Positions 1 to 64,000 of a stretch of 64,000 nucleotides of DNA are shown piece by piece; positions within the stretch are counted from its first letter, which is position 1; the number at the start of each line of letters is the position of its first letter. The DNA is from Candidatus Obscuribacteraceae bacterium (GTDB lineage: Bacteria > Cyanobacteriota > Vampirovibrionia > Obscuribacterales > Obscuribacteraceae): positions 416,001-480,000 of the forward strand of contig JBGAHS010000007.1 of the NCBI GenBank assembly GCA_044226015.1, in the 5' to 3' direction. The position numbers and the translations under genes were made by a program. The notes under the pieces are model-generated. The model did no database searches, had not been told where the DNA came from, and saw only the letters and a program-made list of their open reading frames with translations.

Positions 1-2
1 TA

Positions 3-386
3 GTGCTTCCGAAAAAACACCCTTTGCTCGAAAAAAGAAAATTACGTCTGCGTGATCTATCACGCCAGCGACTCATTGTACCGCCAGCAGATCGACCTCA
101 TCGGCAGGTCATCGCAGCCGCTCTTCAGTCAGAGGGAATTGAGTGGGAAGTATCTGTAGAAGCTTCAGGTTGGGAGGTCATGATCAATTTTGTGAAGATG
201 GGCATGGGGTTGGCTATAGTGAATTCCTGTTGTGAGATTCCGTCTGGCTTAGTTATGCGGTCGCTAAAGGAGCTGCCTCAAATTCATTATCATTTGCTGC
301 ATTTGAAGAATGAAGCAAAAGTTGGTCCAGCAGCCGAACTAAAACAGCTCTTGCTTTCGCACAATTACGCTACGCAAGAAAAATGA
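3..386 (+). CDS. LysR-family transcriptional regulator, C-terminal substrate-binding domain (5' truncated by window edge)
   Basis: LPKKHPL...LRDL...LI and EV..WEVMINFVKMGMGLAIV are typical of the LysR effector domain. Confidence 0.85.
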   Translation: MLPKKHPLLEKRKLRLRDLSRQRLIVPPADRPHRQVIAAALQSEGIEWEVSVEASGWEVMINFVKMGMGLAIVNSCCEIPSGLVMRSLKELPQIHYHLLHLKNEAKVGPAAELKQLLLSHNYATQEK

Positions 387-402
387 CAATCTCAGAGCCA
401 CA

Positions 403-1170
403 TCAAGCTTCGCGCTTGAGCTTTGTAGGTTGCAAGTCGGGGTCGAGTGCGTACCGATCATCAAATACGAAGCACTCTCCCGTCCAGTGCTTACCACCGC
501 ATTCTGCAAAGTAATTCAGAATGCCGCCTTGTAACTGATAAACGCGGGCTAAGTCTAGTTCGTTCATGAATAATGCGGCTTTCTCGCAACGAATTCCACC
601 GGTGCAATACGTCACGATAGTTTTTTCTTTAAGCGTTGGATCCTCATCCAACGCACTACGCACCGCTTCAGGAAAAGAGCTGAATTGTTCAATATCGTAA
701 TCGATGGCATCGACGAATCTGCCCATTTCTACTTCGTAATCATTTCGGGTATCGATGATGATTATTTCTCTGCCTTCGTCATCATGACCCTGCTCAAGCC
801 ACCTGTCTAGCACTTTTGGCTCAACTGATGCTGCACGTTCCATCTCAGGTTTTATCATCGGATGCTTCATTGTGATGATTTCTTTGGGCATACGCACAAC
901 CATTTTTCTGAATGGTTGACTCTCTGAGTAGCTGACTTTCACTTCCAGGTCGCTGAACCGATTATTGCAGAGTGCATCGCTTTTTAGAAAATTCAAAAAC
1001 TCATCAGTGGCAGCTTTGCTTCCGGCAACATTGAAGTTGATGCCTTCATCAGCTAGCAGAACTGTGCCCTTCAATCGCCATTCCGTGCAGCGATCGAGAA
1101 GCACAGAGCGTAAATTCTCTCTGTCCGGAATGCCGACGAATTTGTAAGCAGCAATATTGACAATTTCCAT
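403..1170 (-). CDS. trhO: Rhodanese-domain UPF0176/YceA protein, tRNA uridine(34) hydroxylase TrhO-like
   Basis: AAYKF, LKGTVLLADEGIN, DTRNDYEVEMGRF, YCTGGIRCEKA, LQGGILNY, GECFVFDDR signatures. Confidence 0.88.
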   Translation of the reverse strand: MEIVNIAAYKFVGIPDRENLRSVLLDRCTEWRLKGTVLLADEGINFNVAGSKAATDEFLNFLKSDALCNNRFSDLEVKVSYSESQPFRKMVVRMPKEIITMKHPMIKPEMERAASVEPKVLDRWLEQGHDDEGREIIIIDTRNDYEVEMGRFVDAIDYDIEQFSSFPEAVRSALDEDPTLKEKTIVTYCTGGIRCEKAALFMNELDLARVYQLQGGILNYFAECGGKHWTGECFVFDDRYALDPDLQPTKLKREA

Positions 1171-1298
1171 TAAACCGCACCGACTGGGACGTACTGGAAT
1201 TGGATCTTATCATTTGCCGCCGCTGAGACAGCAGTTTTGAAGGGCAGCAAGCTTAAAATTTACCGAACTTGCTCGGTTTTCAGGCTTGGCGGCAATTC

Positions 1299-2180
1299 TT
1301 ACTGGTGGCTAGATGATGCCAATTTCGTCACGCGGCGTAATAAATCATCTGCTTTCAGTCTTTTGCAAACATCTTCGAACCCGGGTTTAGGACCCGTCCA
1401 TTTCATTTCTTGTAGTGATTCTGGAACAGGAGTGTCTTCGCGCAATGTTGCTAGTTTTCTGTAGAGAAGCGCTTCTTCCCATGAGTCAAACAAAACTGAA
1501 GCAAGCTTTGCTGCGCCTCTAATAGCTGTGTCCCATTGTTTAGGGTCCTTTGGAATCTGTTCGTAGTGTTCATAGCGAGATAAAACTCCGGCCGCTGCTT
1601 TTGCGCCCCATCCTTTCAATCCCGGATAGCCGTCAGCTGCATCTCCCACTGCGCCCAGATAATCTGGAATGGAAGTCGGTTTGACGCCAAACTTTTCTAT
1701 CACTCCAGCTTCATCCCGGAGTATGTTACGGCGCCTGTCCAGTTGCACAATCCTGCTGCCGCTTACGCATTGGCTGAGGTCTTTGTCTGGTGTGCAAATC
1801 AATACTCTTTCAACTTCACCGTTTGCTGCAAACTTGATTGCGGCCGCAGCCAGAGCGTCATCTGCCTCAAATTCAACCATCGGCCAAACTACTACACCCA
1901 TTGAAGTTAGAGCTTCTTCCAAAATGGGAAACTGGCAGAATAATGCCGGCTCGATTCCATCACCTGTTTTGTAGCCATCATAAAGGTCATTTCTGAAAGA
2001 CTCAATTACATGATCTGTTGCTACACCGATATGAGTGGCTCCTTGTTCGAGCATCGATACGACTGAGCCTAAGACGCCGCGTGTAGCACCTATCTCTAAG
2101 CCATCTGAGGAACTTGCTTCAGGGACGGCAAAATAGTGGCGAAATAATTCATAAGTACCATCAACAAGGTGTACTTCCAT
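1299..2180 (-). CDS. Stand-alone 5'-3' exonuclease / flap endonuclease (Pol I N-terminal-like)
   Basis: HLVDG, SFRNDLYDGYK, FEADDALA, DKDLSQ, GDAADGYPGLKGWGAK (H3TH). Start placed at ATG 2180 (MEVHLVDG) rather than TTG 2240. Confidence 0.88.
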   Translation of the reverse strand: MEVHLVDGTYELFRHYFAVPEASSSDGLEIGATRGVLGSVVSMLEQGATHIGVATDHVIESFRNDLYDGYKTGDGIEPALFCQFPILEEALTSMGVVVWPMVEFEADDALAAAAIKFAANGEVERVLICTPDKDLSQCVSGSRIVQLDRRRNILRDEAGVIEKFGVKPTSIPDYLGAVGDAADGYPGLKGWGAKAAAGVLSRYEHYEQIPKDPKQWDTAIRGAAKLASVLFDSWEEALLYRKLATLREDTPVPESLQEMKWTGPKPGFEDVCKRLKADDLLRRVTKLASSSHQ

Positions 2181-2330
2181 TTCATTTCCTTCGCGTTTTC
2201 GTAGTGCTGTGTCCGTAGGCTCGGATTCCTTCGTAGCCAAACCCGACGTGGACGGATCCAGCTGAAGACCTGTTTCGGATAACGTGCTAGTTATTTTTAC
2301 ACAAAAATCAAGTTCTCGCGATGATCAAAC

Positions 2331-3050
2331 TCAAGGTCTTTGCATTTGTTGTCTCTCAACATCACCGAACTGGAAATTCTGAAATTGATTGTCCATCGAG
2401 GTGCGAATGCTTGCCTGTTGATTTACTATTTCTCTCTTCGAACCCTTTGGATAGCGAAGGATCTTGTTTCCCTGCAATTGCATCATTGCTTGCATAACTG
2501 CTTGATCGTAAGCGGGATAGCCCGATGAAAGAGTCACTCTCGCGTTGATTATTTGTTGATTAGGAAGGACGTCACAGGAGTATTGTGCATAGATTCCGAC
2601 GGGGTAGCGACTCACCATCATTTGCCTACGTGGATCAAAAACGAAATTGACATCGTTGTGAATGTTGATCAAGCTAATGAGGTTGGACTGAATTGTCTGT
2701 GTTAGTCTATTTCGCCATCTGTCCCAATCAATCTGCAATTCCTGATTTCCGCCGTCAGGGTCATTTGCGGCTGCTAGGTTGAAAGGTTGCTGAGCATCTG
2801 CCGAACCTTGTAGAGGTGGTGCTGAGTTGTCTTGCACGCCTGATCGCAAGCCAGTCATGTTAGCGTTGCCGAATTGTTTCTCTACCTGGTCTAATTTATT
2901 CTCAAGCTCATCGTCTGTCGCACTGCCATTCAGCTTGCCAGCTTGCCCTTGCGGCTGTGTGTCTTCAATTCTTCCCTGCAACGGGTCGGCGTTTGCAGAT
3001 TCTGCAAACAGCAAGAACATTAAAGCGAGTAGAGCCGATTTTGCTTTCAT
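2331..3050 (-). CDS. Secreted protein with TonB/TolA C-terminal-like domain
   Basis: Signal peptide MKAKSALLALMFLLFAESANA. C-terminal VTLSSGYPAYDQAVMQAM resembles the TonB_C SSG...D.AA motif. Start uncertain (ORF open to 3125). Confidence 0.55.
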   Translation of the reverse strand: MKAKSALLALMFLLFAESANADPLQGRIEDTQPQGQAGKLNGSATDDELENKLDQVEKQFGNANMTGLRSGVQDNSAPPLQGSADAQQPFNLAAANDPDGGNQELQIDWDRWRNRLTQTIQSNLISLINIHNDVNFVFDPRRQMMVSRYPVGIYAQYSCDVLPNQQIINARVTLSSGYPAYDQAVMQAMMQLQGNKILRYPKGSKREIVNQQASIRTSMDNQFQNFQFGDVERQQMQRP

Positions 3051-3296
3051 GGAACTGATAAGGAAGTGCTCCCCAGTGATATACCCGTTTTGAGACATAC
3101 CTATCTTGGTCCGGAAATGCTTCATCAGGGCAGGTATTCAGGTTCGTGCTTTAAGCAAATGTGCCATTGAGAATGCAAGTAGTAGATGTGTGCAGCTTTG
3201 CAGCAAATTCGGGCAGCTTGTGGCAGATTCGGAAAGCATGAGCCGATGATTCTCGCGTGGTAAAATCGCTGCCGAGCGGTTTGGGGATCTATTGGC

Positions 3297-4493
3297 ATGC
3301 GACTATCAGTCATCGGACTTTTGCTTCTACCCATGTTGTTGATTTTTGGAGATGCCTTTGCAAAGGAAAACGATGCTGCTAATGGAGATAAAGTGGCGAC
3401 ACAGTTTGCATACGTAGGAACATATACTGAGCAGGGACATAAGGGCAAAGGTATTTATTGCTTTGATTTCAATCCCGAAAGTACAGAACGCATAAAGTTG
3501 AAACTTCGGGGGACCACAACGGGAATAAAGAATCCATCTTATTTGACGATACATCCAAACGGGAAATTTCTTTATGCTGTAAGTGAGTTAGCATCCGATG
3601 ATGGGATGAATGGAGGTTTAGTTTGGGCTTATAAGATTGATACCAAATCTGGTGAGCTTAAATCTCTCAATAGTCAGCCATCGGAGGGTGGTGGACCTTG
3701 CTATGCCGCAGTAGATCGGACTGGCTCTTGTTTGCTGGTTGCCAACTACACTAGCGGAAGTATTGCAGCTTTGCCGATTCTAGAAGATGGAAGCTTAGGA
3801 ACTGCTAAGAGCAAGATTCAGCATGAGGGCTCAAGTGTTGATCCTGAACGGCAGAAGGGTCCCCACGCTCATTCAGTGAATATTTCACCGGACAACAACT
3901 ATGCCATCGCCGCTGACCTCGGACTAGACAAATTGCTCATTTACAAGTTGGACCCGAAAACTGCTTCATTAGTTAAAAACGAACCTGCCTTCAGTGAAAC
4001 TCCCCCCGGTGGAGGTCCTCGGCATCTTTCATTTTCTCGAGATGGCAAGTTTGCTTACATTTCAAATGAAATGAAGTCTTCAGTTAGTGTGTGCGCATTT
4101 GATGCTTCGAAAGGCACATTGACTGTCATTCAGACGCTCAGCACCTTGAACGAAAAGATCGAGGGTAATTCCACTGCAGAAATCTTGATGCACCCGGATG
4201 GCAAATTCCTGTATTGCTCTAATCGAGGTCATGATAGCCTTGCCATATTCAAGGTTGATCAAGATACAGGCAAACTAAGTTTGCTTGGACATGCGCCAAC
4301 CTTGGGTCATACGCCTCGCAATTTTGGTATTGATAGCAGTGGCAATTACATCATTGTGTGCAATCAGAGTAGTTCAAACCTTGTTGTTTTCAAAATTGAT
4401 AGAGAATCGGGAATGCTGAAGGTCTTGGGTGACCCGCTCTCCCTTCCATCTCCAGTTTGCATAAAATTCTTGTCCGTCAAAGACAATCGTTGA
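3297..4493 (+). CDS. pgl: Lactonase family 7-bladed beta-propeller (6-phosphogluconolactonase/cycloisomerase), with signal peptide
   Basis: YVGTYT, NPSYL, VANY.SGS, RQKGPHAHS, ADLGLDK, GGGPRH, SNRGHDS, PRNF motifs. Confidence 0.88.
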   Translation: MRLSVIGLLLLPMLLIFGDAFAKENDAANGDKVATQFAYVGTYTEQGHKGKGIYCFDFNPESTERIKLKLRGTTTGIKNPSYLTIHPNGKFLYAVSELASDDGMNGGLVWAYKIDTKSGELKSLNSQPSEGGGPCYAAVDRTGSCLLVANYTSGSIAALPILEDGSLGTAKSKIQHEGSSVDPERQKGPHAHSVNISPDNNYAIAADLGLDKLLIYKLDPKTASLVKNEPAFSETPPGGGPRHLSFSRDGKFAYISNEMKSSVSVCAFDASKGTLTVIQTLSTLNEKIEGNSTAEILMHPDGKFLYCSNRGHDSLAIFKVDQDTGKLSLLGHAPTLGHTPRNFGIDSSGNYIIVCNQSSSNLVVFKIDRESGMLKVLGDPLSLPSPVCIKFLSVKDNR

Positions 4494-4503
4494 ATTGAGA
4501 TTT

Positions 4504-7500
4504 CTAAAATTCCAACCCATCATCAGCGTCTACAATGAGTTCGTCATCTGAATTCTGTGTATCAACATATTCGGGATATGAAATTGGTCGATATGAGAAT
4601 GATTTGAGTGTGGCGGATGGGATGCTGACGGTCTTGCCTTTAGCGGTTACTGTTATTGCCCCTCCTTGAAGAGTCAAAATGCTGTTTAATGTGATGATAC
4701 CGGTTGTGGTGACATTGTATTGAACTGCGCCTGACCCTGAGATGCTTGCACCGAAGGTATCTAATGGGCGTGTGCCGGGTGGCAGCAAAATGCTTGCTGC
4801 GGCTGTCGATACTGTACTTCCAGCTGAAAGCTCTATGACACCGCCGGTTATGTTTGTTGCTGCAGAGCCGTAAGCGTGTGCCTCAATCTTGTTATTGATT
4901 CCGCTGCTGATATTCCCTGAGCCCAGAATTGAGACGTTGCCACCATATGCCATGATGGTGGTAAAGCTTCCAAGGTCAATGTTAGCTGCTTTAACAGTTA
5001 TATCATTAGTGGTGTCCCAGAAGGATGGTGCAACCACAGATAAGCGAAGGTCCTTAGCGGAGTTCACTGTAATTGCACTCCTCGTCTGTATGGTCCATGG
5101 GGCGAAAACGGGGCCGTTGAAGTTAGCCAGCTGCCCGCCTTCTATAAAGTTTGACAGATTGGTTGATCCTTTTGAATCAACCAAAATATTTCCAGCCGTT
5201 GTGAAAATTGAGAACGCAGTTACCGTGAGATTTCCAGCTCCGTTGGTCATCAAAACTGTGACTCCATTCGTGCCATGTAAGCTCGAATCTCCATCAATCA
5301 GAAGACTGCTGCTCGCTGTTTGGTTTTTTACAAGGACCGTTCCGTAGCCAGCCAAAGACGTCGCAATATCTCCGTCTAGAGTTAGATGCTGGCTTTCTGC
5401 TGTGCAATAAGTGCAGAAGAAGGAACTTGTGCCGATTCTTATAGTCGGGCCTACTATTCGTGCGGTATCGGTCCAGCCCGTCAATGTTAATTGCGAATTG
5501 CTGCCAATTACGAGATTACTACCAGCAACCTGGTTATCCATGTAGGATGCGTTTTGAACATTGAAAGCATTTTTCGTGAGGCTAAACGTTGCTCCGAATT
5601 CGCCCCCTAAGACATTCATGTTCTTGGCCGTTATAGTTCCATTCTTTTGTAGTATTTGATTAGAACCCACCACCTTCAAGTTGAATGTGTCTGCTTGAAT
5701 GGCGCCTCCTGTTTGGAAAAATCCAGCGGTTGTGCTGACGTCTAGATTCGCCAGTCCCGTTGTGGACACGCTAGTCAATTTGCCGTTCAGGCTTATAGCA
5801 CCGCTAAGAGTTCCTGGAGTGGCCGCGTTAGTTTTGAAATTGTTGCCTGCGCTTGCAATAAAGCTGAGATGCGCAGGAGCGCTCATCGAACCTGCTATCG
5901 ATGCGTCGCCTCCTGAGAATACGGTCAGATTAGCATCACTTGTTATAGAGCCAGTACTAGCTAAGCTAAATGTAGCGCCAGGAATGGTTGATAGCACTGC
6001 GATCTGTGGAGATGATGGGACTGTGCTGGTGAATTTTGAATTGGATTGTTCAAAGATCAATTTACCGGCGATGCTGATGTTCTTAGGTGTTACAAACGGG
6101 TTACCATCATTCTCTCGTCGAATTCCGATTGGCGAGTTTTGATCAAATCCTGTGAAGTGAACTGTCACTTTAGCTGGAATGTTCAATGCCGCTAACATTG
6201 TCAGATCCACGGAGCTGTCTATATAAATGTCACCGCTGCTGATGGCACCAGTGGCAGGACTCAAGTTTGCTACTTTGATGCCGGAATTAGGCTGAGTAGC
6301 AAAAAAACGTATTCCGTCGGAAGCTACCTTATCGGTAAAATCAAGACTGGTTAAGCCTGTTCTCGGCGCTCTTGCAGTGAAACTCGCACCCTCGTCAATT
6401 GTGAGTTTGCCTGGCGTGCTGAATTGTCCTGTTGTTCCAGTGTAAAAGAGAATATCTGCCCCTGTAGCGAAGGCCGCATCTTTTGTTGGACCATTTGCAA
6501 CTACGGTTCCGTCACCAGCCAGGTAAATATTGTTAGAACCGCTCGTGTAAATATTGAAATTGCTATTTGTAAAAACTGATCCCTTGCTTCCCGGGTTGAA
6601 ATTGAAGGTCAGGTTCATCTGCCCGTTAGAAATTAGTTGGGCACCATTTCCAATTTGTATTTCACTATTTTTGCTAGCGTTGTCTAATGTGAGGGCTGAG
6701 CTTCTGCCACCTGCTCCACCAGCAAAGATGGTTACATTATCGTCAACTTTCAGCAGTCCTGTGGTTGTTAGATTATTGATGCTAATATCCACAAACCCGT
6801 ATTTAGCGGTAATGTCACCCGAGATTGTTAGCTGACCACCTGCGTCAAACTGAAATGCGCCACCTGATTGACTTGATTTCAAAGTCACTCCTGTGCTAAG
6901 GAAGTCAGATACATAGACCATTCCAGCTCCACCTGTGCTCAAGGTGACTGTAGGCGCCTGCAGCTGATAGGGCGCGAATGAGGAGCCTATATTCCCCACG
7001 CCGCTCTTCAGTGTTGCGGAATTGCTCAGATCAATTTGAAGAATGCTCACTGTTTCGATCAGGTTGCCGAATCCGTCGGCATCCAGATTCAGGTCAGCAG
7101 CTTTCAGTGGAGTGCTGATGATTATGCTTCCGTTGCTGCCGGGGTTCGTTTTTAATGTCAACTTGCCGCTTACTTGCGAGAGTGATGTCGCATCCTCTCT
7201 CACCAGTGCAATCGAGCCATTTGCACTCACTGTCACGTTGTTGAACTGTGTGTTCTTTGCGATTATTAGATTGCTTATGGTCCCGAGGTTGTTTAAGCTG
7301 ATATTTGCGCCATTTCCTATCAGTTTAATTGTAGAAGCATTCGTGCTAACCAGGTTGATATCACCCGCGCCAGCACTGATGAGCAACGAAGCATTCTTCT
7401 CACCGACGTAGCTGCCCTGCGGTTGCGTTATGGTGCCAGCCGCTTTGATATTGATTTGCGGCGCCGTGATGAATGATTTGAAAAACAGATTACCGAACAT

Positions 7501-10500
7501 CGCGATGTTTCCATCTGAGGACAGGTCGATTCGGGTATTTCCTCTACCGATTAGATTACTTAGCCCTATATCTTTGTTTGAACTCAAAGTCATGAATTGA
7601 GCCTTGCCGTTGCTGAACTGTTTGAAGTCCACAAAAGCCAGGTTGTTGTCTCTGTTTTGAATATAGATGTTTCCACCTTTTGAATCCACCCAGAAATTTC
7701 CAGATACAGCAGTCTGCAGGTTGTTCGCGCCGATGGTGCTAAATGGAACCGTTGCGTTAGCTGGGGTTGACTGTGTTGCTCCGATGTCTCCCAACCCTGT
7801 GTTCAGTCTTAGATCTTGTGATGTGATCACCGAGCCATTCAGCGTTTTGATTGTGCCTGTTCCGGTTGGATTCGTTTGCAATACAATGGACGCGTTAACG
7901 TCACCAAAGTTGCTTGCTACATCTATATTGTTTGCAGAAGTGAAGGTTGCAATCATGGGAGGTATGAAGGAGTGATGGCTCACGCTCACGTTGATCTGAC
8001 CAGCTTGTGACCCGAGGACAAGCGGAGTAGTAGGATTAAGTTGGGTGACTAATATCTGCCCTGCTCTCTGGTTGCCATCGCTGTCAGCGCTCAAAAGTAG
8101 GTTTATTCCATTTACTAGAAGTTTCTGTGCGCTGATTATTATGCCACCACCGCGTTTGTTAGAGCCTGTTTTAGCTGACGCATCAAGTGTGCCTGAAGTG
8201 ACAAATGCGATGGAGCCAGTCGGTGCCTCAAGCGCTACGCTGCCTCCTTGCGCGGAATTTGCGGTAACAGTCAGCTTACCTACATTGACCTGCATACCAC
8301 CCGTGCCAGTGTTTTTGACGCCGATGTTACCTCCGGCGCCTCCAGTGGCTGAGATAGAGCCTGTTATTCCATTGGTGATTCCCGTGCTTCCGTCGAGGAA
8401 AAACGGAAGGGTACCATTAGAAAGTAGCGAAATCATGCCACCATTGCCAGTGCCCTGTCCGTTGGCTGACAAACTACCTGTGATTTGCAGGTTTCCTGGA
8501 CCCGCTGTGCCGGCAAAGAGTGAGATATTGGCGCCGTTTCCATTGCCACTAGCTGCAGTGCTGAGTCCCGAAACGTCTACCGTGAGATCTCCCCCGGAAC
8601 TTATTGCAACGATGCCGCCGGCACCATTGCTTCCTGTTGCGGATATGTTGAAGGCGTTGGTCCCCGCTCCGATAGCGATGTTCTGTTTTGTAAGAGCACT
8701 GTAAATTGATACTGAACCACCTGTGGTGCCACTGCTTGATACTGCTACTGGGCTGTTGTTCGCATTAAAGGAGTACGAGCTTGCATTTAATCTGATCGTG
8801 CCACCAGTTCCGCTGCTTGAAGTCGCGCTGAGAGAAATGGCTGCCACTGGTGAGACGAAAGCGATTTTTCCCTTGCTGCTTGCATCGATGATTATGCTGC
8901 CTGCGGCTCCTGAGGTGCCGCTAGCTGATATTGCTTCGCTGAGTCCTATCCCACCAGTGCCTAGATTTTGCACAAGTACTTTTCCTCCAGTGGCGCCGTC
9001 CGCGGAGACTGCGCCTACACTGTTCGGATTGGTGGGCAATGTGTTGCTTGGCGAACCAATGAAGAAAGTCTTCGTGCTATTACTGACCAGGGTTATTGAG
9101 CCCCCTAGCCCGGTGTTTGAAAGGTTGAGGTTGCCGTTTACGAAAAGGTCTCCCTTACTCGCGTTGAGATTCAGGTTTCCAGCATTGCCAAGCGCAGCAC
9201 TCATGCTCAGAGCGCTTGCAGGCACGGTGACGCCGCCGCCAATGTTCATGATGCTTATGCTGCCACCATTTCCGCCACTTGCGTTCAAGCTTCCTTTTAA
9301 TCCATTTACTGGAGTTACAGTTGCTAGAGGATCAATCACAAATGGCTTAGAGGAATTGCTAGTGAGTTGAACTGCACCACCATTCTTTGTTGCCCCACCC
9401 GAAACATTTATGTTGAAGGCGCTAACATTGCCTTTGAGTGCGCTGAGAATAACAGCACCACCATTTCCACTGGAACTACTCAAGTCAAGGTCAGCTGACA
9501 CAGTGACATTGCCACCGCCCCGAGCATTCAAGGTAAGTTGTCCCGCATCGCCCGTGCTCTGAAAAGTGGCGGCTGCTGGAACGAATGATATTCCTCCAGC
9601 CCCTGTATTTGTAACAGTAATATTGCCGGCTGCGCTGCCTGAGACAGTCAATTTACTGGCATCCACAGCTATTACTTTCGCATTGAATGATTGCATTGTG
9701 ATGCTGCCACCTGCTCCGCTGACGCTACCGTTAGCGCTCAATTTCGTGTAGGTGATCTTTCCGGCTGCAGCGGTGAGTGCGATTGAACCAGCTGCTCCAG
9801 ATTGAGAGGAGACATCCAGCCCAGCAGCGTTTGTGAGACTGATATCTCCTTTTGTGGCGTTTATGGTTACAGTGGCACCACTGCCAGTGGTGCTAGGCGT
9901 TACTAAGTTGCCCAGAACCGATACGCCGGCAGCTGCATTGCTTAGTGTTATAGAACCAGCCCCGCTTCCAGAAATATCGATCGCGCCATTTACGCCGTTG
10001 ACTGGTATTTTGCTGCCATCGGAAATTGTCAGAATTTGAGTGCTGTTAGTATTGATGCTCAGATGTCCGCCGCTCAATGGAGCTGATGCTGAGGCTTTTA
10101 AGTTGATCGGTCCATCGACAAAAACTGTTCCTGTTTGTTTTGTTCCCAGACCAGCTTTTAGTATGAGTGTACCGCCGGAGGCATTGGACGCGCCAGCTGT
10201 TACTTGCAACCCCGCCGTGGCAATGCTGATATTGGAGGCAGCCGTAATGGAAACTGTTCCTGCATTTCCTGAAGATGAGTCGCCATTTGCGGACAGGGCA
10301 AAGTCGTTTATTCCATTACCTATGGTGACCTTACCTCCACGATTTGCTGTGGCGCCAAATCCGGTGGAAGTGATGTCGATCGTCCCGGCATTAAGTGCTG
10401 TAGAGCTGCCATCAACATTTAGTTGAAGATTTTTAGAGAGGACGAAGGAGTTGGCCTTAAGCGTTATTGTCCCTGCCGGAGCTTTAAGTGACGTTCCCGA

Positions 10501-13500
10501 GTTGGTCGCTGAGACGCTTATATTGGAACTCGCTGTGAGAGCGATACTTCCGCCATCACCTACTTGCAGTGAGGAGGAGTTGCTGATTAGCAAGCCACCA
10601 GTTCCAGTGTTGTTAATTGATATGCTTCCCGAACTCTTTCCACTTGCGTCAACGCCAGTAATTCCATTGACTCCGCTGGCATCACCAATATTGATTGCAC
10701 TAGTCGATTTTGTGCTAATCGAAATTGTGCCACCGTTACCACCTGTGGTGGCATCGGAGCTTGCTGAAAGTGTCCCTACAATTTTTACGTTACCTTGGCC
10801 GGAAGTTCCAGCGGCAATGCTGATCGTTCCTCCAGGGGTAGGACTACCTGCGGCTCCCGAAGCTTGGAGAGCGTTTCCAGAATTTATAGTGAGGTCTTTT
10901 CCAGCATTTATAGTTATTGCGCCGGCGCCTTTGCCACCCAATGTATCTACAGGACGAACATCTGCTCGTAATTCGCCTGCAGAAGAACCGAATGTGAGGC
11001 TTCCCGCAGCTGCTGTGATGCTAATTATGCCACCGTTATTCTGTCCTCTTGAGCTGATTCCCGAGTTAGATATAGCATTAACTGAGTTTGCCGTCAGCAA
11101 AACAGTGGGTACCGATGTCGTACTTGTTGTGGTGTTAGTTACGTTTCCATTTAGCGTAATGGTTCCGCTGGCGGTGACAACTATTGAGCTTGACTTATTC
11201 AATGCGTTGGAAAGACTCGTAGCGGCTAGCTGTATGTTGCCGCCCGAAAGGACTGTAATGTTGTCTCCGTTAGAAACGAGAGGACCTGCAACTGAAATCG
11301 AGCCTTGTGAAATGCCGCTGCCTTTGGCTGGTGTAGCGAGTCCTGTAGCGTCATAGCTTATGTCTGTAGTAGCTAGCTGCGAAGTATTGATCGCGATCGA
11401 GCCAGTGCCATCAGAACTTGGTCCGCCTGCTGAATTTATAGAGCCAGCGCTTACGGTGTTGCTTGCGTTAGCGCCAGCCAGCAATAAGATTGAACCGTTA
11501 AGTGTATCGCCACCAGAGCCAGATGATATGTTAGAACCGGAAGGAGTTTCGATTCGCCCCGAACCATTCGTATTGCCTAATGTAGCGACAAGGCTAATAT
11601 CACCGGCTTTGAAGGATGAGGATGCCGTGCTGATAGAAGATACTGCTGCACCACTTTGATTAAGTAGTATGCTACCGCCAGTGAAAGAAGGACCTTTAAT
11701 CAAAATGGAATCATTCTTGCTTCCGTTTACTTCGGTATCGACACCCGCGAACATGGCAATTCTGCCTGAATCCTTGATGCTGGATGTTGTGCTGATGACC
11801 GCGCCACTGAACACGGACGTAATGTTTCCACCTGCAAAGATCCCAATATTTCCGCCTTGAGTGCTCACTGAACCTACAGCGAGATCTTGTCCTGCCACCA
11901 TCAGAATGTTGGCTCCATCCGTTTGTACAGAGCTACTTGCAGAAGAGCCTACGACCATGGAAGCTCTTTGTGTTGCGCCTGCTGTAATGGTTCCAGTCAT
12001 CGTGCCATCAAGAATCTGAACAGAACTCATCGTCACTGAGGAAGTTTGCATTATGACGCCACCTGTACCGGTAGCAGTCAGGTCACCAACGGTGTTGATA
12101 GTTCCTACGGTCATGCCAGTGCCGTTTACTGCACCGGAAATAAGAGTAACGTCTCCGTTTGTGTTGATTCCGCCGGTCAATATTGAACTAGAGTTTCCGA
12201 GGTTTACTTGACCTGAGCCAGCATCTGCACCAGCCATGCCTATAACTGTTACTTTTCCACCGTCGGCAGTCTTGCTTGTGGCATCGATCGTTACTGGTGC
12301 TGCGCTGAAATTGATACTGCCTCCAGTGGCTGAAGGACCTACAACTGTCAGCGCAGTGCTGCTGTCGTTGGAATTGCCAGTATCGGTAGCGTCCGGTATG
12401 GGAACTGCCAGCAGTTTGGCTCCTGCAATGATCGTGATAGCTCCTGCCTGTGATGCGGCTGAGCTTGTATCAATCTTGAATGTTGAGGTTGACGTGACGT
12501 CACCTCGAGCCACAATTGCTACATCTGCTCCCGGAGAAAGTACATCTCCCGACAGAGTAATATTTCCATTTGTGTTGAAGTATGTTGGGTCGCCTGATAT
12601 GTCCAGTGTTCCCAATTGCAAATTTGGAGTTGCTGCTGTGACATGAGCCTCGCCAGCCGAAATGTTCACGACGCCAGTTACATTCCGGGCATCGATATCT
12701 ACGGAGCCGCAAGCACCAAATACATTCAAGTTCTTGGACAGAAGATCTCCGCCCAATAACTGAAAGTTGGTCTTTCCTACATTTGAAATATCTCTGACGT
12801 TGATATCGCCAAGCAACGCTTGCAAGCTTCCACTTGTGTTGTTAACGAGTATGTTAGAAAGCATAGCGGCAGTGATATTGATGTTCCCACTGGTACTACT
12901 AATGATACCGCTATTTACAATGTTGCTTGCATTCAGAGTGAGGTTTTGCAGCGCAGTAAGAGATGCAATTGCGTTGCTAGCAGAATTTACCAGGCTATCG
13001 GAGGCATTAAGAATTAAGGAACCTGAGCTGCTTATTGAGCCAGCATTGTTTATGTTGGCTGCCGTCAAGGTCATATTTAGATTGTGAACAGCTCCAGTAA
13101 TACCGAGTAATGAATTGGGAATTACTGTGGAGATCAAGCCTCCCGGTAAATTGAATATGTTAGAGGCATTGATGTTTGCGGTCGATATTGCAGGGTTATT
13201 GCTATATGAATAGAACTTGCCTGCGTTACTCAAATCGCCACTGAAATTCAGAGTGCTCAACGAACTAAAATTCGCTAACGCTGTGACGCCATTCGGTACG
13301 TTAAGAGCACCGAGAGAATGACCGATGTCTGATGTGACACTGAACCTTCCGCCAACAGCGCTGCCTTGCTGATTGATTAGGATTGTTTGTTTGCCACCAT
13401 GCAAAACTTGAGATAGAGCTACGGCTTCCGCTGGCGTCAGCATTTGCCCTGGGCTAATTAATTGTCTGTGATCTCCAACCCTGATAGCGACCGGGTCCTG

Positions 13501-13701
13501 ATTGCTGGCTGGAATCGTTGCGCTGTTTGAGCCGAGATTGTAGGACTGTCCAAGCGCTGGTACAAACTGACCCAGCATAACCGTGCTGCTCAAGACGCTG
13601 AGGAGTTTGAATTGCAAGTTTCGGTGCGGCCGTTTGAATTTGACTGGCGTAAACCGGAATGGTTTGATCAGGTTTTTCAGCCAGCGGTGACGAATTTGCA
13701 T
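4504..13701 (-). CDS. Giant (3065 aa) secreted filamentous-haemagglutinin-like beta-helical surface protein
   Basis: Basic N-terminus plus signal peptide. G/S/T/N/A-rich with repeated GG.I.I.A strands. Collinear paralog of 17155..26265. Confidence 0.8.
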   Translation of the reverse strand: MQIRHRWLKNLIKPFRFTPVKFKRPHRNLQFKLLSVLSSTVMLGQFVPALGQSYNLGSNSATIPASNQDPVAIRVGDHRQLISPGQMLTPAEAVALSQVLHGGKQTILINQQGSAVGGRFSVTSDIGHSLGALNVPNGVTALANFSSLSTLNFSGDLSNAGKFYSYSNNPAISTANINASNIFNLPGGLISTVIPNSLLGITGAVHNLNMTLTAANINNAGSISSSGSLILNASDSLVNSASNAIASLTALQNLTLNASNIVNSGIISSTSGNINITAAMLSNILVNNTSGSLQALLGDINVRDISNVGKTNFQLLGGDLLSKNLNVFGACGSVDIDARNVTGVVNISAGEAHVTAATPNLQLGTLDISGDPTYFNTNGNITLSGDVLSPGADVAIVARGDVTSTSTFKIDTSSAASQAGAITIIAGAKLLAVPIPDATDTGNSNDSSTALTVVGPSATGGSINFSAAPVTIDATSKTADGGKVTVIGMAGADAGSGQVNLGNSSSILTGGINTNGDVTLISGAVNGTGMTVGTINTVGDLTATGTGGVIMQTSSVTMSSVQILDGTMTGTITAGATQRASMVVGSSASSSVQTDGANILMVAGQDLAVGSVSTQGGNIGIFAGGNITSVFSGAVISTTSSIKDSGRIAMFAGVDTEVNGSKNDSILIKGPSFTGGSILLNQSGAAVSSISTASSSFKAGDISLVATLGNTNGSGRIETPSGSNISSGSGGDTLNGSILLLAGANASNTVSAGSINSAGGPSSDGTGSIAINTSQLATTDISYDATGLATPAKGSGISQGSISVAGPLVSNGDNITVLSGGNIQLAATSLSNALNKSSSIVVTASGTITLNGNVTNTTTSTTSVPTVLLTANSVNAISNSGISSRGQNNGGIISITAAAGSLTFGSSAGELRADVRPVDTLGGKGAGAITINAGKDLTINSGNALQASGAAGSPTPGGTISIAAGTSGQGNVKIVGTLSASSDATTGGNGGTISISTKSTSAINIGDASGVNGITGVDASGKSSGSISINNTGTGGLLISNSSSLQVGDGGSIALTASSNISVSATNSGTSLKAPAGTITLKANSFVLSKNLQLNVDGSSTALNAGTIDITSTGFGATANRGGKVTIGNGINDFALSANGDSSSGNAGTVSITAASNISIATAGLQVTAGASNASGGTLILKAGLGTKQTGTVFVDGPINLKASASAPLSGGHLSINTNSTQILTISDGSKIPVNGVNGAIDISGSGAGSITLSNAAAGVSVLGNLVTPSTTGSGATVTINATKGDISLTNAAGLDVSSQSGAAGSIALTAAAGKITYTKLSANGSVSGAGGSITMQSFNAKVIAVDASKLTVSGSAAGNITVTNTGAGGISFVPAAATFQSTGDAGQLTLNARGGGNVTVSADLDLSSSSGNGGAVILSALKGNVSAFNINVSGGATKNGGAVQLTSNSSKPFVIDPLATVTPVNGLKGSLNASGGNGGSISIMNIGGGVTVPASALSMSAALGNAGNLNLNASKGDLFVNGNLNLSNTGLGGSITLVSNSTKTFFIGSPSNTLPTNPNSVGAVSADGATGGKVLVQNLGTGGIGLSEAISASGTSGAAGSIIIDASSKGKIAFVSPVAAISLSATSSSGTGGTIRLNASSYSFNANNSPVAVSSSGTTGGSVSIYSALTKQNIAIGAGTNAFNISATGSNGAGGIVAISSGGDLTVDVSGLSTAASGNGNGANISLFAGTAGPGNLQITGSLSANGQGTGNGGMISLLSNGTLPFFLDGSTGITNGITGSISATGGAGGNIGVKNTGTGGMQVNVGKLTVTANSAQGGSVALEAPTGSIAFVTSGTLDASAKTGSNKRGGGIIISAQKLLVNGINLLLSADSDGNQRAGQILVTQLNPTTPLVLGSQAGQINVSVSHHSFIPPMIATFTSANNIDVASNFGDVNASIVLQTNPTGTGTIKTLNGSVITSQDLRLNTGLGDIGATQSTPANATVPFSTIGANNLQTAVSGNFWVDSKGGNIYIQNRDNNLAFVDFKQFSNGKAQFMTLSSNKDIGLSNLIGRGNTRIDLSSDGNIAMFGNLFFKSFITAPQINIKAAGTITQPQGSYVGEKNASLLISAGAGDINLVSTNASTIKLIGNGANISLNNLGTISNLIIAKNTQFNNVTVSANGSIALVREDATSLSQVSGKLTLKTNPGSNGSIIISTPLKAADLNLDADGFGNLIETVSILQIDLSNSATLKSGVGNIGSSFAPYQLQAPTVTLSTGGAGMVYVSDFLSTGVTLKSSQSGGAFQFDAGGQLTISGDITAKYGFVDISINNLTTTGLLKVDDNVTIFAGGAGGRSSALTLDNASKNSEIQIGNGAQLISNGQMNLTFNFNPGSKGSVFTNSNFNIYTSGSNNIYLAGDGTVVANGPTKDAAFATGADILFYTGTTGQFSTPGKLTIDEGASFTARAPRTGLTSLDFTDKVASDGIRFFATQPNSGIKVANLSPATGAISSGDIYIDSSVDLTMLAALNIPAKVTVHFTGFDQNSPIGIRRENDGNPFVTPKNISIAGKLIFEQSNSKFTSTVPSSPQIAVLSTIPGATFSLASTGSITSDANLTVFSGGDASIAGSMSAPAHLSFIASAGNNFKTNAATPGTLSGAISLNGKLTSVSTTGLANLDVSTTAGFFQTGGAIQADTFNLKVVGSNQILQKNGTITAKNMNVLGGEFGATFSLTKNAFNVQNASYMDNQVAGSNLVIGSNSQLTLTGWTDTARIVGPTIRIGTSSFFCTYCTAESQHLTLDGDIATSLAGYGTVLVKNQTASSSLLIDGDSSLHGTNGVTVLMTNGAGNLTVTAFSIFTTAGNILVDSKGSTNLSNFIEGGQLANFNGPVFAPWTIQTRSAITVNSAKDLRLSVVAPSFWDTTNDITVKAANIDLGSFTTIMAYGGNVSILGSGNISSGINNKIEAHAYGSAATNITGGVIELSAGSTVSTAAASILLPPGTRPLDTFGASISGSGAVQYNVTTTGIITLNSILTLQGGAITVTAKGKTVSIPSATLKSFSYRPISYPEYVDTQNSDDELIVDADDGLEF

Positions 13702-14099
13702 TGCAATACCTCATTTTTCAAGTGAAGCGATGAAGCTTTCTTAGAGCTCACAGAGATCTGGATTTTACATTCAATATATGAAAATTGTCTGAATCTGAAT
13801 TAACCACTTCTTGGCAAGCGCGGCGCGTTCGTCCGTAAACGCTTGGGAGGCGAGGGCGCTGGGCCGCTTGGGTTGCAGTCCTTGCAAATGGCAAATGCCG
13901 CGTTTGTGTTAGTTTTTTGCGAATGTCGGCCAAAATTGTAAGGTAAGCAACATTTTGCCTTGCCAGTTGCTCTTCCGGTTGGCGGTTTTCCTGCATCAAC
14001 CATTGGGATGATTTTAAACTACAAATGCTTACTCACCTTGACCGATGAATAAATCAGTTGAATTGGTAATAATTGGAAATGGATTTTAGGAGCATCGAA

Positions 14100-14471
14100 A
14101 TGATAAAGCGGTTTTTTGAAATTCTGAGTATTCCTCTGGTAATCATTTTACTTACTGCTCCCGCGATCTCGAAAGGCTCTAACAAGCCTGATGGCGCAAA
14201 ATTATTTGCACAATATTGTTCAAAGTGTCACGCTGGTGGTGGCAATTCTGTGAAACCGAAACATCCAATAGCTGGTTCAAAACAGCTCAATAACATGCTT
14301 GTGTTCAAAGCTTATTTGAATGAGCCACCAGGTCACATGCCCTACTATCAGAATCTTGTGAAAGACAAAGAACAGGTTCAAGCTCTATACGATTTTTGTA
14401 AGTCTCGCTATGGAGAATCGACCCAAAAACAGTCAAGCATTTTTCGAGATCAATTGTTAGCGCAGGAATAG
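14100..14471 (+). CDS. Exported monoheme cytochrome c, c6-like
   Basis: Signal peptide, GAKLFAQYCSKCHAGGGN heme motif, distal GHMP Met ligand. AGGAG RBS before ATG 14100. Confidence 0.85.
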   Translation: MIKRFFEILSIPLVIILLTAPAISKGSNKPDGAKLFAQYCSKCHAGGGNSVKPKHPIAGSKQLNNMLVFKAYLNEPPGHMPYYQNLVKDKEQVQALYDFCKSRYGESTQKQSSIFRDQLLAQE

Positions 14472-14507
14472 ACAACGCACTATATTTGGTGCGTGGAGGA
14501 CTGACAA

Positions 14508-15317
14508 ATGAGCTTAGGAAACGTTATGAATTCTGAATCAGAGATTCATTTGTGGCAGGCAAAAATTGGTGCCGGTCGAATGGCATATCAGAGTGGGCTT
14601 TATCCTCAGGCAGCACGGCATTTTAGGGCTGCGATGGAAATGGTAAAGGAAAAGGATTTGCCTGCCGACCTGCTAAGTATTTCTATGTTGAATCTCGCAA
14701 AAACGCTTGGGTCCATCGGTGAGTTTGCCGAGGCAGAAGAGTTGCTTAAGAAGACTCTGTCTTTTGACGAATCTGAATTCGCTGTTGATTCGACCATGGC
14801 GGTTGAGTTGATAGAAGACTTTCATCAGCTAAGTTTGCTTTACTGGCGAGCTTCGCGGGTAGAAAATGCTCGGCAAGCCTTGCAGCGTGCACTTGAGTTG
14901 CTGTCAAAATCCAAGGACATTCCAGATGAATTGATAGCTAAATTGCTTAAGCATCAAGCAGTTCTAGCTGAGTTGAGCGGTGATTTGCAGCAATGTGAAA
15001 AGATGGTGAATAAAGCAATCGCTTTTATAGCTGAAAGTAAAGTCCTTGGAAAATATTCCACCATATATGGTGACTGCCTGTTTGTTAAGGTTGTCTTGCT
15101 CACCGAACAAAACCGATTTGATGAGGCTCTGGAAAACTATCGAGAAGGCATGCATGTTATGGAGCTGACTCATGGAGAAATGCATCCAAAAATTGTTGAA
15201 CATTTGGAGGTTCTAGGAAAGCTTGCTGCGAAAAAGGGGTTCGCAGACACCGCAGATCATCTGCTGAAGAAAGCTGAACACATGCGCCTCCAATTGAGAA
15301 AGAAAGACGCGTTTTAG
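14508..15317 (+). CDS. Tetratricopeptide-repeat protein
   Basis: Repeated helical pairs (NLAKTLGSIGEFAEAEELLKKTL; HGEMHPKIVEHLEVLG). GGAGG RBS. Confidence 0.8.
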   Translation: MSLGNVMNSESEIHLWQAKIGAGRMAYQSGLYPQAARHFRAAMEMVKEKDLPADLLSISMLNLAKTLGSIGEFAEAEELLKKTLSFDESEFAVDSTMAVELIEDFHQLSLLYWRASRVENARQALQRALELLSKSKDIPDELIAKLLKHQAVLAELSGDLQQCEKMVNKAIAFIAESKVLGKYSTIYGDCLFVKVVLLTEQNRFDEALENYREGMHVMELTHGEMHPKIVEHLEVLGKLAAKKGFADTADHLLKKAEHMRLQLRKKDAF

Positions 15318-15339
15318 AAGTAAATATGAGGAGATTTAG

Positions 15340-15768
15340 ATGAGCAAATCAATCTATGGACTGCTGGTATGCTTGATACTTTGCCAGGCTGTTTTGGTAT
15401 GCTCGTCGACCGCTCAAGCTAATGAGAAGGCGCAAAAGAAAGGCACTGCCAAGAAAGCTAGTGTTAAGTCAAAGCCTAAGATGACTTCGGCTGAAGAAGT
15501 AAAGGAAGGCAAAGTCCTATTCAAAGCCTACGATTGTGCTGCCTGTCACACCATTGAAGGAAAAGGCTGCACGGACGGCATTGCGTTGGATCACGAAGGA
15601 GCCAAGAGAAGTGAACAGTTCATTTTTGATCAGTTGAAAGATCCTGAAGCTCATGTGAGCAAAAATCCGAAAGCGTTTGGTGGCGATCCTGTCAACCTCA
15701 TGCCCAAAACAGACTTTGAACCTAACGAGCTCCGACTCATATGCAAATATCTGCACAGCCTTAAATAG
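15340..15768 (+). CDS. Exported monoheme cytochrome c
   Basis: Signal peptide, Lys-rich linker, GKVLFKAYDCAACH, distal NLMP. GAGGAG RBS. Confidence 0.85.
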   Translation: MSKSIYGLLVCLILCQAVLVCSSTAQANEKAQKKGTAKKASVKSKPKMTSAEEVKEGKVLFKAYDCAACHTIEGKGCTDGIALDHEGAKRSEQFIFDQLKDPEAHVSKNPKAFGGDPVNLMPKTDFEPNELRLICKYLHSLK

Positions 15769-15787
15769 CTTTTGATGAAGGTATTTT

Positions 15788-16252
15788 TCAGGAGCCTTTG
15801 GTCTTCTCTGACAGATCTAAGCGCAATACTTCAACTTTGCAGGATGTTTTGCTTTCGATTTCGCGGGCTATATCTTCGATCTTTTGCCGTTCGCCAGGGT
15901 CAACATTGTGAGCGGGCATCATGATTACGGATGGTCCCCAATCTGTGGCGGTGCTCATTATCTCAGCTTTGAAGTCTCCTTCTCTGAGTTCGAAATGAGT
16001 CCTTCCTTGTGGAACCTGTTCAAGTAGTTTCCTGCGGGCATTGCTAACAAGGTTATCTGCGAACGACCGCCTCTTCTTGCTCAACTCAAGCTGCATTCCT
16101 GCCCACTTTTCGCCCGCCCAATTAGCGTCTCCTAGTGAGTGGGATATGTAGACGAGCTTAAACTCAGTGTTTTCAGCCCAGGGTCTATGACAGATTATGT
16201 CCAAGGCGTGCTCGGAAAAGGGTGAATCGTCTAGTGCGACCAGGACTTTCAT
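15788..16252 (-). CDS. Universal stress protein (single Usp domain)
   Basis: MKVLVALDDSPFSEHAL, LREGD, VIMMPAH, SCKVEVLR. Confidence 0.8.
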   Translation of the reverse strand: MKVLVALDDSPFSEHALDIICHRPWAENTEFKLVYISHSLGDANWAGEKWAGMQLELSKKRRSFADNLVSNARRKLLEQVPQGRTHFELREGDFKAEIMSTATDWGPSVIMMPAHNVDPGERQKIEDIAREIESKTSCKVEVLRLDLSEKTKGS

Positions 16253-16758
16253 ACGTGCTCCAAAAGGATCAACTTAAATACTGACATATTTGCAAGTGTT
16301 TCAACATCAACCGAGTTGCTGAATTGCAGCCCCCATAAGGCGGAGAAACCAATCGTCTATGTCGTAATCATCCAGCAGGTTTCGGACGTTTATGAAGTGC
16401 AGGTGCTCTTGTCCGACCTCATTGAAAACGCAACTATTGTGGGCAAAAACGCTGAGCTTCTACACGTCAACCTGCTACCAGGTTGTCCGGACGTGTCACT
16501 GGAACTAATGTCACCAATGATGGTGGCTATTGTCGTCTCCTCCTGCTTCGTTGAGAATACACTCTTTTGCTGGCTGCTCCAACTGCTAGCCAAAAAAGAC
16601 TCGATAAAGTCCTCGTAGAAAGAGAATCTAGCCGTCGCAATTGCGTAGGATGGTTTAACTCCTCCTCTGAAGAGTGAACCCTTTGTTCGACTTAGCTCTT
16701 CTGTCGCTCTTCAGGTAGGATGGGGCTTGTAGATAAGAGCGGCATTTTAGAAACCGCC

Positions 16759-16809
16759 TCCATTGAGAATTCGCTTCCATTGAGAATTTAGCTCCACTTA
16801 GAATTCACA
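16759..16809. repeat. Three tandem imperfect 17-bp repeats
   Basis: tccattgagaattcgct / tccattgagaatttagc / tccacttagaattcaca read directly. Confidence 0.75.
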
Positions 16810-17154
16810 CCAGCAAGCTCAGTCCTAACGAGGTTAATGTTGACTCGGGGTGCAGAAGGAGTTAACTCCAAATTGTGCGTCGGTTCGGGAGCCGCTGACT
16901 CAATTCACTGGAGGTTCAAAACTAAGCCGTTAGTTTTAATTGGTTCTTTAGCCGTGACCCCACTAATGCTGTAGCGCCGTTGAAAGCTAAGCCAGCAAAT
17001 GTTTCCAGCTTACAGTTACCTGTCTTGAAGCTGAAAAGTATCTTTAAATTAGACCTTAGAATGAACCAAAAGAGTAGAATTAGACTCTTGTAGGCGATCC
17101 GATGCAGCTAACTTGCTTGGCGACTTTGCTTCGGGTCTTTCGTGAGGGCTGAAG

Positions 17155-20100
17155 ATGACAACTCGTGGAAAGAAACTGGCAGCGAAAAAGGCAAGCAGAG
17201 CATTTGAAAAACCTGTGCTTCTAGCTATGTCAGGCGGATTGGTTCTAAGTGGATTCATGCAAGCCGCATTCGCAGAGACCTCTTACAATCTCAACTCCAC
17301 GAGTACTACAGTGAACTCAAGCAACCAGAACCCTGTTGTAATCAACATCGGTGGGGTGCGTCATAACATTTCTCCTGGATCGATGGTTACACCAGCTGAG
17401 ATGGTGGCAATAAATCAGGTACTTGGCACTGGCAAACAAACAATTGTTTTAGGTGCTCAAGGCAATGCCGTTGGTGGACGCATGAATGTTGGCGTGGACA
17501 TTGGTGCCTCACTGGGGAATCTAGCCGTTCCCCACAATGTCACTGCATTGGCAAACTTCAGCACCCAGAGCAACTTCAATTTAACTGGCGATTTATCCAA
17601 TGCAGGTCGCTTCTATGCTTACTCGAATAATTCGGCAGTCAATGCGGCCGTTATTAACGCAGCAAACATCTTCAACTTGCCTGGTGGAATCATAAGTTCA
17701 GTTGTACCAGGTTCGCTGCTGGGAATTACTGGTGCGGTTCATCCTCTGTCGCTGGTCATGAATACCAGCGGCGTAATCAATAATGCCGGACTCATCAGCA
17801 GCTCTGCTGGATTGACCATGAATGCAGCTGGCGGTATCGTTAATGCTCTTCCATCTGGAGTTACCGGCATTGCACCATCTATGGTGGCGGCAACAAATCT
17901 GACCATGCTTGCTTCAAACATAGTAAACAGCGGAATTATCAATGCCGTAGCCGGCAATATAAATGTTGCCACAGTCGTACCTGCTAACATTCAATTCAAC
18001 AACGCTAGGGGAATTCTTAGTGCGCTTAACGGGGCTATAAATATTCGGGACAATTCATTTGCAGGAAAAGAGAATTTCTCGCTTTTGGGCGGCGACGTTC
18101 TGTCGAATAGTCTGAATGTCTTCGAAGGCTGCGGTTCTGCCAATATTAATGTCAATAACCTGACAGGAATCGTCAATGTAGATGCCGGCGAGGCTCATGT
18201 CACCGCTTCCACGAGTAATCTTCAATTGGGCACCATGCGCATAACGGGTGACCCAACTTTCTTTAATCTGGCAGGCGATGTTCAACTCAACGGAGACATT
18301 TCGACTTCAGGAAATGCTCTGGCCATAGTTGCAAGCGGCGATATAACGAGTTCGAAGGCGAGTCTCACAATCGATACTTCGAGCGGTACTGCAGATTCTG
18401 GCGCTCTTATAATGGTGGCTGGAGCCAATGCGACTTTAGACCCTGTAGCAAACGCTGGACAAATTGACAATGACTCGACTTCGACTTTAACAATTCAGGG
18501 TCCATCCGCTAGCGGTGGAAGCATCGATTTAGGATCAACTGCAGTGACTGTATACACACTCGCGTCATCTTCATTTCAGCCCGGATCTGTGAAGTTGATC
18601 GCTTTCGCCGGTGCTAATCGCCTCACCGGGCGAGTCGATATGCCGAATTCTACTATTGATTCAAGTGGTGGACCAGTCTCAACATCAACGGGATCCGTCA
18701 CTGTACTGGCAGCTGCAAATAGCGGTACCGGGGTGAGTTTGAATTCAGTCAAAGCTAGTGGCGCCATCACGATTATGACGCAGGCTCCGAGTATCGCCGC
18801 AGACATAATTGATGGCGTTGTAACTGGAACAATTGAGAGCGGGAAATTCTCGAATTCTTCTGTGAGTGTAGGTAATCTAGAAACCGCTAACGGCGCTAAT
18901 TCCATTCTGATTTATGCTGGGCAAGATGTGACATTTAACTCAACTGATGTCAAAACTGATCAGGGCTCAGTTGGCGTCTTCGCAGGAAGGAACATTGGCT
19001 CGTCCACTCTCATTAATGTTACAAGCGTCGGCGTATCCGCTGGCTTGCCTGGGACAATAACTATGGCTGCGGGAGTCAAGGCAGGAGAGCCGCAGAGTTC
19101 TCCTGCCTTCGATGAGCTATATATTGATGGACCTTCTCTTTCCGGTGGTTCGATAAACCTGACTGCTCTCAAGTCGATGAATGCTTCTGGGGGAGGTTCG
19201 TCACCTATATTGCTTTTGGCGAATCAAGGACTGTCCTCAGGTTCGGGTCGAGTTCTTATGCCTCTGGCAACTGTATCTAGTGCTGATGTAAGCGGCGGTA
19301 ACCAAATTGCAATTATTGCGGGCTCTAAAACAGCAGGTTCTGACGCAATAACAATAGGCTCTTTGAACGCAAATGGTTCGACTGCGGCTAACTCAATGAC
19401 CACATACATCTTAACTGGGCAACAGAGTTCTCCAATTGATTACCTGACTTATCAGGACACAGCGCTTCCTGACGTTAACAGAAACGGTAAGGGCGACGTA
19501 AGTTTAGGTAATGTGACCGCTGGCAACGTGGATATTTTTTCAGGCGGGAAGGTGAATGCTGGAAAAATTACTGCATTTGAGGGCAAAGTTATGCTCACCG
19601 CCGGTGGTGTAGCAACGATTTCAGATATCGACGTTAGTTCTAGCAGTGTGGCAGCAGGCGAAATTGATATTTCTGTAGCTTCACTGAGCAACTCAGTTAA
19701 TTCAACCTTTAATGCCTCCGGATTTGGTGGCGGTATCATTAACATTGAAACCACGGACCAAACGCAACCTCTCGTATTTGGAACTGGTAGCAATCAGTTC
19801 AAGCTAGATGTGACTAACAATGATGTTGTTGGTGCTAGTCAGGTCACAATTAAAGCGGCAGGAAATCTAGTTATCGATGCTAATACTTTTGTGGCCACCT
19901 CAAAAGGTGATGGTGCAACGCTAGACCTGAGTGCTGGAAATCGTGGGCAGGGCTTACTCTTAATCACAAATCCCCTCTCAGCCACTGGCGGAAATCCGGG
20001 TGGCACAGGAGGAACTGTCAAACTTTCTAGCAACAGTCCGACGCCTTTCAGCATAGGTGGATTCGTTTTCACCAACGGTGTTGCTGCTGTTAATACTAGG

Positions 20101-23100
20101 GGGGGGGCATTCGCCGGTCAGATCATTATCGATGCAAATGGTGCTGGCGGTATAAAGCTCGATAAGGGGTCTGTATTGTCAATTTCTGATGGTACCGTAG
20201 GTGGTGGTTCTATTATCGTTACAACGCCAAGCACATTTGAAACCTCTTCATCATCACAAATCGTCGATGCCACTGGCAATCAGAATATGATTAAGTTCAC
20301 TGCTGGCAACTTCAAGTCTGGGGGCAGCTCTGTACTTCTCGATACTGCTTCGGACGCAGTGGGCGCATCTGGAGGCAACATATTCCTTGAGACCACTTCT
20401 ACTAAAGCCGGTGAAGGGTCTATAACAATTGGCTCTTTTGATTTCATTTTGAATAGTACAGCGGCAGCAAATTTCAATGGTGGTGATGGTGGAAATGTGA
20501 CTATCACTGCTACTGGCAACATAACTGTTGATGGGACTTTCGCGTCCTTGAAAGGTGGCGCTATTAGCGGTAGTACCGGCACCCTGACCTTGAAGGCTGG
20601 AATGAATCCGACTGGTCTTGCTAATGTTCTTGTCACCGGTACTCTCGATTTGAGTTCGATAAATGGTAAAGGTGGCTCTGTTTTCATTGAAAGTGGAACT
20701 AAGACACCTTTTCTTTTATCTTCAAACCCGACGGCAAGCGGATTCCAGGGAAGCACTGTAACCGTGTCTGGTAAGTCCGCAGCGGGCACTATTTCCATTC
20801 TCAATCGCAATGGCGCAATCACAGTGGAAAAAGGCTTTGTGCTAGATTTCGGAACATCAGGTGACGGTGGACATCTTGCCCTGGAGGCAAAGCTTGGCGA
20901 TATTAAGGTAACTGATACCATTAATGTCGAGGGGTCTGCTGGCACAGGTGGCAGTGCCTCTCTAATCGCGCGAGCAGGTAATGTCATTGTTCCAGGAAAT
21001 ATTTTTGCTTCTGGGTTCGCAGGTAACGGTGGCTCTGTAACTCTGATATCTAACAGCGCTTTGCCGTTTAACTTCACAAATGTCGCGCCGAAAAACGGTG
21101 TGCAATTTCCGATTGAAGTAAGCGGAGATTCTGCTGGCTCAATTTATGTAGAGAATCTCGGTAAGGGCGGTGTGTTTGTTAATGGTGGGGCATTCGTATT
21201 TGCAGCAAGTAAGGGAGACGGCGCCAAAATAGCCGTTAAGGCTACTGGAGGTGGCAACGCAACGGTACAGGCAGGTCTTGATGTAAGCTCAAGCAATACT
21301 GTTGGCACGAATGGTGGCAGTGTCGATTTAGCTGCTCCGTTTGGAACCGTTTTTGCGGCTGCCGGAATAGACGCTTCTAGCAAGAGTGGAGGTAATGGCG
21401 GTTCAATTTCCATTCTATCTAATAGCAGCAAAGCTCTGGTAATTGACTCCAGCAATCCGTCCAATGGAGTTAATGGCGCTCTCAATGTAAATGGTGTCAA
21501 TGCCGGAAGCATTAGTCTCAGCAACAAAGGCGTTGGTGGTATCACTATGACCAACGCTTCCAATTTACAATTTGCTGCTTCCAATGGAGATGGTGCTCGT
21601 CTCTCGTTTGACGCCGGCACGGGTAACCTTTACCTCAATTTCAATCTCTTCGCTGATGCTTCTAGCAGCAGTAAGAATGCCGGGAAAATAAGCATTATCA
21701 CGAACAGCGCCAAGCCGTTTATAATTGGTAATTCAACTCTAACTCAGGCGCAAGCACCAAATTCAGTCAATGACCTGAGTGCAAATGGAAAATCAGGACA
21801 GATTCAAATCACCAATCTTGGAAAAGGTGGTATCACGGTTTCGCCAGGGGCACTAATTCAATCAAACGATGCCATTGGTGGGGTTGGTGATGGAGGCGCA
21901 ATCGCGCTAAACGCGCCTGCTGGTGTGATGAATTTGGCGAACAACGCAACTATCCAGGCGAAGGGGGAAACTAAGGGTGGAATCATTAGGTTCAACGCTC
22001 AATCCTATATCTTCCAAGGAACACTAGTTGGACTCAAGCTCGATGCAAGCGGGCTGGATTATGGCGGTGTGGTTTCTGTTTACAGCACTGCCGCAAATAA
22101 GGCTCTGTCTCTTGGTCCAAATATTGGCCAATTTGATATCGATGTTAGCAGTGCAAATGCGCCCTTTGGAGGTCCGGGTTCCATTACGGCCAGTTCTGGC
22201 GGAAATCTGACTGTTGAGGGCTTCTCTAACAATTCGCTAGCTACAAAGCACGATGGTGCTTACTTAAGTTTCACAGCTGGTGCCGCTGGACTTGGTAATT
22301 TACTTGTGCTATCTAAATTAGATGCATCTGGCGTAGGCGGTGGTTCCGGTGGCAATGTTACTTTGATTTCCAACAGCGCCACACCATTCGTAGTTGACAA
22401 TGCCGCCACCGTAAATGGTATTGTTGGAATAATCGATATTAGCGGCGTTAATGGTGGCTCTCTAGGTATTAAGAATAGTGGTGATCTAACTATTAAAGAT
22501 GGCTCGAGAATTAGTGCTAATGCTTCCGGGTTAGCGCTTCCTGTTACACCTGGCACTGGTGCTGCGCTCGATTTCGAATCAACGAAAGGTAATTTCAACC
22601 TCCTCTCCAGCGTTCAATCTCAGGGACCTGCTTCAACTGGCATCGGTGGTACCATCATTGTCAACGCCGTAAAGTATACGTCGGCTCCTGGCGCGATTCT
22701 TTCTATCGACGCTGGTTCGGGCGGCACACTGCGAATCAATCAAAGTGATTCCAAAACTCCTTTGACGGTGGGAGCGTCCGTAATCGTTGCAAATCAGGTT
22801 GATTTTAAGGCAAGCTCGACATCAAATGTGGTGCTATCTGCAGTCAAGGGGATTGTGTTCAACAACAGTACAAGTAGCACACCCGGAACTCTAACTCTCA
22901 ATATTCTCGGTACCGCGGGTGGCAGTATCACAACGGTGGCTACCGGAGCTGTAGCTGCTGGCAAACTGATCATGAATGTAGGAACTGGAAACATTGGCTC
23001 TCTTACTGTCTCAAAGCCCATAGTGCCTGTACCGCTTTTGACTAGTGTTTCTGAATTGACCATAAAGACTTCAGGAAATGTGTACCTACAAAATAGCAAT

Positions 23101-26100
23101 CTCTCTATGGCTGTTCATGATATTAATCAGAATGCAGTCGGTAAAAATGTTGAGTTGTCTTCAAATGCCGATATAGACATTCAGGGAACAATATTGTCGA
23201 AGGGCAGTGTTGCTGTCACTCATACATCAACAGGTGCAATTTTCATAAATGGGTCTATTTTTGCTCCAAGTACCAGTCTGAAAGCAAATAATGGCTTCAT
23301 TGCTGGTAGTGGCGAAATTGGACAGGCTAACTCCACCGTAACCCTTGAAGCCAATCAGATCGGTGCCGTTTTCACACCGATTGTTACCTTAACTCCATCG
23401 TTAACACTGAATGGCAACACTAATACTGATGCTTATGTGACTAACATTGGAACCATAAAATCATTGAATGTGAGCGGACTTTCCTCTCTTCATTTGAATG
23501 TCGATGGCTCGATCAACACCAGTAGTGTTATAAGCGCAAATGGTGATGTGAGCCTCAGTACATTCGGCTCTGGTGGTGGTGGCATAATTGTTAACAACAA
23601 TATTACTGGGGGTGATGTTAGCCTATCCACCCAGTTCAGCGGCAGCATTTACGTTCTTCCTTCCGCCTCGATAACCGGCGTGAAATCTGTATCTCTTTCG
23701 AGCATCTACGGAAATATTGGAACCGTAAGCACTCCTGTGAAAGTTGTTTGCAATACCGGCGCTGTTGCGTTTAACACGGGGGGAGCAGGCACAGTAAATG
23801 TGGCGCTGACAAACACGAATGTGGTTAACGTCAATAAGAGTACATCTGGTGGTGATTTCAAGCTGACCTCCTCCAGCGCGCTAAACATTGCGGGTGATCT
23901 CACAGCTAGAAGCGGCAGCATCACAATCATTTCTCAAGACGAAACCGATATTGCAAGTAATGTGCATTTGTTTGCTGGTGCTGGTGACATGTCACTTCAA
24001 GTAAATAATCCGGCTGGAGCAATAATTGTTGGCTCAAGTGCTTCGATCGTAGCTAACGGGAATGTGACATTACTGGTTGGAAAATTATCCACTCCTGGCA
24101 TCGGTTCAACACAGGGCAACATCGTTGTGACAGCAAACAGCCCATACAACGTGTTCTTCAACAATACCGATATAACAGCCAATATGCCTTCCAATAACCT
24201 TTCCGCCCTCGGAAATAATGTTATTCTCCAAGCCAACGGCGTCCCGAACATTACTTTGGATGGTGGCGTAGCTATTACTGCGAACGGCTCAGTAGCCAAA
24301 TTAGACAGCCTGGACCTCTCTAGTAAATCGGTTTCTGCTGTAATCAGCAAAGCCATCACTAATCCAAACTCTGGCATTAGTTCTCCAAATCTTGTGCTGT
24401 CTAATGGCGTTATCGTCAGTGGAGACCTTTTCATCACTAACTCAGTTAACTTGACTGGCTTAACTGGTCTAAATATTCCGGCCAAGGTAAAAGTGCATTT
24501 CGTTGATTTCGACAACACAAATCCCATCGGAGTTCAAATCGCTCCTGGGAAGAATCCAAATCCTATAGTAAATGGAAGTATCTCGTTCGAAAAAGGAGCT
24601 CAGCAAATTTCAGGAGATGCCCTGCTCTTTGTTAATTCTGAGGTGCCAGGAACGGTGTTCACCGCTGCCAAGACTTCTACGATCAGCAGTGACCAGAGTC
24701 TTTCGATGTTTGTTGGTGGTGACTCCAGTTTTGCGGGCGCAATCAATGCACCAGCGCTGGTGTCAGTGACTGGAACTGCTGGTAACAACTACAAGACCTC
24801 TGCCACCACTGGAACCTTAAGCGGCTCGATAAACTGGGCTGCTGCCGTTAACAACGGACCTACAGATGGGTTTGGGGCTACATTCTTATCTACCACCGCT
24901 GGCTTATACCTCACTGGCGGTTCGCTGCTGACTCATACATTGAGTTTGACTGCTAGCGGAACAAACAACATAACTCAAAAGAGTGGCACAATTAACGTGG
25001 GTAATCTACTGCTTGAGTCCGGTGAACTGGGCGCTAGTTTCAGTACTGCAAAAAATGCAGTTATTGCAAAGAACGCCGTTCTGAGTTCTGGTGACTCAGC
25101 TCTTGCAAATGTCTCTATCAATTTCTCCTCGCCAATAACTCTGGTTGGTGCTGATGTTGGTGGAACACTTCGTGTATTTGATGATGCAAAAGTTGCTGCC
25201 GGAGCTTCGATCATTCGTACAGCTGGTAGCGACGTTAATTGCGGAAGCTGTACATTCCTCACCAGTCATTTAACCGCCAACTCGAATATAAATGCGACTG
25301 GTCTGAATGGAACAATAAGCATCAGTCCAGCCAATGCTGCTGACGCTTTGACAGTGGATGGTGATAAGGCGATTCATGCAGTGGCTGGGCTGACAGTTAC
25401 TCAGACATCAAGCAAGGCTCCGATGACAATTATGGGTACGAATGACCCCGGGACCATCATCATTTTCATCGCTCTACCGAGTGGGCTTTCGCTGCTAACT
25501 GATAGCGGCACTTTGAACATCAATTCAAAAGGAGATGCGAATCTCACCGCGTTTTTCGGTGCTGGCATTCAGAATGGCTATTTTTCCGGCACAGTAAATC
25601 CTGACCAGATAGTTTCCTCTGGCAATGTAAAAATCGATGTCTCAGGGAAGTTGACATTTGGCACTCTGAACCCTATAGCTGCTGTTAATGGCACAAATAT
25701 AGTGAGCGCTGGTGGCAGCACTGTGGTGACAGGTTCCACCATTAATTTCACCGGTGGAAACAGTACCTTCACAGCGCTTGGAGCGAACCTTCAAATTCTG
25801 AGCAAAGGCAATATCGGTTCTGATACAATCGTGCCTAACGGATTTTTCGTTGCTGCTCAGGGAACCAATGCAACAAACAGCGTTGGTGGCGGATTGCAGA
25901 TCAGCGCAGGAACGCCAGCTAGCAGTTTAAATGCTGCGATGGCCTTGCCACCACAGACAAGACCACTCACGCCTCTGGGACCTTTCGTTAGTGACCAGAG
26001 CATCAATGGTGTGCTTAAAGTGAATAGGTTGGGAACCGGAATTGTTGATTTAGGCGCTGGTCCAATCAATTTGATTACAAATGGTGGCGCTATATTGTTC

Positions 26101-26265
26101 GATGCCTCATCTAAGCAATTGAGGTTGAATGGTGGCACATTCCGAACTGATGCATTCGCTCCAATAGGGTTCCAGTCATTGATTAAGAGTCAGTCGGCAG
26201 AAGTGGAAGAAGAAGTTGTAGTCAATTCTGACGATGGACTCGAAGACGATTTGCAGTCGCTCTAA
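17155..26265 (+). CDS. Giant (3036 aa) secreted filamentous-haemagglutinin-like beta-helical surface protein, paralog of 4504..13701
   Basis: Signal peptide ending AAFA|E. N-domain SYNL..PG.M.TPAE.VA..QVL..GKQTI shared with the paralog. Same low-complexity repeats. Confidence 0.8.
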   Translation: MTTRGKKLAAKKASRAFEKPVLLAMSGGLVLSGFMQAAFAETSYNLNSTSTTVNSSNQNPVVINIGGVRHNISPGSMVTPAEMVAINQVLGTGKQTIVLGAQGNAVGGRMNVGVDIGASLGNLAVPHNVTALANFSTQSNFNLTGDLSNAGRFYAYSNNSAVNAAVINAANIFNLPGGIISSVVPGSLLGITGAVHPLSLVMNTSGVINNAGLISSSAGLTMNAAGGIVNALPSGVTGIAPSMVAATNLTMLASNIVNSGIINAVAGNINVATVVPANIQFNNARGILSALNGAINIRDNSFAGKENFSLLGGDVLSNSLNVFEGCGSANINVNNLTGIVNVDAGEAHVTASTSNLQLGTMRITGDPTFFNLAGDVQLNGDISTSGNALAIVASGDITSSKASLTIDTSSGTADSGALIMVAGANATLDPVANAGQIDNDSTSTLTIQGPSASGGSIDLGSTAVTVYTLASSSFQPGSVKLIAFAGANRLTGRVDMPNSTIDSSGGPVSTSTGSVTVLAAANSGTGVSLNSVKASGAITIMTQAPSIAADIIDGVVTGTIESGKFSNSSVSVGNLETANGANSILIYAGQDVTFNSTDVKTDQGSVGVFAGRNIGSSTLINVTSVGVSAGLPGTITMAAGVKAGEPQSSPAFDELYIDGPSLSGGSINLTALKSMNASGGGSSPILLLANQGLSSGSGRVLMPLATVSSADVSGGNQIAIIAGSKTAGSDAITIGSLNANGSTAANSMTTYILTGQQSSPIDYLTYQDTALPDVNRNGKGDVSLGNVTAGNVDIFSGGKVNAGKITAFEGKVMLTAGGVATISDIDVSSSSVAAGEIDISVASLSNSVNSTFNASGFGGGIINIETTDQTQPLVFGTGSNQFKLDVTNNDVVGASQVTIKAAGNLVIDANTFVATSKGDGATLDLSAGNRGQGLLLITNPLSATGGNPGGTGGTVKLSSNSPTPFSIGGFVFTNGVAAVNTRGGAFAGQIIIDANGAGGIKLDKGSVLSISDGTVGGGSIIVTTPSTFETSSSSQIVDATGNQNMIKFTAGNFKSGGSSVLLDTASDAVGASGGNIFLETTSTKAGEGSITIGSFDFILNSTAAANFNGGDGGNVTITATGNITVDGTFASLKGGAISGSTGTLTLKAGMNPTGLANVLVTGTLDLSSINGKGGSVFIESGTKTPFLLSSNPTASGFQGSTVTVSGKSAAGTISILNRNGAITVEKGFVLDFGTSGDGGHLALEAKLGDIKVTDTINVEGSAGTGGSASLIARAGNVIVPGNIFASGFAGNGGSVTLISNSALPFNFTNVAPKNGVQFPIEVSGDSAGSIYVENLGKGGVFVNGGAFVFAASKGDGAKIAVKATGGGNATVQAGLDVSSSNTVGTNGGSVDLAAPFGTVFAAAGIDASSKSGGNGGSISILSNSSKALVIDSSNPSNGVNGALNVNGVNAGSISLSNKGVGGITMTNASNLQFAASNGDGARLSFDAGTGNLYLNFNLFADASSSSKNAGKISIITNSAKPFIIGNSTLTQAQAPNSVNDLSANGKSGQIQITNLGKGGITVSPGALIQSNDAIGGVGDGGAIALNAPAGVMNLANNATIQAKGETKGGIIRFNAQSYIFQGTLVGLKLDASGLDYGGVVSVYSTAANKALSLGPNIGQFDIDVSSANAPFGGPGSITASSGGNLTVEGFSNNSLATKHDGAYLSFTAGAAGLGNLLVLSKLDASGVGGGSGGNVTLISNSATPFVVDNAATVNGIVGIIDISGVNGGSLGIKNSGDLTIKDGSRISANASGLALPVTPGTGAALDFESTKGNFNLLSSVQSQGPASTGIGGTIIVNAVKYTSAPGAILSIDAGSGGTLRINQSDSKTPLTVGASVIVANQVDFKASSTSNVVLSAVKGIVFNNSTSSTPGTLTLNILGTAGGSITTVATGAVAAGKLIMNVGTGNIGSLTVSKPIVPVPLLTSVSELTIKTSGNVYLQNSNLSMAVHDINQNAVGKNVELSSNADIDIQGTILSKGSVAVTHTSTGAIFINGSIFAPSTSLKANNGFIAGSGEIGQANSTVTLEANQIGAVFTPIVTLTPSLTLNGNTNTDAYVTNIGTIKSLNVSGLSSLHLNVDGSINTSSVISANGDVSLSTFGSGGGGIIVNNNITGGDVSLSTQFSGSIYVLPSASITGVKSVSLSSIYGNIGTVSTPVKVVCNTGAVAFNTGGAGTVNVALTNTNVVNVNKSTSGGDFKLTSSSALNIAGDLTARSGSITIISQDETDIASNVHLFAGAGDMSLQVNNPAGAIIVGSSASIVANGNVTLLVGKLSTPGIGSTQGNIVVTANSPYNVFFNNTDITANMPSNNLSALGNNVILQANGVPNITLDGGVAITANGSVAKLDSLDLSSKSVSAVISKAITNPNSGISSPNLVLSNGVIVSGDLFITNSVNLTGLTGLNIPAKVKVHFVDFDNTNPIGVQIAPGKNPNPIVNGSISFEKGAQQISGDALLFVNSEVPGTVFTAAKTSTISSDQSLSMFVGGDSSFAGAINAPALVSVTGTAGNNYKTSATTGTLSGSINWAAAVNNGPTDGFGATFLSTTAGLYLTGGSLLTHTLSLTASGTNNITQKSGTINVGNLLLESGELGASFSTAKNAVIAKNAVLSSGDSALANVSINFSSPITLVGADVGGTLRVFDDAKVAAGASIIRTAGSDVNCGSCTFLTSHLTANSNINATGLNGTISISPANAADALTVDGDKAIHAVAGLTVTQTSSKAPMTIMGTNDPGTIIIFIALPSGLSLLTDSGTLNINSKGDANLTAFFGAGIQNGYFSGTVNPDQIVSSGNVKIDVSGKLTFGTLNPIAAVNGTNIVSAGGSTVVTGSTINFTGGNSTFTALGANLQILSKGNIGSDTIVPNGFFVAAQGTNATNSVGGGLQISAGTPASSLNAAMALPPQTRPLTPLGPFVSDQSINGVLKVNRLGTGIVDLGAGPINLITNGGAILFDASSKQLRLNGGTFRTDAFAPIGFQSLIKSQSAEVEEEVVVNSDDGLEDDLQSL

Positions 26266-26292
26266 GCTCAAGGCGCCAAGCAAACCTAACCA

Positions 26293-26320
26293 GGTACCAT
26301 GGGGAAAACTTCATGGTACC
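26293..26320. terminator. Inverted repeat between convergent genes, probable terminator
   Basis: ggtaccatg...catggtacc stem, 28 nt after the stop of the giant gene. Confidence 0.5.
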
Positions 26321-26336
26321 ATTCATTAGCTTGTGG

Positions 26337-27158
26337 CTAATTCTCTGGTATCAGCATGCTCAAGTTGTGAGCATTCAGGAATTTTACAAAGCTCTCCTTG
26401 AGATTCTTCCCTCTGAATGTGTTGACCACGCTAAATGGTTGGACCATTTCCTCTTCTACCGAGCACTTTTCTAACTCGGTGTTTACTCTCCCGTGTTGAC
26501 TAAAACCTTGAATAATGCAGTCACCACGTGCGATACCGTCTCCTACAGGAAAGTATCGGTCAAATTCTTCTTGTCTTGCCGTTCGAATTATCTTCCCCGT
26601 TTTGTCGTCAACATCAACATTGGTTGAACATATTTTGACGCAGTACTCTTTCTCATTCATGGTCACAGGCTCGTATCTGTTTATCATCTTGTATTGACTA
26701 TAGCCGTCCAACGAAATCTTCGTAATCTTAGGCCAGCTGACATGGTGCCAGATATTTCCATGCTTATCCTTCTGCATTCCATAGACGTGGTCAGCCTTAC
26801 TGATGGATTCGACATCACCATTTTGGGTGTGATTAATCTGTTTCTCCCGGTGAAAGTGTCCGGCTCGCCATGATGGAATTTTGTACCAGGTGTCTTCGTT
26901 ATCCTCGACGGGAAGCGTAACAGAGCTGAACAATTTGTGCGGCTTGAGTTCGGGTCCTACCGGGCTCACTGTTTCATCGAATTTTAGTCCGGCTGGAATT
27001 TTTGAATTCCCTTCTTCGTCCAGCATGGCATCACCAGCTAAGGGCGGTCTAGTATCGTGTTGAACAGTGCCCTTCAAAGGCTCTGCGCCGAGCGCAAAGT
27101 GCGCCTGCGAAAGTACTAATATCGCAACATAAGTCGGTGTAGAAAGGTGTTTTGTCAT
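26337..27158 (-). CDS. Hypothetical secreted protein
   Basis: 273-aa ORF with signal peptide (..SQAHFALG|AE) and natural composition. No family recognised. Confidence 0.7.
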   Translation of the reverse strand: MTKHLSTPTYVAILVLSQAHFALGAEPLKGTVQHDTRPPLAGDAMLDEEGNSKIPAGLKFDETVSPVGPELKPHKLFSSVTLPVEDNEDTWYKIPSWRAGHFHREKQINHTQNGDVESISKADHVYGMQKDKHGNIWHHVSWPKITKISLDGYSQYKMINRYEPVTMNEKEYCVKICSTNVDVDDKTGKIIRTARQEEFDRYFPVGDGIARGDCIIQGFSQHGRVNTELEKCSVEEEMVQPFSVVNTFRGKNLKESFVKFLNAHNLSMLIPEN

Positions 27159-27275
27159 GTCTTTTGCTGGCAGGTGGTTTCTAAGTAGCTTGAACTAGTG
27201 AATAATTTTATCACCTCGTTTATTATGGAGCTGTGACCGTACCTACGCCGGAAAATCGGTTTCGGAGGGGGAGAT

Positions 27276-29972
27276 TTGTACACACCCAAGATCGGTCAGG
27301 TCTTCCAAGATAAATATCGAATACTCTCGCAGCTAGGTGCCGGCGGCATGGGGCTCGTCATGCGTGCCGAACAACTTGGTGTTGGTCGAATTGTAGCCTT
27401 GAAGTTTCTAAAAGAGTCTCGCCTCGAAGACCCTGAAAACGTCGAACGTTTTTACCGTGAATGCAAGTTGCTATCGACTCTTTCTCACCCGGGCTTGATG
27501 ATGGTGTATGGAATGGCGCTTGCCGATGAATCCACTCCGTACGCCGTTTGTGAATATATTGATGGAAAAAGTCTTTCCGCTGTATTGTCAGAAGAGGGCT
27601 CGTTGCACTGGGAAAGAGCTGTCAAAATCGCTATTCAGATTGCGGAAGCCATGGGCTATGCACACGATTGTGGTGTGATACACCGAGATCTAAAGCCTGA
27701 CAATATTCTTCTCTTATCCACTCCAGAGCCTGATTTTGTGAAGTTAATCGATTTTGGTTTGGCGAAAGCTATGATTGAATCGCAAAGCCTAATGAAGCTG
27801 ACACAAACAGGACAGCTTGTTGGCACTGCGAACTATATGAGTCCAGAAATTGTGAGTTCTCATGCCGATCAACGATCGGACATTTATTCTCTGGGCTGCG
27901 TAATGTTTGAAATGATCTCCGGTGAACCCTTGTTCACTGCTGATTCTGCAATGGGTGTGATATTTAAGCACTGCAATGAAAATGAAAACACGCGTGTGTC
28001 TCAGGGTCTAGCGGGCAAGGCACCAGCAGGGTTTCATAAAATCATTAGCCGAATGCTCAAGAAAGATCCGAAGCTGCGATATAAGAACATGCGTGAGCTA
28101 CTTTCCGATCTTAAAGCGCTGCCACACAATTCTCAACAGCTTTCCGGACATCACCTTTTTCCCTGGAAGGTGATAGCTAGTCTTGCCATATTATTGCTTG
28201 TTGCATATGCTGTTTTTTCTCAATTCATCAGCAGCAAAACCCGACCAGTAGCCAATAAATACTACAACAACTATAAAAAATCGACCTTGCCTAAGAATGG
28301 TGATTCGATGGCTGAGTTGCTCAATAGTCAAAAGAGCAATCAAGCGGCCCTTGAGTTGTCACAACAATGGCTGGACAACAATTTTGATCGAGCAACTGTC
28401 CGAGATATAGACAAGCTTAGAGTATTGTATTTACATACTGATCTTGAGTTCAGGTCTGCAAAAGTCGACCCTGTTTCTACTTTGAAAGAACTTCGTGAGA
28501 TGGAACGCCTGCTTGATTTGCCGAGCATTGTTGCTAATAAAGACAGCAAAGAACTGATCGCAATTGAGCACAATTTTGTGGTGCAAAGATTGCTGTTCTT
28601 TTTCCAGACAAAGGAGTCCATTCAAAGAGCGAAGACTTTTTTGAGTCGTATCTCTAACGTTGAGGACTTGATTGATTCCGGTGGGGCTGTGCAGCAGACC
28701 GTCAAGCAACTTATCGCTCTTGGAGAATTCGAAGAAGCCAGCGCATTTGATTCAAAATGGCTTCGATATTATTTGAAGAACCCTAATGTCCGTCCAAGCC
28801 AGTGGTACTTCACAAACATGGGTGACATAGCACTTTGTCAAAAAGATTATGCAGCTGCTAAATCGTTTTACATGACTGCTTATCGCAATTCTCTTGTACG
28901 AATTGAAGGAATCAATACCAACGCTGTCACGGAAGCTTACATGGCATCTGAATTAGGTGTTGAAGCAAGATCGAGGGTACGTGTTTTTGAGGACGAAATA
29001 CTACAAGGGCTGCCTGAACTCGCCTACAGAGTTTACTTCTTTGACAAAAGTAAGGGACGCCAACTATTCAAACATGGTTTTCAGCTGATGCAGATTGCAG
29101 ATGAATCTAACAGCGATGTGTTTACTTACATGGATAGTGACAGTTTGTCTCGTCTTGCCAGCTTTATGGGGCTAAGCGATGTAGCTGCAAAAATTTTAGA
29201 GCGGAGCGTTGATATTCCATTTCTTTCCGGGCACGGTGCAGCGGAACCACAGACCGTATTCGAAAGGCAGGTTGCACTAGTCGAAGCCTTGGTTGATCTG
29301 GGCAAGCTTGATCTTGCTAAAAGTGATTTTGAAAAATACAAGAATGGACTGATGACGGCGTTTCCTTCTCCGGAAGTGCGTCCTGCGCTTGTGTCTAGTT
29401 TTGCAGCCAGAGTAGCGAGTAAACTCTGCGAACGGGGCAGGAAAAAGGAAGCGGAGTATTATTATACTGTGGCGAAGGAATTCTTTGCTCTGAGTGAATT
29501 AAAAACAGTCGGATGCCTAGCTGATATGGCAGCTGTTCAGTTTGCAATGGGCAATCAGCAAGACGCAGGGAAGAGTTTGAATCTTGCTATCGCTGCTATT
29601 CCTGATTATTCTTTGAGAATTTGTACAACTCCTGGTGTAGATAACGTTATAGATATTAGTAGGCTTGCAGCGGCTGCGATCAGATGCGACAGGGCAAATC
29701 TTTTAGACGAGATGCTCAACTTAAAACAAGTAAAAAATGACTGCAGAGGCATTTCCGAGCCAGTTCTGCTATTTGCAGGTGGTAAGGAATTTTATAAATT
29801 TGGAAATTCATACAAGGCTGCGTCTTGTATGGGCAAAGCGAGCGAACTTCTTTTAGGACGCGATTCGATGATAATCGGACTTGTCCATTGCCTCGGACTT
29901 CAGGTTCAGGCTCGACTTTTCCTCCAGCTTTTCGAAAGCTCGAAGCAAAATCTGAAAGTTAAGGGGTCTTAG
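27276..29972 (+). CDS. Hanks-type Ser/Thr protein kinase with TM helix and TPR-like C-terminal region
   Basis: LGAGGMG, VALK, HRDLKPDN, DFG, GTANYMSPE, SDIYSLG all intact. TM segment VIASLAILLLVAYAVF. TTG start after GGAGGGGGAG. Confidence 0.92.
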   Translation: MYTPKIGQVFQDKYRILSQLGAGGMGLVMRAEQLGVGRIVALKFLKESRLEDPENVERFYRECKLLSTLSHPGLMMVYGMALADESTPYAVCEYIDGKSLSAVLSEEGSLHWERAVKIAIQIAEAMGYAHDCGVIHRDLKPDNILLLSTPEPDFVKLIDFGLAKAMIESQSLMKLTQTGQLVGTANYMSPEIVSSHADQRSDIYSLGCVMFEMISGEPLFTADSAMGVIFKHCNENENTRVSQGLAGKAPAGFHKIISRMLKKDPKLRYKNMRELLSDLKALPHNSQQLSGHHLFPWKVIASLAILLLVAYAVFSQFISSKTRPVANKYYNNYKKSTLPKNGDSMAELLNSQKSNQAALELSQQWLDNNFDRATVRDIDKLRVLYLHTDLEFRSAKVDPVSTLKELREMERLLDLPSIVANKDSKELIAIEHNFVVQRLLFFFQTKESIQRAKTFLSRISNVEDLIDSGGAVQQTVKQLIALGEFEEASAFDSKWLRYYLKNPNVRPSQWYFTNMGDIALCQKDYAAAKSFYMTAYRNSLVRIEGINTNAVTEAYMASELGVEARSRVRVFEDEILQGLPELAYRVYFFDKSKGRQLFKHGFQLMQIADESNSDVFTYMDSDSLSRLASFMGLSDVAAKILERSVDIPFLSGHGAAEPQTVFERQVALVEALVDLGKLDLAKSDFEKYKNGLMTAFPSPEVRPALVSSFAARVASKLCERGRKKEAEYYYTVAKEFFALSELKTVGCLADMAAVQFAMGNQQDAGKSLNLAIAAIPDYSLRICTTPGVDNVIDISRLAAAAIRCDRANLLDEMLNLKQVKNDCRGISEPVLLFAGGKEFYKFGNSYKAASCMGKASELLLGRDSMIIGLVHCLGLQVQARLFLQLFESSKQNLKVKGS

Positions 29973-30666
29973 TTTTAGAACCCGATTTAGGTTTAGCAGA
30001 AGGCGCCTTGACAGAGAGCTTTTTATATTCCTGTCGGAAAATAATTGCAGCTTTATAGCGCACTCGCTCTAGCTCTTCCGCAGTGTTATAAATTGCAATT
30101 GCATCATTTGCTATCGCAACACTGGCCCCGTTGTCTGAACCAATATGTTCCTGTATCTGATCAATGCGCTTGTTGATTTTCTCGATGTCTTTTCGCCACG
30201 TTTTCCAAAGTGGTTTTATTTTTTCGGCAATTTCTTTGGAGCATTTTGAGTTATTGCTATCTATATCGCTTATGTCTTCACATAGAAGGTGAATGGTTGG
30301 TTCTAATGTGTTAACGTAGAAAACAAGCCATTCTTTGCGTGGTGGTAAATATGGTGCGTTGGGTTTTAACATGCTAGCTGTGATAGCAGTTGGGGTTGTT
30401 TCTTGTGGCATATCATTGATATGCAGTGTCACTCGCGTTGCTTCCTGGAAAATATTAACTGCTTGCTGTTTTAGCTGTGCGAGGCAAAGTCTGACATCAC
30501 GAAGGTCTGTCAACATTTCATCTGCGCTCAACGGTGTGTCTTCGTTGTTTGCGTGCATCAAGTGCATGTCGCTGCTAGCACCTTCTGCAGCCAAAACCGC
30601 TAGCTGACCTGAGCTAAGAGAGAGAAGAACCGTGCTAGAAATCGCAAATTTTTTGAAACTGTTCAT
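29959..30666 (-). CDS. Hypothetical secreted all-helical protein
   Basis: Signal peptide MNSFKKFAISSTVLLSL... AAGGA RBS. Probably co-transcribed with the upstream LolA-like gene. Confidence 0.7.
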   Translation of the reverse strand: MNSFKKFAISSTVLLSLSSGQLAVLAAEGASSDMHLMHANNEDTPLSADEMLTDLRDVRLCLAQLKQQAVNIFQEATRVTLHINDMPQETTPTAITASMLKPNAPYLPPRKEWLVFYVNTLEPTIHLLCEDISDIDSNNSKCSKEIAEKIKPLWKTWRKDIEKINKRIDQIQEHIGSDNGASVAIANDAIAIYNTAEELERVRYKAAIIFRQEYKKLSVKAPSAKPKSGSKTKTP

Positions 30667-30680
30667 TTCATCCTTCTTTC

Positions 30681-31418
30681 TTAGAGTTTGAAGAGCTCGT
30701 CTGATAGTCCTTTGTTTACATCTGGTGGGTCAAAAAACACATAAGCATGCGAGTGTCCATCGGTGTAGGTGTTCCAAGCCAGGGGAAGCTTCGTGTGCGG
30801 GTCAAAGTAAATGATATGGGTTAGTCCGTTGTCTTTTCCTCGCATTGCCAAAATCTGAACCTGGTCTTTGAATGCGGGAATGCTGGTTGGCGCTGAAATA
30901 TTTGCTGACGCGCCATTTGCTACTTGCTTCTTTATGGAAGAGTAAAGTGAAACAAAATCACTCTCTGCAAGGCTGAAACCAGTAGGTAGTTTTATAGAGC
31001 GAGAGTCGGGTTGAATTGTCATCTTCAGAAGGCTAAGTCCACCGCCGCCTTTTCCTCTGATTTTTCCATCACTTTGTTTCACCACTACTGAGCCGTTTCG
31101 GTAGTCCGATGAAACAATTTCCGCTCTCAATCTTTCCCTTTGTTTGTAGAACAGTATGGCTCCGCCAAAGTCTTTCCACTGATCATCCTTAAAAGAGATT
31201 AAACGGCAAAAACATTTGTAGTCTTGCAGGTCAGATGCAGCGTTTTGAAGAGCATCTATAAAGTTGGGACTGACTGCATTCTTCGTTAGCTTTTCCACTG
31301 TGCTTGTGTCTGGCAGTTTGTCCTTTATTTCGTGCGGAGATGCCGCATTGGCGGGGCTTAGCTGGCTCAAAAGAATGGTTGAACCTAACACTACGCTTAA
31401 ACAAAGCTTCGATAGCAT
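30681..31418 (-). CDS. Exported LolA-like / outer-membrane lipoprotein-sorting fold protein
   Basis: Signal peptide. LQDYKC, FYKQRERLRAEI, IYFDPHTKLP and terminal VNKGLSDELFKL are typical of LolA-like families. Start may be 31448. Confidence 0.6.
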   Translation of the reverse strand: MLSKLCLSVVLGSTILLSQLSPANAASPHEIKDKLPDTSTVEKLTKNAVSPNFIDALQNAASDLQDYKCFCRLISFKDDQWKDFGGAILFYKQRERLRAEIVSSDYRNGSVVVKQSDGKIRGKGGGGLSLLKMTIQPDSRSIKLPTGFSLAESDFVSLYSSIKKQVANGASANISAPTSIPAFKDQVQILAMRGKDNGLTHIIYFDPHTKLPLAWNTYTDGHSHAYVFFDPPDVNKGLSDELFKL

Positions 31419-31513
31419 CGCAAGAACTCCAGTACAGCGAAACGTCATTTTACACGCATTCTTGCTGACACCGCTCCAAGATGTTTGCTTTGTTTAGCAA
31501 CTTAAGTTCTCTT

Positions 31514-31825
31514 TTAATTCAAAACCCCCATAACTTTGAGCAGTTGTGAGATGCAAATCATTAGTGGCAGAAATCCCAAAATGATGAAGAGTGCCGAAAG
31601 AAGAGCCATCTGGTCGCTTTTCTGTGCTTGATTATGCAGTGAGATTGAATCAACCTTTTCAAAGTCAATTTCGTGGGACGAACAGCCGGACTGCAAGACA
31701 GCCCTGGCTCTTCTCTCTTGTGCTAAATTCAATTCTCGACGTGATCTTACGGCTTCCTTCCACAGAAGAGCACCGATAAAGTAAGAAAGTAAGGAAAGTA
31801 TGATAGGAACCAGGCTCTGGCTCAT
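31514..31825 (-). CDS. Small two-TM membrane protein
   Basis: Two hydrophobic segments at the N- and C-ends. GAGG RBS. Confidence 0.6.
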   Translation of the reverse strand: MSQSLVPIILSLLSYFIGALLWKEAVRSRRELNLAQERRARAVLQSGCSSHEIDFEKVDSISLHNQAQKSDQMALLSALFIILGFLPLMICISQLLKVMGVLN

Positions 31826-31949
31826 AATGCTGCCTCAATTTATAGACGTTAACGGGTGTACCTGAATAATTAGGAAGTCCCTGGGCCATTTGCACGACAA
31901 TTGCACCCCTGGGCATTATTCTTGAGGTGTGTTGGTGAGGGTTGTTTGA

Positions 31950-32600
31950 GTGGAAAGCTGTCGATTCGAGTTGCCGCAAGCTGAGAGCCAAGTCAAAAAC
32001 ACCTGCGGGCTAAATCTCGTTGATTTAACAAAATCTGTCGCTGATTCTGTGGTCAAAACTGTTTCTCCAGAGGGCGGTCTTGGAAGCGGATTTATGGTTT
32101 CAAACGGTAGAGAAAATTTGATTGTGACTGACGAACACAATCTGGACGAAAACAGCGCTTCCCTGACCATTCTTCACCGTGGAGATACCTACGAGGGCAC
32201 AGTTATCGCGCGCGATACTAATAGCGATCTTGCCATTCTCAAGACTGACAGGACTTTGTCGAACCCTCCAGCGCGTGCGCTCGATCCGTACTTGGATATT
32301 CCAAAAGCGGGCGACGGAGTTGTTGCTTTTGGTTTTCCTGAGGGTGTTGATGAGATTCAGGTATCTGCTGGGAAAATGAGAGGACGTGATTCCTTCTATA
32401 ACGACCAGATAGTATTGAACGCAACGCAGGCTTGCACTTTTGGAAGTTCCGGCAGCATTCAGGTTACTGGTGATGGTCGTTGGTGGGGAATACAACAGTC
32501 TATTGGTCCGCATTATGAATGCACATCGTTATCTGCAATCAATGTTGTTGAGCTGATCCATAAAATACCCGGATGGGAGAACTATGCGGTGAAACACTGA
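31950..32600 (+). CDS. Trypsin-like serine protease domain (S1C-like, no PDZ)
   Basis: GSGFMV, VTDEH (His), DLAIL (Asp), AFGFP, FGSSGS (Ser). Confidence 0.75.
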   Translation: MESCRFELPQAESQVKNTCGLNLVDLTKSVADSVVKTVSPEGGLGSGFMVSNGRENLIVTDEHNLDENSASLTILHRGDTYEGTVIARDTNSDLAILKTDRTLSNPPARALDPYLDIPKAGDGVVAFGFPEGVDEIQVSAGKMRGRDSFYNDQIVLNATQACTFGSSGSIQVTGDGRWWGIQQSIGPHYECTSLSAINVVELIHKIPGWENYAVKH

Positions 32601-32696
32601 GCTGTTTCCTTGCAATTTTGCGAAGGCTGCCCTAGTTTTGAGGATTTTTTGGACAATATTTTGTACGGTCCGTAGTTCCAGGCGAGAATTTCTTGC

Positions 32697-35600
32697 TCAC
32701 ACATTTCGTTGTTCACTCTGTTCTTCCGTCTCTAGATTCTCAAGAATTTGCTTATTCGAGTTGAGCATACTGTAAAGCACTGGTAGTACGATCAATGTCA
32801 GCACTGTGGAGGTGATGAGACCGCCGATCACTACGGTTGCTAATGGCTTTTGTACTTCTGCGCCTGCTCCATGAGAGAGAGCCATCGGCAAAAATCCGAG
32901 CGTTGCCACCATCGCTGTCATCAAGACGGGTCTAAGACGCGTGATAGCTGCGGTTTCTACAGCAGACTTTGTAGCCATTGTTTTGGCATATTCTTGAATA
33001 GAGGAGATCAACACAATACCATTCAAAACTGCAACGCCAAACAGTGCGATGAAGCCGATTGTTGCTGGCACGCTTAAATACATGCCGCGTAACCACAAAG
33101 CCATCAAGCCGCCAATTAGTGCGAATGGAACATTTAGTAGAACTAGCAAAGCAAGTTGAGCAGAGCTGAAGGTCGCGGTGAGCAAGATGAATATTGCCAG
33201 CACAGAGGCTGGCACCACGAAGGCAAATCTTTGCATCGCTCTTTGTTGATTTTCGAACTGTCCGCCCCATTTTATGTAGTAACCTGTGGGCAGTTTTACC
33301 TGTTCTTCAATCAATTTTTGGGAAGCCTGGACGAAGCTGCCGATATCCCTATCTCGAACATTACACTGTACGACTATTTTTCTTTGTCCTGATTCTCGAC
33401 TCAAGACCTCCATTCCGGGTTCTACTTCTATCTGGGCGAGTTGTGACAACGGAATGTTTCTTCCATCAGCAGTTTTTAGCAGAATCTTCCCCAAGCTTGC
33501 TGTGTCGTATTCAGGTTCTGCTGGAAGGCGCAATCTGATTGTAAACCTGCGACGTCCCTCGACTACTTCGGATACTGGGGTTCCAATTACGGCTGATTGC
33601 AACACTGTTCTTATCTGCTCGATTTCCACCCCGTAGCGAGCCAGCTTGAGTCTGTCTGGTTTGATAACCATTTGTCCTGACCCAAAAATGTGCTCCATTT
33701 GAAGGTCAGCGACGCCAGGTACTTTCTTTAGAAGTGCCGTAACCTCTGCTGCTTTTTGCTGAAGTATAGTTACATCATCGCCGAATATTTTTACGGCGAC
33801 CTGTGCTTTCACCCCTGAGACAAGTTCGTCAACTCTCATCGCAATAGGCTGTGTGAAGTTAAAGCTAGAACCAGGAATGGTGTCATTCAGATGTGCTCTG
33901 AGTTCATCAGAAAGCGCATTCTTGTTAAGTCCCTGTCTCCATTCTTGTCTCGGTTTCAAGATGACAAAAACATCAGCCTGGTAAACACCCATTGGGTCGG
34001 TAGCCAGGTCTGGACGTCCAATTCTCGACTCGACTTCAGCCACCTCGGGGGATTTCTTTATCGTCTTTTCTATTAGACCTGAAAGCCGAATGGACTCTTT
34101 CAAGCTAATGGTGGTGGGCATGCGAGCTTGAATTACAAGATCGCCTTCGTCTAACTGAGGAACGAATTCGGTACCGATGAAAGCAAGACTTGCCGCTGAA
34201 GCTAAAAACATTATTGTGCTGCTTCCAACTACAAGGACTGGATGGCGCAGGCACCACTGCAAAATTGGACGATAAGTCCGTTTTGCTAGATTGATGATGA
34301 TGTTTTCTCTTTCTCTAACCTTTCCTCTGAAAACAAAAGATGCCATTGCCGGAATCAATAGTAGTGCTGTTGCAAGCGAACCTAAGAGGGCGAAGCATAC
34401 CGCGAAAACCATCGGAGAAAACATCTTGTACTCCATGCCCTGTAAGCTTAAGATAGGCAGGTACACAATTGTGATGATCAAAATGCCAAAGAGAATAGGG
34501 CGAGCCATTTGTCCGGTGGATTCTTGTATTATCTCGAAGTTTGATAATGCGCCATCTCGTTCGTGAGATAGTCGTCTCACTATGTTCTCCATCATGACTA
34601 TAGATCCGTCTACAATCATGCCAAAATCGATGGCTCCAAGGCTCATTATGTTCACAGAAATTCCTAGCCATTTCATGCCAATGAACGAGAACATCAGCGA
34701 AATTGGTATTACAAGTGCCACCATCAGCGCAGCACGAATGTTTCCCAACATTAGTAGAAGAATTAGAACTACTAGACTTCCGCCTTCGGCTAGATTCGTT
34801 TTGACTGTATTGATGGTTTGCTCTACCAGAGCGGTTTGATCATAAAAGGGTTCAATTTCAATGCCTTTTGGCAAGCCACTCTGAATATGTGAAATTTCCT
34901 TTTTGACTCTGCTGATGACTTCCCGACTGTTCTCACCCTTCAGCATCATCACAATACCAGTAACTACTTCTCCCTCTCCGTCCTTCGTTACCGCACCTTG
35001 TCTGAGCGAACTGTTTATACTCACATCTGCAACGTTCTTGATAGTGATAGGTACACCATTATCGATTTTGATAACCGTGTTTTGCAAGTCGGCGATCTTT
35101 TGAATGCGTCCGACACCGCGCACCAAAAACTGTTCCGAGTTATGGTCCACAATGCCTGCTCCGAAGTTGGCATTGTTGTGCTCGATGCAGCTACTCAAAT
35201 CATCGAGTGTAAGGTTGTATTGTAAAAGCTTGTCAGGAAAAGCAGTTACCGTAAATTCTAGCGAGTGCCCACCCCATGCGTTCACATCAGCTACTCCGGG
35301 CACTGAGCGTAACATGTATTTGATCTCCCAATCATTGAGAGTCTTCAAGTCCATGCTGCTCTGCCCAGCTCCGTGTAGCACGTATTGATAGATTTCTCCC
35401 ATTGCTGTAGATACTGGTCCAAGCTCGGGATTGATGTCTTTGGGAAGCCTTGAACGAGCCGCTTGCAGGCGCTCTGAAACAAGTTGGCGAGCAAAATAGG
35501 TATTCGTTTCGTCGCCAAAAACCACTGTTATAACAGATAGTCCATATTTTGAAATCGAGCGAACTTGCTCTACGTTTGGCAATCCATTAAGTGTTGATTC

Positions 35601-35804
35601 CAGAGGAATAGTTATAAGTTGCTCTGTCTCTTCGGGACCCATTCCTGGGGCTTCCGAAAAGATTTGGACTTGATTGTTTACCAGATCAGGGAAGGCGTCT
35701 ATAGGAATATGCAAGAACGCCATAACTCCTGAAAATATAACCACAGCAAAAATGATGAAGGTCACCACTCGAAACTTTAAACTGCCCGAGAAGAATCTTT
35801 CCAT
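32697..35804 (-). CDS. czcA: CusA/CzcA family heavy-metal efflux RND permease
   Basis: IPIDAFPDL.NNQVQI, MSLGAIDFGMIVDG, GRPDLATDPMG, RLRPVLMTA, EVQKPLATVVIGG. Confidence 0.93.
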   Translation of the reverse strand: MERFFSGSLKFRVVTFIIFAVVIFSGVMAFLHIPIDAFPDLVNNQVQIFSEAPGMGPEETEQLITIPLESTLNGLPNVEQVRSISKYGLSVITVVFGDETNTYFARQLVSERLQAARSRLPKDINPELGPVSTAMGEIYQYVLHGAGQSSMDLKTLNDWEIKYMLRSVPGVADVNAWGGHSLEFTVTAFPDKLLQYNLTLDDLSSCIEHNNANFGAGIVDHNSEQFLVRGVGRIQKIADLQNTVIKIDNGVPITIKNVADVSINSSLRQGAVTKDGEGEVVTGIVMMLKGENSREVISRVKKEISHIQSGLPKGIEIEPFYDQTALVEQTINTVKTNLAEGGSLVVLILLLMLGNIRAALMVALVIPISLMFSFIGMKWLGISVNIMSLGAIDFGMIVDGSIVMMENIVRRLSHERDGALSNFEIIQESTGQMARPILFGILIITIVYLPILSLQGMEYKMFSPMVFAVCFALLGSLATALLLIPAMASFVFRGKVRERENIIINLAKRTYRPILQWCLRHPVLVVGSSTIMFLASAASLAFIGTEFVPQLDEGDLVIQARMPTTISLKESIRLSGLIEKTIKKSPEVAEVESRIGRPDLATDPMGVYQADVFVILKPRQEWRQGLNKNALSDELRAHLNDTIPGSSFNFTQPIAMRVDELVSGVKAQVAVKIFGDDVTILQQKAAEVTALLKKVPGVADLQMEHIFGSGQMVIKPDRLKLARYGVEIEQIRTVLQSAVIGTPVSEVVEGRRRFTIRLRLPAEPEYDTASLGKILLKTADGRNIPLSQLAQIEVEPGMEVLSRESGQRKIVVQCNVRDRDIGSFVQASQKLIEEQVKLPTGYYIKWGGQFENQQRAMQRFAFVVPASVLAIFILLTATFSSAQLALLVLLNVPFALIGGLMALWLRGMYLSVPATIGFIALFGVAVLNGIVLISSIQEYAKTMATKSAVETAAITRLRPVLMTAMVATLGFLPMALSHGAGAEVQKPLATVVIGGLITSTVLTLIVLPVLYSMLNSNKQILENLETEEQSEQRNV

Positions 35805-37057
35805 CAGAATTGAACCCCTTCTGTAGGATCATTCGTAAGATGTTCTTTTAAATAGTAGCTACCTTTTGCTGCGATGGTATCACCCGGTACAAGTCCAGAA
35901 CTCACAAAATACCCTGATGTTGTTTGATTGGAAACCTGAATTTGTGTTTTCTTGTAAGTGCCCTTAGCTTGTTTGACAAAGACTACTTTCTTTCCATCGA
36001 TTTCTTGCACCGCTTCTGTAGGAATGAATGGGAATTGAGAACTTCCATTTTGCTCGATTTCGACATGTCCGAACATTCCTGGTTTCAGCGAAAGTTTGTC
36101 ATTGGGAAGAATTGCTCGAGCAACAAAGGTTCTGCTGTCTTGTGCAAGTGGCTTGATGTAGTCTATGTGTCCTTTGAACTGTCTGTTAGGTAAGCTGTCT
36201 GTGGTGAAAGAAATTACCGCACCTTCTTTAATGCTGCCAAGGTCGCGGTCAAAAATCGTTATGTCTAGCCAGACTTTAGACAGGTCAGAAACAATGTAAA
36301 GTTGATCGCTGGGATTTATGACATCGCCCACGGTGATATTTTTCTTGACTATAAATCCACTTCTAGGACATAGAATTGGCGAATGGCGAATAGGCTGATC
36401 GCCCTTAATATCATCTATATTGGCACCATAAGCGGAGAGCATGGCTTTTGCCTCTTCTTTCTGATGACCCAGTTCCTTTTGGGCGGTATCCAAATTCGCT
36501 TCTTCAAGTGCTAACTGTGTCTGTGCTTGAAGATAATCTTTCTCAGCCGCTATTCGTAAATTGAATAGCTTCTCCAGTCGAGCCTTGTTGGCAGTAGCCA
36601 ATTTCAGACGAGTCTGACTCTGCTTTATTTCCAACTCTTTGACATGACTTTCGTGAATGTAATTCGCCGAAATCTTCATGACCTCCAGATTCTCAACGAG
36701 GGCAAGTCTCTGGTGTGTTTTGACATAATCACCCAGGCTGACATAGTCTGCAATTAACTGTCCGCCTACCAGGGAACTTACGTGAAAAACATTGTTTTCA
36801 TCAGACTTGATTTCTCCGGTCGTTTCTACACGCTGATTGGCAGCTTTGATAGCAACTGGAAGATCTTCTAGCTGCGCAGAACTCAGCATGGAGTCGGACA
36901 AGTGAACTGTGCTGCCGTCCGAGCTTATCTTGTTTTCTACTTTTGCTTCAGGAGGTGATGGGTTGGAACTTGCTGAACTTTTAAGTTCAGGTTGGCTGCA
37001 GGAACTCAGCGAGAACATCAGTGCCAGGCTTATTGAAATGTAGCATGCTATTTTCAT
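35804..37057 (-). CDS. czcB: RND efflux periplasmic adaptor (CzcB/CusB-like), lipoprotein
   Basis: Lipobox-like MKIACY...LSSC. DLSKVW, LKPGMFG. Stop/start overlap with czcA. Start chosen at ATG 37057 (ORF open to 37159). Confidence 0.88.
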   Translation of the reverse strand: MKIACYISISLALMFSLSSCSQPELKSSASSNPSPPEAKVENKISSDGSTVHLSDSMLSSAQLEDLPVAIKAANQRVETTGEIKSDENNVFHVSSLVGGQLIADYVSLGDYVKTHQRLALVENLEVMKISANYIHESHVKELEIKQSQTRLKLATANKARLEKLFNLRIAAEKDYLQAQTQLALEEANLDTAQKELGHQKEEAKAMLSAYGANIDDIKGDQPIRHSPILCPRSGFIVKKNITVGDVINPSDQLYIVSDLSKVWLDITIFDRDLGSIKEGAVISFTTDSLPNRQFKGHIDYIKPLAQDSRTFVARAILPNDKLSLKPGMFGHVEIEQNGSSQFPFIPTEAVQEIDGKKVVFVKQAKGTYKKTQIQVSNQTTSGYFVSSGLVPGDTIAAKGSYYLKEHLTNDPTEGVQF

Positions 37058-37471
37058 CAACTTTTCCATGCAAAAGAGCCAGAACTTCATACAACGAGAC
37101 CCCAAATGGAACTCGAAATACGAAGGTCTGGCTCTCAGAATAATATTCATTCTGCTCACGGACCGGACGCATTAGAGCATCAGTATGTCGATTTCCGCGA
37201 GACCGCTGATGCGGCTGGGCTACTCCCCTTAGTACATTGGATCATAACAGGTGGCGCGGAATTTGAGATCTTTCTTGAGTCAATATTTAGGATCTGACAC
37301 AAGTTGAAATCGTTGCAAGTAGACGATTCAGCGTCTTATAGATTCCCATTGGAAAGTAATGTTGACGCGTCGGCACTTAGGTGGATATCAGTGCTCTTGT
37401 CATTAACGTAGGGCTGGCTTCTAGTTACTCTTCATGCTCTGTGGTATCGTCTCTGGTGACGGAGGACTCAT

Positions 37472-38278
37472 ATGCCACTCAAACCTTATCGCTTTGCCAT
37501 TATTTCTGACATTCATTACGGAACGGACAAACCAGTCGATGGGTACTGCAAGAAGCTGCCATCCCGGGCCATTTCGCTAGTGCGTTATTTCGTCAATCAG
37601 ATGGCAAAACTAAAGCCTGAATTTATTGTTCAACTGGGAAATGCGATTGAAGACGATGATGCGGATGAAGATTTCGATAATTTGGAAAAAGTCGTTGAGG
37701 TCTTGAAAGAAACCACGCTTCCTGTTTATCACGTGGTAGGGTCTCACGAGCAAGTAAATCTAAGTGTTGAGCAAATTAAGTCGGTTTTGAAGAAGGAGTG
37801 TCTGTATTACTCGTGGGAGGGAGGCAACTTCAAGTTCATCGCACTTTTTGCTCAAGATAAAGGCGCTGAGCTCAGTCTTGATCCAGCGCAGATGAGCTGG
37901 TTTGAATTGCAGCTTTCTGAATCGAAATTTCCCATCATCGTCTTTTTGCATTGTCCGGTTGATGAACAAGACCTTTATGAAAACTACTATTTTGATAACA
38001 AGCCCGAACGTTGCTTTCTCAGCGGTAGTGCTGAGTTTCGAAATCTGCTTAGTCGTTCAGGAAAAGTAAAACTTGTTGTTAGTGGACATATTCATCAGAA
38101 CAATATAAACGAGTTCGACGGCGTTCATTATGTGACTTTGCAGTCGCTCGTCGAAAACATGACAAAAACTGGCAAGACGCCCAGCGAATCTTACTCAGTG
38201 GTTACGATAACCGAAAAGGAAATCAGAATTGAGGTGCTCGGGCTGGCTCAGGCGGAGTTCCGAATATCAATAAAGTGA
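37472..38278 (+). CDS. Calcineurin-like metallophosphoesterase (variant motifs)
   Basis: ISDIHYG, LGN (for GD), VGSHE (for GNHD/E), LHCP, SGHIH. GGAGG RBS. Confidence 0.82.
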   Translation: MPLKPYRFAIISDIHYGTDKPVDGYCKKLPSRAISLVRYFVNQMAKLKPEFIVQLGNAIEDDDADEDFDNLEKVVEVLKETTLPVYHVVGSHEQVNLSVEQIKSVLKKECLYYSWEGGNFKFIALFAQDKGAELSLDPAQMSWFELQLSESKFPIIVFLHCPVDEQDLYENYYFDNKPERCFLSGSAEFRNLLSRSGKVKLVVSGHIHQNNINEFDGVHYVTLQSLVENMTKTGKTPSESYSVVTITEKEIRIEVLGLAQAEFRISIK

Positions 38279-38289
38279 ACTCAGTTTAT

Positions 38290-38353
38290 CGCCGAAGGGC
38301 GCAGAGCGGTGTTCGGTCTTCGAGCGAGCACTGCCTCAAACATGGTCTCGGCG
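38290..38353. terminator. GC-rich nested hairpin between convergent genes
   Basis: gcggtgttcg (38306-15) pairs with cgagcactgc (38325-34). Outer stem cgccga/tcggcg. Confidence 0.4.
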
Positions 38354-38380
38354 CTCTCTTCATAAAAGCAAAGTTTTGAT

Positions 38381-38872
38381 TCAAATGTGCTGACTTAGTC
38401 CAAATTTTCTTGCTATTGTTGCTGAGTCTCCGCCCCAAACTTCTGTGGGAGGAGGTCCGAAATACTTCTCGTATTCAACTAGCGTTTCTAAGTACAGCTC
38501 ACGAAACTGCTTATTCTCTGCATCATCTCCTCTGCCTGGCTCATGATGAAGAAAGTCGATTTCCAATTCATTTCTGCAAAAGCTCTGGTATGATCGCGTG
38601 TAAAGTAAGTGCATGTGCCAGACTGTGTCAATCACTATGGATGGTACCACTCGTCCAGGCTGTCGGCTGGCTAAAAATGCGAATTTGAGGTATTCAGATA
38701 TTGCTAGCCTCGTGAACTCGTCTGACCAATCCATTTCTGCTGCAAGAGATTTTGATAAAGGTAGAACTGCTGACGGATCATCGATTGAAAAATCCAGAAC
38801 TTTCTTCAGTCGTTTGAGTTCTGGCTCAATTAAGTGTTCTGGCTTTGACTTGTCCGGCAGGCAATCTCCCAC
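38381..38872 (-). CDS. Stand-alone glycine-rich-domain-containing (DUF1399/GRDP-like) protein, putative His-coordinated metalloenzyme
   Basis: FSIDDP, WS....AISEYLKF.FLA, VVPS..IDTVWHMHLLYTRSY..FC, FLHHEP, Y..TL..Y...FG.PP..VW. GTG start at 38872 lies 8 nt past the upstream peptide stop. Confidence 0.78.
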   Translation of the reverse strand: MGDCLPDKSKPEHLIEPELKRLKKVLDFSIDDPSAVLPLSKSLAAEMDWSDEFTRLAISEYLKFAFLASRQPGRVVPSIVIDTVWHMHLLYTRSYQSFCRNELEIDFLHHEPGRGDDAENKQFRELYLETLVEYEKYFGPPPTEVWGGDSATIARKFGLSQHI

Positions 38873-38879
38873 ATTTCTT

Positions 38880-39053
38880 TTATTTACAGGATCCGCTGCA
38901 ACTGCCACTGCATTTTCCCTCAATTGCATTGTCTTTCTTGCCGCCTTTTCTCTGCCCGCCAAAGAATTTTCCCCTGCCCGGCCCTGCGACCAGTGTTTCA
39001 AGTTCGCTTTCTTCCGTGCTGGAGGACTTTTCGGTTTTAACTTCTGCGCTCAT
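38880..39053 (-). CDS. 57-aa peptide MSAEVKTEKSSSTEESELETLVAGPGRGKFFGGQRKGGKKDNAIEGKCSGSCSGSCK, candidate RiPP-like precursor / metal-binding peptide
   Basis: Translated by hand (below the ORF-track cut-off). ATG preceded by GAAGAGGG. Acidic leader-like half, Gly/Lys-rich middle, CxxxCxxxC tail. Confidence 0.68.
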   Translation of the reverse strand: MSAEVKTEKSSSTEESELETLVAGPGRGKFFGGQRKGGKKDNAIEGKCSGSCSGSCK

Positions 39054-39273
39054 GGCTACCCTCTTCAGAAAGTGACCTAAAGTCTAGCGCATCGTTTCGC
39101 TCGAAATTGCACTCTAGCATTAAATCTTGGGCTCATCCCCTGGGGGAGGTAGGCATGTTTAGAAGTCACTTTTGCGCTTTGCCATGTTTAGTAATGTTCA
39201 GGTAACCCAGCGCGACTATCTTGTATTTACCGAGCTATTCGTAGTTCAGAGGGTATTGGCTGGGGGAAAGACT

Positions 39274-40500
39274 ATGGTTTCCACATTTTCTAGGGCTGTT
39301 TCGGGACGTAATACTGTCGGTGAAACATCTTTGTTGCTTGGTTCTGCTGTCAAGTCCGCGTCGCCGAATATTCAATCTGATAATTCACAAAACGCCGAAC
39401 AGAAGCATCACCCCCTGCTTGTTCAAGCAAAAGCACTTCAAGAGAAGATGAGCATCATAAGGCGAAAAATCCATGCTCATCCCGAGTTAGCGTTCGAAGA
39501 GCAAAGAACTTCTTCTTTGATGAAAGATTGTTTGCGGAGCGCAGGTTTTACCGTTCAGTCGAGTACTGAGAGTACAGGAATAATTGCTGACTTGAACAGG
39601 GGTGCAAAAAGAACCATTGCGATCAAAACCGAGATGGACGCATTGCCGATTACTGAATTGAATCAGGTGATGTATAGATCGCAAATTGCCAATGCCATGC
39701 ATGCCTGCGGCCACGATGCTCATATGGCTGCTGTCTGTGGAGCGGCTGAGATTTTGTCAGCGGGGTCTAATTTCGGGGTGCGCCTGATTGTTCAACCTGG
39801 AGAGCACGCAAGTGATGAATGCGATCATAAAGGGGCTTCGCAAATGATCGCTGACGGAGCCTTGAATGACATTGATGCCATCCTAGGGTTTCACATTGAT
39901 GCCACCATGCCTCTTGGGCAGGTCGGTGTCATGGAGAGCGTCTTTTTCAATTTACGTTCTGAATTCAAAATTCAGTTTGGGCTTGGCTCAGACTCGATGG
40001 AATCTGTAACTACAGTGCTTTCTGGTATTCAGGATCTGAACAAGAAAGGCAAAGGTAATTTTCGGATTCAAAATATCAATGCGCGAAACCAGGAAGCGTC
40101 GATTGAAGGTTTTTTCAATTGCGATGATTTACAAATGCGTGACCAGCAGCTGCGAATGATTCAAGAATTATGTGCTAGCACACATACAAAGTATCAGCTG
40201 TCCGTGTCTTCAAATGACAGCGATCTTGATTTGCATAAGAGTACAATTGCGTGTGCCTATGAAAGCTCTTCCGAAATTTTAGGAGCAGCCAGTACGTATA
40301 CTATTAAGCGAAGAACATGGACTCGTGAGTTTGCTGAATATGCTGCTATTCGCCCCGCTGCCTTTCTTTTATTTGGAACACATGTTCAGGGGCAAAGAAG
40401 CATTCAGCATACTGCAAGCTTCGATTTTGACGAAAGTGTGATGGCTTCGATAGCCGCGGTTATTTCGGGCACGGTGTTAAAACTGCAAAAAGCGCTCTAA
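39274..40500 (+). CDS. M20/M40 family amidohydrolase (divergent)
   Basis: RRKIHAHPELAFEE, EMDALPI, MHACGHDAH, QPGEH, GFH, QHTASFDFDE. Start chosen at ATG 39274. Confidence 0.85.
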   Translation: MVSTFSRAVSGRNTVGETSLLLGSAVKSASPNIQSDNSQNAEQKHHPLLVQAKALQEKMSIIRRKIHAHPELAFEEQRTSSLMKDCLRSAGFTVQSSTESTGIIADLNRGAKRTIAIKTEMDALPITELNQVMYRSQIANAMHACGHDAHMAAVCGAAEILSAGSNFGVRLIVQPGEHASDECDHKGASQMIADGALNDIDAILGFHIDATMPLGQVGVMESVFFNLRSEFKIQFGLGSDSMESVTTVLSGIQDLNKKGKGNFRIQNINARNQEASIEGFFNCDDLQMRDQQLRMIQELCASTHTKYQLSVSSNDSDLDLHKSTIACAYESSSEILGAASTYTIKRRTWTREFAEYAAIRPAAFLLFGTHVQGQRSIQHTASFDFDESVMASIAAVISGTVLKLQKAL

Positions 40501-40537
40501 TTTCAGCGCTACTTTCCGCTTGAATGCCCAAGCAAGA

Positions 40538-41110
40538 TTAATTGCAGTTGCCATTCAATTGGATGGTCTTCTTCGTCGGAGGCGGAAGCGCTTCTAGCTT
40601 TGCCTCAAGCTCTTGAGTGAATGGCTTAGGTGAAACGAACCATCCGAAATGCATTAATTGATCACGCTCAGGCACCAGGAACAAGAACTGTTTCTGTGGT
40701 GGGTGCACAGTGCTTATTGTGAAAGGCTGATTGTTCGTGTTTCCCAAGTAAGATACAACAAGTTCTTTTCCTTTCTTCTTCACTGATACGTCATAAACTA
40801 GGCAACTGTTAGACTTTGCATTTATCTGGACATCTTGATTGAGAGCCAGTTTTGTTGATGATGTGTTTCTATAGATCTTCAAGATTTTGAAGTGCTGTTT
40901 GCGGCATTCCAGCGCCATTGTGTCTGTTTTTACAGTTTGGCCTTCCTTCAAATCGTCATACTCTTGCTTGCCTGATTCGGCAAGCAGAATGATTGGAGCC
41001 GTTGACATGGCGTCTTCCATGCTTGTTCGCATAACGGATTCAGCTTTTGCTCCTATCGTAGAAAAAGCGCAAATGAGTATGCTCGCTAACGTGCACTTTT
41101 TGATTTGCAT
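40538..41110 (-). CDS. Hypothetical secreted protein, tandem paralog A
   Basis: Signal peptide. ECRKQ, KSNSC, HFGWFVSP and C-terminal Cys shared with the neighbour. Confidence 0.78.
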   Translation of the reverse strand: MQIKKCTLASILICAFSTIGAKAESVMRTSMEDAMSTAPIILLAESGKQEYDDLKEGQTVKTDTMALECRKQHFKILKIYRNTSSTKLALNQDVQINAKSNSCLVYDVSVKKKGKELVVSYLGNTNNQPFTISTVHPPQKQFLFLVPERDQLMHFGWFVSPKPFTQELEAKLEALPPPTKKTIQLNGNCN

Positions 41111-41123
41111 ACTACCTCATTTG

Positions 41124-41693
41124 CTACTTGCTACAGTCGGGAAGCAATTGGATAACCGACTTGACTGGTTTGTGTGCCACAGAACACTCTCTTTCGATTG
41201 ATTCCTTCCACGGTTGTGGCGAAACGAACCACCCGTAGTGTTCAAGCTGACCTGGCATATATTGCGAGGGAGATAGAAACAGGATTTCTTTTTCGTGCTG
41301 GTTGTATACGTCGACCGTTGTGGGTGCATCCATGTCAGTGCGTGAAATTACAAGTTTGTTGCCTCGTTTGCTTACGATGATGCTGTTTACGATGCAAGAG
41401 TTTGATTTGTGGTTAACCTCGACGCAAGCGTTAGGATTCAATTTGACTTTGCTGTTGTTTCGCAAGACTTTGAGAATCTTGTATTTTTGTTTGCGGCATT
41501 CAAACTCATTGCTCTCCATCTTTCGCTTCTCGCCTTCCTTCATATCATCAAATTGCATTGCCCCTGTTTCTACCACAAGGACAATTTGGGCGTTGGAAAT
41601 AGCTTCATTGAGCGAAGTTGTTGCGACGGGTTTTGAAATTGCAGGAGCTTGCAATAGGATTGCAGCGCATAGAACAAATTTTGTAAGTTTCAT
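41124..41693 (-). CDS. Hypothetical secreted protein, tandem paralog B
   Basis: Signal peptide. ECRKQ, KSNSC, HYGWFVSP and C-terminal Cys. Confidence 0.78.
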   Translation of the reverse strand: MKLTKFVLCAAILLQAPAISKPVATTSLNEAISNAQIVLVVETGAMQFDDMKEGEKRKMESNEFECRKQKYKILKVLRNNSKVKLNPNACVEVNHKSNSCIVNSIIVSKRGNKLVISRTDMDAPTTVDVYNQHEKEILFLSPSQYMPGQLEHYGWFVSPQPWKESIERECSVAHKPVKSVIQLLPDCSK

Positions 41694-41858
41694 TGGCGAA
41701 TTGTGGAACTTTTAGATTTCCCGAACATCTTACCAGAACATGGAAGTGTGGCGCTTTAGATTGTTGGAGTAAAACTTTCATTAAACCGCCCCAAAAACAT
41801 TGCCAGGGTAGCAGCTACAGCCTATACTGAAAAGGTACGGCTTTTTTGGAGAAGCTAT

Positions 41859-41951
41859 ATGTTCATTGTCGAAAAAATCGATGGATATTTGCTGGCAAAG
41901 CTTCTCGCTCAGCCGTTAAGTAGTTCGAGCGTTCGGTCTGCGGCAAATTAA
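41859..41951 (+). CDS. 30-aa upstream ORF in the mgtE leader (MFIVEKIDGYLLAKLLAQPLSSSSVRSAAN), possible leader peptide
   Basis: GGAG 7 nt before ATG. Followed by a hairpin at 41984-42017 and then the mgtE RBS. Confidence 0.4.
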   Translation: MFIVEKIDGYLLAKLLAQPLSSSSVRSAAN

Positions 41952-42059
41952 TCCCAATCGACGCTCTTAAAATCAGGTTCAACTCAGCATAGCGTGCGGT
42001 TCTTGCTCGCATGCTGAAAACGTTATAGGTCTGTTTTATATTAACAGGAGGGTCGAGCC

Positions 42060-43373
42060 ATGACGACTGCTACTGCTATTCACACTGATTTGCACAAACT
42101 CTGGGCGAATGATTCACTCAATGAAAAGATTGAACTCTTCAAAGGTTTGCCTCTGGCAGATGCCCAAGAATTCTTCCGAGAGCTAAGCACCAGAAACCAA
42201 TTTGAAATCATCGAAAACTTGCCTGAACGTGAACAGACGGTCTGGCTGCGTTTGCTTGATCCCGATGATGCTGCAGACCTACTTCAAGAGGCGGAGCCTG
42301 CCGACATCGAGCACTACCTTCACTTGCTTGATTCAAACACGCGAGATGATGTGCAGGCTCTACTGATGTATAGAGAAGATGTGGCTGGCGGGCTCATGAG
42401 TCCGCGCTTCGTGCGCGTGCGCCCCGAGATGACAGTGTCTGAGGCCCTGACATACGTGCGTAAACAAGCTCGCGATGCTACCGAAACCATCTATACAATT
42501 TATGTCTTAGACGCCCAGCAAATCCTGCTTGGGGTGACTTCGTTGCGCAGTCTTATAACTGCTGATGCTCTTAAGAAAATCAAAGACGTGATGCGCTCCA
42601 GCGTAATCTCAGCTTCCGATCAAGCAGATCAGGAGGAATTGAGCCGCCTTTTCGCAGAGCATGACTTGATGGCTATTCCAATCGTCGATTCCCAAAACAG
42701 AATGAAAGGAATTGTCACCATCGATGACATAGTTGATGTTGTTGAAGAGGAGGCAACAGAGGATATTCAAAAGATTGGTGGCTCTGAAGTCTTAGGTGCC
42801 CCTTACCTTGATATATCTCTAGCCGAGATGATCAAGAAGCGAGGTGGTTGGCTCGTCATACTGTTCCTCAGTGAAATGCTGACAGCTAACGCCATGGGGC
42901 ACTTTCAAGATCAAATTTCCAAAGCGGTCATCTTGGCTGTTTTCATTCCGCTCGTGATCAGTAGCGGTGGCAACTCTGGCTCTCAGGCTTCAACGTTGAT
43001 CATTCGTGCGATGGCACTTGGCGAAGTGACTTTGCGCGATTGGTTTAAGGTTATGAAGAAAGAGCTAGTGACCGGATTCGCCCTTGGATTACTTTTGGGC
43101 GCGATTGGTTTTGCTCGCGTTATCGTATGGCAGCAGTTTTTTCCTGTTTACGGACCACACTATTTCTTGCTTGCAGCTACCATTGGACTTAGCTTGTTGG
43201 GCATAGTTATGTGGGGCACCCTGTCGGGTTCTCTCTTGCCTCTGATTCTGCGACGAGTTGGATTTGACCCGGCGACCGCATCCACTCCGTTCGTTGCGAC
43301 ACTCGTTGACGTAACAGGGCTGGTAATCTACTTCACCGTAGCTAGTGCCATTCTTCACGGAACCTTGCTTTAA
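42060..43373 (+). CDS. mgtE: Magnesium transporter MgtE
   Basis: PDDAADLL, AGGLM, CBS pair, IVTIDDIVDVVEEEATEDI, SSGGNSGSQ, DPATAS.PFVATLVDVTG. Confidence 0.95.
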   Translation: MTTATAIHTDLHKLWANDSLNEKIELFKGLPLADAQEFFRELSTRNQFEIIENLPEREQTVWLRLLDPDDAADLLQEAEPADIEHYLHLLDSNTRDDVQALLMYREDVAGGLMSPRFVRVRPEMTVSEALTYVRKQARDATETIYTIYVLDAQQILLGVTSLRSLITADALKKIKDVMRSSVISASDQADQEELSRLFAEHDLMAIPIVDSQNRMKGIVTIDDIVDVVEEEATEDIQKIGGSEVLGAPYLDISLAEMIKKRGGWLVILFLSEMLTANAMGHFQDQISKAVILAVFIPLVISSGGNSGSQASTLIIRAMALGEVTLRDWFKVMKKELVTGFALGLLLGAIGFARVIVWQQFFPVYGPHYFLLAATIGLSLLGIVMWGTLSGSLLPLILRRVGFDPATASTPFVATLVDVTGLVIYFTVASAILHGTLL

Positions 43374-43409
43374 GGCAGCGTGATATGCGTTGTTATCAAT
43401 CTGACTTTG

Positions 43410-43440
43410 TGAGGGATCCATCCGCTTGATGGATCCCTCA
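43410..43440 (+). terminator. Perfect 13-bp inverted repeat after mgtE, probable terminator
   Basis: tgagggatccatc-cgctt-gatggatccctca followed by a T-rich tract. Confidence 0.65.
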
Positions 43441-43460
43441 GCTTGCTTATCTTGTTCTTT

Positions 43461-43619
43461 CTGGAGGATCCAGTCTGCTACTGGGGATCCTGATTGCTAC
43501 TGGGGATTCTGAATTGCTACTGAAGGAGCCTGATTGCTACTGCGAATTCTGAATTGCTACTGAAGGATCCTGATTGCTACTGAAAGATCCCGAATGCGCC
43601 AGAAGGATTCTGAGCTGTT
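43461..43619. repeat. Non-coding tandem array of about eight 19-20 bp units (consensus approx. CTGRRGGATCCTGATTGCTA)
   Basis: Units start at 43461, 43481, 43500, 43520, 43540, 43560, 43580 and 43600. The outer units are degenerate. Confidence 0.88.
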
Positions 43620-43685
43620 CCTTCCTGACGTTCTTCGTGCTAATCTTAGGTTCGGTTAGGTTAGGCTTTTCCATCAAGGCGAGTC

Positions 43686-44066
43686 ATGCGTTCAGTTATT
43701 GTCTACCTGAAATCGGCAAGTGATGATGAAGTGCTAGATTTCTTGCAAAGTCATTTTGATTCTTCTGAAGCCCCGCCCTGGTATCTGAAGAGTGGAGACA
43801 ACATCATTTTGACGATCACCGCCTATAGTGACTTCAACGCAGAAAGTTCTGTACAAAATGAACTGGGTTATTCGCCTTCAATCGCCGTGCTTGCTGAGGT
43901 TTCTAAACGCCATCCTGGTGATGCCGAGATTCACTTTTTTGTATCCTCCCTACTCAATCGGTTTGAGGGTCACGCCGGTGATGAGTATTCCAATCACATT
44001 TGGACAATAGAAGAGATCGAATCAGGAACGGAGTTTGACGGTCATAAGTTTTTCGATTATGAGTAG
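43686..44066 (+). CDS. Small acidic hypothetical protein
   Basis: 126-aa ORF with natural composition. C-terminal DEYSNHIWTIEEI...GHKFFDY. Confidence 0.65.
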   Translation: MRSVIVYLKSASDDEVLDFLQSHFDSSEAPPWYLKSGDNIILTITAYSDFNAESSVQNELGYSPSIAVLAEVSKRHPGDAEIHFFVSSLLNRFEGHAGDEYSNHIWTIEEIESGTEFDGHKFFDYE

Positions 44067-44130
44067 CTTTGATTACGAGTATTGATCGGCTTTAAGAGCG
44101 GTATGGCGTCCGGCAGGGTATGGCGAAAAA

Positions 44131-45066
44131 ATGGTTGAATTGAATTTATGCGGACTCAAAATTGATTCTATCGTTTTAGCTGAACTAATCGGACAGGGAA
44201 GTTTTGGTCAGGTTTATAGAGGAGTCGATGCTCTGGGTAACTCCTGCGCTGTGAAAGTAGCTCTCAAAAATGAGAGCTTGCAATTGACAGAGGCTCTGGC
44301 TATTTATTCGGGTAGTTACGGTAAAGTGCATCCATTGCCTGAGAAGCTACTCGAAGTCCAGTACAAAAGAGTGTCAGCGGCTCCGGGCTTGTTTCCCCTT
44401 ACAGAATCTACTCAGTATGCTGGAAACTACTCGTATCTGAAAATGAATCTTGTAAATGGAATGACCCTGAGAGCTTTTCTAGCAAAGGGCTTAGAAATCA
44501 CTGGGAAGTTGCAACTTGCTATCAGGCTATACGAGTGCTTTGATCAACTCGTGAAATCAAAGCTAAAGTACCATGGCGACCTCAAGCCAGAGAATATCAT
44601 GGTAACGGAAAAGGAAATAATTCTGCTCGACCCTGGCTACTTTGGCTCAATGTCATGTACTGAAGGACTGATACCAAACGTGGTGATAAGCTCTCCACTC
44701 TATTATCCACGCCTTGAGCCGGACGATACGTTTGCTGCCGGTTCTATTCTGTGGGAAATGTTTGCTGCTAAACCAGTTTTAAGCGTCAGTGAGTCTACTG
44801 AGGACGACCGTGTATTAGTAGCCGCAGAGTCATTGCAATCTGAAATCGCATACCAGGAAATGTTGGGACGCTACTTCCTCTCGCCTTTGAGAAGTCTCGC
44901 CATTCCTGCGGAAGTTTCACAGTTGCCTATCGAGCTGCAGGACATATTGCTCGCTTCCTTAGGTTTGATACTGAAAGACGAGACCTTGTCGTTAGATAAA
45001 GAACAAGCTTCCATTGCGTCGATTTTGTCACGCTTGCAAGCTTGCCAGCTGTCCTCATTGATTTGA
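44131..45066 (+). CDS. Soluble atypical Ser/Thr kinase-domain protein
   Basis: IGQGSFGQVY, AVK, YHGDLKPEN, DPG (for DFG). No TM or accessory domain. Confidence 0.8.
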   Translation: MVELNLCGLKIDSIVLAELIGQGSFGQVYRGVDALGNSCAVKVALKNESLQLTEALAIYSGSYGKVHPLPEKLLEVQYKRVSAAPGLFPLTESTQYAGNYSYLKMNLVNGMTLRAFLAKGLEITGKLQLAIRLYECFDQLVKSKLKYHGDLKPENIMVTEKEIILLDPGYFGSMSCTEGLIPNVVISSPLYYPRLEPDDTFAAGSILWEMFAAKPVLSVSESTEDDRVLVAAESLQSEIAYQEMLGRYFLSPLRSLAIPAEVSQLPIELQDILLASLGLILKDETLSLDKEQASIASILSRLQACQLSSLI

Positions 45067-45161
45067 AAGGCTAGCTTTACTTAATCAAGATTCAAGCTAA
45101 TTCAAAAATTGACCCGCTTGAACGCAATTGAGATAGGATCATTAACTGGCGTGCTAGTCGA

Positions 45162-46505
45162 ATGGAGCCAATCTTGACAAGAATCTCATTGAGAACAAAA
45201 AAACTTTGCTGTACTTGGCTTTGCGGGACGCTTGCATTCGTTGCACCATATGCCTCTCTGGCGAGTGACAATGCTCCAGTGGGAAAACCTGCCAGGTTGG
45301 AAAGTATCGAAGCATTCGCCAGCAAATTTCGGGACAGCAACTCCGATCTGGTAACAATGTTTCGTTCTGGGTTGACTAATGCAGAGCAGAAGCAGTCGTT
45401 TGAAGAATTGGACGGAAGTATTTATGTTCAGACCGGCGATATTCCGGCAGAATGGCTGCGAGACAGTAGTGCCCAGGTTCGTCCTTATCTTTATTTTGTG
45501 AACAAAGACGAAAAGGTTCGTGATTATTTGCGCAAAGTAATTGCGCGGCAAGCTGAGTATTTGACCATAGATCCCTATGCTAATGCTTTTCGTGAGGATA
45601 AGTCAGTTTGGGAACAAAAGTATGAGTTGGACTCGTTGTGTTATCCCATAATTCTCGCGTGGACATACTGGAAGCTCAGTGGTGATGCCACTATCTTTAC
45701 CGACACCTTTCAAAAGGCAATGCACCGTGTGATTGAAACGATGCGGACCGAGCAAGATCACGCGAAAAGCTCTCAATATACTCACAAAGAGTTGCTAAAT
45801 GGCAAAGGACGTGAAGTTGGAAAATGTGGCATGGTATGGATGGGCTTCAGACCATCAGACGACGCATGCTATTACAATTATTTGATTCCGTCAGAGATGA
45901 TGGCTGTTGTTGCTTTGCGTGCCTTAATCGAGATTGAAACAAGTGTATTCAAGGACAGAAAATTCCTCGCTGATATCAAAGCACTAAGGAATGAGATTGA
46001 TGCGGGTATCAAGAAATTTGCTATCGTCAACGACAAGAAGTTTGGAAAAGTCTATGCTTTCGAGGTAGATGGGTTAGGCAATTACACCCTGGAGGATGAC
46101 GCGAACATCCCGAGTCTTCTGTCTTTGCCTTATCTCGGTTATGTTTCCAATGATGATCGAGTCTATCTAAACACCAGAAAGATGATTCTCAGCAAGGCCA
46201 ACAAGAATTTTGCGGAAGGGAAAGTTGCTTCGGGAATTGGTAGCGAGCACACGCCTAAGACATACATCTGGCCACTGGCAATGATAATGGATGCGCTTAC
46301 TGAAAACGATAAGCAGCGCTACTCGCTTGTTTTGAAACAAATACTCGCAAGCGACCCTGGTGATCATTTGTTGCATGAATCGTTCGATCCTGATGACCAG
46401 AAGAAATTTACAAGACCAGACTTCGGTTGGCCGAACGCCTTGTTTGCAGAACTGATTTTGCTAAAAAAGGAAAAAATGATGGAATTACCAGTTCCACGAA
46501 AATAA
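45162..46505 (+). CDS. Glycoside hydrolase family 125 (exo-alpha-1,6-mannosidase-like), exported
   Basis: TGDIPAEWLRDS, DPYANAF, WEQKYELDSLCY, FRPSDDAC, DDANIPSLL, LHESF, FTRPDFGWPN.LF.E. Confidence 0.92.
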   Translation: MEPILTRISLRTKKLCCTWLCGTLAFVAPYASLASDNAPVGKPARLESIEAFASKFRDSNSDLVTMFRSGLTNAEQKQSFEELDGSIYVQTGDIPAEWLRDSSAQVRPYLYFVNKDEKVRDYLRKVIARQAEYLTIDPYANAFREDKSVWEQKYELDSLCYPIILAWTYWKLSGDATIFTDTFQKAMHRVIETMRTEQDHAKSSQYTHKELLNGKGREVGKCGMVWMGFRPSDDACYYNYLIPSEMMAVVALRALIEIETSVFKDRKFLADIKALRNEIDAGIKKFAIVNDKKFGKVYAFEVDGLGNYTLEDDANIPSLLSLPYLGYVSNDDRVYLNTRKMILSKANKNFAEGKVASGIGSEHTPKTYIWPLAMIMDALTENDKQRYSLVLKQILASDPGDHLLHESFDPDDQKKFTRPDFGWPNALFAELILLKKEKMMELPVPRK

Positions 46506-46524
46506 CGATTGAAACAATGAAGGC

Positions 46525-47511
46525 ATGAATATGAGAAAGTTGATTTTTGCAGTTGAAGACACACAGGTGGTTCGAAGAGCCACAGAATGGCTTGCCTCAA
46601 GCGGAATTTTCAGTGGCAGTGACATAGCAGTTGTTAACGCGTGTCCTCGAGCTAGCGAAGATGCCCCTATAACCATTGAGTGTAAGAATCGGTTCGAGGA
46701 AGTTTACTCTGACGCTAGATTTCAAGCTATCACTCTGAATGGTGGCACGAACAATTTGCTCGACTTTGCTTCCAATAACAACTGTGAGCTATTGGTCGTT
46801 GCAAAAACTGAGCGTTCCAGTCTGGATAAATTACTCCATGGCAGCGTGAGCCAGCAATTACTTGAGCATTCCAACTGTCCAGTGCTTCTTGCCAAGGACT
46901 GTATTCCGGAAGCCGCAGGCAACGTGATTATTGCTGTTGATGATTCGTCAAACTCTGCAGCGGCTTTAGAATGGGCATCGAGGCAGCTATGGCTAAAACA
47001 AAAAAGAGTACTTTTGCTTTCGGTAATTAGACCTGCTTCTGCGGGTATCAACTCGTTTACGAGTACAGCTCAAGCCGCTGAGACCTTGCTTAAGAGGCAG
47101 GTTGAAGAATCGGTTTTGAGTTTGCTTCTCGAAGCGTGGGGAGACTTGCTAGCGCAGCGCCTCGATAGAGCAAGCGTGCCATTCATGATTCCTGAAGGTG
47201 AAGCGAAGGATGCAATTCTTGAGACTGCAAGAATGTGGCCAGCCGAACTAATCGTCATGGGAACACACGGGCGTTCCGGACTAAACAAGCTCATGCTAGG
47301 AAGTGTTTCACAATCTGTTTCGGTGTCGGCCCCATGTTCTTGCCTGGTCATCCGCACTGACGAATCGCTGGATGGTGACTTCAATAAAGTGAGAACTGAA
47401 ATAGAGAACTCAAGTGAATTATTCCGTGCCAGAAAAGAAAAGCCGCACCCAGCAAGGGTGTCGTCTTCGTGTGTGGGGACAGACTTGAATGGTTTCTTTA
47501 TTAATTTCTAA
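46525..47511 (+). CDS. Universal stress protein with tandem Usp domains
   Basis: LLHGSVSQQLL..SNCPVL and IVMGTHGRSGLNKLMLGSVSQSV...APCS. Confidence 0.88.
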   Translation: MNMRKLIFAVEDTQVVRRATEWLASSGIFSGSDIAVVNACPRASEDAPITIECKNRFEEVYSDARFQAITLNGGTNNLLDFASNNNCELLVVAKTERSSLDKLLHGSVSQQLLEHSNCPVLLAKDCIPEAAGNVIIAVDDSSNSAAALEWASRQLWLKQKRVLLLSVIRPASAGINSFTSTAQAAETLLKRQVEESVLSLLLEAWGDLLAQRLDRASVPFMIPEGEAKDAILETARMWPAELIVMGTHGRSGLNKLMLGSVSQSVSVSAPCSCLVIRTDESLDGDFNKVRTEIENSSELFRARKEKPHPARVSSSCVGTDLNGFFINF

Positions 47512-47563
47512 AAATTGAGTTTAGTCTACGTTTCTTTCTGTTTACTCATCAACCAATAGATTG

Positions 47564-48433
47564 ATGGGTAGAGAATTTGAACTTGATAAAATCTGCAAGC
47601 TCATCAATGTGAGGTATACCTTGGAACTTTTTATCCTTTCTTTTATAGTCTTCTACTTTTACCATACACAGGGTATCACTCTCGGCTATCACCGCTTGCT
47701 TTCGCACAAGTCGTACAAAGTTCCGAAGTGGTTAGAGTACTTCATTGTTTCAGGGGCCTACCTCGCTGTTGAGGGGGCACCAATCTTTTGGGTGACCACT
47801 CACAGGCTGCATCATCGCTTCTCTGACCATAAGGGCGATCCGCATTCACCACTTGATGGGCTCTGGCATGCATTCATTGAATGGATGTGGAAGCCGAATG
47901 TAGCCATCTCCGAAAAAGACAGCAAGGAGATTGCACCTGATTTATATCGCGACCCTGTTTACAGATTCTTGCATTGCAATCACTCAAATAAAGATGGGTA
48001 TCTCTGCTTAGCAATCGCTATTGCATTTCGTGTTGCTATTTATTTCTTGTTTGGACCAGTGGTTCTAGCAGCTAATATTCTGGCTACAGTTATGGGTTTC
48101 CTTGGTCCTTTGCTCGTTAATTCGATCTGTCATTTGCGCCAATATGGCTATGAGACCTACCCTTGTGGTGATAACAGTCGCAATGTCTGGTTTGTTGCCG
48201 CTTTGAGTATGGGTGAAGGTTGGCACAACAACCATCATGCGTTTCCTCAATCTGCGCGTCACGGTCTTAAGCCATCAGAAATTGATCCTACATGGATCAC
48301 TATTTCGATTCTCAAGGCATTGGGCCTGGCGACGGATATTCGCTATGCCAAGAATGTTTCAGTGATGACACACTTGATGGATGAGGAATCGGAGGAGACT
48401 CCAACACCTGAGCCCGAAAAGGTACTCAAATAA
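47564..48433 (+). CDS. Membrane fatty-acid desaturase, delta-9 (DesC/OLE1-like)
   Basis: GITLGYHRLLSH, HRLHHRFSD..GDPHS, VNSICH, GEGWHNNHHAF histidine boxes. Confidence 0.92.
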   Translation: MGREFELDKICKLINVRYTLELFILSFIVFYFYHTQGITLGYHRLLSHKSYKVPKWLEYFIVSGAYLAVEGAPIFWVTTHRLHHRFSDHKGDPHSPLDGLWHAFIEWMWKPNVAISEKDSKEIAPDLYRDPVYRFLHCNHSNKDGYLCLAIAIAFRVAIYFLFGPVVLAANILATVMGFLGPLLVNSICHLRQYGYETYPCGDNSRNVWFVAALSMGEGWHNNHHAFPQSARHGLKPSEIDPTWITISILKALGLATDIRYAKNVSVMTHLMDEESEETPTPEPEKVLK

Positions 48434-48824
48434 ATTTTCAGGACTGCTCAACAGTCATCCAAACTTGCAACGCACGATAAGGCTCGCTTCCCCTACCTGA
48501 TGCGAGCCTCGTGCTTTTGATGCATTTTCTCGATGGGGGTGATTCGGATTCTTGAGTTTGTATAATTGTGCAAATAGAGTTTTCATTTTCGAGCCGATCA
48601 AATAAAAGTGATTCATTAAGTGTGGTGGTGGTAGTTATTGTTGCTGATCGATCGTGTACATTTCGAACTAAATGTAGGTGATGATCAGGTGACAAATTGT
48701 AGAATCTGCGACCATGTGGCAAGTAGCGGTGTAATAAAAACGTCCCATCCGCGTTCGGAAGGGACGTTTGAAGGAGAACGGGCGTCAGTAAAAGTTTTGA
48801 ACGAACTTGGCATTCGGAGCTGAT

Positions 48825-50159
48825 TTACGCTGAATTCTCGAGTAAATTTCGAGTAGGGAGCGCGTTGGAACTGCACTCTTTGTTCAGATTCTTCCACCAG
48901 GAATCTAGCGAACAGCTGCGCAAGATGCGCTTGGAGTGTCTCAAGTTTGTACTATGTTGGTCGTTGGATGTTGCAACTAGGACAGAAAGTGCCTTTGCAA
49001 TATGCTCCGACTGATGCCCGTCAATCGTGAGTACATGCTCTTTCAGTTCGTGCCAGGCCCCAGTTCCTTTCGATAAAACGAGCGCTGCGTGGGGGTTGAC
49101 AGTCGATGCAATAAATTCCTTTGCTGTCAGGTTCAAACCGTCAACCCGAGCATTGATCAACATTGCCTTGGCATGGGCGTACCATGATGCCAACTCTTCC
49201 ATTTCGAGAGGGTCTTCTATCCATCTTATCGGTTCCCAATCAGCAAACGCCAAGTTGCGAGTAATCGATTCATACAGCTCTCTGCATTCTTGCCAGTATT
49301 GGTCGAAAGCTGAAAGACCTGTGCGAGTTTTTTGGCAAAGGAATACAAATTGTATTTTTCCTAACTGCTCTGGATTTTGTGCATAGAATAATTGAATGGC
49401 ATGAAGACGCTCCAAAATACCTTTTGAATAGTCTGCTCGATCAACAGAAAGAATGTAAGGAACATCATGTCCGGGCGCGACAGACCGCCTGCCGAGCCTG
49501 TTCCAGCGATGATAATCAATTTGTGCTGGGTTGCTTATCAGCTCAGTAAACTGGGTTGCACTTTGAACGATGACTGCACCCTCTACATAGTGAACTTTGG
49601 CTTCAGGAATAAACTCCTCTACGAAGTTACAGAAGTTTTGCACGTATTGTTGGGTGTGGAAGCCAACTCTATCATTGTGCAAGATTCCCTGGGCAATTTG
49701 TATCAAAGGCTCTGCCATTGATTGCAAGCATGTTGTTGGCCAGGGAATATGCCAGAAATGGGTCAGTTTGGCTGGACGGTTTTTCAGGAACGCTGGCAGT
49801 ATTGCAAATTGATAGTCGTTTGTGAAAACATGTTCGCTATCACTCATTTCAGCCTTCAAATTGACTGCTAGAGCCAGGTTCATTGAGACATAAGCGTCGT
49901 GTGCCCTTTTGTCATATTGAACAAGATCAAATCGCTCGTGCATCAACGGCCACAAAAATTCATTTGCATATTTGTAATGACCATCCACGACTTCAGCTGA
50001 AATACTTGCACTAGTCTTAGCTTGCTTATTCTCACGAACTTGAAGCAGATTCCGATTGATGTGCCACCACTTTGTTTTGCTTTCACCTTTAAGACCGTGC
50101 TGAATCAGCTTCGATACGCCTCCAGCCTGTGATGGTCCTCTGTAGGAAACAATATGCAT
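48825..50159 (-). CDS. otsA: Trehalose-6-phosphate synthase (GT20)
   Basis: AGG, YANEFLWPLMH, DYQ, FWHIPWP, GFHT, VDRADYSKG, DGLNLTAKEF. Confidence 0.85.
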   Translation of the reverse strand: MHIVSYRGPSQAGGVSKLIQHGLKGESKTKWWHINRNLLQVRENKQAKTSASISAEVVDGHYKYANEFLWPLMHERFDLVQYDKRAHDAYVSMNLALAVNLKAEMSDSEHVFTNDYQFAILPAFLKNRPAKLTHFWHIPWPTTCLQSMAEPLIQIAQGILHNDRVGFHTQQYVQNFCNFVEEFIPEAKVHYVEGAVIVQSATQFTELISNPAQIDYHRWNRLGRRSVAPGHDVPYILSVDRADYSKGILERLHAIQLFYAQNPEQLGKIQFVFLCQKTRTGLSAFDQYWQECRELYESITRNLAFADWEPIRWIEDPLEMEELASWYAHAKAMLINARVDGLNLTAKEFIASTVNPHAALVLSKGTGAWHELKEHVLTIDGHQSEHIAKALSVLVATSNDQHSTNLRHSKRILRSCSLDSWWKNLNKECSSNALPTRNLLENSA

Positions 50160-50262
50160 AATCTCTCCTCAGCATTTCTTGACTCGATGATTTGAGATTA
50201 GCTGTTCGATTCTTTCGGATCTCTTTCAGCGAAATGAATCGCTGGAGTGCTAAATTGAATAT

Positions 50263-50922
50263 ATGAAGTTACTTTTGATTGAAGACGACAATCAAGTCGC
50301 GGATGCCTTATTGCTGGCTCTCAGAGCCAGCGATTACCTTGTAGACCGGGTTGCCGATGGATCCAGCGCAGAGATATTTGCGTCGACCAATCCCTACGAC
50401 GCTTTTATTTTAGACCTTGGTCTACCTGATATGAATGGCCTCGATTTCTTAAAACGTATCAGGCGAAAGAATATATCGACTCCAGTCCTCATTCTCACAG
50501 CAAAAGACAGTTACGAAGAGCGCATTGAAGGACTAAACTCTGGCGCAAATGATTATGTCGTTAAGCCGTTCCATTTTGGTGAGCTCGAAGCCAGAATACG
50601 TGCTATTTTGCGCACGACATGCAACAACGCGACTCACATAAATGTCGGTGAACTTGTGTTTGATACCGTAGGTAGAGTGCTACGCCGAGGAGAGCACTTA
50701 ATTGATTTGTCTCCTCGTGAGCTCTCTGTCCTGGAAATATTGCTTTTGAATTTGGGAAATCTGGTGACGAAACAGCGCTTGTCGTCGCAATTGAGCGATT
50801 GGGATGAGCCTGTCACCTACAACGCTATAGATATTATTGTGTATCGCCTGCGCAAGAAATTAGAACCGTATGGACTCAGACTTCAGACAATTCGGGGGTT
50901 GGGTTTTCTTGCAGAGCAATGA
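50263..50922 (+). CDS. OmpR-family response regulator (QseB/TctD-like)
   Basis: LLIEDD, LDLGLPDMNG, LILTA, GANDYVVKPF, winged-helix RLRKKL...TIRGLG. Confidence 0.93.
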   Translation: MKLLLIEDDNQVADALLLALRASDYLVDRVADGSSAEIFASTNPYDAFILDLGLPDMNGLDFLKRIRRKNISTPVLILTAKDSYEERIEGLNSGANDYVVKPFHFGELEARIRAILRTTCNNATHINVGELVFDTVGRVLRRGEHLIDLSPRELSVLEILLLNLGNLVTKQRLSSQLSDWDEPVTYNAIDIIVYRLRKKLEPYGLRLQTIRGLGFLAEQ

Positions 50923-52369
50923 TAATAAAAACAAACACGGCGTTGAGTCGCCAATTCTCCGGGGAATTGCGATACGCCATCAGTTACTGCTCTGGGTGCT
51001 TACGCCACTGATCAGTTTATGCTCTCTTTCAACCTTTTTTGCATACAACCTGGCTTCCAAGTATGCGACAGAGTGGCATGATTCTTACCTGTTAAATTCA
51101 GCTGACTCGATAGCCGCAAGGTTGTATAGAAACAATGAGGGAATTGCGTTGGCGGACATTCCGTCAGCTGCTAAAGCAGTTTTGAAGCATAACGGACAAG
51201 ACACGTTCTATTTTCAGATTGTCGATAGCAGCGGTCACAGGCTGATGGGTGACGCAATTTTGCCGTTGCCACAAAATCTAAATGCACAGGGGGCTAGCTT
51301 TAGGTATTTCAAAATGGAGGGGCAGACACTTCGCATGTGTCGTGTTCCTGTGAATCTCGGACCAACGCCAAACGGTATCTGGGTGCAGGTTGCTGAGACC
51401 ACTAATAGTAAACGGCGCTTACTGAATCAAATTCTGTTTAGCATAATGGCTCCGCAAATTGCGCTGGTTGCTCTTGCCAGTTTTTCCGTATGGCTTGGTA
51501 TCAAATATGGTTTGCGGCCTTTAACACAGTTAGGTGTTCGAATCAAATCGAAAAAGCCCTTCGATTTGACGCCAGTTGACATAGGTGCACCGCCGGCAGA
51601 ATTGCAACCTGTCGTAGAGGAGCTAAATTCCCTGCTAGTTGCTACAGGAAAATTTGTGACTGCTCAGAGGCAATTCACCGGCAACGCTGCCCATCAGTTA
51701 CGCACGCCGATTACTGCGCTAATAACCTACGTTGAATGCGCTGAAAAGCTCAATAAAGACCCAGAGGTCGCAGCTGTTCTTGCGCACATTGCTTCTGTCG
51801 CAGATAGAACAAGCCACATTGTAGGGCGGCTCTTGGCGCTGGCTCGGTCCGAGGGGAAAATGCTAAACATTGAACCTGTAGATCTGGTCGAATTGGTAAC
51901 AGATGTTGCTCAAATCCTGGTTCCTCAGGGAATCAAGAAGAATCTGGAAATATCCTTTGAGATGCCGAATGATGGTGTGTCGGTTATGGCAAATCGCGGC
52001 GATCTGGAGGAACTGCTCTTTAATCTACTGGAGAACGCCATCACGTATACGCCCTCAGGCGGTGCTGTGTGTCTGGAAATTCGGCAGGAGAAAGGAGAAG
52101 TTGTTTTGAGCATAGAAGACTCTGGTCCTGGCATTCCTAATTCGGAAAAAGAGAAGATTTTTGAGCGCTTCTACCGTATGCCTGGTGTGTCTTCTACCGG
52201 ATGTGGGCTTGGCTTGTCCATAGTTTACGAGGTCGCCAAAACTCTTAACACAGAAGTCAGAGTATCTGATAGCTCCAAGGGTGGTGCGTGTTTTACCGTG
52301 AGTTTTCCATCTGTAGAAATGAAAATTGATCCAAAGCCTGAGGTCGTTGCCAGTCCTCTTTCTGTATAG
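50909..52369 (+). CDS. Membrane sensor histidine kinase (TctE/QseC-like)
   Basis: Two TMs, H-box NAAHQLRTP, NLLENAITY, DSGPG, FERFYR, GCGLGL. TTG start overlapping the regulator 3' end is inferred. Confidence 0.92.
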   Translation: MQSNDNKNKHGVESPILRGIAIRHQLLLWVLTPLISLCSLSTFFAYNLASKYATEWHDSYLLNSADSIAARLYRNNEGIALADIPSAAKAVLKHNGQDTFYFQIVDSSGHRLMGDAILPLPQNLNAQGASFRYFKMEGQTLRMCRVPVNLGPTPNGIWVQVAETTNSKRRLLNQILFSIMAPQIALVALASFSVWLGIKYGLRPLTQLGVRIKSKKPFDLTPVDIGAPPAELQPVVEELNSLLVATGKFVTAQRQFTGNAAHQLRTPITALITYVECAEKLNKDPEVAAVLAHIASVADRTSHIVGRLLALARSEGKMLNIEPVDLVELVTDVAQILVPQGIKKNLEISFEMPNDGVSVMANRGDLEELLFNLLENAITYTPSGGAVCLEIRQEKGEVVLSIEDSGPGIPNSEKEKIFERFYRMPGVSSTGCGLGLSIVYEVAKTLNTEVRVSDSSKGGACFTVSFPSVEMKIDPKPEVVASPLSV

Positions 52370-52622
52370 TGAATAAAGACAAAGCCCATGTCTTCAATGT
52401 ATTGAAGTGGTGGCGCGATTGCTAGTATTTTTCTCAACTTGTCTCAGGCAAGTCGTCCTGTGTTTTCTTATCATAAATGCAGCAGTGCCTTCGCAGTTTA
52501 TTGCAGCGACCTGGAAACTAAGAGTTTCTCCAAAAGAAAAACGGTCTGACTTTGTTAGTGTGTGTCTAACTCAATCGAGACCATTTTTTAGATCAATTTT
52601 GTTTAGGAGATTTAGTATGTGA

Positions 52623-54029
52623 TTACTTCTGTCCAATCGTTCGTGTTACGTTAGCGAAAGTTTTCAGTTCGGTTAGCTTGGTGTTTGTTGTACCAAATGC
52701 ACCTGTGGTGCCATCGAACTTATGTTTCATGTTGTAGAGTTCATCTCTGATTTCGCCCTGTGTTTGGTTTAAGAGCCATGAGCCCCAGGACACTTCATTC
52801 ACTGTTGCGCCCTCAGCAATCAGCTTAAATGCTCTTGCTGGGTTGCGGTTCCATCTGTATCCGGCTCTTGCAACCATAGTTCCCCATGCAATCTGAGGAC
52901 CGCCTTCGATGGCATAAGCAACGAAATCTTCGATTGCCTGGCTCTTATTGCGTTTTTTCTCTTGAGCCAAATAGTCCTGTCTTTCGGCTAGAAGATCACT
53001 TAATTGACGGTAGGAAGAAACTCTAGCTGCAGTCGTGGTTGAAGCTGCATCAATTCTTACTGTAGCTAGCTTGTCGACGTCTTCTTTCAGTTGAGATGCC
53101 ATCTTACATTCGAGGGCACCTAGTGTTTTCGAAAGATTTTTTTGCGTCCAGGCTCCGCCCAATTGAGCACCGCCATGTATTAGTAAAGGAGCACCAGCTA
53201 AGGTGGCGCCTGATACAAGGAAGCCTATGCCACCACCACCAATCATTTTGAGGTTAACTTCCTGAATTCCTCTGATTACTCCGAGAGCGCCAGGAAATGC
53301 ACCGGTAGCGCAAACAGCTATGGTTCCCAATGTTGTAACGTCACGCTTGATGCGCTTCTTTCTTGCGTCCACGTAGAGCTTGCTGAACTCCAGCAAGACC
53401 AGGTCTCTGCAGTCTTGCAGAACTTTGTTCTCTTGTGCCAGCAATGTGCGTTCTGAATCGTTCAGGCTGCTGTCGCTGGAAAGGGCAGCTTTTCTGGCTG
53501 ACAGAGCCTGGTCGATTTCAGCTTTTAGATCTTCCGCTCTCTTCAACACATTCTTTGAGTCGAAGCCTTTGCGTTTGGCAAGGTAATCGTTGAAAAGGTC
53601 ATGAGCACCTTCTGCTGCGTACAAGCCACCCAAAGTAAGATATGCCACCATAACGGTGATAACGCCAGACTCAAGGCTGCCTTTATGTTTGAGTCCGCCA
53701 CCGACGTTGCGATAGTAATTCCAGAAATGGCTCATGATAGTAATGTCGCCAGCATTAGCGATTCCGCCAGCGGCCATCTGGTAAAATTTGACCCTTCTAT
53801 TACGCCACTTGTTGGGCTGCATGTAATGTGTTCTGAAGTCAGAGTTCAATGCAGCCAGCTCAATCTCTTTTTGAACTGTCTTCATTGCCAGTTCATCCAT
53901 TGAAACGTTGCCGCGTAGTACCGGTGTCTCCTCACTCAAAGCTGGAGTGATTGATACTGCATTTAACAAGGACATACTAAGTAATAACGAAAGTGCCGCT
54001 TTCTGCTTTATTTTCCAAATAGATCTCAT
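52623..54029 (-). CDS. Hypothetical exported protein with helical and Gly-rich hydrophobic segments
   Basis: Signal peptide. Coiled-coil stretches alternate with Gly-rich hydrophobic hairpins. Confidence 0.7.
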   Translation of the reverse strand: MRSIWKIKQKAALSLLLSMSLLNAVSITPALSEETPVLRGNVSMDELAMKTVQKEIELAALNSDFRTHYMQPNKWRNRRVKFYQMAAGGIANAGDITIMSHFWNYYRNVGGGLKHKGSLESGVITVMVAYLTLGGLYAAEGAHDLFNDYLAKRKGFDSKNVLKRAEDLKAEIDQALSARKAALSSDSSLNDSERTLLAQENKVLQDCRDLVLLEFSKLYVDARKKRIKRDVTTLGTIAVCATGAFPGALGVIRGIQEVNLKMIGGGGIGFLVSGATLAGAPLLIHGGAQLGGAWTQKNLSKTLGALECKMASQLKEDVDKLATVRIDAASTTTAARVSSYRQLSDLLAERQDYLAQEKKRNKSQAIEDFVAYAIEGGPQIAWGTMVARAGYRWNRNPARAFKLIAEGATVNEVSWGSWLLNQTQGEIRDELYNMKHKFDGTTGAFGTTNTKLTELKTFANVTRTIGQK

Positions 54030-54495
54030 TTACCGGTTCCCTTTTTTCGCAGACAAAACGGATTATCGACGGATGGCAGGTTGAGAGTCTTCGGTCATTT
54101 GATTGATAACGCTTAAGTAAGCATTGCTGCGGTTGTCGAGCGGTGGGGCTCTTCTGGACAAAAATGTAGTGATATCATATGTGGTGTCACTAAAGATCAC
54201 GAGATCACAACTGATGCCTATTTCAAGATCTGGGTGCAATCACTTCTAAAATAGGAAAATTAGACCTGTTTATCCCATTTTCGATGCTAGCAACGATCTT
54301 CGAACTCTCGCCTGCGATCTCTAAGCGAACCATTTCGCGCGCGAATAACTGGCCAATTGGTTTGTAATTGAGTTAAAACGTAGTTAAAATCATCCTTTCG
54401 GATGAGTGGAAAGACTCAGAGTACCAATAAGGATTGATCAAACATTTCTGGACATCTGGGATTATTAATGAACGACCCTTATTGGATATCCAAGA

Positions 54496-55284
54496 ATGAA
54501 GACATACGAGAACACCGACAGTTTGCCTGCTGAATATCGCGCTGCGTTGATCGATTTGCTTAGCTTTCAAGCTGACTCTGAGTTTGCTGGAGGTCAGCGT
54601 GTTTCAGAAAACCTTCGCTTTGCTACCCGACCTGAGGAAGCATATCGCTTGACCAAAAAGTTTATGGAGGAGTGCGGTCATGGTTGGTATTGTTGGCAAG
54701 TTCTTGAAGAACTAGGGGTAGACGTGAATGTGCGCGTACAGCATCTCGTGCAAAACCCAGACAATCCATCTCCGAAGGTTGTTCGAATCATCAATGGATT
54801 TCGTAAGGAAAACTGGAGCAAGTTCTTCGATGAGTGGGCTGATGTAGCGATGTTCTCAACTGTTGTTACACCAGCTGCGGTGGCATTCTTAGGACAATAT
54901 CGTGAGTCATCTTATCTCCCGTGGAGAAGAATAAGCGAGAGAATTTGGCAAGAAGAAAAGGGACATCTAGCTTTTGGTGTGTGGGCAGCAAAGCGTGTTA
55001 TCGAATTCGATGGCGACGCTGGTCGGGCTCGCTTGCAAGCTGCGGTGCCTAAATTCATGCAGATGGGTCTCGGCTTTTCCGGAAGACCAGATGATGAAAG
55101 CAAGCACTTCGCAAAATATTTTGAGATGGGACTCAAGCTGAAAGACTCTCGTCAATTGCAAGCTGAATATCTCGAAATCGTATCCAAGCGTCTTGCTGAG
55201 CTTGGTTTGGAAATGCCCAAGGATATTCAACCTGATTACGATATGCGAGTCGGTTATCAGCTAGAAGAAGCTGCTGCAATCTAG
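54496..55284 (+). CDS. PaaA/PaaC-family ferritin-like diiron protein (PaaA-like, probably metal-binding)
   Basis: LPAEYR..L, QADSE, EECGHG, SSYLPW, QEEKGH.AFG (two ExxH motifs). Confidence 0.8.
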   Translation: MKTYENTDSLPAEYRAALIDLLSFQADSEFAGGQRVSENLRFATRPEEAYRLTKKFMEECGHGWYCWQVLEELGVDVNVRVQHLVQNPDNPSPKVVRIINGFRKENWSKFFDEWADVAMFSTVVTPAAVAFLGQYRESSYLPWRRISERIWQEEKGHLAFGVWAAKRVIEFDGDAGRARLQAAVPKFMQMGLGFSGRPDDESKHFAKYFEMGLKLKDSRQLQAEYLEIVSKRLAELGLEMPKDIQPDYDMRVGYQLEEAAAI

Positions 55285-55294
55285 AGAGGAAGTA

Positions 55295-56077
55295 ATGGGA
55301 ACTGTTGATGTCCTGTCGGAGTCTGACCGCGCATTGCTTGCAACAATAGTTGAAGGTAAGTCGGTTACAAATTTGCAGAACAGCTCAAGCAAATATCGGG
55401 AGCTAGTTATCGGCATACTCTTGCAGTATGCCGACTCTGAAATGGCCGGCGGAGTTGGCTTCGCTGGTGCGCTTTCGCTGGCTCCGAGTCTTGCTGAGAA
55501 AACAGCACTTGCTAAGATTGCATACGAGAAGCTTGCTTTGGCTGACAAGACTTATCAGCTAGCAGCACAAACTGGAATTAACATGGACAAGTACATTGCG
55601 TCTCATTGCTGGGACGCAAGGCTTGCCCGAAGCGCATCTCTGGGCTACAAACGTATATCGGCGGACAAGCGTCTTAACGCGCTTCATTTCCCAATTCAAA
55701 GCTGGTCAGATTTAGCGGTATTCACTTATATGATGGCCAGTGTTGCTTGCCTGCAACTAGAAGATTTCTGTTCATCAAGTTTTGAGCCATGGGCAGAGCT
55801 AGCTAGTGCACATTTGCCCGTCGAAAAATCACACAAGGATTTTGGACTAAACGCTTTGAAGAAGGCATCTCACAGCGACTCTGAGCTAGCTGCAATTAAA
55901 TTGTCACTTGCATATTGGTATGATAAAGTTCTGGCTTGTTGTGGTCCACCAGCGTCTGATCGCAACGCGTTGTTTCAAGAGTTCAAACTCAAAGCAAGCA
56001 AGAATGAAGATATCGCAAAACGATGGCAAGCTGAGGTCTCTGCGAGCTTTGCAGAAATGAATGTGACTCTGGGATAA
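55295..56077 (+). CDS. PaaA/PaaC-family ferritin-like protein with degenerate metal site (PaaC-like structural subunit)
   Basis: ADSEMAG, APSL.EK, KRLN.LH.P..SW.D, SSFEPW, EKSH. First ExxH lost. Confidence 0.78.
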   Translation: MGTVDVLSESDRALLATIVEGKSVTNLQNSSSKYRELVIGILLQYADSEMAGGVGFAGALSLAPSLAEKTALAKIAYEKLALADKTYQLAAQTGINMDKYIASHCWDARLARSASLGYKRISADKRLNALHFPIQSWSDLAVFTYMMASVACLQLEDFCSSSFEPWAELASAHLPVEKSHKDFGLNALKKASHSDSELAAIKLSLAYWYDKVLACCGPPASDRNALFQEFKLKASKNEDIAKRWQAEVSASFAEMNVTLG

Positions 56078-56082
56078 GTGCA

Positions 56083-56340
56083 ATGCAGCAGCACGTAGTT
56101 GATCCTGAAATGTGCATTCAGTGCTCTGCCTGTGAAATGGCTTGCCCGCTAAAAGCAATTGCTTGTATTGCGGGGCGGTTTTGCGTGGATTTCGATAAAT
56201 GCAAGGACTGTGCCAAGTGCATCGAAGATTGCCCCACTGGAGCCTGCGATTGTTTCATCGAAGTTGCTAAGCCTCATACCCAAATGGAACAGGCTGAGTG
56301 GACCGCTTTGCCGAGTTCACCTGTGATCAGTTCCGACTAA
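56083..56340 (+). CDS. 2[4Fe-4S] ferredoxin resembling the BoxA N-terminal domain
   Basis: QHVVDPEMCIQCSACEMACP and CKDCAKCIEDCPTGA. Tail P.T..EQ..W..LP. Confidence 0.88.
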   Translation: MQQHVVDPEMCIQCSACEMACPLKAIACIAGRFCVDFDKCKDCAKCIEDCPTGACDCFIEVAKPHTQMEQAEWTALPSSPVISSD

Positions 56341-56420
56341 GTCTGATTGATGATTTGCAATGGGAATGTGACGACGCTTGTGAGCTTCGCCCCCTAACCT
56401 GACCTCAGCTTCATCGAAAA

Positions 56421-57716
56421 TTAATTGCAAAATTGCTCTGCGGTGTGCGCAAATGTTCGCTGCTTTATTTGCGGAAGGTTTCCCTTGTATGCTTCGCCGT
56501 CTTTTAAGACCTCTATCAGCGAACCTTCTCCGAGTAGTTCAGGTTTGTTGATAACGTCACCCTTGCAGATAAGGAGATCTGCTCGTTTGCCCGCAACCAA
56601 CGTTCCTGTGTCGTCCTGTCCTATCTCATCTGCTGCAAGTCCAGTAGATCCATACCAAGCTTTTAATGGCGAAAGACCATCTAAGATGAGGTTTGTAATT
56701 TCCAAATAGTTTTTTCCATGCATTCCTGGAAGAACCGCGTCGGTTCCAGCTAGTATTTTAAGACCACCCTTGGCTGCGTATTGAACTGCTTTGGTGTGCA
56801 CTTCAGCAACTTTTTTCACTTTCTCTCTGACAAATGCTGAAAGGTCGTTGGATTTTTGCAATGCATTGATTACCCATGACGTGGGAGTAACAGTACATTT
56901 TCTTGCGAAGGCTTCTTCGACTAATCGTTCGTCCATAAACGAAATATGCTGTATGTCGTGAACGCCATTGTTGATAGCAAGCGCAATACCGCTTTGGCTA
57001 TGAGCATGCGCTGCCACTTTCAGCCCTCTTGCTGCGGCTTCGTCGCAAATGGCTTTTATTTCTTCTGCGGTGAAATCTTGGTGTTCTAATTTATCTGATG
57101 GAGATGCGACACCAGGGCTGGTGCACAACTTGATGAAATCAGCCCCGCATGCTGCAATCTCTCGCACTCGCTTGCGGCATTCCCAGGGCCCATCCACTAT
57201 GCTAGATGGTCGGCCAGGTCCTTCGATTAGCAATTTTGATAATTGCGCATGGCAGCGATCTGGACCGCGGAAATCAGCATGTCCGCCAGTTGTCGAAAGA
57301 ATGCAGATCGCGATCTTCAATCTCGGTCCAATCATCAATCCTTGATCAACTAATCTCTTCATTGCTAGAGTGGCGCCGCCTATGTCTCTAAGTGTTGTGA
57401 CGCCTCCATTAACCAATGTCGTGTAGAGAATTTTCTCCACGTAGATGAACGAAGCTGGCGCGTTCATCCGGTCTATTTCTGCTTCGCTGAAACCTAAGAT
57501 TGTGATATGACCGTGGCAATCAATTAGACCTGGCGTCACTGTGTATTCTGAACAATCTACAATCGTGTGGGCATCTCCGATTGATTGCTCTTTCTGGTGC
57601 GGAACCATCTTTTCAATCTTGCCGTTTTCAATCCAGAGGTCGACGTTCTTGTGCATGCTCGTCGAAGACTCGGACGTGCCATCGTATAGGCTAGAAATGT
57701 TGGACAAGATAAGCAT
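56421..57716 (-). CDS. Metal-dependent amidohydrolase (Xaa-Pro dipeptidase-like subgroup)
   Basis: TPGLIDCHGH, GVTTLRDIGG, TGGHAD, GADFIK, VAAHAH, AGTDA, GKRADLL. Confidence 0.9.
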   Translation of the reverse strand: MLILSNISSLYDGTSESSTSMHKNVDLWIENGKIEKMVPHQKEQSIGDAHTIVDCSEYTVTPGLIDCHGHITILGFSEAEIDRMNAPASFIYVEKILYTTLVNGGVTTLRDIGGATLAMKRLVDQGLMIGPRLKIAICILSTTGGHADFRGPDRCHAQLSKLLIEGPGRPSSIVDGPWECRKRVREIAACGADFIKLCTSPGVASPSDKLEHQDFTAEEIKAICDEAAARGLKVAAHAHSQSGIALAINNGVHDIQHISFMDERLVEEAFARKCTVTPTSWVINALQKSNDLSAFVREKVKKVAEVHTKAVQYAAKGGLKILAGTDAVLPGMHGKNYLEITNLILDGLSPLKAWYGSTGLAADEIGQDDTGTLVAGKRADLLICKGDVINKPELLGEGSLIEVLKDGEAYKGNLPQIKQRTFAHTAEQFCN

Positions 57717-57894
57717 AGCTAACTCCGTGCAGAAGATTGATTCGGTCGGAACATTATATCAACCGTGCAATATTAAAGCGCCGTCTATCCCCATGAGCTG
57801 ACTGTGGAAAAGCCTGTTGACATCCTTGGGCAGAGAAGTATACTCTTTGTTTGGTTTATTTCCCCCAACGTTTTTACTAACTAGCTTCCCAAAT

Positions 57895-60708
57895 ATGTTA
57901 AATCAACAGAAACGAAGTGCCCGCAAGGGGCTTAGCTTCGGCTCGCTCGAGCATGCGAATCTCAAAAGATATATAGAATCAGTTGAATTAAAAGTAGCGT
58001 CCGACAATCAAGTTGAGGAGCCGCTGTCGGCTCCGTTGCCAGCACAGTCGTCAGCTCCGTCGTCGGCTCCGTTGCCAGCTCCGTCGTCGGCTCCGTTGCC
58101 AGCTCCGTCGTCGGCTCCGTTGCCAGCACAGTCGTCAGCTCTGTCGCCAGGGCAGTCGCCAGGAGCGCAGTCCGTACCAATTTCGGCACCACAAGCCGCA
58201 CCCGAGAACTGTCACGTCTTTGCGCCTGTTGCGCCCCTGGAGAGGGCCGGGAGGCATTCGCAAGCCGATGATTCTGACGCTTCCTCAAGAACTCGTCAGT
58301 CCATCGGACCTAAACCGACTGGCAGAACCGAGTTTGGGAATTACAAATTGATTTGGGAGCACTCTCGGGATGCGTTGAGCACCTCCTATGTTGCTCAACG
58401 AGACGGCATAGACGGAACATTCTTGATTCGTATTTATAACGCTCGTTCGGTAAATGCTATTCAACTGAGGATGATTCAGCAAGCTGCAAAGCAATCATCG
58501 AGTCTGACCCACCCTAACCATATTACAGTTTACGAGAATGGTGTATCGGAAGACGGTGAACCATACGTGGTGACAGATTACGTTGAAGGCGAGAGTCTTG
58601 CACAACTGTTTCCTGTTGTTAAACGCTTGAATATCGCACGGTTTCTCCATATCTTTAATCAAGTCTGCGATGTTTTGCAAGAGGCGCATTCACATCAATT
58701 GATCCACGCAAATTTATGCCCATCGAAAATTCTTCTTGCCAGTGAACAGCTTGACGAAGACATTGTGAAGGTCGTGGATTTTGGCTTGCCACCAGACCCA
58801 GTGCAAAACGCGTTTTACTTGAGCCCTGAGCAAGCACTAGATCGTGCCAAAATTGACGCGCGAACTGATATTTATTCTTTGGGCTGCATCATGTATGAGG
58901 CGCTCTGCGGTAGCCCTCCCTTCGTGGGTAGTAAGGTGAGCAGCGCATCCTTGAATTATTTACATGAGCTTGCGAATCAATATAGCCCTGATGCACCTGA
59001 GCATAATGCACTTAAGTTGCTCGATTGTATTATCGTTAAATGCTTGCAGAAGAAGCCTTCAAAGCGGTTTCGAAACATTCACGAACTGACAGATGCACTG
59101 CGTTTCGTCAACGATTGCATTTGCGGTGATAGTCGCAAAAAGCTTCCCCGTAAGGCCGAGAAACTGTTGCTGTTTCGCTTCCTTGATTACTTTGATCGGA
59201 AGATCTTTGTTTGTTTATTTGCCTATCTTTTACTTGGGCTTTGTTCTGTAAAATTCATCAGTGAATTGCAGCTGCAGAAAGAAATTGATTTAGCTCAGCT
59301 AGCCTCAATTAATGGTGATGCAGAGAGCGCGTGCGATCATTGGAACAAAGCGATATGGCAAGCTACAGTTTCTAGCAAGCCAGCTGGACTTCTGGCTGAT
59401 ATGCAGTGGGAGCTTGCTAATTCCAAGCAACGCCTTTGTTGGAAATGGAAGCTTGATGCAAAACAGAGGAATAGTGCAAGCCAGAATGCCCTTGCAAAAG
59501 AAGCTATCGGCAATTATGAACAGGCGCTGCGGTATTTTCGACATGGTGATAATTCGCGTTCGAGTGCCATACTTTTGCTGAACAATATTGCCGGTCTTTG
59601 GAATTTCATTTCTGTCAATGATCACGACGAAACACCTGCACAAAGGCGTGATGCCGCTAAGGTTGCTCTGGAAAGAGTGCGGACGCTCTATAACAAGAAG
59701 CAATACAAAGAGTGTACTGATGCTGTAAGGCAATACATGCTTGAGCACAAGCTCTACGGCAGTTTTCGTTATGATAATTTTTCGGATTTAGCTGATAACA
59801 AACGCATCGCATATTATGCGGCATGCGCATTCAATGAGCTGGGACGCTTTCAAGATCCCGCCCAGGGAATTAGAGAATTCGAAAAGGCGTATTTATACTT
59901 TAGGTTATCTGGGCATGAAGACCGCGGGCTTATCAATCTAAAGACATGTTATTCGAAGCTCGGCGCTGACATGGGAGAAGCGTACAGTAATCTCTATGCG
60001 CATCGTGCAATTCAGCATGGCGACTGGGAGGCAGCTTTAGGCGAAGTCGCTCGATTACCTTTCCGCCAGTTTAACTTCGACGAGAATATCAAACTGGCAT
60101 TCGAAGAACTCGATGCTGCTCGCCAGGAAGTGTTGGTAGCCTCGCCAAAGGAAATAACTCCGCTCCTGGAAGCTTTGAGCATCGAGGAAAAGGCGTATGG
60201 GTCGCATTCAGAGCACTTATGTTCAACACTTTCACAACTCGCTCGCTGCTTTAATCACGCCGGTGATACAGTCACTGCGAAGCGTTACTACGAACGCCTA
60301 TTCGAGAATGTACCGAACCTCGCGAGCTATTCTAGTGCAGGTATTGGCGTACACCCTGGAGAATCTAATAACCAATTCTCCTCCGATTTATTGGAGTACG
60401 TCCGCCTCCTGAGCAACGACGGCGAGAAGAAAAAGGCACTAGCCTTACTTGAAAAGTTCCATTTAGATCAATTTGATATCCAGCAGAACCGTGCATACTG
60501 CCAGGGAAACAATGCAACCTTTCTTACGCTAATCAAACTCTATCAAGACTTGCACATGACTGAACAAGTAAAAAAGAGCACTGAATTATTCGTGGGTGAA
60601 GAGCCGACAATCGCGACTGGCGAGGGGAATGAGTCTGCTGATGAGAATGTCTCATCTGCTGGCAATTTGTATTATCCTCGTGGAAATGACGAGTTTGAGA
60701 GTAACTGA
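57895..60708 (+). CDS. Membrane pseudokinase (Ser/Thr kinase fold) with Pro/Ser/Ala linker and TPR-like C-terminus
   Basis: LTHPN, DFG, YLSPEQ and DIYSLGCIMYE retained. Gly loop, VAIK Lys and HRD replaced. TM IFVCLFAYLLLGLC. Start chosen at ATG 57895. Confidence 0.85.
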   Translation: MLNQQKRSARKGLSFGSLEHANLKRYIESVELKVASDNQVEEPLSAPLPAQSSAPSSAPLPAPSSAPLPAPSSAPLPAQSSALSPGQSPGAQSVPISAPQAAPENCHVFAPVAPLERAGRHSQADDSDASSRTRQSIGPKPTGRTEFGNYKLIWEHSRDALSTSYVAQRDGIDGTFLIRIYNARSVNAIQLRMIQQAAKQSSSLTHPNHITVYENGVSEDGEPYVVTDYVEGESLAQLFPVVKRLNIARFLHIFNQVCDVLQEAHSHQLIHANLCPSKILLASEQLDEDIVKVVDFGLPPDPVQNAFYLSPEQALDRAKIDARTDIYSLGCIMYEALCGSPPFVGSKVSSASLNYLHELANQYSPDAPEHNALKLLDCIIVKCLQKKPSKRFRNIHELTDALRFVNDCICGDSRKKLPRKAEKLLLFRFLDYFDRKIFVCLFAYLLLGLCSVKFISELQLQKEIDLAQLASINGDAESACDHWNKAIWQATVSSKPAGLLADMQWELANSKQRLCWKWKLDAKQRNSASQNALAKEAIGNYEQALRYFRHGDNSRSSAILLLNNIAGLWNFISVNDHDETPAQRRDAAKVALERVRTLYNKKQYKECTDAVRQYMLEHKLYGSFRYDNFSDLADNKRIAYYAACAFNELGRFQDPAQGIREFEKAYLYFRLSGHEDRGLINLKTCYSKLGADMGEAYSNLYAHRAIQHGDWEAALGEVARLPFRQFNFDENIKLAFEELDAARQEVLVASPKEITPLLEALSIEEKAYGSHSEHLCSTLSQLARCFNHAGDTVTAKRYYERLFENVPNLASYSSAGIGVHPGESNNQFSSDLLEYVRLLSNDGEKKKALALLEKFHLDQFDIQQNRAYCQGNNATFLTLIKLYQDLHMTEQVKKSTELFVGEEPTIATGEGNESADENVSSAGNLYYPRGNDEFESN
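58021..58165 (+). repeat. In-frame 12/24-bp coding tandem repeat (PSSAPLPA / QSSA units)
   Basis: ccgtcgtcggctccgttgccagc repeated near-perfectly three times plus degenerate flanks. Confidence 0.88.
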
Positions 60709-60710
60709 TC

Positions 60711-62804
60711 TTATTTTCCTTGAGGGTATTTTCCCAAGAGTTTTTGTACTTGCGTTGCATCAAGCTCCGGGTTTGCCTTGAGCATTTGCCCAATAGCGTG
60801 TGTTATTTCTGGCGTCCTGAATGACACGGGGCCATTTCCCGGTAGGAGGACGTCTGGCTTTGCTCCCAGAGTGGTTTGTGAGGGCGAGTAGCTCATATCT
60901 TTGATGCCGACAGAAACAACGTGCGGGAAAACGGCTGGTTCAGAAATCAGCTCAGGGTTGATGTGATTCTTGAAGGTCGCGTTTCCTTCCTGCACGAAAA
61001 AATCAAAACTAAGTGGTCTCGGGTCGGCGCCCGTGCGCTGCAACACGAAGCGTGTGTCTGGGTTGTCTATCCAGCTTCGGAATGTTACCTGTTGCCGGTT
61101 ATTCCAGAAATTTGGCTCAAGCTGCTTGCCATCGACTGCGTGAATAAGCCTTCGTCCTTCATACACACTAAGGCTCCAGTCCCTGGGCGCATTCTTACCC
61201 ATCCAAAGATTGAATGCTGCTTCACCATTTTGACTTATGCTTACTTCCCCACTCTTTCCTGCTTCAACTACTCCTGATGCATGGCGGGCTACTCCTGTGC
61301 CAGGACCTGTAGCTGCAACAAGAACATGACCTTGTTTGCCGGCTCCAACTGCATGGCTGAGTTGAAAACTCTCCCATCCTGTTCCATCCATGGCGTGCGT
61401 AAATTCACCGAAACTGCAGTTCCCGACTGAAGGAAGCTTGTGTTGTTTTGCCAGGGCAACAGCTTCAAGGTAAGCTTCAGTCCAACCTGGCTTTGCGATT
61501 TGTCCATTCTCAAAGCGTGTTTGAGCAAGATTATTAGCACCATCGTAGGCCTTGATCAGCATGAACTTCGCTTGCGGGTCTGCTTCTCTTAGTTTGGAGA
61601 GAACAATGCTTCCGTGGTTTAGCGGATCATTGAATACGCCCTCTCCGGTCGGATCCCACGTACCTAAAATGTTGTGTTTTGCAGGTAAAGACTCGGGAGA
61701 AAAGCCGCTGTCCACAACGATGTATACTACATCTCCCTTGCGATCCGCTGGCTCTGCTACATTCGCTTTCGCTGTAGGATTGTCGGCTCTGACTAAATTC
61801 ACCGGGGCACTGCGCTGGGCCAGTAGCCCTTTTGTTGGAATGTCTGGATTTACTGCATCTGCTGCTTCTGCTTCTGCTCTGCGAACTTCCATTGAAGTGA
61901 TTGGTTCTGGATGTGCTGTTCTTGCAGGAGTGCCGGTATCGCGTGCGGTGGCACCCATGTCCTGTTTGGGTTCAGTCTGTGTGGTAGCAGTATTATTCTG
62001 CTTTTGCTCGAGCCGCGCGGGAATTTTCTCTGCTGAGTTGCCTGCGGTCGTATTTTTTACTTCCTGCTGCGGATTACGCGCTTCTGCGTTCTTTGTTTGA
62101 GAAGCCGAGGGTAGGCGATCTTGAACCAACCCCATGCTGAAGTTAAGTGATGCGCCGGAAATTCCGCTTTGCATAAGCATGTCCGTTCGGGCGTGCTTAT
62201 GTTGCGAGATGAGGCTTGCAAGTTCAACTTGTGTGACACCACCTGCAAAACCAGTACCAAGCCTCAATACTGATCGTGTAGCAAAAGATTGTTTGAACTG
62301 TGGAAGCTTAGCCAGGCTATTTCCACTTTCGAAAACGGCAAAAGCCGCTACTGTTCCGACGGCATTGCCCAGCCTTGTCTCGCCCTCATTTGGACGTTTC
62401 AGAGCTGCGTAGGCGCCAGCCCCGCTCAGCATGGCTGTTTTCTCGCTATTTAGAATGGCTGCGCTTGTTCCTCTCAGTTCAAAGCGACTTGCAGTACCCT
62501 TGAGAGCACACCCTGCCAACTTCCCACTTATAAGGAAGGGCAGCATGCTTCCTGCGCCACTGGCGGCTGATTCAACAAACCAGTCTGTTGTATAGGGTTG
62601 AGCCTTCTTTGTTGCAAGGGCTTTGATTTCGCAGCGGTTGCTACGCCCAGAAGCATCAGATATCGCATTGCTGACCGTGTTGCAGGGCTCTATCAGCGCT
62701 GCATTCAATAGCGGGTGAATGACAGTGTCTTTGACCCAGTCATAGGCTGCAGGTGCAGCATTCTTGTTTGTTTCAATTAATTCAGAGCGTGAAAGTTCAG
62801 GCAA
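60711..62804 (-). CDS. Multidomain protein: Gly/Ala-rich hydrophobic N-region, low-complexity linker, divergent subtilisin-like (S8) C-domain
   Basis: YIVVDSG (Asp), NHGSIV (His), VVSVG, KPDV, GPVSFRTP (Ser equivalent of GTSMATP), NPELDATQVQKLL. Confidence 0.7.
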   Translation of the reverse strand: MPELSRSELIETNKNAAPAAYDWVKDTVIHPLLNAALIEPCNTVSNAISDASGRSNRCEIKALATKKAQPYTTDWFVESAASGAGSMLPFLISGKLAGCALKGTASRFELRGTSAAILNSEKTAMLSGAGAYAALKRPNEGETRLGNAVGTVAAFAVFESGNSLAKLPQFKQSFATRSVLRLGTGFAGGVTQVELASLISQHKHARTDMLMQSGISGASLNFSMGLVQDRLPSASQTKNAEARNPQQEVKNTTAGNSAEKIPARLEQKQNNTATTQTEPKQDMGATARDTGTPARTAHPEPITSMEVRRAEAEAADAVNPDIPTKGLLAQRSAPVNLVRADNPTAKANVAEPADRKGDVVYIVVDSGFSPESLPAKHNILGTWDPTGEGVFNDPLNHGSIVLSKLREADPQAKFMLIKAYDGANNLAQTRFENGQIAKPGWTEAYLEAVALAKQHKLPSVGNCSFGEFTHAMDGTGWESFQLSHAVGAGKQGHVLVAATGPGTGVARHASGVVEAGKSGEVSISQNGEAAFNLWMGKNAPRDWSLSVYEGRRLIHAVDGKQLEPNFWNNRQQVTFRSWIDNPDTRFVLQRTGADPRPLSFDFFVQEGNATFKNHINPELISEPAVFPHVVSVGIKDMSYSPSQTTLGAKPDVLLPGNGPVSFRTPEITHAIGQMLKANPELDATQVQKLLGKYPQGK

Positions 62805-63105
62805 GGCGACCCAGAGCCTCTAATCAACAAATCCCTTTTTCAGAATACGAAGGGTGTCGAACTTGCAAAAGGGTGAAAGCACGCCTGCACAAGGTTTGCG
62901 AAGCTAGCGATCACTTTTAAGCATGTTAAATTGTGGATGAACACATTGTATCGAAAATGCTTGTACCGCCAAGGTTCCTAGGCTTTTTTGCATTTTGGAC
63001 TGTCTGCATGGGGAATTACACCATGGACCGAAGGACAGCTTACATCTATTTTATTTAAGCAGGGTTGGATTATTGCTTCTTTTATTTGTCCGAGGTTGTT
63101 TGCTG

Positions 63106-64000
63106 GTGAATCATCATGAAATTTTCTCTCCGCTACCGGCGGAGCATGCTCCTGCTGCGTCCGACGCGTTGCGTTCCGATTTTTTTCAGTCGGTAATTGA
63201 CAGAACACTCAAGTCTGGCGCTTCCGCTGCTCCGAGTGATGCAGCACCTATGGATGCACCATCTGCTCCAGGAGCTGTAGCCGCTCCGGTGGAGATGCCG
63301 GCTCCGGTACAAGCCGCTATCGAAAATGGCACACCAATTACATTCAGCAGCTCTGGGGAGAACCAGGCTGCAAACCGTCAACCTGATTATTTTATGACTC
63401 CTCAAGGGCAGCTTGTGAAAAATGAGCTGGCAACGCCGAGCCCCGATGGCAGCATCAATATTGAAATTCAAAGTCCGAAGCAAGACGACAATAAGAGCCT
63501 TCGAGATGCGATTACGCACCAAACTGATATGCAAAAGCAGGCGGCGAAGGAAATGATTCGCCTCTGGCAGAAGAACCATCCTGGGCAGGCGGTGCCGGGC
63601 TGGATGAACGACCTCGCGAATGCTAAACCCAATTTGCCAGATTTTGTTCCGACATCGACACAGAGTGCAAACCCGGCGCCAGCCCCAGAGAATGGTTTTG
63701 TAAATCGTGGTGTCTCAAATGGCATCGGTGGTTTTGCAAATAATGGTGGATTTGATGGAAATGGTATGTTCCGCGGCAACGGCAGCAACGGTGATGGTTC
63801 GCTGAACACTGGAGGAACTGACAGCCATGGCAAGCCGCTAGGTCCTGGTGAAACAGTTCAAGCAAAACAGATTTATGATTACATGACTCAGCAGCATGGT
63901 CTATCGCCTGCGGTTGCTTCGGGAATTTTGGGCAACATGATGACCGAGTCTAGTTTTAAGACAAACGCTTACAACGCTGGTGAAGGTGCTATCGGACTCT
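63106..64000 (+). CDS. Protein with Pro/Ala- and Gly/Asn-rich N-region and phage-tail-lysozyme domain (3' truncated, absent from ORF track)
   Basis: Hand translation from GTG 63106 (GAGG RBS) is open to the window end and ends QIYDYMTQQHGLSPAVASGILGNMMTESSFKTNAYNAGEGAIGL, matching the GILGN...ES...G..GL(xQW) lysozyme motif. Confidence 0.82.
   Translation, partial: MNHHEIFSPLPAEHAPAASDALRSDFFQSVIDRTLKSGASAAPSDAAPMDAPSAPGAVAAPVEMPAPVQAAIENGTPITFSSSGENQAANRQPDYFMTPQGQLVKNELATPSPDGSINIEIQSPKQDDNKSLRDAITHQTDMQKQAAKEMIRLWQKNHPGQAVPGWMNDLANAKPNLPDFVPTSTQSANPAPAPENGFVNRGVSNGIGGFANNGGFDGNGMFRGNGSNGDGSLNTGGTDSHGKPLGPGETVQAKQIYDYMTQQHGLSPAVASGILGNMMTESSFKTNAYNAGEGAIGL

Follow-up and report, generated by a model that had tools for sequence, protein, structure and literature searches.

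A conserved Cys-tailed peptide gene paired with a stand-alone GRDP/DUF1399-like gene in Obscuribacteraceae: a candidate precursor and maturase

In the window, the whole stretch of 64,000 nucleotides analysed from a Candidatus Obscuribacteraceae genome (G000, C10:416001-480000), a putative precursor peptide gene of 57 codons (38880..39053, minus strand) is followed by the gene of a 163-residue, stand-alone GRDP/DUF1399-like domain protein with a GTG start (38381..38872, minus strand; PF27765, UCP032817-like). Obscuribacteraceae is a non-photosynthetic family of the Melainabacteria, and the best named matches of the domain protein come from it. Related peptides were found directly upstream of a tail-less GRDP/DUF1399-like gene at all nine loci with gene context, and the precursor-like peptide with its dedicated GRDP-like partner is real and conserved. 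The two genes have stayed together as a pair, while their neighbourhoods are otherwise unrelated. They would form a two-gene, translationally coupled cassette, in which a putative precursor peptide is served in trans by a putative maturase. We give even chances to the covalent precursor-maturase reading of the cassette as a whole.

The peptide gene is supported by the nine loci, by a 12-row alignment and by a codon-position signal. Translation of the minus strand agrees with the earlier note, which had described an open frame with an ...ELETLVAG segment, a Gly/Lys stretch and a terminal C-x3-C-x3-C-K, and the ribosome binding site claimed for it was confirmed as a Shine-Dalgarno-like GAGGG (39059..39063, minus strand) 5 nt before the ATG. 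The ending is more than chance, since only 6 of the 19,521 ATG-started ORFs of 40-80 residues in G000 share a CxxxCxxxC end. Exactly three Cys are present in all nine peptide genes with context; the CxxxCxxxC end described earlier is present here, but the spacing is not invariant in the family, as it is C-x3-C-x3/4-C in five genes and CC-x4/6-C in four. All 12 aligned peptides have G28, F30, F31 and, among the Cys, the first and the last. The motif G-x-G-x-F-F-x-G-x-R-K (residues 23-36, 38946..38987, minus strand), marked out by invariant columns, may have a role in recognition, and the Cys core K-C-x3-C-x3-C-K (residues 47-57, 38883..38915, minus strand) would be the substrate or ligand part.

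The two halves of the peptide evolve differently. Mismatches at codon positions 1, 2 and 3 of the nine genes were 0.34, 0.36 and 0.65 in the C-terminal half and 0.61, 0.60 and 0.73 in the N-terminal half; the C-terminal half is under codon-level constraint, with the third-position excess of coding sequence, and the N-terminal half is without it. The N-terminal half is variable and hydrophilic, and no signal peptide was evident in it by inspection. The ELxxxELxxVxG-type RiPP leader suspected there proved to be private to this copy, the corresponding part of the relatives being variable and mostly basic. A Nif11/NHLP leader motif with a cleavage site was likewise not recovered, the N-terminal half being unconserved in 12 homologs and giving no model match; the peptide as a whole matched no RiPP leader model of Pfam or NCBIfam, and the Atlas returned nothing for it (0.77). 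Longer proteins bearing the peptide sequence were absent among 7,998 scored, which is weak evidence. P0159, which had clustered with a peptide homolog, is by inspection an unrelated protein of the VWA type.

The domain homolog search was run on 41 related genomes and then on all 104 genomes of the family, 41 of which gave a match. The peptide profile matched in 6 of the 104, each time beside the domain gene; the peptide locus of G118 was found from the domain side only, and a protein database search added further peptide homologs without gene context. The nine paired loci belong to G000, G002 (two loci), G004, G006, G007, G117, G118 and one metagenome contig. The earlier note had proposed to look for conserved short Cys-rich ORFs upstream of tail-less homologs; wherever members of this peptide family have gene context, they lie directly upstream of such a gene (9/9 loci), and the note's view that a genuine peptide gene is coupled to a GRDP-like domain standing alone is supported.

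The GTG start assigned earlier to the larger gene was borne out, while the distance of 8 nt given from the peptide stop is an offset count, the gap itself being 7 nt. Upstream starts of the larger gene (TTG at 39001, or the ATG of MQLREN), which had been set against a separate peptide, found no support in the frame comparison. The open frame upstream of the domain gene runs 170 nt back only here, and at most 46 nt in the eight relatives. The offset between the frames of the peptide and the domain gene is +1 once, +2 five times and 0 three times, and a start codon of the domain gene lies 2-29 nt past the peptide stop at eight of the nine loci (at the ninth only at -10). With starts gathered close behind the peptide stop, in a relative frame that differs between loci, the two ORFs are coupled genes rather than a single gene with a frameshift. 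The varying offset was also the reason to reject programmed frameshifting and an N-terminal extension of the domain protein.

Instead, the peptide might be an upstream ORF with a regulatory role or a remnant of gene fission, maintained for translational coupling only, as the tight coupling of the genes and the unconstrained N-terminal half would allow. Against this, codons vary synonymously across two genera while the F-F pair, the Gly and the three Cys stay the same, and unrelated proteins next to the domain also bear Cys tails; we hold this explanation to be highly improbable.

Both ORFs of the cassette are on the minus strand, flanked by a convergent metallophosphoesterase gene and a divergent M20 peptidase gene, and czcBA lies beyond the metallophosphoesterase. 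The surroundings of the cassette are unlike at each of the nine loci, and four window neighbours tested by tblastn had homologs in none of the eight other loci (2.7-11 kb). Linkage to Czc, the metallophosphoesterase or the M20 peptidase was rejected on this result. The CzcAB-type exporter, taken earlier as a hint of metal handling, lost its weight, because a gene on the opposite strand intervenes between czcBA and the cassette and the flanks of the eight other loci hold no homolog. No promoter or terminator was recognised on either side of the cassette in a consensus scan, RNA structure upstream was no better than that of shuffled sequence (z -0.8 to 0.1), and neither a known maturase nor a C39 transporter was found among the neighbouring ORFs. 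Elsewhere in the window (40538-41693, minus strand), two tandem secreted-looking proteins of about 190 residues are apparently paralogous and belong to no significant Pfam family.

The assignment of the 163-residue protein was made from Pfam, the Atlas and an AF2 model. Its match to the Pfam GRDP-like model PF07173 (16.1 bits, E 0.019) is under the gathering cut-off of 22.7, and its nearest homolog, P0003 (51% identical), is over the cut-off with 27.7 bits. Among the matches of the 163-residue protein in the Pfam copy searched, PF27765 did not appear. The Atlas placed it at 0.92-0.93 to PF27765 clusters, with 206-212 shared features and 25 of 30 matches in the PF27765 set, at a recognition of 2166, under the 2300 mark. 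The PF27765/GRDP motifs E..Y, P-S, DxxWHxHL, Y..C, HHxP, T..Y..F and P..W are all present, S78 is present and all invariant family columns agree. The WHxHxL..Y...C...HHxP motif of the GTG-started protein, as described in the earlier note, was found in the 38381-38872 ORF (minus strand) as DxxWHxHL...Y...C...HHxP. In 140 homologs E60, D82, W85, H86, H88, Y95, C99, H109, H110, T130, Y134 and W146 are nearly invariant. The stretch with D82, W85, H86, H88, Y95, C99, H109 and H110 (38543..38629, minus strand), whose residues are each present in 135-140 of the 140, is a candidate active site by conservation and, by the nature of its residues, a putative metal site. The domain shows no motif for SAM, ATP or flavin.

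The AF2 model of the protein is all-helical (pLDDT 89). Neither Foldseek (best E 1.1) nor VIA (best Z 4.4, rmsd 2.9, 74 aligned) gave a clear solved relative of the fold, and a PDB sequence search matched only the Gly and membrane parts of fused homologs. In the viral structure library BFVD, only GRDP-like or uncharacterised giant-virus proteins were hit; the GRDP-like folds came from Harvfovirus, Gaeavirus, Terrestrivirus and Orpheovirus. The GRDP/DUF1399 family spans bacteria, plants and giant viruses, with 5,382 representatives at 50% identity (E up to 0.001), and G000 has a single copy by domain profile search. Some cis-tailed homologs are without H88 or H86 and some tandem copies without C99. 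At L151, L152 and L010 the His/Cys motifs are degenerate, in tandem pairs or in single copies, and at L152 a C99-less copy precedes a Cys-tailed one.

The domain family goes together with Cys tails at the C-terminus, carried by the domain protein itself or by a separate one. Among the top 150 family representatives 77 have a Cys/Gly/Ser tail, and many of the rest look truncated. In plant GRDPs, DUF1399 is joined to a Cys-interspersed Gly tail of the type [CG]GGGCGG[GC] (PMC4299439). A set of 143 distinct family ORFs, which includes eight peptide loci and many kin, was divided into 71 with a Cys tail in cis, 4 at contig edges and 68 complete and tail-less. Of these last, 36 stand behind a Cys-tailed gene, defined as one ending in at least two Cys within 12 residues, compared with 5 of 281 control genes. 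In 3 of the 68 a longer ORF exists than the qualifying upstream one; the other 29 fall outside the rule, and about 7 of them have a tail that it missed. The upstream Cys-tailed partners are unrelated to each other, and comprise membrane proteins with Gly/Ser/Cys tails, Ser/Thr kinases, a coiled protein and short peptides.

Several of these partners may be described separately. At L048, L058, L061 and L077 Ser/Thr kinases with a short C-x3-C end are coupled to a tail-less GRDP-like gene; these partners are cyanobacterial and the domains of the four loci make one branch. At L117 and L139 (G119 and G118) a coiled protein of about 110 residues with a Cys-rich C-terminus lies directly upstream of another GRDP-like gene, and would be a further putative precursor type. 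In a quick tree of 139 of the 143 rows, with domains below 95 residues dropped, the nine peptide-linked domains form one clade with those of L016 and L109 (SH-aLRT 97). Beside the GRDP-like genes of L016 and L109 stand large, otherwise unrelated neighbours (L016:539-1402, L109:2884-3834), which have in common a 47-residue C-terminal module with F/W-P-G-K and CCC, 45% identical. This module resembles the sister-branch peptides by eye and not by profile score, the peptide-family profile being not significant against the module of the L016 neighbour (0.5%). The earlier idea that a fused tail had been split off as a separate gene is thus upheld in its general logic by the cis and trans Cys tails; it is doubtful that the usual Gly/Ser tail was literally split off, given the F-F motif that the peptide has of its own and, as weak evidence, the lack of a longer protein bearing it among those scored.

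The strongest argument for an action of the domain on the tail comes from TIGR04222 proteins. Their tails have been proposed as MNIO substrates, and many TIGR04222 loci are without MNIO (PMC12452194); neither GRDP nor DUF1399 occurs in the main text of that paper. In our count of 39 TIGR04222 loci over the cut-off, 14 had GRDP only (as a separate gene in 3), 11 had MNIO only, none had both and 14 had neither within 1.5 kb (Fisher p 0.003 for exclusion, kin not corrected). In order to lessen kin bias, phylum samples of 151, 401, 201 and 201 genomes were drawn, of which three were used; the Verrucomicrobiota sample (centre genome only) and G000 were left out of the count. Four of the 14 'neither' loci (L247, L248, L249 and L253) have a radical SAM/SPASM enzyme directly behind the TIGR04222 Cys tail, with SbtM and ACGX types as best models, all under cut-off; several others are at contig ends, are without Cys tails or look broken. 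In Obscuribacteraceae, MNIO and no GRDP was found at all 30 TIGR04222 loci examined of 52 matches, and the only TIGR04222 gene of G000 (G000:C4:277738-280109), which has a Cys/Gly tail, overlaps an MNIO gene. By a home-built profile, 38 of 80 GRDP loci are TIGR04222 fusions. At TIGR04222 tails, loci with the domain have neither MNIO nor radical SAM partners, which makes the evidence stronger than the earlier note could know. For the 57-residue peptide this slot exchange is indirect, as the support for a maturase derives from the TIGR04222 tails and not from the peptide itself; neither the peptide nor the 163-residue ORF had an NCBIfam match, to TIGR04222 or otherwise. For a natural homolog in which domain and tail are fused, AF2 predicts the tail as unordered and undocked (pLDDT 53-59).

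Because it fills the gene slot of known peptide-modifying enzymes elsewhere, the GRDP-like family is probably a new kind of peptide-modifying enzyme. It is likely that the domain binds the peptide, probably through G-x-F-F-x-G-R/K, and engages its Cys-x3-Cys-x3-Cys end. Whether it then covalently modifies the Cys at a metal site formed by D82, H86, H88, C99, H109 and H110 (with E60) we rate as evenly balanced. Since no SAM, ATP or flavin motif is present, and by analogy with MNIO, BURP and DUF3328, the chemistry would most likely be an O2- and metal-dependent oxidation or cross-linking of Cys.

Three other roles for the domain were weighed. It could be a recognition partner of the RRE type, with the chemistry done by an MNIO encoded elsewhere; MNIO (PF05114) is indeed present in 100 of the 104 family genomes (up to 6 matches each, some in frames of 600-850 residues), with 4 matches in G000. 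No MNIO stands beside the cassette in G000, and one of the eight other loci (G004) has one 1.5 kb away. There, an HvfC-like partner and an HvfB/BufB-like MNIO (L206:2201-3923) lie downstream on the same strand, with an antisense gene between the pair and the cassette and no precursor among ORFs of at least 140 residues. Given that an adjacent MNIO occurs at 0 of 80 GRDP loci (flanks up to 4 kb) and 0 of 14 GRDP-TIGR04222 loci, and that catalytic-type residues are conserved in the domain, we consider this role very unlikely. A Cys-His-Asp peptidase or transpeptidase, with C99 as nucleophile, might cut or transfer the Cys tail: C99, H86/H88/H110 and D82 are near-invariant and no protease is linked to the cassette. 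That role is quite unlikely, as the fold matches no protease, tail length is highly variable and the mutual exclusion with MNIO and radical SAM is easier to reconcile with modification than with cleavage. The third role, that of a non-covalent metallochaperone or scaffold which loads or holds a metal or Fe-S cluster on the three-Cys tail, would agree with the conserved His/Cys-rich set and the missing cofactor motif, as well as with a weak CsoR-like operator, strong copies of which precede secreted Cys-pair peptides in the genus. Against it, the domain occupies, at the same tails, a slot that otherwise goes to either of two enzyme superfamilies, MNIO or radical SAM, and the metallochaperone appears unlikely.

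The operator-like site is a G/C pseudo-palindrome (39135..39147, no strand assigned) about 80-95 nt upstream of the peptide ATG. In the type-2 CsoR operator, 2-4 bases separate two short G/C tracts, and the flanks are AT-rich inverted TAC/GTA sequences (PMC3902906); the G/C tracts are present here and the flanks are absent. A similar site lies at the same distance in G006 and at one G002 locus, and not at five other loci. With a CsoR-like PWM the scores were 9.5 (rank 34) in G000, 15.4 in G006, 7.8 in G002 and at most 3.1 in the five others, and by a simple count 43 of 3,026 intergenic windows in G000 score as well as this site. G000 has one CsoR/RicR-like gene (C1:1129131); the 260 nt in front of it, and those in front of the gene of the copper-type ATPase, are free of G/C palindromes. 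The site hints at copper control of the cassette, as a post hoc lead. Under the covalent reading, the product would stay in the cytoplasm, the cassette being linked to neither a signal peptide nor a transporter or protease; that it does so and acts as a ligand of copper, or of another soft metal like it, with a CsoR-family regulator in control, is possible, though doubtful.

Stronger CsoR-type operator-like sequences, C6-N-G6 palindromes that stand singly or as tandem pairs with a 35-bp spacing, were seen elsewhere in the genus (G000:C11:1224764-1225174, which is L234; L210-L213, L232 and L233). They directly precede one or two secreted peptides of 48-50 residues with three Cys-Cys pairs, mostly followed by a Cys-rich protein of 130-150 residues. 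The arrangement occurs in seven genomes of the genus and gave no NCBIfam match above cut-off; the peptides are candidate copper-induced, periplasmic, metallothionein-like peptides.

In the widest form of the precursor-maturase reading, GRDP/DUF1399 (PF27765) would be a third, structurally unprecedented family of Cys-tail maturases, interchangeable with MNIO and radical SAM/SPASM enzymes in the slot that their genes take. It would act autocatalytically when fused (bacterial fusions, and plant GRDP1/2 with Cys-Gly tails) and in trans on short peptides, here giving a copper-responsive cytoplasmic ligand; we place this somewhat below an even chance. If true, RiPP maturases would gain a new fold, the TIGR04222 loci without MNIO would be explained, and there would be a biochemical function to propose for the plant GRDP stress proteins. 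The main texts of the openly accessible papers searched gave no description of a peptide-GRDP system, and no biochemical activity or solved structure of the GRDP/DUF1399 domain was found. This locus reduces the family to a soluble 163-residue protein and a 57-residue peptide, the simplest test system.

Among known systems, the 163-residue protein shares its domain family with the PF27765/PF07173 GRDPs, including Arabidopsis AtGRDP1/2. Plant members carry the Cys-interspersed Gly tail at their own end (PMC4299439), whereas here the domain stands alone with a separate peptide. The TIGR04222/MNIO (PF05114) systems are alike in the Cys/Gly/Ser tail as proposed maturase substrate (PMC12452194), and GRDP-like domains are fused or adjacent to TIGR04222 at many loci. 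The 57-residue peptide differs in being soluble and short, with neither a TIGR04222 domain nor an adjacent MNIO.

Bufferins and methanobactins are Cys-derived copper binders made by MNIO enzymes. The cassette is similar in its small Cys-bearing precursor beside a putative metal-dependent maturase and in a possible copper link, but it has no MNIO, DUF2063 partner, DoxX or signal peptide, and its copper link comes from a weak operator-like site. Borosins are made by an enzyme family fused to its own substrate or split from it and acting in trans, and the BURP-domain and DUF3328 proteins are His/Cys cyclases. With these the cassette shares, as an analogy only, the fused or trans arrangement of enzyme and substrate and the His/Cys motifs, while no relation of sequence or fold to the GRDP-like domain was detected. 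The likeness to Nif11/NHLP precursors is a superficial ELxxxEL..AG stretch in this one copy, absent from the peptide relatives. In the general sense of a RiPP system, a small precursor gene is co-conserved with a putative maturase gene at 9/9 loci; although it fits no tested RiPP family, the cassette would work like a split RiPP system.
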